Counted from the first letter of the stretch, positions 1 to 32,000 are shown. The stretch: DNA of 32,000 bases from Caedibacter taeniospiralis (GCF_002803295.2 NZ_PGGB02000001.1:30001-62000); one strand, 5' to 3'. Notes: generated by a model not told the origin, from the sequence alone. Numbers and translations: made by a program.

Positions 1-69
1 GTGGCGCTATTCGCGGGGATGTATTTTGGGGAAGCGGTTCAGATGCCGAATTTTATGCAGGACACATGA
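1..69 (+). CDS. 3' end of an unidentified CDS entering from the left edge (partial)
   Basis: Frame +1 is open from base 1 to the TGA at 67-69 (VALFAGMYFGEAVQMPNFMQDT*). It is too short to identify. Confidence 0.25.
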   Translation: MALFAGMYFGEAVQMPNFMQDT

Positions 70-133
70 AAAATCTTGGGAAAATGTTTGTGCTTTTACC
101 TAAGTCCAATGCTTTGAATTTTGTTAGCAATGA

Positions 134-427
134 CTAATGCAACACTACCCACTTTCGACTCAGGATATTGTATTTATTAAGCTCTTGCTCATGAAATTTG
201 GTTAGGAACTCACGATTATTTACTTCCATCGCAAATTCTTTTTGTGCCAGGCTTATCCCATAGCGGCGACACCAGCGCTTAACGGTCCACACCTCGTAGC
301 CCATTAGTTCCGAGGCCTCAAGATAAGAAACACCTTGATCGTGCAAATCATTTAAAACCTTCTCGGCAGGTTTTCCATATTTCTTCAAAACATTTAATTC
401 AAAATTATTGCTATATTGATTTGGCAT
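134..427 (-). CDS. Small hypothetical protein with a probable helix-turn-helix (97 aa)
   Basis: ATG-initiated 97-aa ORF. The segment VSYLEASELMGYEVWTVKRWCRRYGI looks like an HTH (helix, turn, basic recognition helix). I do not recognise a family. Confidence 0.45.
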   Translation of the reverse strand: MPNQYSNNFELNVLKKYGKPAEKVLNDLHDQGVSYLEASELMGYEVWTVKRWCRRYGISLAQKEFAMEVNNREFLTKFHEQELNKYNILSRKWVVLH

Positions 428-599
428 TATCTGCTCCTATTGCAACTATTATTCCGTCAACGAGGTCAATTCTCACATAGAACAACTAAGCAAGCCAATA
501 AAATAAAATAATCAACTACATAACAAAAAGCTATTGCTAAGGGGGTTTCAACTTAGATAACACTCAGTGCAGAATGGATGGGCAAACAGGTTGAGTATT

Positions 600-630
600 G
601 GTGGATGCGCCTTTGGCTTATCCACCCTAC
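600..630. repeat. REP-like extragenic palindrome with a CTAC tail
   Basis: GGTGGATgcgcctttggcttATCCACCctac has 7-bp arms GGTGGAT/ATCCACC followed by CTAC. It lies 28 nt downstream of the marR stop. As I recall it, it resembles the enterobacterial REP consensus (..GGATG..CTTATCCGGCCTAC). Confidence 0.5.
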
Positions 631-657
631 TACCTACCGTCAGAACGAATGGGTATC

Positions 658-1146
658 TTATGAAACTTTAGATCCCTGACCTGCTTCACTACTGTTCTGA
701 AGCTCCTCTAGTGTTTTGGATAAGTTGGCTTTAAGCTTCTCCAGTGTCAGCATAAGGGATTTTTTTTCCTCTTGACTGACATCACTTAAAATTTCGGCAT
801 AATGCGCAGCAACCGACTTATCAAGCTCCTCTAAGACAGCTAAGCCTCGCTTGGTTACCTGAACGCATTTAGCACGCCGATCACTCTCATGTGCTACGCG
901 TTCGATTAACCCTTGCTCGGCAAGGCGATCCAAAACTCGAATTAAATTTTGTGCCTCGATTTCCAGATGTCCTGCCAGCTCTATTTGAGTGAGTTTTGGA
1001 CGAAATCTGGCATGCACTAACGCACGACGATCCAATACATTTAAACCGAGTTCTTTGGCGTGTACATTATAAATCTTACGAATCAGAAGTCCTGTGTCAC
1101 AAATAGCAAACTCCAGCAACTGCGTTGTCGCATCATCTATGCTCAC
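658..1146 (-). CDS. MarR-family transcriptional regulator
   Basis: 162-aa ORF with a winged-HTH MarR-type core (LTQIELAGHLEIEAQNLIRVLDRLAEQGLIERVAHESDRRAKCVQVTKRG). The GTG start at 1144-1146 overlaps the TGA stop of the upstream EamA gene (GTGA). Confidence 0.85.
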   Translation of the reverse strand: MSIDDATTQLLEFAICDTGLLIRKIYNVHAKELGLNVLDRRALVHARFRPKLTQIELAGHLEIEAQNLIRVLDRLAEQGLIERVAHESDRRAKCVQVTKRGLAVLEELDKSVAAHYAEILSDVSQEEKKSLMLTLEKLKANLSKTLEELQNSSEAGQGSKVS

Positions 1147-2018
1147 CTATTCACCTTTTGTCTTTGTGTCTGGAGCCTGATTATAACAATGGCGCTAGCG
1201 ATTGTCAGCAGGATTCCCAACATCGTTAGACCATCATGAGACTCCGCAAAAAACAGCATCCCAATAGCAGCTGCAAAAATGACATTAGCATAGTAAAGCA
1301 CAGAAAAACTTTGCGCTTGAATATGCGCTAATGCGACTACCAATAGATATTGGACAAAGAAAAAAAGAATGCCTATTAAGCACAAAACCAATAAAGCTTT
1401 AATGGAAACGACTTGCCAAAATGGGATGCTAATAACCCCCGCAATCAAGCTTGAAAACAGAAAGTAATAAAAAACTGTTGTGACACCGCTATCATGTGCT
1501 GAAATTTTTCGCACCATAATAATGGAAAGCGCCATGGATAAGCCTGCCCCCAGTGCCACAATCGCATAGGGACTCATAATGTTTGCATCTGGTTTTAAAA
1601 TCATTACTACGCCTAAAAAGCCAAAACCAAGAGGTAGCCACAACGCATGCTGAAACTTTTGTCTGGCAAAAATAAATAAGATGAAGGGCACAAAAAAAGG
1701 TGACGTATTTGCCAGCAGCACACCATCCACTAGCGAGACATGTGTAATCGAAATAAACAAAAAATAACTAATGCCTAAGCTAAATACTGCTCGCGCCAGA
1801 TGCTGGAGTAGCACCTGTGTTTTAAACAGGTTTCTCTGCCAGTTTCGCCGTTGATAAAACATCAACGGTAGCAATATAAGCAGAGCCACCAAACTTTGAC
1901 TAAATACGATCATAGGAATACTAAGATTTAGGCTAAATACCTTAATTAACGCAGCTTGAACAGCATAAATTAACGCACTTAGCAACGTAAAACTTATCCC
2001 CAAATAACTGTTTTTCAT
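1143..2018 (-). CDS. EamA/DMT-superfamily permease
   Basis: Strongly hydrophobic multi-span protein with an EamA-like duplicated organisation. I prefer the ATG at 2016-2018 (MKNSYLGISF...) over the GTG at 2025-2027 used by the ORF track. It is translationally coupled to marR. Confidence 0.8.
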   Translation of the reverse strand: MKNSYLGISFTLLSALIYAVQAALIKVFSLNLSIPMIVFSQSLVALLILLPLMFYQRRNWQRNLFKTQVLLQHLARAVFSLGISYFLFISITHVSLVDGVLLANTSPFFVPFILFIFARQKFQHALWLPLGFGFLGVVMILKPDANIMSPYAIVALGAGLSMALSIIMVRKISAHDSGVTTVFYYFLFSSLIAGVISIPFWQVVSIKALLVLCLIGILFFFVQYLLVVALAHIQAQSFSVLYYANVIFAAAIGMLFFAESHDGLTMLGILLTIASAIVIIRLQTQRQKVNR

Positions 2019-2035
2019 TAAACACACCCGCCAAT

Positions 2036-2086
2036 ATTATAATTCTTGATTATAATAATTAAGAATTCTAAAAAAATCAAGATTTA
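2036..2086. promoter_or_regulatory. AT-rich divergent promoter region with overlapping inverted repeats (candidate MarR operator)
   Basis: AATTCTT (2041-2047) pairs with AAGAATT (2061-2067), and TCTTGATT (2044-2051) pairs with AATCAAGA (2075-2082). The region lies between the divergent eamA-marR operon and dtd. Confidence 0.3.
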
Positions 2087-2188
2087 TTAGCAACTTTATA
2101 ATCCAGAAACTCATCCTTTATGTGTCTAATGACAGCGCTAATCAAAAACGCTATGCTAGCTCACACTGAAAATAATGTTTCCTTTCTC

Positions 2189-2626
2189 ATGTTAGCACTT
2201 ATCCAACGCGTTTCTTCAGCTTCAGTTGCCATTGAACAAGAGACTGTAGCCAGCATTGCTACAGGCATTCTGGCTTTGGTTTGTGTTGAGGAGCGCGATC
2301 AAAAAAAGCACTACGAAAAGATGGCACACAAACTGCTTAACCAGCGCATATTCGAAGATGAATGTGGCAAAATGAATAATAGTCTCCTGGATATCAAGGG
2401 TGAACTGCTACTTATCCCACAATTTACCTTAGCAGCCAATACTGAACGGGGACTTAGACCCAGTTTTTCGAGCGTCTGTCCACCAATAATTGCCAAGGAG
2501 AAATTCACTGAGTTTTGCCACTATTTATCCACCTGTTACCAAAGGATTGCACAAGGATGCTTTGGGGCGAATATGCAAGTCTCATTGATAAATGATGGTC
2601 CTGTCACCTTGTGGCTTAAGGTATAA
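2189..2626 (+). CDS. dtd: D-aminoacyl-tRNA (D-Tyr-tRNA) deacylase
   Basis: 145 aa counted from the ATG at 2189 (MLALIQRVSSASV...). Dtd hallmarks are present: LIQRV at the N-terminus, PQFTLAANTERGLRPSF, and MQVSLINDGPVTLWL at the C-terminus. The ORF-track 5' extension from 2120 is not needed. Confidence 0.9.
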   Translation: MLALIQRVSSASVAIEQETVASIATGILALVCVEERDQKKHYEKMAHKLLNQRIFEDECGKMNNSLLDIKGELLLIPQFTLAANTERGLRPSFSSVCPPIIAKEKFTEFCHYLSTCYQRIAQGCFGANMQVSLINDGPVTLWLKV

Positions 2627-2700
2627 AAATTAAGAAAATTTTTACTTCTCTATTATTCCGTTTTAGTTATACTTTTGCGGCGTATGGTTGGTTTTAGTGA

Positions 2701-2916
2701 GATTTTTATGTATATAAGGGAGTTAAACTTATCCCTAACTCCAGGGCAAAGTGCCTTTTTAGTGATATTAAAGGACTCAAGGTGTTTAAAGATGAACATC
2801 CTGATGCTAGGACCTATGCGGTGAGTCTTGATCAAGAGGTAAGGGAATTAACTGATGGGATTTTGATTCTCCCTTGGCAAATATTTTTACAGCGACTGTG
2901 GGATCACAAGTTATAA
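2701..2916 (+). pseudogene. C-terminal remnant (about 71 codons) of a DUF4143/COG1373-type AAA ATPase
   Basis: The frame is closed by TAG-TGA at 2695-2700. It then reads DFYVYKGVKLIPNSRAKCLFSDIKGLKVFKDEHPDARTYAVSLDQEVRELTDGILILPWQIFLQRLWDHKL* (stop at 2914-2916). This matches the typical C-terminal end of that roughly 390-aa family (..dlKGLkaF.e..P.a......dGi.ilPw..FL..LW). There is no start codon and no ATPase domain upstream. Confidence 0.5.
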
Positions 2917-2939
2917 AAACATAAAAGGGGGCTTTGCGT

Positions 2940-3044
2940 ATGAAAAAGACAATAGCAGTTCTAGCAGGAGATGGCATTGGTTCTAAGGTAATGGCTTGTG
3001 ACATCGATGTATTAAATGCAGTATATTTTTATGTATCACGTTAA
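2940..3044 (+). pseudogene. N-terminal remnant of a 3-isopropylmalate/isocitrate dehydrogenase-family gene (34 codons), now a short ORF overlapping the serC start
   Basis: An AAGGGGG Shine-Dalgarno (2923-2929) precedes the ATG at 2940. The ORF reads MKKTIAVLAGDGIGSKVMACDIDVLNAV, then goes out of family (YFYVSR*) to a stop at 3042-3044. E. coli LeuB begins ..IAVLPGDGIGPEVM...LKVLDAV. The rest of the gene is absent. Confidence 0.5.
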
Positions 3045-4086
3045 TTTCTGTGCGGGACCCGCACAATTGTCAGGACAGGTTTACTCATCACTAAGCCAGA
3101 TGATTCAAAATTACCAGGGTACGGGAGTATCATTACTGTCAATTTCTCATCGAGACCTTTTGTTTGCCAAGGTAAATGAAAATATTAACTCCTATCTAAG
3201 GGTGCTTTTGGCGCTTAATGAGGAGTATGAAATTTTACTGATGCCAGCAGGGGCGAGTGCGCAATTTGCTGCGGTACCGATGAACCTTAAGAGCAAAGGG
3301 CACGCGCTGTATTTCAATAGTGGTTACTGGGCAAACGCCGCTATTAATGAAGCTAAAAAATTTATTGAAGTCGAGGTGAAAACGGGGATTGATCTTGAGG
3401 TTGGTACTTTAAATGATGAATATGACTATATTCACTATACCGAGAATGAAACCATCGACGGTGTGCAGTGGTCTTTTGTACCAGCGGCGCATCTACCTGT
3501 GGTGTGTGATATGTCATCAAGTTTTTTATCGAAACTAATTGATGTTAGTAAATATGATCTGATTTATGCGGGAGCGCAGAAAAATATCGGCTTGCCTGGG
3601 GTGACGGTAGTCATTATCAGAAAAACCATGCTAAATGCGATGAATGCTGGGAATATTCCAGCAATATTAAGTTATCAAACGATGCAAAAAGCAGAGTCTT
3701 TATATAACACCCCTGATGTGATTGCCTGGGTCGCCATGGAGCTTGTGTTAAAGGATTTGATACGACAGGGTGGATTGTCAGTCATTCAAGAGAAGAATAA
3801 AACCAAAGCAGAATTGCTTTATCAAGCGATTGATGAATCGAGGCTGTTTAGTAATAAAGTGGAAGCAAAAAATCGTTCACTGATGAACGTTGTATTTCAG
3901 CTGCCAAGTGTTGAACTCACCACCGCGTTTTTAGATTTTGCAGATAAGCGTGGTGTCTATGGTATTGCAGGGCACAGAAGTCTCGGCGGTATGCGTGTGA
4001 GCTTATATAACGCAATTAAGCAGCAAGAAGTTGAGTACTTGATATCGGTAATGCGGGAGTTTGAAGCTGACAGTTTTGTCGCTTAA
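3031..4086 (+). CDS. serC: Phosphoserine aminotransferase
   Basis: MYHVNFCAGPAQL matches the SerC N-terminus (FxxGPA). Also present are YAGAQKNIGLPG (the PLP-lysine motif) and GHRSLGGMRVSLYNA near the C-terminus. The ATG at 3031 is preferred over the one at 3016. Confidence 0.9.
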   Translation: MYHVNFCAGPAQLSGQVYSSLSQMIQNYQGTGVSLLSISHRDLLFAKVNENINSYLRVLLALNEEYEILLMPAGASAQFAAVPMNLKSKGHALYFNSGYWANAAINEAKKFIEVEVKTGIDLEVGTLNDEYDYIHYTENETIDGVQWSFVPAAHLPVVCDMSSSFLSKLIDVSKYDLIYAGAQKNIGLPGVTVVIIRKTMLNAMNAGNIPAILSYQTMQKAESLYNTPDVIAWVAMELVLKDLIRQGGLSVIQEKNKTKAELLYQAIDESRLFSNKVEAKNRSLMNVVFQLPSVELTTAFLDFADKRGVYGIAGHRSLGGMRVSLYNAIKQQEVEYLISVMREFEADSFVA

Positions 4087-4171
4087 ACAAAGACAAATTG
4101 ATAACTGCCAGTTCCCTGCGCAATTTCCATCTTTGTCAAATGCCTAAAGTTCAGTTATAGGTGTATTCCAA

Positions 4172-5818
4172 TTATTTGTTAAACCTTGCCGTCGTTGGCA
4201 TTCTGCGCCCAATACCAAATGGGCGGCGCTGGATAAATAAAATTTGTGGCGCCTGTTTTCTCTTAAATTCAGCCAACTCAACCATGCGATAAATCCTTTT
4301 TTGCTCACTCACCTCCACTTGATCAACGATTGTTTGCAAACCTTTAATTTCACTTTCTGCCAATAAATCTCGCTCTAGATAAAGCTTAAGCATCGCGTCT
4401 AAATAAAAGTAATCAGGCAAGCTGTCAGCGTCTTTCTGTCCCTCTGCTAACTCAGCCGATGGCGCTTTATCAATGACGCTTTGGGGGATTAACTCACCAT
4501 ATTTTTCATTGATATAATTTGATAGCGCGTAAACGTCATTCTTGTATAAATCCCCAATGCAATTTAAAGCTCCGCACATATCGCCATAAAGCGTTGCATA
4601 TCCTACTGCCAACTCACTTTTGTTACCGGTTGTCAGCATCAATAAGCCACTATCGTTAGCATATTCCATCACAATCCGCCCACGAATACGCGCCTGCATA
4701 TTCTCCTGGGTGAGTTTTTTAGGCTCGCGTCCAAAGGCTTTTGTAAAGTTCTCACACGTTAGTAAGAACTCGTCATTGATGTCACGCGTAAATAACTCTA
4801 TCCCAAGATTCTGGCAAAGTACCACTGAATCATCGATTGAACCTTTGGAAGAATAAATCGATGGCATAGTGATCGCTTTAACGTTACATTTACCCAGACT
4901 CAAGGTTGCAATGGCTAACGTCAACGCACTATCAATCCCACCAGACGAACCTACGACGGCACCCCTAAACCCACATTTATGTACATAGTCTCTTAAGCCG
5001 CAGATAAGCTGCTGCAAAATAAGCTCCTGCGGTTTATTTTCATAAGGAGGACTGATCATGGTTTCGGATAAATTGTTTAAATCACTGCTTAGACTACCTT
5101 CCTTAAAGCTTTGCGCCAGGGCAATCAGCGCTCCTTCAGTATTACAGACAAAACTTGCGCCATCATAAACAAGCTCATCATATCCCCCCACTTGTGAGCT
5201 ATAAATTATTGGTGCCTGGATTTGTTTGGCAATCCTTGAAACTATATCCAAACGCTGCTGAAACTTACCTAATATTGAGGGCGAGGCATTAAGTACAATC
5301 AAAGCATCAAGACTATCTGGCAGACCATCGACGGGATTTTTTAAATAACCTTGATGGTTGTTATACCAAATATCTTCACAAATCAAAATAGCCAATTTTT
5401 TACCTTTTAATACAAAGCTTAACTGAGCATTTTCACCGCTAATAAAATGTCTTGTTTCATCAAACACCCCATAGCCTGGAATCAATTGCTTATGATAGGT
5501 GTAAACAACTGCACCATGAGCAATCACCAGCGCGCTATTATAAAACTTTTTAAGCCCTGGTATGGGTGTAGCAACACCAATGACTACTGCTGTATTAAGC
5601 TCTGCGCTTAGCGCTTTGATCCTCTCAACAATCTCATGTTGTTTTTCAATGATTTCGGGATAAGTGAGTAGATCATAAGGGTAATAACCGATAATGCACA
5701 ACTCGGAAAACACGATCAAATCAGCCTCTTGATGCGTTTTTATCGCCTGACTTATTTGTGTAAAGTTGTAGTCAAAATCAGCAACGATATAATTTAATTG
5801 AACAGCAGCAATTTTCAT
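4172..5818 (-). CDS. nadE: Glutamine-dependent NAD+ synthetase
   Basis: 548 aa. The N-terminal CN-hydrolase domain has FSELCIIGY and ILICEDIWY. The C-terminal NAD-synthetase domain has the PP-loop SGGIDSAL. Confidence 0.9.
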   Translation of the reverse strand: MKIAAVQLNYIVADFDYNFTQISQAIKTHQEADLIVFSELCIIGYYPYDLLTYPEIIEKQHEIVERIKALSAELNTAVVIGVATPIPGLKKFYNSALVIAHGAVVYTYHKQLIPGYGVFDETRHFISGENAQLSFVLKGKKLAILICEDIWYNNHQGYLKNPVDGLPDSLDALIVLNASPSILGKFQQRLDIVSRIAKQIQAPIIYSSQVGGYDELVYDGASFVCNTEGALIALAQSFKEGSLSSDLNNLSETMISPPYENKPQELILQQLICGLRDYVHKCGFRGAVVGSSGGIDSALTLAIATLSLGKCNVKAITMPSIYSSKGSIDDSVVLCQNLGIELFTRDINDEFLLTCENFTKAFGREPKKLTQENMQARIRGRIVMEYANDSGLLMLTTGNKSELAVGYATLYGDMCGALNCIGDLYKNDVYALSNYINEKYGELIPQSVIDKAPSAELAEGQKDADSLPDYFYLDAMLKLYLERDLLAESEIKGLQTIVDQVEVSEQKRIYRMVELAEFKRKQAPQILFIQRRPFGIGRRMPTTARFNK

Positions 5819-5825
5819 AAGGATC

Positions 5826-6605
5826 TCAAGACTTCAAACGTATGCCCCACGATAATAAATACCATGCCAAACCATATAAAACAATAATAAAGGCAACAAT
5901 TGTGACAAAGGCAATGGTCGGATTAATCGATGAATGTCCAATAAAAGCAAATCGCACAAAATCGACGATATAAAACAGCGGATTATATTGGGCAATGTGC
6001 TGCCAAAAGGGTGGCAAGGAATTTAAACTATAAAACACGCCACCTAAATAAATAAGTGGGGTTAGCACAAAAGTTGGGAAGATTGTTGTATCATCAAACT
6101 TTTGTGAAAAAATACCATTTAATAACCCTCCTAACGAAAATAATGCACCACACAGAATAAAGGATAATATGATGAGTAATAAGGCATTTAAATGCAGCGA
6201 AATCCCACCAAATAACACTGCGACGATGCTTACCAATACGCCAACAGCTATACCGCGCACAATGCCACCTGAAATATATCCCAAGATAATCAGATGATTA
6301 GTTGCAGGTGATACCAGAATCTCTTCAATCGCACGGCTAAAGCGCGCACCATAAAAGGAGCCCACCACATTGGCATAGGCATTATTAATCACCGCCATGA
6401 TCACGAGCCCCGGGGTGATAAATCGCATATAGTCAAAACCATCCATGGTGCCTATATGAGATCCCACTACCTTACCAAAAATTAAAAAATACAAACTAAT
6501 CGTAATCACTGAAGGCAATAAAGTCTGTGGCCAAATACGCAAGATGCGCACAATTTCCTTTCTTAAAATGGTGTAATAAATAACCCAGTATTCTCTTAAT
6601 GTCAT
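5826..6605 (-). CDS. ABC-2 type transporter permease (YadH-like)
   Basis: 259-aa multi-span hydrophobic protein immediately downstream of an ABC ATPase. The layout is typical of an ABC-2 exporter pair. Confidence 0.8.
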   Translation of the reverse strand: MTLREYWVIYYTILRKEIVRILRIWPQTLLPSVITISLYFLIFGKVVGSHIGTMDGFDYMRFITPGLVIMAVINNAYANVVGSFYGARFSRAIEEILVSPATNHLIILGYISGGIVRGIAVGVLVSIVAVLFGGISLHLNALLLIILSFILCGALFSLGGLLNGIFSQKFDDTTIFPTFVLTPLIYLGGVFYSLNSLPPFWQHIAQYNPLFYIVDFVRFAFIGHSSINPTIAFVTIVAFIIVLYGLAWYLLSWGIRLKS

Positions 6606-6614
6606 GTTTGTTAC

Positions 6615-7541
6615 CTATGCTTTGTTTCTTGCCACATCAATAAATAATTTCTCAAGCTTGTTGGTCTTGGTTTTTACACTCAAGACTTCAATATTCTGTT
6701 TGGTTAGTTCGACAAACAGTTGGTTAAGCGTAATCGTTTTATCGACTTCAATTTCAAGTGTTGTCGCATCCACTAACGCACAATTGCCAAACTCACACTG
6801 TATTTGCTCGTGATTTATGGCATTTTTTAAATCAAAAACATAGGTTTCTTTCTCGACAGAGCGCAAAAGTGATTTCATATCTGAGCTGGTATGCAATTGC
6901 CCCTGGTGAATCAAGGCAATGCGATTGCACATACTCTCAGCTTCTTCCAGATAATGTGTTGTCAAAATAATCGTTAAACCCGCTTCATTTAATGCACGCA
7001 TTTGCGTCCATAAGGATTGACGTAGTTCAACATCCACGCCCGCCGTTGGCTCATCAAGAATCAACACTTTGGGTTTATGAATAAGTGCACGCGCAACCAT
7101 GAGTCTTCGCTTCATCCCCCCCGATAAGAATCTCACTTGCGTATCTCTTTTATCCCATAACGCCATGTCTTTCAGCAATTTTTCAGCATAGGGTTTTGTG
7201 GTTGCACGATCTATGCCAAAAAAACCCGCTTGCGCGAGCAATATCTGCATGGGCGTTTCAAAGATATTCAGGTTAATCTCTTGCGGCATGACACCCAGGT
7301 GCTTGCGTGCCATAAATGGCTCTTTGACGGTGTCAAACCCACATACTTTAATGCTCCCACTGGTTTTATTCACCAAAGCAGAAATCATGCCTAAGGTCGT
7401 CGATTTCCCTGCGCCATTAGGTCCCAAAAGCGCAAAAAAATCTCCCACATAAACATCAAAGCTCACATCTTTAACGGCATGCAAGCCCCCTTTATAGATT
7501 TTATTGACATTGACCAATGACAATGCTTTTTCCATACTCAT
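6615..7541 (-). CDS. ABC transporter ATP-binding protein (YadG-like)
   Basis: Walker A GPNGAGKST, signature LSGGMKRR and Walker B LILDEPT are present. The start is probably the ATG at 7539-7541 (MSMEKALSL...) rather than the upstream ORF-track start at 7616. Confidence 0.85.
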   Translation of the reverse strand: MSMEKALSLVNVNKIYKGGLHAVKDVSFDVYVGDFFALLGPNGAGKSTTLGMISALVNKTSGSIKVCGFDTVKEPFMARKHLGVMPQEINLNIFETPMQILLAQAGFFGIDRATTKPYAEKLLKDMALWDKRDTQVRFLSGGMKRRLMVARALIHKPKVLILDEPTAGVDVELRQSLWTQMRALNEAGLTIILTTHYLEEAESMCNRIALIHQGQLHTSSDMKSLLRSVEKETYVFDLKNAINHEQIQCEFGNCALVDATTLEIEVDKTITLNQLFVELTKQNIEVLSVKTKTNKLEKLFIDVARNKA

Positions 7542-7624
7542 CGCTAATAACCAATCGTTATTCTTAAAGATTAAAAATGTATTGTAACAAAGTATTGGGT
7601 CGTTACCAGCCTGCACGAGCTTAT

Positions 7625-8881
7625 TTAACGTGAGTTCGATGTATTTTCTTTTTCCTCAATCAACTGCTGCTCTAGTGCATTTTCTGTGGCAACTGAAGTC
7701 TCGGCAGATACACTTTGAAAGGCCACCTTCTCATCTTGTTTGGCAGCTTGATGCACACGTAATCGCCACAACGTATATACACCCAATAAAAAGGATACAA
7801 AACCAATAAATGTAAAAAATCCAAAAGGTCCAAAGATCGACATAAACCAGGTGGTGATGAGCGGTCCAAACATGGAGCCGACCCCATAAGATAACGCTAA
7901 AATCCCAACAACACCAACCAGCTGATCAGCCTCTAAATAGTCGCTTGAGTAACTGATCGACAAGGGATAAAAAGTAAACGTAATCCCACCTAAAATAAAC
8001 GAAAGAATCGCTAATTGCCAAAAACTATTGTGTAAAATGCAAATCAATACTGCAACCAATACCGAACTTGCCAGCATGACCAATAACACAAGTCTTCTAT
8101 CAGTCAAATCAGAAATTTTACCGATAGGCAATTGTAATAACATACCACCTAAAATAATCGCAAACATAAGATAAGATATGGTGTGGACTGGCATATCCAC
8201 CTGTCTTAGAAATAAAGGGTAGATAGTGTAAATGCTGCCTAAGATCATTCCCGCTGCCATTGCTGTCAAGATCCCATTAAATAAAATAATCGGTGAAAGT
8301 AGCGCCGTATGTTCTTGCTTTAGTGTTGCAAAACACGTTAAACACACGGGAATAATAGAAAGCGATGCCAAAATTGAGATAACAGCAAATGCCAACAACA
8401 CGCTTTCAAATGGAATATTAAGTAAAAATTGCCCTGACGCCTGTACAAAGTAATAAATAAACAAATAGATCGACAAAAAAAGCCCTTTATGTTTACTTCC
8501 CGCCCCTTCTAAACACCATGCTTCGACAACGATAAAAAGCCCAGCCAACGCGTAGCCACACATAAAACGCGCTATCGCCCAGATGTTAACATCGTAGAAG
8601 ATTCCTTGCGCCATTGCCCCTGCTGCCATTAAAGTAGCAAATAGTGCATAAGCACGAATAAACCCTATGCGCAAAATAAGTCGCTGACTAAAATAAGAGC
8701 CTAATACCATCCCTGTAAAGTAAGCCGTTGAGATTAAGCCTACGATGAAATTACTCTGCCCCATCCGCGCAAGCTCAATCCTCGTATACGTTGTATAAAA
8801 CGTGTTACCAATGGTTAAAATACACATGCTGAGAATGGGCGCAAATAGCATCGCAAATCTCGCAGGTCTATATTCTGACAT
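7625..8881 (-). CDS. MFS transporter (YcaD-like)
   Basis: 418-aa protein with about 12 hydrophobic spans. The N-terminal third resembles the YcaD/UPF0226 MFS group (..SSxYFTGxxxGS....RIGFxRAY..). It is divergent from the LysR gene. Confidence 0.8.
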   Translation of the reverse strand: MSEYRPARFAMLFAPILSMCILTIGNTFYTTYTRIELARMGQSNFIVGLISTAYFTGMVLGSYFSQRLILRIGFIRAYALFATLMAAGAMAQGIFYDVNIWAIARFMCGYALAGLFIVVEAWCLEGAGSKHKGLFLSIYLFIYYFVQASGQFLLNIPFESVLLAFAVISILASLSIIPVCLTCFATLKQEHTALLSPIILFNGILTAMAAGMILGSIYTIYPLFLRQVDMPVHTISYLMFAIILGGMLLQLPIGKISDLTDRRLVLLVMLASSVLVAVLICILHNSFWQLAILSFILGGITFTFYPLSISYSSDYLEADQLVGVVGILALSYGVGSMFGPLITTWFMSIFGPFGFFTFIGFVSFLLGVYTLWRLRVHQAAKQDEKVAFQSVSAETSVATENALEQQLIEEKENTSNSR

Positions 8882-9126
8882 TTTATACTTTTCTTAGCTT
8901 GCTTCTCTGGAAGAAGAGAGCTTAAAGCAGATCAAGCTTACACTCAATAAAATTCACGCTTTCTTTATCGCTATTTGTTGTACCCTTTTCATTAAAAATG
9001 GAATTCTCAGCTATGCAAAGATAATCAGTAACTCTTATAAGCCTGAAATGGATTTAACGAAATATTATGCTACTGTCTACCTAAAGAACACAATACGCTC
9101 GCAAATTAAAATTGGAGGTTTTTGCC

Positions 9127-10011
9127 ATGGATAGTAGCGATTTAATCATTTTACGACACCTGCTGATAGAAAAGAATGTCAGCACCACTGCCAGATTGAT
9201 GAATGTTTCTCAACCTGCCATCACTATGCGCTTGGGTAGACTAAGGACGATGTTTAAGGATGTTATCCTCGTACGTGATGGCAACAAAATGAAGCTAACA
9301 CCAAAAGCCCGCGATATGGTCAACCCAATCATACGCATTACGGATGAAATGCTCGCTTTGATTCCAGAGCATGATTTTGATCCTCACACCACACCCACTG
9401 TGATCACAATCCAAATGACAGAAGCATTCTATGAAGCTTGTGCAAAGATGCTCATTGATGAATTGTTAAGTTATCATTCACAACATAAAATCAATATGAC
9501 GATGCTTTCATGTACAACCTTGCCAAAGCATGGGCACCCCACACAAAACATAGATGTGGTTATTGGTATTCCAACACATATCGAAGGCTTTTGTGATGAA
9601 ATTTACGGCAATGAAACTGGAGTGCTCATATACGATCGCTATTTTGATGAGCACAAGCAATCCATTAGCTATGAAGAATATCTGCAAGCACCTCATATTA
9701 TCCTCTTAGAACAATCAGGCATCCATCAGCTGCCAAACATGTTAGGAATACCCGACCCACGCAATATAATGCTTCAAATCAGCAGCTTAAAAATGGCGAC
9801 TGAGCTGTTGCAGGATCATTACGTCATGACCGCCTCAACAATCACTGCGCGAATATTTAATAAAAATTACCTTCCACTACCTTTTTCACCCGCAGAGACT
9901 CCCCTTAAGCTCTCTTACCCTCAGCATTTAAAGCATGACAAAAAAAATCGTTGGATACGCAAGGTATGCAATAAGGTCATGCAAGAACTGTTAAAAAGAT
10001 ATTGCTCTTGA
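9127..10011 (+). CDS. LysR-family transcriptional regulator
   Basis: The N-terminal HTH is VSTTARLMNVSQPAITMRLGRLR. A GGAGG Shine-Dalgarno at 9114-9118 lies 8 nt upstream of the ATG at 9127. The ORF track starts at the TTG at 9112. Confidence 0.85.
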   Translation: MDSSDLIILRHLLIEKNVSTTARLMNVSQPAITMRLGRLRTMFKDVILVRDGNKMKLTPKARDMVNPIIRITDEMLALIPEHDFDPHTTPTVITIQMTEAFYEACAKMLIDELLSYHSQHKINMTMLSCTTLPKHGHPTQNIDVVIGIPTHIEGFCDEIYGNETGVLIYDRYFDEHKQSISYEEYLQAPHIILLEQSGIHQLPNMLGIPDPRNIMLQISSLKMATELLQDHYVMTASTITARIFNKNYLPLPFSPAETPLKLSYPQHLKHDKKNRWIRKVCNKVMQELLKRYCS

Positions 10012-10082
10012 TCTCCCAACAATCCTCAATTTAAAACACCAAAAACCACCCGATCACTCATATTTTTGAGCACATTTAAGCC

Positions 10083-10129
10083 ATTTGCATGATTTGCATT
10101 TGACATTGATGGCGAACTTTACCAATATT
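10083..10129 (+). promoter_or_regulatory. Candidate sigma70 promoter preceded by a tandem ATTTGCAT repeat
   Basis: ATTTGCAT occurs at 10083-10090 and 10092-10099 and abuts TTGACA (10100-10105). An AT-rich -10 candidate, CAATAT/AATATT, sits 17-18 nt downstream (10123-10129). The site is 60 nt upstream of the fusion-gene ATG. Confidence 0.3.
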
Positions 10130-10188
10130 TATCACACTAAAATCCCAGCTACTTTAAATTGTGGATATTTTTTAAGGAACCTCCATCA

Positions 10189-13100
10189 ATGAACGCAAAA
10201 ATTGCGAACTTAGACATGCTTATTCACTGCTATCAGAAAATGTATAGCATCCGTCAAATTGATAATACTGAAGCCGAAATGGTTAATAGTGGCAAAGCCA
10301 ACTTTCTAGCCTCATCCAAAGGACACGAAGGTGCCGCTATATTTGCTGAATATCTTAAACCTCAGGATTGGCTACATTGCCATTACCGTGACAAGCCTCT
10401 TATGCACGCCCGCGGCATGGAAGCTAAAACGTTTTTTTACAGCTCATTATGCAAAGCCGAAGGGGTTTCTAATGGACGCCAAATGGTTATTGGCGTAAGT
10501 GAACGTAAACTCAATATTGTCAGCATCATTACGCCCGTTGGCAATCAGGCATTGCCCGCAGTGGGGATCGCCCAAAGTATCAAAAACCAGGCTGACCATC
10601 CTGTTGTCTACTGTGGCATGGGTGACGGTACGACGCAACAGGGTGAAGTTCTAGAAGCTTTTGCTGAAGCAAAGCGCCGCCAGTTACCTGTTCTGTTTGT
10701 AGTCCAGGATAACGACTATGCTATTTCCACAAAAACGCGAGGTAAAACTTTCTTTTCACTACCTGATCAATCACAACCTGATCGGTTTTATGATATTCCA
10801 ATTAGCCATATCGATGGTACTAAGCCTTTTGCAGAACATGAGAAAATTGGGAGCATCATTAGCACTATGCGCAAAGATCGCGCGCCGCACATCATCATAT
10901 TTAAAGTTGAACGTTTAAATAGCCATAGCAACGCGGATGATCATCGCATTTATCGCCATCATGACGAACTGAAGTCTATCTTACAACGAGATCCTGTCAC
11001 TTTAAGTCGCGAATTTTTACTGGCACATGGCGTCAAAGAAAATTTCTTACAGGAAATGGAGGCAAAAACTTTACAATGCGTTAAAGAAGCGATGGAGCTG
11101 GCGTTAAAAGGCTCCACCCCACAACCTTGCTTTGATGCTGAATCGCCACTTCCAGCACATCTCTTACCCCATGCGCACGAGTATCGTGGTGACTTTTCTC
11201 AGCTAACACGCCTTGGAATGGGGGCCGCCATGCGTGAGGTATTTCGCCAGCGCTTACTTCGTGATGATCGCGTTTGCCTTTTGGGAGAAGATATTGAAGA
11301 TGAGAAAGGAGATGTCTTTGGCGTCACCAAAGGTTTATCGACACAATTTCCAGGACGCGTTGTTAATAGTCCATTAGCAGAGGCGACCATCATGGGGGTC
11401 ACCATTGGAATGGCGCTTACTGGCAAACGTCCTGTTGCGTTTATCCAGTTTGCTGATTTTATGCCTCCCGCGTACAACCTGCTTTTTACAGAATTAGCCA
11501 CCATGTACTGGCGCTCTAATGGTGATTGGGAATGCCCCGTAATCATCTTTGCCGCGTGTGGTGGCTACCGCCCAGGTTTAGGACCATTTCATGCACAAAC
11601 CAATGAGGGGACCTTTGCGCACATTCCTGGCATTGATGTCTACATGCCTTCAAATGCCGCAGATGCTGCTGGCATGTTGAATGCTGCCTTTGAATCTAAT
11701 CGCCCTAGCGTATTTTTGTACCCTAAAAAGTTACTTAACAATGCCAGCGTTGAAGACACAACTTCTACCGATGTCGATAAACAACTCGTGCCTGTGGGTA
11801 AGGCGCGAATTGTTAAAGCGGGGTCAGATTTAACTCTTATTGGCTGGGGAAATACGGTATCCTTGTGCCAAGAAGTTGCTGAAACCCTCGAAACCGTGGG
11901 CATTGACAGTGAAATCATCGATCTGCGCACGATTAAGCCTTATGATTTGCAAACGGTCTTAGCATCAGCTGAAAAAACCAGACATTTAATCGTCACGCAT
12001 GAAGATAATCTTACTTGTGGCGTTGGTGGTGATTTGATTGCTTCTGTGGCTGAAAACGCCAAGCATCCGATTAAAGTCAAACGCGTTACACGTGCCGATA
12101 CTTATGTACCGTGCAACTTTGACAATCAAATGGAAGTTTTGCCTTCCTATGAACGCATCCTAACTGCGGCGGCAGGGCTTTTAGACCTTTCTCTTGAATG
12201 GGAGGTGAAAAATCGCAATGATGCAGGCTTTTACAATGTTGAGGTAATTGGTGCGAGCCCATCTGATGAGAGCGTGTTAATCACTGAGCTACACGTTAAA
12301 GTAGGGGATAAGATCAAAGTTGGTGATAAATTGGTTGATCTGGAGGCAAGTAAATCAGCAGGGGAAATTTTATCTCCAAGTAATGGCACCATTGAAGAGA
12401 TTTATGTGACACAATCAGAGCGTGCCAGCGTTGGTGATAACTTATTAAAACTGCGCCTACCCGAGGGCTCCCATGATGAGCAAAAAACTCAAAAGCGCCC
12501 AATATTAACGCGCAAGATTCAAGAAGAAATCGCAAGACAAAATAAGCAGCACAGCATCTACCCTGTAGGGATAAGCACACCAAGCTTTAAAACAGGATCA
12601 AGATTAGTCACTAATGATGAGCTATTAAAGCATTTCCCTGAACACAACTCCCATGACATCATTGATCGCACGGGAATTGAATCACGGTTTTGGCTTAAGG
12701 ATGATGAGAATATCGTTGAGCTTGCAGCAGAAGTTGCCACAGAGGCTTTGACAAAGGGCAACTTAGGTCTTGCTGATATTGATATGGTGATTTGCGCAAC
12801 GACAACCCCTGATCAATACATATCACCATCCATGGTCTGCTTGATTTTAGAAAGACTCTACCAAGCTTATGGTGAACACCATATCCCCGCCTATGATATC
12901 AATGCAGCGTGCAGCGGTTACTTGTATGCGCTGCAAAATGCACGCGATTATTTGCAAACAAGACCTAATAAGCGGGTGCTTTTAATCACTGCTGAATACA
13001 TGACAAAACGCATGGATCCGACGGATTTTGATACGGCATTTTTATTTGGTGATGCTGCCACTGCTACCATTATTAACGGTGATCAGTATCAAAAAGATTC

Positions 13101-13524
13101 CAGAGCAGTTATTGAGGAAATCTCATTGACCGCAATTGCTGAAAGTGGAGAAGTGCTTAACATTCCAACGGCTGAATCGAAGTACACCCAATTGCAAGGC
13201 AAAAAACTGTTCACCTTTGCGGTTAAAACCATGTCGATGATCATGCACAAATGTTGTCAGCAAGCCAATATCGCGCTAAACAGTGTCGATCTAGTGATTC
13301 CTCATCAAGCCAATCAGCGTATCTCAAATGCGGTAGAAAAGCGCTTAAAAATGCACCCTGGAACTTTGTATAGCAACATCGCTCGCTTTGGAAACACCTC
13401 ATCGTGTACGATTCCTATTGCACTAAGTGAAACACTCGATAAGCAATCGGCAGACAAAACAGTTGCTCTTTGTGCTTTTGGTTCAGGTTTCACTGCAGCT
13501 GCTGCACTTTTACGCACAAAGTAG
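10189..13524 (+). CDS. Multidomain fusion protein: 2-oxoacid dehydrogenase E1-alpha + E1-beta + lipoyl-type domain + KAS III (FabH-like) domain
   Basis: One uninterrupted frame. I prefer the ATG at 10189 (AAGGA at 10174-10178); the ORF track starts at the TTG at 10159. The E1-alpha part (about 10201-11148) has the TPP motif GDG (10621-10629)...QDNDYAIS, GRQM and HSNADDHRIYR. The E1-beta part (about 11200-12186) has LLGEDIEDEKGDVFGVTKGL...RVVNSPLAEATIMG...RPVAFIQFADF. The lipoyl-type domain (about 12229-12459) has VGDKLVDLEASKSAGEILSPSNGTIEEI, with the Lys codon at 12352-12354. A 33-aa charged linker follows. The KAS III part (12559-13521) has Cys in INAACSG (12910-12912), His in PHQAN (13303-13305) and Asn in FGNTSS (13393-13395). 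Confidence 0.9.
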   Translation: MNAKIANLDMLIHCYQKMYSIRQIDNTEAEMVNSGKANFLASSKGHEGAAIFAEYLKPQDWLHCHYRDKPLMHARGMEAKTFFYSSLCKAEGVSNGRQMVIGVSERKLNIVSIITPVGNQALPAVGIAQSIKNQADHPVVYCGMGDGTTQQGEVLEAFAEAKRRQLPVLFVVQDNDYAISTKTRGKTFFSLPDQSQPDRFYDIPISHIDGTKPFAEHEKIGSIISTMRKDRAPHIIIFKVERLNSHSNADDHRIYRHHDELKSILQRDPVTLSREFLLAHGVKENFLQEMEAKTLQCVKEAMELALKGSTPQPCFDAESPLPAHLLPHAHEYRGDFSQLTRLGMGAAMREVFRQRLLRDDRVCLLGEDIEDEKGDVFGVTKGLSTQFPGRVVNSPLAEATIMGVTIGMALTGKRPVAFIQFADFMPPAYNLLFTELATMYWRSNGDWECPVIIFAACGGYRPGLGPFHAQTNEGTFAHIPGIDVYMPSNAADAAGMLNAAFESNRPSVFLYPKKLLNNASVEDTTSTDVDKQLVPVGKARIVKAGSDLTLIGWGNTVSLCQEVAETLETVGIDSEIIDLRTIKPYDLQTVLASAEKTRHLIVTHEDNLTCGVGGDLIASVAENAKHPIKVKRVTRADTYVPCNFDNQMEVLPSYERILTAAAGLLDLSLEWEVKNRNDAGFYNVEVIGASPSDESVLITELHVKVGDKIKVGDKLVDLEASKSAGEILSPSNGTIEEIYVTQSERASVGDNLLKLRLPEGSHDEQKTQKRPILTRKIQEEIARQNKQHSIYPVGISTPSFKTGSRLVTNDELLKHFPEHNSHDIIDRTGIESRFWLKDDENIVELAAEVATEALTKGNLGLADIDMVICATTTPDQYISPSMVCLILERLYQAYGEHHIPAYDINAACSGYLYALQNARDYLQTRPNKRVLLITAEYMTKRMDPTDFDTAFLFGDAATATIINGDQYQKDSRAVIEEISLTAIAESGEVLNIPTAESKYTQLQGKKLFTFAVKTMSMIMHKCCQQANIALNSVDLVIPHQANQRISNAVEKRLKMHPGTLYSNIARFGNTSSCTIPIALSETLDKQSADKTVALCAFGSGFTAAAALLRTK

Positions 13525-13585
13525 TTGGCAGCGCACGGAAAACTGGTTAGATTAATTTTTGATAAATAAAGTTAAGAAAAATATT

Positions 13586-15889
13586 ATGGCGAAAAACCTT
13601 GTTATTGTGGAATCTCCTGCAAAATCCAAGACAATACAAAAATATTTAGGTAATGATTTTGAAATTCTTGCATCTTACGGTCATGTTCGTGATCTGGAGC
13701 CCAAGGAGACATCGGTGGATGTCGATGATCATTTTAAAATGAAATATCAGCTGATTGAACGCAACAAGCGTCATATTGATGCTATCAAAAAATCAGCAAA
13801 ATCGGCTCAGGAAATTTATCTGGCAACAGATCCAGATCGCGAAGGGGAGGCGATTTCCTGGCATATTTATGAGCTTTTAAACGAGGCAAACCTCCTTAAG
13901 GATAAAACGGTTCATCGCATTGCTTTTAATGAAATCACCAAGTCAGCAGTTAATGCCGCAGTAGCTAATCCACGCGAACTTGCGATGGACCTAGTCAACG
14001 CCCAACAAGCAAGGCGAGCACTCGATTTTCTTGTGGGCTTTAAGCTTTCGCCACTTTTATGGAAAAAAGTGCGCCGCGGACTTTCAGCCGGGCGTGTGCA
14101 AAGTCCTGCTCTTAGAATGATCGTTGAACGTGAGCTTGAGATAGAGGCATTTGAATCCAAAGAATATTGGAGTGTCACGGCAGAGCTTAAAAAACACAAG
14201 AAATTTATGGCTAAGCTTGTGCAGTTTAATCAGCAAAAGTGCGAACAATTTAGCTTCACCAATGAAGTGGATGCCCAAAATGCCTTGAGTCTTATTAAGA
14301 AAGATGCCAATGGCGAGCTCATCGTCAATGCCATTGAAAAGAAGCAAAAGAAACGCAATCCACTGCCTCCTTTTATCACATCAACGTTACAGCAAGATGC
14401 TGTGCGAAAGCTTGGATTTACCACCAAAAAAGCCATGATGTTAGCTCAACAGCTGTATGAAGGTATTGAGTTAGGAAGTGAGGGTGCCGTGGGTTTAATT
14501 ACTTACATGCGTACTGATTCAACTAATCTATCGCAGGAAGCGCTTACTGAACTTCGCACTTTCATTGTCAAAGAATATGGTCAGGACCATCTGCCAAGCA
14601 GCGCACGCATTTATAAAACCAAAAACCAAAATGCCCAGGAAGCACACGAAGCCATTCGCCCTACCTCAGCTTGGCGCAAACCTGAAGATGTCCGGGCTTT
14701 TTTATCTAATGAGCAATTTAAGCTCTATGATCTGATCTGGAAGCGTACGATTGCCTGCCAGATGATTCACGCCTTAATGGACACCGTTGCCATTGATTTT
14801 GTCACTCAGAATGAGGCGCATATCTTCAAGGCCACAGGATCGGTTATCGCAAGTCCCGGATTTTTAGCCGTCTATCAAGAAGCAAAGGACGAAGATGATG
14901 CTGGTGATGATAGTGAAGGGCTTATTTTACCCGAGTTTAACCAGGGTGAGAGAGTGCCTGTGGTTGATATTATTGGTAAGCAGCATTTTACCGAACCCCC
15001 ACCGCGTTACACCGAAGCTTCACTGGTTAAGGCACTGGAAGAATACGGCATTGGGCGTCCATCAACTTATGCCACGATTATCTCCACGCTACAGCAACGT
15101 GATTATGCGATTTTAGAGAAAAAACGCTTTAGTCCAACCGATGTTGGACGTATCGTTAATAGCTTTCTCACCGATTATTTTCACCGTTATGTTGAATATA
15201 CTTTTACGGCAAAACTCGAAGATGAACTCGATAACATTGCTGAGGGTAAAATCGAATGGATCCCCGTGCTTGAAAAATTCTGGCAGCCATTTATCCAGCA
15301 GGTCACAGAGATTGATGCTACGGTGAAAAAGAGTGATGTCACGCATGAAGAAATGAATGAGGACTGCCCTGAATGCGGGCATAAGCTTTCCATTCGCCTT
15401 GGTCGCACAGGACGCTTTATCGGTTGTACCAATTACCCTGCGTGCACTTACACGCGTGCAATCGTCAAGGATAATGAGGAACCCGTTGAAAAAGAAGCAC
15501 CTGAAATTGTACCAGATCGCAAATGCCCTGAGTGCGCGTCAGATCTACTCATTAAACAGGGAAGATATGGCAAGTTTATTGGTTGTTCAAGTTATCCCAA
15601 ATGCAAGCATATGGAACCACTGGAGAAGCCAAAGGATTTAGGAATTCAATGTCCTAAATGCAAAAAGAATAATTTTGTCGAAAAGAAATCACGCAAAGGC
15701 AAAGTGTTCTACACCTGCGCAGGCTTCCCCAAATGCAAAAACTCATTTTGGTATCCTCCCATTGAAGAACAATGCCCTAAGTGCCACTCCCCCATTCTAT
15801 TGCACAAAACAACTAAAAAAGATGGTGAACAAAAGGTCTGCCCGAATGAAGCGTGTGACTATTCTGTCAGTCTCTCACTCCCTGGCTGA
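13586..15889 (+). CDS. topA: DNA topoisomerase I
   Basis: The TOPRIM N-terminus has LVIVESPAKSKTIQKYLG and DPDREGEAISWH. The active-site Tyr region is ITYMRTDS. Four C-terminal C4 zinc ribbons are present. The ATG at 13586 is preferred over the TTG at 13559. Confidence 0.95.
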   Translation: MAKNLVIVESPAKSKTIQKYLGNDFEILASYGHVRDLEPKETSVDVDDHFKMKYQLIERNKRHIDAIKKSAKSAQEIYLATDPDREGEAISWHIYELLNEANLLKDKTVHRIAFNEITKSAVNAAVANPRELAMDLVNAQQARRALDFLVGFKLSPLLWKKVRRGLSAGRVQSPALRMIVERELEIEAFESKEYWSVTAELKKHKKFMAKLVQFNQQKCEQFSFTNEVDAQNALSLIKKDANGELIVNAIEKKQKKRNPLPPFITSTLQQDAVRKLGFTTKKAMMLAQQLYEGIELGSEGAVGLITYMRTDSTNLSQEALTELRTFIVKEYGQDHLPSSARIYKTKNQNAQEAHEAIRPTSAWRKPEDVRAFLSNEQFKLYDLIWKRTIACQMIHALMDTVAIDFVTQNEAHIFKATGSVIASPGFLAVYQEAKDEDDAGDDSEGLILPEFNQGERVPVVDIIGKQHFTEPPPRYTEASLVKALEEYGIGRPSTYATIISTLQQRDYAILEKKRFSPTDVGRIVNSFLTDYFHRYVEYTFTAKLEDELDNIAEGKIEWIPVLEKFWQPFIQQVTEIDATVKKSDVTHEEMNEDCPECGHKLSIRLGRTGRFIGCTNYPACTYTRAIVKDNEEPVEKEAPEIVPDRKCPECASDLLIKQGRYGKFIGCSSYPKCKHMEPLEKPKDLGIQCPKCKKNNFVEKKSRKGKVFYTCAGFPKCKNSFWYPPIEEQCPKCHSPILLHKTTKKDGEQKVCPNEACDYSVSLSLPG

Positions 15890-15948
15890 TGTAAAACCGT
15901 AGATTTTCCCCTCGTGACTTGCCATTCAATCCAGGGTGAATTATGCGC

Positions 15949-16198
15949 TAATGGCACTAAGTTAAGCAATAACTACCGCGCCTCGCAGAGGCTCGGCACC
16001 CCTTCACAAGTGAAGGGGAATTTTCTGAAAGCGCACCGCCTAATTCCCCTTCGTTAGCGAAGGGGGCGAAGCCCGTCTTGGAGAGCATAAACTGCTTTAT
16101 GCTCTCAAGGCTGAGCGCTGTAAGCTCTGCGCGCAGCTGGAGGACAATGCGAAGCGGACGGGCTAGTCCTAAAAACAGCTTAACTTAGTGCCATTAAG
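15949..16198. mobile_element. MITE-like non-coding element (about 250 bp) with perfect 19-bp terminal inverted repeats
   Basis: The left TIR is TAATGGCACTAAGTTAAGC (15949-15967). The right TIR is GCTTAACTTAGTGCCATTA (16178-16196), its exact reverse complement. The element is flanked by direct TTATGCGC at 15941-15948 and 16199-16206. The interior is visibly more GC-rich than its surroundings, contains stacked hairpins and has no ORF. Confidence 0.6.
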
Positions 16199-16873
16199 TT
16201 ATGCGCGCTTCTCTAAGAATTCCCCTTTTAAAAAGCTTGACACATCCTCAACAAAATAATCGATTTCTGGGTGAGCAATAAAGCGTGCGTGTGCGGTGTC
16301 ATCGGCATTTACCAACACAGTTGTCATGCCCATTTGTTTTGCGGGGATAAGATTATGCGATGAGTCTTCAAAGAACACCGCCTGCCTTGGATCTATGCTC
16401 AAACGATCAAAACAATACTGGTAGGCTTCTGGATTGGGTTTTGGTACCAACCCAGTGCACTCTAGTGTGACGACATCGTGGATGATTTTATCCAGCGTAA
16501 GCTTAGACATGACTCGATTTGCATGATAAAGCGAGCCATTGGTAAAAATCGACAAATGCTTGCCTTTAAGCTTAAGCTCACTGAGCAAACCCAGAAGCTC
16601 ATCATTAAGCTGCAAACGTTCCAAGGGCACATTATCAACCACCGCCAAAAATTCATACGGATCGACCCCATGATGATGCATTAAACCGTGCATGGTCGTG
16701 CCAAAGCTGTGATAATATTCTTCGCGTAAAAATTCCGCTTCTTTTCTTGTCACCTTGAGTTTTTCAACGATAAAGTCAGACATATTACTTAATTGCAGGT
16801 CAAAAAACGTGGAACTCGCCGAATAAAGCGTATTATCCAAATCAAAAACAAAGTGTTTAAAGTTCAAGTTCAT
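16199..16873 (-). CDS. HAD-superfamily hydrolase (pyrimidine 5'-nucleotidase-like)
   Basis: HAD motif I is FVFDLDNTLY, motif II region is IFTNGS, and motif IV region is FFEDSSHNL..AKQMGMTTVLV. The overall look is of the Sdt1/pyrimidine-nucleotidase subfamily. Confidence 0.8.
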   Translation of the reverse strand: MNLNFKHFVFDLDNTLYSASSTFFDLQLSNMSDFIVEKLKVTRKEAEFLREEYYHSFGTTMHGLMHHHGVDPYEFLAVVDNVPLERLQLNDELLGLLSELKLKGKHLSIFTNGSLYHANRVMSKLTLDKIIHDVVTLECTGLVPKPNPEAYQYCFDRLSIDPRQAVFFEDSSHNLIPAKQMGMTTVLVNADDTAHARFIAHPEIDYFVEDVSSFLKGEFLEKRA

Positions 16874-17041
16874 AAAATAGCATCTTATTTGATTATGCCC
16901 CTAGATTAGAGGGTTTAGCCATTATTTAAAAGCGCTTTTATCTGTACATGCAGAAAAAATTTGCAGGATGTGCTGTTTGAAGCATCACTTTTCTTGAGAT
17001 CTTGGCACGGGCTTGCTGGCTGGTGAAAGCACATTAAGACC

Positions 17042-17887
17042 TTATTTCAATTGTTTAAGCTCGCCCACACTTAAGCCAGTTGCTGCGGATATTTGCTCAT
17101 CCGTAAGACCCAATTGTTTTAAATTCTTCGCTACCTCAAATTTGCCCTTGACAATTCCTTCCGCTCTAGCCTCTGCTTTGGCAATCTCCATATTATTCAC
17201 ATAAGCATAATGCTCATCCTCGATTTTCTCATATGCCAAAAGTTCTTCTTCTGTCCAGTTAAATGACTTCATTTCATCTAAGGCTTCGTGAATCGTTACC
17301 TCTTGCATAAGGTGACTGGGGAAATGCTCGCCTTCTTCGGCATGTTTGAAAAAGTAAATCCATTTATCCAGAATGCTGGTGAGCTCATCCGCGGACTTAT
17401 GGAATTTGTCCAGCTCGATAAAGGTATAACTAAAATCTTTAAGATAATTCTTATGGGTGGTTTGCTCAAGCATCACATGATAGGAAATATAGTGATTATG
17501 TTCTGGCAGAATGGTTTTGTTACAGATCGCGAGGAAAACCACTTCTTTCAAATCTTTATACTCGAGCTTTTTGACACGCTGCCCAATATAGGCACGTGAG
17601 GCATAGTACTGTGCGCGCTTGAGATACTCCAGAGTCGAAACCACCTGCATTTCGATGATAAATTTGTTGCCATTTTGATCCTGGCACATCACATCGACGA
17701 TGCTTATGCGCTGTTCATGCACCTCAGGCAAGTAAATGGTGGGCAGAAACTCTACGCTTTCAATGCGGCTCGCGCGAGCCAGCACGTCATTTAAAAAATG
17801 AATCAGGATGCCCTTGTTTTTCTCGGTGCCAAATAAGCGCCTAAAGGCAATATCGTTCTTAGGATCTAAATATTTCTGGATGGGCAT
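17042..17887 (-). CDS. PD-(D/E)XK nuclease family protein (PDDEXK_2 / Rpn-type putative transposase)
   Basis: MPIQKYLDPKNDIAFRRLFG...ILIHFLNDVL...ISIVDVMCQDQNGNKFIIEMQV is the characteristic N-terminal nuclease core of this family. The C-terminus has an HTH-like tail (LKQLGLTDEQISAATGLSVGELKQL). The ATG at 17885-17887 has AAGG 9 nt upstream. Confidence 0.8.
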   Translation of the reverse strand: MPIQKYLDPKNDIAFRRLFGTEKNKGILIHFLNDVLARASRIESVEFLPTIYLPEVHEQRISIVDVMCQDQNGNKFIIEMQVVSTLEYLKRAQYYASRAYIGQRVKKLEYKDLKEVVFLAICNKTILPEHNHYISYHVMLEQTTHKNYLKDFSYTFIELDKFHKSADELTSILDKWIYFFKHAEEGEHFPSHLMQEVTIHEALDEMKSFNWTEEELLAYEKIEDEHYAYVNNMEIAKAEARAEGIVKGKFEVAKNLKQLGLTDEQISAATGLSVGELKQLK

Positions 17888-17916
17888 GATCAACTACCTT
17901 GGTTAAAACTGTGCGG

Positions 17917-17944
17917 ATTATAACATTACCCGATTGCCATGCAA
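17917..17944 (-). promoter_or_regulatory. Near-consensus sigma70 promoter for the PDDEXK_2 gene
   Basis: The minus strand reads TTGCAT-N16-TATAAT (the -35 is the complement of 17939-17944; the -10 is the complement of 17917-17922). The -10 lies about 30 nt upstream of the ATG. Confidence 0.45.
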
Positions 17945-18168
17945 TTCCCCATCTTTAAGATACCTTTAGGCTGGTGGCTCTTCATAACTGTCAAACCACT
18001 CATCAAGATCAGAGTCTTTCTGTGACATGGTTTTATATTCAGCTGCAAAATCAATACTCCAAACTCAGCAAGAGCTTCCCGCAACCGTTATTGCGCTGCT
18101 TTTGCAAAGCCTGGCAGTTGTCAAACTATCAATAGTTTCGATATGCCCGCGATAAATTACTTTCGGCA

Positions 18169-18220
18169 GTTTCTTTTTTCCCGAAAAAAGAAACCAAAAA
18201 GCTTGTCCTACAAGCTTTTT
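18169..18220. terminator. Two abutting perfect 11-bp A/T-flanked hairpins (possible bidirectional terminator)
   Basis: GTTTCTTTTTT-cccg-AAAAAAGAAAC spans 18169-18194 and AAAAAGCTTGT-cct-ACAAGCTTTTT spans 18196-18220. The second is flanked by an A-run and a T-run, so it reads as a hairpin plus U-tract on either strand. No annotated gene ends here. Confidence 0.3.
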
Positions 18221-18433
18221 AACGCCAGTAAAATGGAATTTTTGCAAACTCGTGCATATCACTCAAACATACAAAAATCTACTCCATTTTCCTTGGCTAA
18301 AAACTTTAATGGGCAAGTAAGCTACCCATCCCTCAGAACCTGGTGTAACCATAAGCCTCAGATGCTCTGTGCGCATGGAAAGTTTTAGGCGCTTTGGGTG
18401 CAAGAAGGTTTTTAACTGTTTGAGTGAAACGAG

Positions 18434-18469
18434 TTTTAACCTGACCACTTTCAAGTGGTCAGGTTAAAA
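18434..18469. repeat. Perfect 17-bp-stem palindrome sharing the CCTGACCACT module with the nuoF-nuoG repeat
   Basis: TTTTAACCTGACCACTT-tc-AAGTGGTCAGGTTAAAA. The core CCTGACCACT/AGTGGTCAGG is also found at 28809-28832. Confidence 0.55.
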
Positions 18470-18729
18470 ACCGCGCCCAAATCACCGTTTAAAAACTTTC
18501 TGCGCTGGATTTCTCACCCCTCTGCCATACGCAGAGGTTATAGCATTAAATACCAGGCTAGGCTGCTGCAATGTCGGTATTACTTAAGGATAGCTGGACA
18601 ACACAAAACGCCTTTGAGAGGCTTGAGTCGTGTGACGGGAAACTCTCGTGCACGGTTCTTAGGAAAGTGATCGCCAGCAATGACCATTGCTTATCATTTT
18701 CCAAGCACATCTCGCCCTCTTCTAGACGG

Positions 18730-20172
18730 CTAAAACAACCCATAAACAGGGACAATAAGAGCTACCAACAGTGTAGGGAATAGACCAAGAAGTAGAATAA
18801 GACCTGCGTTAATGCTCAGACCAAACAGCGTCACTTTGTTGGCATAGACTGGGGTTTGGTTTTTGGGCGGATCAAAGTACATCGATTTGATTACGCGCAA
18901 ATAGTAGTAACAGGCAATCGCGGACATGACCAAAGCATAAATCGCCAGACCAATATTGTCTGTATCAACTAAGCCCATAATAACAAATAGTTTGGCGGTA
19001 AACCCTGATAATGGCGGGATTCCTGCCATCGAAAACATCACGATCAACATCAGAAAAGCAACCCATGGGTTGCGACGATTAAGACCTGCAAAATCCGCCA
19101 AATGTTCAACCTCATTACCCTTGACGCTTAACACGATCAGCACACCAAAAGCCGCAGCCGAGGTAAGCACATAGATCACGATGTAGAATAATGCGGTAGA
19201 AACAGCAAAAGCATCTGGCTTCAGCACCAGTGCCAATAGTACAAAACCAATATGGGAAATCGTTGAATAGCCCAGCATCCGTTTGACATTTTTCTGCGCT
19301 AACGCCAGTAAATTACCTAAGAAAATCGAAAGAACTGCCAGCACCGTCAATACTTTCGTCCACGCAAACACTTGAGCTGGCATGCCAATCATTAAAATAT
19401 TTACCAACATTGCAAAGGCTGCCACTTTGGGTACTGAGGCTAAAAATGCCGTCACTGCATTTGGTGATCCCTCATACACATCAGGCACCCACATATGAAA
19501 TGGTACAGCTCCTAGTTTAAAGGTGGCGGTGGCAATCATCAGCACCATTGCAATAAGCACAATTTTTGAATGCACTTCATCAGGTGTTGCTAAAAATTTA
19601 CCAATCTCTGAAAGATCCAGACTGCCTGTCACCCCATAAATAAACGACATGCCATAAAGAAGGAGACCTGACGCAATCGCCCCTAATACAAAGTACTTGA
19701 TCGCAGCTTCCGCACCTATGGCAAAGCCTCGACGAATTGCCAAAAGCGCATATAGAGGCAAAGATAAAAGCTCTAAGCCAATGTAGATGGTGAGTAGACT
19801 ATGTGCTGAAGTCAATACTATCGCGCCTAAGATAGACAACAGGGCTAACACATAAAACTCACCTTGCGGCAACTGCCTATCCTCGATGTATTCCTTACAA
19901 TATATAAAGACAAAAAATGCCACAAGAACGATAACTTCCTGCAAAACAAAGGTTAATTCATTCGATAAGGTTTGCCCTTCAAAACCGACATGGACGTGCG
20001 TGAGCAGCGATTTCAATAAGATCCAGGCAGCAATGATCAAAGAAATCTGCGTCAAGATATAGGCGATATTCTTAATTTTCTTACCCAGGAATAAATCTGC
20101 AAGCATTACAACCAATGCTGCAGCACCCAAAGTGATTTCAGGAAATATCGTTGAAATATTCATTAATATCAT
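18730..20172 (-). CDS. nuoN: NADH-quinone oxidoreductase subunit N
   Basis: 480-aa polytopic ND2-family antiporter-like subunit. It is the last gene of the collinear nuo operon. Confidence 0.93.
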   Translation of the reverse strand: MILMNISTIFPEITLGAAALVVMLADLFLGKKIKNIAYILTQISLIIAAWILLKSLLTHVHVGFEGQTLSNELTFVLQEVIVLVAFFVFIYCKEYIEDRQLPQGEFYVLALLSILGAIVLTSAHSLLTIYIGLELLSLPLYALLAIRRGFAIGAEAAIKYFVLGAIASGLLLYGMSFIYGVTGSLDLSEIGKFLATPDEVHSKIVLIAMVLMIATATFKLGAVPFHMWVPDVYEGSPNAVTAFLASVPKVAAFAMLVNILMIGMPAQVFAWTKVLTVLAVLSIFLGNLLALAQKNVKRMLGYSTISHIGFVLLALVLKPDAFAVSTALFYIVIYVLTSAAAFGVLIVLSVKGNEVEHLADFAGLNRRNPWVAFLMLIVMFSMAGIPPLSGFTAKLFVIMGLVDTDNIGLAIYALVMSAIACYYYLRVIKSMYFDPPKNQTPVYANKVTLFGLSINAGLILLLGLFPTLLVALIVPVYGLF

Positions 20173-20178
20173 TTGTCG

Positions 20179-21792
20179 TTACCCTATTGCCACGGCATGT
20201 GCCGCCTGTATGATGTGTGTTGAGGCCGCTGAAGATAATTGTAAAATTAGTTCTGGATAAACCCCAAACCAGATCGTTGGAATCGCCAATAACACTAACA
20301 CAAAAACTTCCAGTCCTGCAATGTCCTTTAAATTGGCAACCTGAGTTGTCACAATTTTACCGAAAAATACACGCTTATACATCCAAAGGGTATAGGCTGG
20401 AGCAATAATCATTGTCAGCCCGGCAATTAAGGCTACCCAAATCGAATATTTAAACACGGCTAAAATAATCAGGAACTCCCCGACAAAACCACTGGTTCCT
20501 GGTAAGCCTACATTTGCCAAGCAGAACAACATGAAAAAGCTTGCAAAGACTGGCATGGATCGTGCCACTCCTTGAAAATCCGCGATATTGCGTGTGTGCA
20601 TTCTCAGATATAAATAGCCACAACCGATAAACATACCACCCGCTGAAAACGCATGAGCTATCATCTGAAACATTGCACCCTGAATCGCAAGCTGTGCATC
20701 TGCCATTCCCAACACAGGATCTGGATTATGCTCTACCAATAAAAAAATCGAAAACATTGCCAAGGTTACCAATCCCATATGTGAGATGGATGAGTAGGCA
20801 ATCAGACGTTTAAAGTCAGTTTGGGCGATAGCAACAATGCCAACATAGACGATGGCAATAAGCGATATACCGATTAAAAACCAGTCTAACAACGCGGTAA
20901 TGCTTGGAATCAATGGCAATACAAAGCGCAGGAAACCATAAGCACCAAGTTTAAGCATCAATGCCGCAAGAACCACCGAACCCCCAGCAGGCGCTTCAGA
21001 GTGCGCATCTGGCAACCAGGAATGCAATGGCCACATCGGGATTTTCACCGCAAAGGCTAAGAAAAATGCGCCAAATAAAAGCCACTGAGCCGTTAAGGTA
21101 ACATTCACTAACTGCCCCATATTGTTGACTTGTGTCGCCCAGAAAATAAAGTTCTGAATTGAGAAAGTCCCGCTGTCAACCAAACTGCTACCAGGCAATG
21201 CCGCGACTTGCTGTTGAATATACAAAAAAGCGAGAAGCAGAAAAATTGAGCCTGAAAAAGTGTACAGGAAATATTTAATCGCCGCATAGGCTTTTTGCTT
21301 GCCTCCCCAGATACCGATACCTAAGGTTGTCGGAATCAGTAACGCTTCCCAGAAAATATAAAAGAGCATTGTATCCTGTGCCATAAATACCGCATTGGTG
21401 AGTCCTGTGGTAATCAGGAAGATCGCCATATATTGTCTTAATCTCACTGTGATACTACGCCATGCAGCAAGGATGATCACGATGTTGGTAAAACTTGTTA
21501 AGATAATGAATAAAACGGAAAAACCATCCACACCTAAGTAATAATATACGGCATCATTATTAGCAAACAAGCTAAACCAGCGCACACGTTCGACAAACTG
21601 CATGCTGGCACTGGTTGGGTCAAACCCAAGGTATAAAGGTATGCAAAGGAGCAGAGTTAAAACGGCAACGGCTAATGCGCTCCAGCGCGCAGCTTCCTTT
21701 TTGCCATCAGGAGACTTGGCAGCCAACACGATAAGACCACCAATAATCGGCACCCATATTAACAAACTCAATAAGTAGTTGGTTATAAACAT
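20179..21792 (-). CDS. nuoM: NADH-quinone oxidoreductase subunit M
   Basis: 537-aa ND4-family subunit (..HSWLPDAHSEAPAGGSVVLAALMLKLGAYG..). It sits between nuoL and nuoN. Confidence 0.93.
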   Translation of the reverse strand: MFITNYLLSLLIWVPIIGGLIVLAAKSPDGKKEAARWSALAVAVLTLLLCIPLYLGFDPTSASMQFVERVRWFSLFANNDAVYYYLGVDGFSVLFIILTSFTNIVIILAAWRSITVRLRQYMAIFLITTGLTNAVFMAQDTMLFYIFWEALLIPTTLGIGIWGGKQKAYAAIKYFLYTFSGSIFLLLAFLYIQQQVAALPGSSLVDSGTFSIQNFIFWATQVNNMGQLVNVTLTAQWLLFGAFFLAFAVKIPMWPLHSWLPDAHSEAPAGGSVVLAALMLKLGAYGFLRFVLPLIPSITALLDWFLIGISLIAIVYVGIVAIAQTDFKRLIAYSSISHMGLVTLAMFSIFLLVEHNPDPVLGMADAQLAIQGAMFQMIAHAFSAGGMFIGCGYLYLRMHTRNIADFQGVARSMPVFASFFMLFCLANVGLPGTSGFVGEFLIILAVFKYSIWVALIAGLTMIIAPAYTLWMYKRVFFGKIVTTQVANLKDIAGLEVFVLVLLAIPTIWFGVYPELILQLSSAASTHIIQAAHAVAIG

Positions 21793-21818
21793 AATATTAA
21801 TCTTCCTTTAAACCCGCC

Positions 21819-23828
21819 TCAATTCACCCAAAAGATGAGCCATGTGATCAGCGCCACCACACCAATAAGCATTACCAATGCGTAATCAAATAAATAACCG
21901 CGTTGCATGCGCGTCATCTTTCTTCCTGCAAAATAAATCAAGTCCGCACTACCTTGAACTGCGGTCTTATCAATCATAAAGATATCAACCACAATCCATA
22001 AGAACTTACTCAACAAAATGACACCCTTGACAAAAATCAAATTATAAAGCCCATCGATGAAATATTTTTTCACTAGGATGTAGTGCAGAATTCCAACGCC
22101 TGAACGCACATTAGCCAACGTTTTGGGGATGCTTGGGATAAGCACATAAAAAATATAAGCCAGAATCAATGCGCCAATTGCCAACCAAAACGGCACGGTC
22201 TGTACCGAATGCGCAATGTAATCCCATGGCGTTTTTGTTGCAGCTTCTTGTGCCAGGCTTGCAACAATCGTCATATTGCCTAAAGCAGGTTGGGAATATT
22301 GCGCAATTGTGTTACCAAAGAAACCGTTAGCATTAGCCAAATTTGGCGTTAATGCTGATTCAAAAAATAACATTCCCGCAAATATTGATGGAATCGCCAA
22401 TAGAATCAGCGGCAGCAAAATAGTCCATGGAGATTCTTTAGTATGCGTTTTCGTATGCGTATCCATTCTTGGTTGACCGTGAAAGGTCATAAAAATCATT
22501 CTAAAGATGTAGAATGAGGTCACAAAAGCACAGGCCAATACAAGATAATAGGCAAATTCATGCCCGGGCAGGGTAGTTTCTGCAACGGCTTCAATGATTA
22601 AATCCTTGGAGAAAAAACCTGAAAATGGGGGTATTGCCGCCAGTGCCCAACCACCAATAATCATACAGATATAGGTAATCGGCATGTATTTTCTTAAGCC
22701 ACCCATCTTGCGCATATCCTGTTCATGGTGGAGGGCTACGATGACTGAGCCTGCCGCCAGAAATAGAAGCGCCTTAAACATCGCGTGCGTCATTAAATGG
22801 AACATGCCAATTGAGAATCCTGACGCCCCTTGTGCCACCATCATATAACCCAATTGCGATAGGGTACAATAAGCGATCACACGTTTAATATCCATCTGGA
22901 CAATCGCGACAAGCCCCATAAACAAACAGGTGATCGCCCCAATAATCATCACAAAACTAAGTGCTGCTGCTGAATGCACAAACATCGGAGATAAGCGCGC
23001 CACCATAAACACCCCAGCAGTTACCATGGTCGCCGCGTGAATCAAGGCGGATATGGGAGTTGGACCTTCCATTGAACCTTCTAGCCAGGTATGTAATGGA
23101 AACTGTGCCGATTTACCCATCGCCCCAATAAACAATAAGACACACATCAAGGTAATCGGACTAAACTCCATACCTAAAAAGGAGATCATCCGAGTGTTAT
23201 CCAGATTAGTCACCTCTGTAAATACAGTACTGTAATCCATCGAATTGCAATAATAAATTACCGCGGCAATACCCAACAAAAATCCAAGATCACCAACGCG
23301 ATTCACAATAAAAGCACGTAAACTCGCCTCATTGGCAGAATCTTTGTCAAAGTAAAACCCGATCAATAAATAGGAAAAAAGTCCAACGCCCTCCCAGCCA
23401 AAGAATAACAATAGGAAGTTATTGCCCATAATGAGGCATAGCATCGCAAAAGTAAAGCCAGAAATATAGGCAAAAAAGCGCGCATAACCTGCCTCACCCT
23501 TCATGTATCCAATGGAATAGATATGCACAAGAGCCGATACAAAGGTCACGATCAACATCATAAATACAGACAACTTATCAACGGTGAAGCTCACTTTCAT
23601 ACCTAAGCTTGGGAATAATGCCCAGTTAAAGTAAGTCGCCGTATAAACTTCATTATTCAGATATACGCCTAGTGCCAATACCAGACTTAATACGAAGGAT
23701 AAAATGACAAGACCTGTGGTAATACAACTAACACCTGTCAATTGCACTTTTTTCGAGAAAAATCCCGCTACAATCGAGCCAAGGGCAGGAGCTAGGATAA
23801 GCATCGCAATAATAAAATCAATTCCCAT
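21819..23828 (-). CDS. nuoL: NADH-quinone oxidoreductase subunit L
   Basis: 669-aa ND5-family subunit (..FPLHTWLEGSMEGPTPISALIHAATMVTAGV..) with a long C-terminal extension typical of NuoL. Confidence 0.93.
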   Translation of the reverse strand: MGIDFIIAMLILAPALGSIVAGFFSKKVQLTGVSCITTGLVILSFVLSLVLALGVYLNNEVYTATYFNWALFPSLGMKVSFTVDKLSVFMMLIVTFVSALVHIYSIGYMKGEAGYARFFAYISGFTFAMLCLIMGNNFLLLFFGWEGVGLFSYLLIGFYFDKDSANEASLRAFIVNRVGDLGFLLGIAAVIYYCNSMDYSTVFTEVTNLDNTRMISFLGMEFSPITLMCVLLFIGAMGKSAQFPLHTWLEGSMEGPTPISALIHAATMVTAGVFMVARLSPMFVHSAAALSFVMIIGAITCLFMGLVAIVQMDIKRVIAYCTLSQLGYMMVAQGASGFSIGMFHLMTHAMFKALLFLAAGSVIVALHHEQDMRKMGGLRKYMPITYICMIIGGWALAAIPPFSGFFSKDLIIEAVAETTLPGHEFAYYLVLACAFVTSFYIFRMIFMTFHGQPRMDTHTKTHTKESPWTILLPLILLAIPSIFAGMLFFESALTPNLANANGFFGNTIAQYSQPALGNMTIVASLAQEAATKTPWDYIAHSVQTVPFWLAIGALILAYIFYVLIPSIPKTLANVRSGVGILHYILVKKYFIDGLYNLIFVKGVILLSKFLWIVVDIFMIDKTAVQGSADLIYFAGRKMTRMQRGYLFDYALVMLIGVVALITWLIFWVN

Positions 23829-23832
23829 CGTC

Positions 23833-24150
23833 TTAGCCTTTTAGTGTATTAAGTTGACTGACATCGATTGTTTTACGTGTCCTAAAAAGTACGACAACAA
23901 TCGCAAGCCCTATTGCCGCTTCAGCCGCAGCTACTGTTAAAATAAAGAACACAAATACATCGCCTGTGCTTTGCGCAAGCATACTCGAAAAGGCGATAAA
24001 GTTAGTATTAACTGCAAGTAGCATGAGTTCAATGGACATCAGTAAAATCAGCAAGTTACGACGATTAATGATAATACCAGCAATGCTCAATGAAAAAATA
24101 ATCGCACTGAAAATTAAATAATGAGTAACAGGTATGGGAATACTAGTCAT
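23833..24150 (-). CDS. nuoK: NADH-quinone oxidoreductase subunit K
   Basis: 105-aa, three-span ND4L-like protein (..[16 protein letters not shown]..). Its ATG overlaps the nuoJ stop (ATGA). Confidence 0.92.
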
Positions 24151-24773
24151 TTAGGCTCTCCCTGATCAGATTTCTGTTGTGCTTCTTTTGCGCTTTTTTC
24201 TACTTTCATTTTAACCATGCTCAAGCGATCTTTGGCTTGCGTTTTAATCTGTACGCTTGGATTAATCGATTTATTGCCTGGCTTTTTACCACGAAAGGTC
24301 AGCGTGATTGCTGCCACCATTGCTGCCAACAGAATCATGCCCGCAAGCTCAAAGGCATAAAGATATTTATTTGAAAACATCTCAGCTCCCAGACTCTCAA
24401 CTGTGCCTAAGCCTCCTGTCATCGTTTTATCTGCAAACGTATGACTCACAACGATTGAAATCAATAATGCAAGGCAAGCACACAGTAAAATGACGATCGG
24501 CCAGTAAAGCACCCATTTTTTCTGTTTGATGACAATATTGATATCCAGCATCATCACCACAAACAGGAACATCACCAATACCGCACCGACATAAACCACG
24601 ATCAAAAGTAGTGCCAGGTACTCCTGTTGCATCGTCAGCCATACGCCCGCGGCTGCAAAGAAAGTAAAAACTTTCGCGATAACGGCGCGCACTGGATTTT
24701 TGGCACTGATGACCAACAGCGCCCCTAAAACAGTCAGCCCTGCAAATACATAAAAGATAATATTAACACTCAT
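24147..24773 (-). CDS. nuoJ: NADH-quinone oxidoreductase subunit J
   Basis: 208-aa ND6-like membrane protein at the expected operon position. It has a charged C-terminal tail. Confidence 0.9.
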
Positions 24774-24779
24774 CTGTTC

Positions 24780-25271
24780 CTACCTAAATGCCTTATCTGC
24801 TTCACGATCCTGGGCAATTTCTTTTTCATATTTATCCCCTATTGCCAGGAGTTTTGCCTTGGTCAAAATATTTTCACCACGATTTTCAAAATGATATTCA
24901 AACACGCGTGTCTCAACGATCGAATCCACAGGACATGACTCCTCACAAAAGCCACAAAAGATGCACTTAAACAAATCAATTTCATATTTTGTTGTGCGCC
25001 TTGAGCCATCTTCGCGTGGTTCAGCTTCAATGGTAATTGCGAGCGCGGGGCACACCACCTCACACAATTTGCAGGCAATGCAGCGCTCCTCACCATTTTC
25101 ATAGCGTCTTAAAGCATGCAGACCGCGAAACCTGCCTGATTGCGGGGTCTTCTCATCTGGATATTGTACCGTTACTTTACGGGTAAAAAAGTGCTTCCCC
25201 GTAATCTTAAGACCCTTTAGCAGCTCCCATAGCAAAAAGGTCTGACAATAGCGTTTGATCGCTTTAAACAT
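24780..25271 (-). CDS. nuoI: NADH-quinone oxidoreductase subunit I
   Basis: Two 4Fe-4S ferredoxin motifs are present, [12 protein letters not shown] and [13 protein letters not shown] prefer the ATG at 25269-25271 (MFKAIKRY...). The ORF-track TTG start at 25292 would overlap nuoH. Confidence 0.92.
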
Positions 25272-25282
25272 TAATAAATCTC

Positions 25283-26296
25283 CTACCACCAAGGACCTAA
25301 GCCAAGTTTAACCATGAAAGCCACAAAAATAACCCATACTAATGTCACTGGAATAAATATTTTCCAGCCCAAACGCATTAACTGATCGTAACGGTATCTT
25401 GGGAAAGTAGCGCGAATCCACAAATACATAAACATGAAGATACCCGTCTTTAAAAACAGCCAAATCATTCCAGGGACAAAACTAAAGAATTGATCTAATA
25501 CGGGGATGCCATCAAATGGAGACATCCAGCCACCTAAGAAAAACACGGCTGTTAATAGACTGATCAAGATCATATTGGCATATTCCGCCAAAAAGAATAA
25601 AGCAAAGCGCGCACCTGAATACTCAACATGGTGTCCTGCGATAATCTCAGACTCGCCTTCAATCACATCAAAGGGCGCGCGTCCAGTTTCTGCAACACCC
25701 GCGATAAAATAAATAATAAACAGAGGGAATAATGGGATAAAGTACCAGTGCCAGATACCGCCTTGTTGCGTTTCAATAATTGTACTGAGATTAAGTGAGC
25801 CTGCGGCAATCAACACCCCAATAATCGCAAACCCCATCGCTAACTCATATGACACCACCTGAGCTGCTGCGCGCAACGCGCCAAACATTGCATACTTAGA
25901 GTTTGACGCCCAACCGGCAATAATCACCCCGTAAACAGCAATGGACGTCATAGCCAAAATATACAAAACACCTGCGTTTATATCAGCAAGTGCCAGTCCC
26001 TTTCCAAATGGGACTACTGCCCAGGCGGCATAAGCAGGCGCAAATGCCAGCATTGGTGCAATAAAAAATAAGTAACGGTTTGACTTCGTAGGGACGATGA
26101 TTTCTTTTAGGAGCAGTTTCACCGCATCAACAATCGGTTGCAAAAGACCAAACGAGCCCACGCGATTCGGACCCACTCTATCCTGCATATAGCCAATGAC
26201 TTTACGCTCCGCATAGGTATAGTACGCTACGACTAGAATCAAAGGAACGACAATCAACAAGACCTTAAGGACAATCCATATAATATCTAAAATCAT
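25283..26296 (-). CDS. nuoH: NADH-quinone oxidoreductase subunit H
   Basis: 337-aa ND1-family protein (..[20 protein letters not shown].., ..ETGRAPFD..). It overlaps the nuoG stop by 4 nt. Confidence 0.93.
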
Positions 26297-28704
26297 GCGC
26301 TCACCACCTCTGTTTTAACTGGCGTGATTGTAACATTTGCCCACTTAGTGCGACAAGGAGACATAAGTTGAAATGGCACAATAATCGTATTTGCCGCTAA
26401 ACCTTCCTCAATGAGGACACCAAGCTCAACCGATTCACCATCTATCGACACTATGGCTCTCGTCGATGATTGCAGTGACTTTTGCTGTGCAAACTTCGTT
26501 GAGATCCGCAAAGCTCGATAATAAGCAGCATCTTTGGTTGTTTGTAACGGCTTCCCACGCCTTAAGGTATCAAAGGTGCTATACATAGAAATGGCAGGTA
26601 GCACCGTATAGCCCTCCTGAAGCTCTGGCAAAGCATTGCTTAGTAAGTTATCAGGGTTAATTTGGGGCATGACTTTTTCAATTGCGGCATATTCCTGATA
26701 AATCTCATCAAGCGATTGATAGCTAAAGCCATCAAGTGCCAGCAAGTTTGCTAATACACGCAATACTTTCCATAATGGCTTACTTGCTTCATAGGGTGGA
26801 ATAACCGCCTTAAAGCGTTGTGTTTGTCCCACAATATTAATAAATGAGCCATCTTCTTCAAAGTGTGTGCAAATGGGCAATATGATATCGGCATATTCGC
26901 GCATCGCATCGGTTGCGTAAGCAGAAAATACCGCAACAATGTCAATCGCCTTGAGTGCTTCCAGCGTTTTCCGTCCATCGATATAATCCAACTCGGGTTC
27001 AATCCCGAAAGTTAATAGCAGTTTTGTGTTGGCACTTAAAATTGACGAAGCAGACATTCCTGATTGCAGATTTTCAAGACCTCCAGGCAAATACTCTGAA
27101 GCTGCTCCAGTCAGTAGAGCACCCCTGGCATTGGCACCAAAGCTAAGCACCCCACCTTTTGCATGAAGCAGTTGTTTTAATTCGCTAAATAACGCACAAA
27201 TTCCGGCAAAATCTTTATTCAAAATCGCATCAAATCCCAAAATAAGTACAGGATTTTCTCTGGAAATCAACTCTGCTGCCAACGCCTCAATCTCAGGCAA
27301 GCTTTCCACGCTATCGATCACTTTCTTAACTTGTGTCGATTGAATAGGCGTGGCAATTTTTTGAGATACCGCCTTTACCAGGTTTGCCAGCGCATAAATA
27401 AGCTCATTCGCTTCGATTTGCATCGTTTCAACATCATAGTTGAAATCATAGTACTGACTATTTAACGCAAATACCCTGGAACCCTTTTTGAACGCCGTAT
27501 GAACGCGATGATTAATCAAGGGAATCTCTTTACGCAGGTAGCTGCCAACGAGTAAGACCGCATCAGCATTTTCAATTTCATCCAGGAGGCAATCAAAACC
27601 AACTCCAGTATGCAGTGAAGTTTTATGCGCCCCTTGTTTTAAGCGCGTATCAATATTATTTGAACCAATTTGGCGTATCAGTTTTTGCAGTAAGTAAAGC
27701 GATTCTGTCGTTGCCGACTCAGAGGCAAGGGCTGCAATGCTATTTACCCCATCCTGTGCCTTGGTCTCTTCAATCGCGACTTTAATAAAATCTAGGGCTT
27801 CTTCCCAAGACACTTCAACCCAACGATCATTCTTCTTGATCATGGGCTCAGTTAGGCGATCCTCACTATAAACGCCGGTATAATAAAAACGGTCTTTATC
27901 GGCAAGCCATGTCTCATTAACTGCTTCATTTTCTTTGGGCACAACGCGCATCAGCTGGTTACGTCTGACATGCGCATAGATATTTGCCCCCACCGCATCA
28001 GCCGCTGAAATCGTTGGATATTGCTGCAACTCCCAGGCACGAGCCTGGAATCTAAAGGGCTTCGAGGTCAGAGCCCCAACGGGACACAGATCAATAATAT
28101 TACCTGAAAGCTCTGAATTAACGGTTTTTGCCACATAGGTGCTAATTTGGGTGTGGTCTCCGCGCCCCATGGCGCCAAGCTCCTTATCGCCACTGATTTC
28201 TTCACCAAAGCGGACACAACGCGTGCACTGAATACAGCGCGTCATGTCAGTGGCAATCAATGAACCTAAACTTGGATCATCAAATACGCGCTTTGTTTCG
28301 TGGTACTTGGAAACGTCATCTCCATAACCTATTGCAATATCTTGCAACTCGCACTCGCCACCTTGATCGCAAATAGGACAATCCAGTGGGTGATTAATGA
28401 GTAAGAATTCCATAACTTTCTTTTGATAAGAAATAGTTGTTGGTGATTTGGTAAAGACCTTCATGCCATCCATAATGGGGGTGGCACACGCAGGAGACGG
28501 TTTTCTTGCCCCTTCGACTTCAACCAGGCACATTCTGCAATTGGCTGCCACTGAGAGTTTTTTATGATAACAAAAGCGGGGAATATAAATGCCATGCCTA
28601 TCCGCCACCTCAATGATCATCTCACCAGGACTCACCGCATATGACTGCCCATTGATTTCAATACTCAATTGTTTCGTTACTTGTTTTTCTGACACGGGAG
28701 TCAC
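26293..28704 (-). CDS. nuoG: NADH-quinone oxidoreductase subunit G
   Basis: 803 aa. The N-terminal Fe-S cysteine clusters are [29 protein letters not shown] and [15 protein letters not shown]. The body is molybdopterin-oxidoreductase-like. The start is uncertain: GTG at 28702-28704 or GTG at 28693-28695. Confidence 0.9.
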
Positions 28705-28783
28705 CCTTTATCAATTATGTTTGTTCAATTTACCTGCGGTGACCATATTTCCGCCCACTCTATGGTGCTGAGCACCGATGCGC

Positions 28784-28939
28784 TTTAAAAAACACCCCGC
28801 CTTGCAAGCCTGACCACTTTAGAGTGGTCAGGCAAGCTCGGCACCCCTCTTGAAAAGAGGGGAATATCCACCGAAGCTACCGCCTAATTCCCCTCTTTTC
28901 AAGAGGGGTGGCAGCCGCAGGCTGACGGGGTGTTTAAAA
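28784..28939. repeat. Mosaic palindromic repeat element inside the nuoF-nuoG intergenic spacer
   Basis: The imperfect terminal inverted repeat is TTTAAAAAACACCCCG (28784-28799) paired with CGGGGTGTTTAAAA (28926-28939). Internal hairpins are at 28808-28833 (GCCTGACCACT/AGTGGTCAGGC), 28844-28862 and 28890-28908 (both CCCCTCTT/AAGAGGGG). The core is homologous to 15991-16065. Confidence 0.6.
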
Positions 28940-28958
28940 TTACTAGAACTCTACTATC

Positions 28959-30227
28959 TTAAACACCAACGGTATGCTTATCTGCAATCATACGTTCAAA
29001 CTCATGTCTGAACTTTTTAATATAACTTTGCACAGGCCATGCCGCGGCATCCCCCAAACCACAAATCGTATTTCCTTCAATATTCGAGGCGACACGCGTG
29101 AGATTATCGATATCCTTGAGATTACCTTCACCATGCAAAATACGATCCAGAGTTCTTGCCAACCATCCAGTACCCTCTCTGCAAGGTGTGCACTGTCCAC
29201 AGGATTCTTCATAATAAAATTCAGCCAGGCGTGCCAACAGTTCAACCATGCACGTGTCTTCGTCTAAGACAACAACCGCACCTGAACCAAGCATTGATCC
29301 TGCCTGCCCAATCGCTTCATAGTCCATGGTGAGATTCATCATCTCATCTCCCGTGAGAATTTTACATGAACTGCCACCTGGAATCACCGCCTTGATTTTT
29401 TTGCCACCACGCACGCCTCCTGCCATCGCTAGTAAATCCTTAAACGGCGTGCCTAAACCAATTTCAAACACCCCAGGAGAATTCACATGTCCTGAGACGC
29501 AGAACAATTTAGTTCCACCACTTTTCTCGGTACCCAGTTTCTGAAACCACTCACCGCCACGCTCTAAAATCGGCGGCACAGAAGCGTAAGTTTCAGTGTT
29601 ATTAATATTGGTGGGGCAATCATATAAGCCCTTACTTGCAGGAAAAGGGGGTTTAAATCTTGGCAATCCTTTTTTCCCTTCCAATGAGTTGAGTAATGCT
29701 GTTTCCTCACCACAAATATAAGCACCAGCTCCAATCGAGCAGTATAAGTTGAAATCAACCCCTGAACTACGCAAATTAAAACCAATGAGTCCCATGGCGC
29801 GCGCCTCATTGAGTGCTGCTTCAAAGCGTGCTATCGGCTCATAAAACTCGCCGCGAATATAGTTGTAACCTACTGTTGAGCCCGTCACATAGCCCGCAAT
29901 CGCCATGCCTTCAATGAGTTGATGTGGGTTGTTACGTAGAATCTCACGATCCTTGCAAGTCCCTGGCTCCCCCTCATCGGAATTACACACGACATATTTT
30001 TGTCCAGGAACATTTCGTGGCATAAAGCTCCACTTAAGCCCTGTCGGAAATCCCGCTCCCCCGCGCCCACGAAGACCCGATTTTTTTAGTTCCGCAATAA
30101 TGACTTCAGGCGGAATTTTCTCATCTAAAATTTTTTTCCAATACGAGTATCCACCAACAGATTCATAGGACTTTAGCGACCATGGTCGTTCAAGATGCAA
30201 GGTTCTAAAACAAACTTCATTCGCCAT
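28959..30227 (-). CDS. nuoF: NADH-quinone oxidoreductase subunit F
   Basis: The NADH/FMN site is [16 protein letters not shown] and the C-terminal 4Fe-4S motif is [12 protein letters not shown]...CGLGDAA. Confidence 0.95.
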
Positions 30228-30230
30228 CTA

Positions 30231-30728
30231 TTACTCCAAAGAATCAATAATTTGGTCAACTTTTGCAATGCTTAGATTTTCATAAAAAACCTTATCCACT
30301 TCGAGCATCGGCGCGCCACAACACGCTCCTTGGCATTCAACCGATCTTAAGGTAATGCGACCATCAGCCGTTGTTTCGCCCGCTTTAATCCGAAGTCGAT
30401 TCTCGATGTGAGTCATGATTTTCTTAGCACCGTTTAACATACACGATAAATTTGTACACACGTTAAGCTTATGCCTGCCAACCTCATGCAAATCATACAT
30501 GCTATAAAAAGTTGCCACCTCATAAACCGAAGCTTGCGGCACTTCTAAATACTGCGCGAGCTTTTCCATCAACTCTTCGCTCAAATACCCATTATTATAA
30601 TCTTGCAATACATGCAAGCCTGGAATAATAACTGACCTCTTCTGGTTGACTGGGTAGCGCTTTTCCCAGTTCTCCAGGAGTTCTGTGATATGCGCGGGGA
30701 AAATTTCTTTTTTATTTAACATAGACAA
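30231..30728 (-). CDS. nuoE: NADH-quinone oxidoreductase subunit E
   Basis: 165 aa with the thioredoxin-like 2Fe-2S cysteines (CTNLSC ... CQGACCGAP). Confidence 0.93.
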   Translation of the reverse strand: MSMLNKKEIFPAHITELLENWEKRYPVNQKRSVIIPGLHVLQDYNNGYLSEELMEKLAQYLEVPQASVYEVATFYSMYDLHEVGRHKLNVCTNLSCMLNGAKKIMTHIENRLRIKAGETTADGRITLRSVECQGACCGAPMLEVDKVFYENLSIAKVDQIIDSLE

Positions 30729-30737
30729 ACCCTAAAC

Positions 30738-31991
30738 TTATCTATCTACATCGCCAAACACGATGTCTTGTGTGGCAATAATCGCTGGCACATCTGATAA
30801 CATATGACCGCTTAACATTTCATTCATCGAGCTTAAATGCGTAAACCCAGGCGCTCTGATTTTCAGGCGATAGGGTTTATTGGCGCCATCTGACACCAAA
30901 TAAATGCCAAACTCACCTTTTGGATGTTCAGTCCCTACATAAACCTCGCCTTCTGGGACGCAATAGCCCTCAGAAAACAGTTTAAAATGGTGGATTAACG
31001 CCTCCATGCTATTCTTCATCTCATCACGCCTGGGAGGTGTGACTTTATGATTTGGCGCCATAATCGGACCTTCATTGCTGCGTAACCACTCAACACATTG
31101 GCGAATAATCTTATTCGACTCGCGCATTTCAGCCATTCGCACCAGGTAGCGATCATAGCAATCACCCTTGCTACCCACAGGAATATCAAACTCCACCTCA
31201 TCATAAACATCATAAGGCTGTTTTTTGCGCAGATCCCAGGCAACGCCCGAGGCTCTTAACATGGGACCACCAAAGCCCAGCGCCTTGGCACGCTCTTTCG
31301 TAACCACGCCAATACCGACTGTGCGCTGTTTCCAGATTCTGTTATTTGTCAATAAGTTCTCATATTCATCAATGCACTTTGGAAAGCGCTCGGTGAAATC
31401 CCATATAAAGTCCAAGAGCGAACCTTGACGGTTTTTATTAATTGCTTTTAACTTGCTTTTGGAAGTAAAACGCGATTTCTCATATTTTGGCATCTGCAAA
31501 GGCAGATCACGCGCAACACCACCTGGACGGAAATAGGTCGCGTGCATTCTAGCACCCGACACGGCTTCATAGCAGTCAAATAGATCTTCACGCTCACGAA
31601 ATGCGTATAAGAACATCGTCATCGCGCCCAAATCCAGGCTATTTGCCGCGGTCCATAACAGATGATTGAGAATGCGGGTAATTTCAGCGAACATTACCCT
31701 GATATATTGCGCACGCTTTGGCACTTCAACTTGCAAAAGTTTTTCAATCGCAAGTACATACGCGTGCTCATTACACATCATCGACACATAATCCAAACGA
31801 TCCATATAGCCGATGCTTTGATTAAATGGCTTAGATTCCGCAAGCTTTTCCGTACCTCTATGTAAGAGCCCAACATGCGGATCAGCGCGAACAACTACCT
31901 CACCATCTAACTCCAATACCAGACGCAATACCCCATGAGCTGCCGGGTGCACAGGTCCAAAGTTCATCGTATAGTTTTTAAATTCAGCCAT
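30738..31991 (-). CDS. nuoD: NADH-quinone oxidoreductase subunit D
   Basis: 417 aa of the 49-kDa subunit family. The N-terminus is [22 protein letters not shown] and the C-terminus is DIVFGDVDR. It has its own ATG at 31989-31991, so it is not fused to nuoC. Confidence 0.95.
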
Positions 31992-32000
31992 AGTATTCTC

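Follow-up and report, generated by a model that had tools for sequence, protein, structure and literature searches.

Among the closest routes with which the present locus can be compared is that of the branched-chain 2-oxoacid dehydrogenase (BCKDH) complex (E1alpha2beta2/E2/E3) and FabH in the branched-chain fatty-acid synthesis of Bacillus, Staphylococcus and Listeria. Lipoyl arms deliver acyl groups to E2 cores, and the acceptor beyond the core is CoA or, in the case of QncL, an ACP. To our knowledge, the known initiation routes of fatty-acid synthesis, including those through malonyl-ACP decarboxylase and FabY that do not use FabH, employ acetyl-CoA, an acyl-CoA or malonyl-ACP alone, and none of them starts from a 2-oxoacid by way of a lipoyl arm. 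Initiation other than by FabH is also carried out by FabB in Pseudomonas putida (PMC10869286). In the QncN/QncL/QncM system (and in SclQ1-4) an E1-like ThDP enzyme, a lipoyl domain and an E2-type acyltransferase load a C2 unit onto an ACP (PMC6335953).

A stretch of 32,000 nucleotides of Caedibacter taeniospiralis DNA, hereafter the window, contains at 10189..13524 (plus strand, as are all features given below) a single gene specifying an E1alpha-E1beta-lipoyl-KAS III fusion. The reading frame is free of stops from 10159 (TTG) or 10189 (ATG) to 13524. Translation from the ATG at 10189, which has AAGGA about 10 nt to its 5' side, yields 1,111 amino acids, in agreement with the length of the closest homologues (100% coverage), and this product is an exact match in NCBI to WP_100551425.1 of the same organism. 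A scan for promoters and terminators gave no signal better than chance. The original prediction of one stop-free 3.3-kb frame with four modules was borne out: the gene is intact and six Pfam domains exceed their curated cut-offs, in the order E1-alpha, E1-beta, lipoyl, KAS III. C. taeniospiralis is an endosymbiont of Paramecium.

Explanations of the fusion as an artefact, whether as a chimera of assembly, as read-through of adjoining genes or as a decaying pseudogene, can for practical purposes be dismissed. The fusion is real rather than a product of assembly because independent assemblies in NCBI contain the identical protein, full-length homologues (48-96% identity) number more than 110, and the gene is full length at all 80 of the best genome loci, in many phyla; conservation rules out read-through likewise. 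The catalytic residues are invariant and the predicted structure is confident (pLDDT 86.7).

The E1-alpha module (E1_dh, residues 17-313; 10237..11127) matches its Pfam family at 2.3e-40 (138.9 bits, cut-off 22) and carries a TPP-binding motif, Gly145-Asp146-Gly147 ... Asn175 (10621..10713), which is invariant in both alignments (A1 and A2). His246 (10924..10926), within R-L-N-S-H-S-N-A-D-D, is invariant as well and is a candidate for the reductive-acylation histidine; it aligns with the second histidine of the G-H-H-S motif of human BCKDH E1-alpha, which we take to be His291 in that numbering. This alignment argues that the E1 still loads the lipoyl arm, beyond mere decarboxylation. The reductive-acylation roles of His291-alpha and His146-beta' of human BCKDH are taken from the titles of PDB entries 1OLS and 1OLX. 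The E1-beta module (11218..12132) comprises Transket_pyr (residues 344-517, 7e-28; 97.9 bits, cut-off 27) and Transketolase_C (residues 537-648, 6.8e-30; 104 bits, cut-off 25.9), and its modelled fold matches solved E1-beta chains with TM 0.92-0.93. Its Glu398 (PLAE), presumably the TPP-activating glutamate of the beta subunit as judged by motif, is invariant, and His468 (FHAQ) nearly so. In these domains, the TPP motif and the putative acylation histidines, the two modules correspond to an E1 of the alpha/beta heterotetramer type.

The best solved relative of the E1-alpha module is the Thermus branched-chain 2-oxoacid dehydrogenase (121.7 bits), other scores being 82 bits for human BCKDH, 72 for Geobacillus PDH, 48 for human PDH and 42 for Pseudomonas putida BCKDH. 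The top E1 matches in NCBIfam are PDH models, all of them far under their own cut-offs. The E1 appears BCKDH-like, its specificity being weakly indicated; the substrate would probably be a branched-chain 2-oxoacid, and possibly pyruvate or 2-oxobutyrate. Several members of the Fastidiosibacteraceae are rich in anteiso-C15:0, which is given as background and was not used as evidence.

The lipoyl domain (approximately residues 684-756; 12238..12456) is recognized by Biotin_lipoyl at residues 694-755 (2.7e-11, 43.6 bits) and is all-beta in the structure model. Lys722 (12352..12354), the predicted lipoylation site, lies in E-A-S-K-S and is the lysine singled out in the original prediction; it is invariant among 119 homologues, a relative (P0132) having the classical D-K-A at this position. 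The linker (residues 757-794; 12457..12570) consists of a basic K-x-P-I-L-x-R-K motif and then a variable low-complexity stretch, with the lowest model confidence at 779-787, and is predicted to be flexible. A hidden PSBD or E2 remnant in this linker was considered and rejected, the short basic motif being its only conserved part. The expectation that an E2 core would be missing also held, neither an E2 catalytic domain (2-oxoacid_dh) nor a PSBD (E3_binding) being matched in the protein by Pfam or NCBIfam. Of an E2 there remain the N-terminal lipoyl domain and its lysine, while the PSBD and the CAT-like core are absent, and KAS III stands where the core would be.

The KAS III (FabH-like) module (residues 795-1111; 12571..13521) was identified by Pfam (ACP_syn_III 902-967, 2.6e-20; ACP_syn_III_C 1023-1109, 2.7e-23), by NCBIfam and by fold, the model matching FabH structures with TM 0.85-0.93. 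The lipoyl and KAS III assignments, for which a Pfam confirmation had been proposed, are both significant. The module scores 260.9 bits with PRK09352 (cut-off 249) and 231.7 bits with TIGR00747 (fabH), under the cut-off of 292.1. Its nucleophile Cys908 (12910..12912; E. coli Cys112), the very cysteine named beforehand, is present in 119 of 119 homologues, as are His1039 (13303..13305; E. coli His244) and Asn1069 (13393..13395; E. coli Asn274). Arg1044 (13318..13320) is equally constant (119/119) and occupies the position of E. coli FabH Arg249, which we take to be the ACP-docking residue. The TPP motif, His246, Lys722 and the triad are all invariant across 119 homologues.

Trp32 and Arg151 sandwich the adenine of CoA in E. 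coli FabH (PMC4606726). Both are kept in six of six solved FabHs, whereas the fusions have Asp823 (12655..12657) at the Trp32 position in 119/119 and Phe947 (13027..13029) at the Arg151 position in 113/119. The Trp32-Arg151 pair was found in none of the 37 lipoyl-linked KAS III representatives against 50 of the 62 cluster representatives of stand-alone KAS III (Fisher p ~4e-17, related sequences being treated as independent). Both groups have the Cys-His-Asn triad without exception; at the Arg249 position the stand-alone sequences carry Arg (62/62) and the lipoyl-linked ones Arg or Lys (37/37). Trp32 is absent from 10 of the 62 stand-alone sequences as well; seven of these (315-390 amino acids, with Asp, Glu or Ala there) may be truncated fusions. 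Set beside canonical FabH (E. coli 1HN9 and others), the module has the domains, the thiolase fold (TM ~0.9), the triad, Arg249 and the conserved Phe213 and Gly209; it differs in lying behind E1 and lipoyl modules, in replacing the Trp32/Arg151 CoA site by Asp and Phe, in falling short of TIGR00747 and in a one-residue insertion near Phe87, at a position bearing on the size of the primer pocket.

We consider it probable, from these sequence comparisons, that the protein is a self-contained acyl-chain starter that uses a 2-oxoacid and in which KAS III replaces the E2 acyltransferase core. The fused E1-alpha-beta would carry out TPP-dependent decarboxylation of the 2-oxoacid and reductively acylate lipoyl-Lys722 of its own chain or of the partner chain in a dimer. 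The S-acyl-dihydrolipoyl arm would then swing on flexible linkers into the pantetheine tunnel of KAS III and give up its acyl group to Cys908. Malonyl-ACP would dock at Arg1044 and be decarboxylated with the aid of His1039 and Asn1069, and Claisen condensation would yield a 3-ketoacyl-ACP for type II fatty-acid synthesis or, in some relatives, a product on a dedicated ACP. The dihydrolipoyl arm would be re-oxidized in trans by the dihydrolipoamide dehydrogenase (E3) of the cell. The H protein of glycine cleavage, with the L protein (E3), is a precedent for the re-oxidation of a lipoyl carrier not tethered by a PSBD; its cargo and partner enzymes differ, so that it serves as an analogy only. 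We infer lipoylation, the transfer from arm to Cys908, independence of CoA and the 2-oxoacid used, and likewise ACP as the acceptor in C. taeniospiralis and the role of E3.

With BCKDH and FabH the fusion shares the E1 fold and catalytic residues, the lipoyl-lysine carrier, the Cys-His-Asn KAS III and the ACP-docking arginine and, if the mechanism is right, the net conversion of a 2-oxoacid into a 3-ketoacyl-ACP. It differs in being one chain and in lacking the E2 core, the PSBD, a predicted acyl-CoA intermediate and the Trp32/Arg151 clamp. In the Qnc system, too, the lipoyl arm is loaded by a module of the ThDP/E1 type, and what it carries enters a carrier-protein pathway instead of passing to free CoA. 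QncL, however, keeps an E2-type acyltransferase and forms no C-C bond, whereas the fusion has no E2-type domain and its acceptor would be a decarboxylating ketosynthase. The Qnc enzymes act on a ketose phosphate where the fusion would use a 2-oxoacid, and the window contains no ACP gene.

The position of KAS III, exactly that of an E2 core, would also suit a thiolase-fold substitute for E2 that acts as an acyltransferase only: holo-ACP or CoA would receive the acyl group from lipoyl by way of Cys908, and no condensation would follow. In favour of this, FabH begins its catalysis with a thioester exchange that is reversible, and acyltransferases resembling KAS III are known. Nevertheless we regard this as quite unlikely. 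His1039, Asn1069 and the Arg249 equivalent, which a pure transferase would not need, are retained throughout (119/119), also across very divergent clades. The complete gene of one relative (P0133; 1,942 amino acids) continues after KAS III with a ketoreductase (KR) and a PP-binding domain (ACP), the ketoreductase implying a beta-keto product, and with the adenine clamp lost CoA is a less likely acceptor.

There is also a split form of the protein, found on eight contigs, in which a 661 amino acid E1-alpha-beta gene overlaps a 442 amino acid lipoyl-KAS III gene through TTGA; the two are predicted to be translationally coupled. Here the lipoyl domain goes with KAS III and not with E1, just as lipoyl domains go with E2 cores. 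Such an arrangement speaks against the modules being merely co-located, for proximity or co-regulation, with a separate E2 acting in trans to make an acyl-CoA that KAS III uses as FabH does. The path from BCKDH through acyl-CoA to FabH is the established one to branched-chain fatty acids, and a split-form relative (P0205) has near-canonical clamp residues, Tyr and Arg, which indicates that a lipoyl link does not always go with loss of the clamp. Against co-location, there is no PSBD with which an E2 or E3 core could be recruited, neither the window nor any of the 80 neighbourhoods encodes an E2, and none of the 37 lipoyl-linked representatives has both CoA-adenine residues; we hold it to be very unlikely. 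Direct delivery from lipoyl arm to ketosynthase, without CoA, had been put forward as a possibility in the original prediction. It is supported comparatively, clamp loss, the split form and the KR/ACP variants together suggesting such a transfer.

The architecture, whose spread had been put forward as a check, occurs in the genomes of at least 577 species, and the best 80 relatives, all full length, belong to about nine bacterial lineages. A 769 amino acid relative (P0132) first taken for a split form without E1-alpha was rejected as such, the upstream frame at its locus (L084) being continuous and encoding E1-alpha, so that its start was mis-called. At the locus of another (P0184, L083) no E1-alpha was found within 630 bp upstream, and a third (P0206) may be truncated, lying at a contig edge; in each of these last two an ACP gene follows directly.

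Dedicated ACPs are confined to such divergent relatives, which adjoin them, a PKS-type KR or a FeeM-like N-acyl amino acid synthase. These neighbours, beside or within the divergent proteins, favour a variant in which the mechanism is the same and its product starts a specialized lipid or signal (an N-acyl amino acid, a polyketide-like lipid or a diffusible signal) rather than bulk membrane synthesis. We judge this variant unlikely, as in the clade of C. taeniospiralis and at most of the 80 loci the gene occurs by itself, outside any biosynthetic cluster, and its retention in an endosymbiont and in many phyla fits a core function better. Clustering of 1,061 neighbour ORFs from the 80 loci revealed no conserved operon partner (lpd, lipoate ligase, acpP or fab genes), no family occurring at more than 11 of the 80; a stand-alone fabH was absent from these neighbourhoods and a single weak ACP-like ORF was seen. 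The presence in at least 577 species genomes, combined with the want of a conserved partner, suggests a self-sufficient, housekeeping-type enzyme.

In keeping with the original prediction that no orthologue had been characterized, a literature search found no paper describing the protein, one candidate (PMC8204192) being unrelated, and a direct route from 2-oxoacids without coenzyme A appears not to have been described by anyone. The chances seem to us about even that the family is an unrecognized kind of multienzyme, in which a lipoyl arm hands an acyl group directly to a ketosynthase cysteine for a CoA-independent start from 2-oxoacids. If so, the ketosynthase active site would be a new target of the swinging arm and the reaction a new start, one more among the alternatives, of type II fatty-acid synthesis. 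Some Gram-negative lineages and endosymbionts could then prime straight or branched fatty acids with no recourse to the acyl-CoA pool, and in some of the hundreds of species the protein might serve as the principal condensing enzyme of initiation or as the route to branched-chain primers. It would also offer a compact single-gene module for branched- and odd-chain fatty acids from amino-acid-derived 2-oxoacids. The same protein is at present annotated as "beta-ketoacyl-ACP synthase 3" by NCBI and as "2-oxoisovalerate dehydrogenase E1 component" by JGI, and the proposed function, if true, would correct these widespread names.

The E1-alpha/E1-beta/lipoyl/KAS III fusion is encoded by a single stop-free frame (window 10159/10189–13524, + strand). 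The start calls differ, a JGI cluster-mate having 1,121 amino acids (the length from TTG 10159) versus 1,111 in the NCBI protein (ATG 10189). We favour ATG 10189, since the closest homologs are of equal length and cover 100% of the fusion, and since AAGGA lies approximately 10 nt 5' of this codon. Six Pfam domains scored above their curated cut-offs: E1_dh (residues 17–313), Transket_pyr (344–517), Transketolase_C (537–648), Biotin_lipoyl (694–755), ACP_syn_III (902–967) and ACP_syn_III_C (1023–1109), all on the + strand. The four modules of the original prediction are thereby confirmed, in the order proposed and within one open frame. With the NCBIfam KAS III models the protein reaches 260.9 bits for PRK09352 (cut-off 249) and stays below the cut-off of TIGR00747 (fabH; 231.7 vs 292.1), and the Pfam and NCBIfam scans gave no match to an E2 catalytic core or E3-binding domain. 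The sequence is identical to WP_100551425.1 of Caedibacter taeniospiralis, which NCBI names "beta-ketoacyl-ACP synthase 3", while JGI names a cluster-mate "2-oxoisovalerate dehydrogenase E1 component". No PDB chain holds the fusion; E1-alpha, E1-beta and FabH have been solved only as separate chains.

The same six domains occur in more than 110 full-length homologs (1,095–1,140 amino acids; 48–96% identity), and when each species was represented by a single genome, relatives turned up in at least 577 genomes, the best 80 of which were all full length (80/80). The carriers among these 80 are Fastidiosibacteraceae (Caedibacter, Cysteiniphilum, Fastidiosibacter, Facilibium and Fangia), further Thiotrichales isolates, MAGs of Neisseriaceae and Burkholderiales, many Planctomycetota, and members of the Spirochaetota, Lentisphaerales, Verrucomicrobia, Sumerlaeota and Nitrospirales. 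Complete genomes with the gene include Cysteiniphilum sp. QT6929 and Pirellulaceae OZ247499.1, and Cysteiniphilum, Fangia and Fastidiosibacter are culturable. With the lipoyl–KAS III half as query, HMMER was run exhaustively against 1.84 billion cluster representatives and added 37 E1alpha-E1beta-lipoyl-KAS III representatives with identities down to approximately 31%. An assembly chimera as the source of the fusion is excluded by the full-length homologs, the best 80 loci and these 37 divergent representatives; the fusion is genuine, the same architecture being found at full length across many bacterial lineages.

In 119 homologs the TPP motif (Gly145-Asp146-Gly147...Asn175), His246, Glu398 (PLAE), the lipoyl Lys722 and the KAS III residues Cys908, His1039 and Asn1069 are invariant, and His468 (FHAQ) is kept in at least 90%. 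When aligned with human BCKDH E1-alpha, His246 falls on the second His of its G-H-H-S motif, a residue which, together with His146-beta', is tied to lipoyl reductive acylation in the titles of PDB entries 1OLS and 1OLX. Because of this match the E1 part looks made for loading a lipoyl arm, beyond mere decarboxylation. AlphaFold2 gave a confident model (mean pLDDT 86.7, pTM 0.75), parts of which agree with E1-beta and FabH structures at TM ~0.9. The protein has the features of an alpha/beta-type E1 and the fold and triad of a KAS III; it does not qualify as an E2, having neither a peripheral-subunit-binding domain (PSBD) nor a core, and it lacks the acyl-CoA adenine site, which is among the defining features of canonical FabH.

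The substrate of E1 was approached through its relatives. E1-alpha scored best with a Thermus branched-chain-type enzyme (121.7 bits), followed by human BCKDH (82), Geobacillus PDH (72), human PDH (48) and, at only 42, Pseudomonas putida BCKDH. Its HS-x-x-DD...YR motif is similar to BCKDH-type sequences; the nearest NCBIfam models are those of PDH, all far under cut-off. Pyruvate or another short 2-oxoacid may be the substrate, since the family is common in Planctomycetota.

In E. coli FabH–CoA complexes, the adenine ring is sandwiched by Trp32 and Arg151 (PMC4606726). With an E. coli reference identical to PDB 1HN9, Trp was found at the first position in 6/6 solved FabHs and Asp823 in 119/119 fusion homologs, while Arg151, again present in 6/6, is replaced by Phe947 in 113 of the 119 and by Leu or Met in the others. 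Arg249, which we take to be the ACP docking residue of E. coli FabH, is retained throughout as Arg1044 (119/119). Within the exhaustive-search set both clamp residues are present in 50/62 stand-alone KAS III proteins and 0/37 lipoyl-linked representatives (Fisher p ~4e-17, a value overstated by the relatedness of the sequences). At the Trp32 position the latter carry Asp, Glu, Lys, Ala or Gln, and at Arg151 Phe, Pro or Tyr; the Cys-His-Asn triad does not vary among them, and all 37 have Arg or Lys at the position of Arg249. Several of the stand-alone exceptions (315–390 amino acids; Asp/Phe or Glu/Phe at the clamp) are probably truncated fusions. A partial exception to clamp loss is P0205, the KAS III of a split form, which has Tyr and Arg at these positions and may be an intermediate still accepting acyl-CoA. 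The equivalent of Phe87 (primer pocket) is ambiguous owing to a one-residue insertion.

The split form is present on eight metagenome contigs as a 661-amino-acid fused E1-alpha-beta gene and a 442-amino-acid lipoyl–KAS III gene, the TGA stop of the former and the TTG start of the latter overlapping in TTGA; as read from the sequence, the pair is translationally coupled. The lipoyl domain is joined to KAS III, as with an E2 core, and the surroundings are housekeeping-like (der, gpsA, radC). P0133, specified by a complete gene on a 63.6-kb contig of MAG GCA_029777335.1 (L081:10001–15829), is a 1,942-amino-acid protein in which E1alpha-E1beta-lipoyl-KAS III is followed by a PKS-type ketoreductase (KR) and a phosphopantetheine-binding domain (ACP). 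The genes of two other relatives, P0184 and P0206, are each directly followed by an ACP gene of 81–83 amino acids. The product implied by a ketoreductase after KAS III is a beta-keto compound, and the acceptor implied by an ACP in cis or adjoining is carrier-bound. Clamp loss, the split form and the ACP link are new evidence which supports direct transfer from lipoyl to ketosynthase; the CoA-independent handover originally predicted, by which an acyl-dihydrolipoyl arm would pass its acyl group to the KAS III Cys, is in this way backed by independent comparative evidence.

Two stretches of P0133 of approximately 240–260 amino acids (~1100–1336 and ~1690–1942) are without a Pfam match, and a DUF6088/AbiEii pair comes after its gene. 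P0184 (L083:633–3560) and P0206 (L082:18–1621) form a divergent subfamily with a chalcone-synthase-like H-P-G-S-K-R motif, which has Ser where E. coli FabH has Asn247; no E1-alpha was found within 630 bp upstream of P0184. The start of P0132, a 769-amino-acid call (L084:4609–8615), is mis-called, as the frame extends further 5' and takes in the whole of an E1-alpha part. The gene of P0132 is followed after 15 bp by one for a FeeM-like N-acyl amino acid synthase and then by one for a FAD_binding_4 protein, an arrangement that suggests a specialised acyl-lipid pathway in this lineage.

From the directly observed domains, residues, architecture and comparative patterns we infer the chemical steps of a whole cycle, which we consider fairly probable. 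A 2-oxoacid would be decarboxylated by E1 and lipoyl-Lys722 reductively acylated, after which the acyl-dihydrolipoyl arm would take the place of pantetheine in the KAS III tunnel and leave the acyl group on Cys908. Malonyl-ACP, docked at Arg1044, would be decarboxylated via His1039 and Asn1069, and condensation would yield 3-ketoacyl-ACP. The arm would be re-oxidised by free E3, in the way that free E3 re-oxidises untethered H protein. Its closest analogue in function is the conventional route from BCKDH via acyl-CoA to FabH, and the nearest architectural precedent is QncN/QncL/QncM, where a lipoyl arm feeds a carrier-protein pathway (PMC6335953); QncL retains an E2-type acyltransferase domain (PMC6335953), whereas the fusion has none. 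No published description of the fusion was found in a literature collection that covers few papers from subscription journals. On sequence grounds we rate it as a putative 2-oxoacid dehydrogenase variant with a ketosynthase in place of E2, and the question is of high interest because it can be answered with one recombinant protein.

The linker between lipoyl domain and KAS III (residues 757–794) consists of a basic K-x-P-I-L-x-R-K segment and then 15–30 variable low-complexity residues, 779–787 being its sole very-low-confidence stretch in the AlphaFold2 model; it is read as a tether, neither PSBD nor core. Conserved K-R-P-I-L-T-R (residues 769–775, window 12493–12513) is predicted with modest confidence as a beta-strand (AlphaFold pLDDT ~60–66) and may dock onto a neighbouring domain.

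No E2, E3, ACP or fab gene lies within the 32,000-nt window, where the fusion is accompanied by topA, the nuo operon and genes for a LysR regulator, an MFS transporter and a HAD hydrolase, and among the best 80 loci no neighbour gene family is common to more than 11. For these reasons the enzyme appears to be self-contained, outside any biosynthetic cluster in the window's clade. The flanks of the same 80 loci hold no stand-alone fabH.

The nuo operon is separated from the HAD hydrolase gene by a gene for a transposase of the PD-(D/E)XK family (PDDEXK_2, 2.6e-50; window 17042–17893, – strand). The operon, that of respiratory complex I (window 18730–31991, – strand), specifies NuoD, F, G, H, I, J, L, M and N homologs and continues past the window end. 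In eight planctomycete loci (e.g. L069:13316–13942) a conserved 208-amino-acid ORF is directly downstream of the fusion gene, and its N-terminus resembles, by eye, a bacterial-microcompartment shell domain. In four Neisseriaceae MAG loci (e.g. L011:7669–9966) the ORF directly upstream (position –1; ~765 amino acids) looks, again by eye, like NADP-malic enzyme (MaeB), which makes pyruvate. In Spirochaete loci the upstream gene is aconitase-like instead, and both associations may be clade-level synteny alone.
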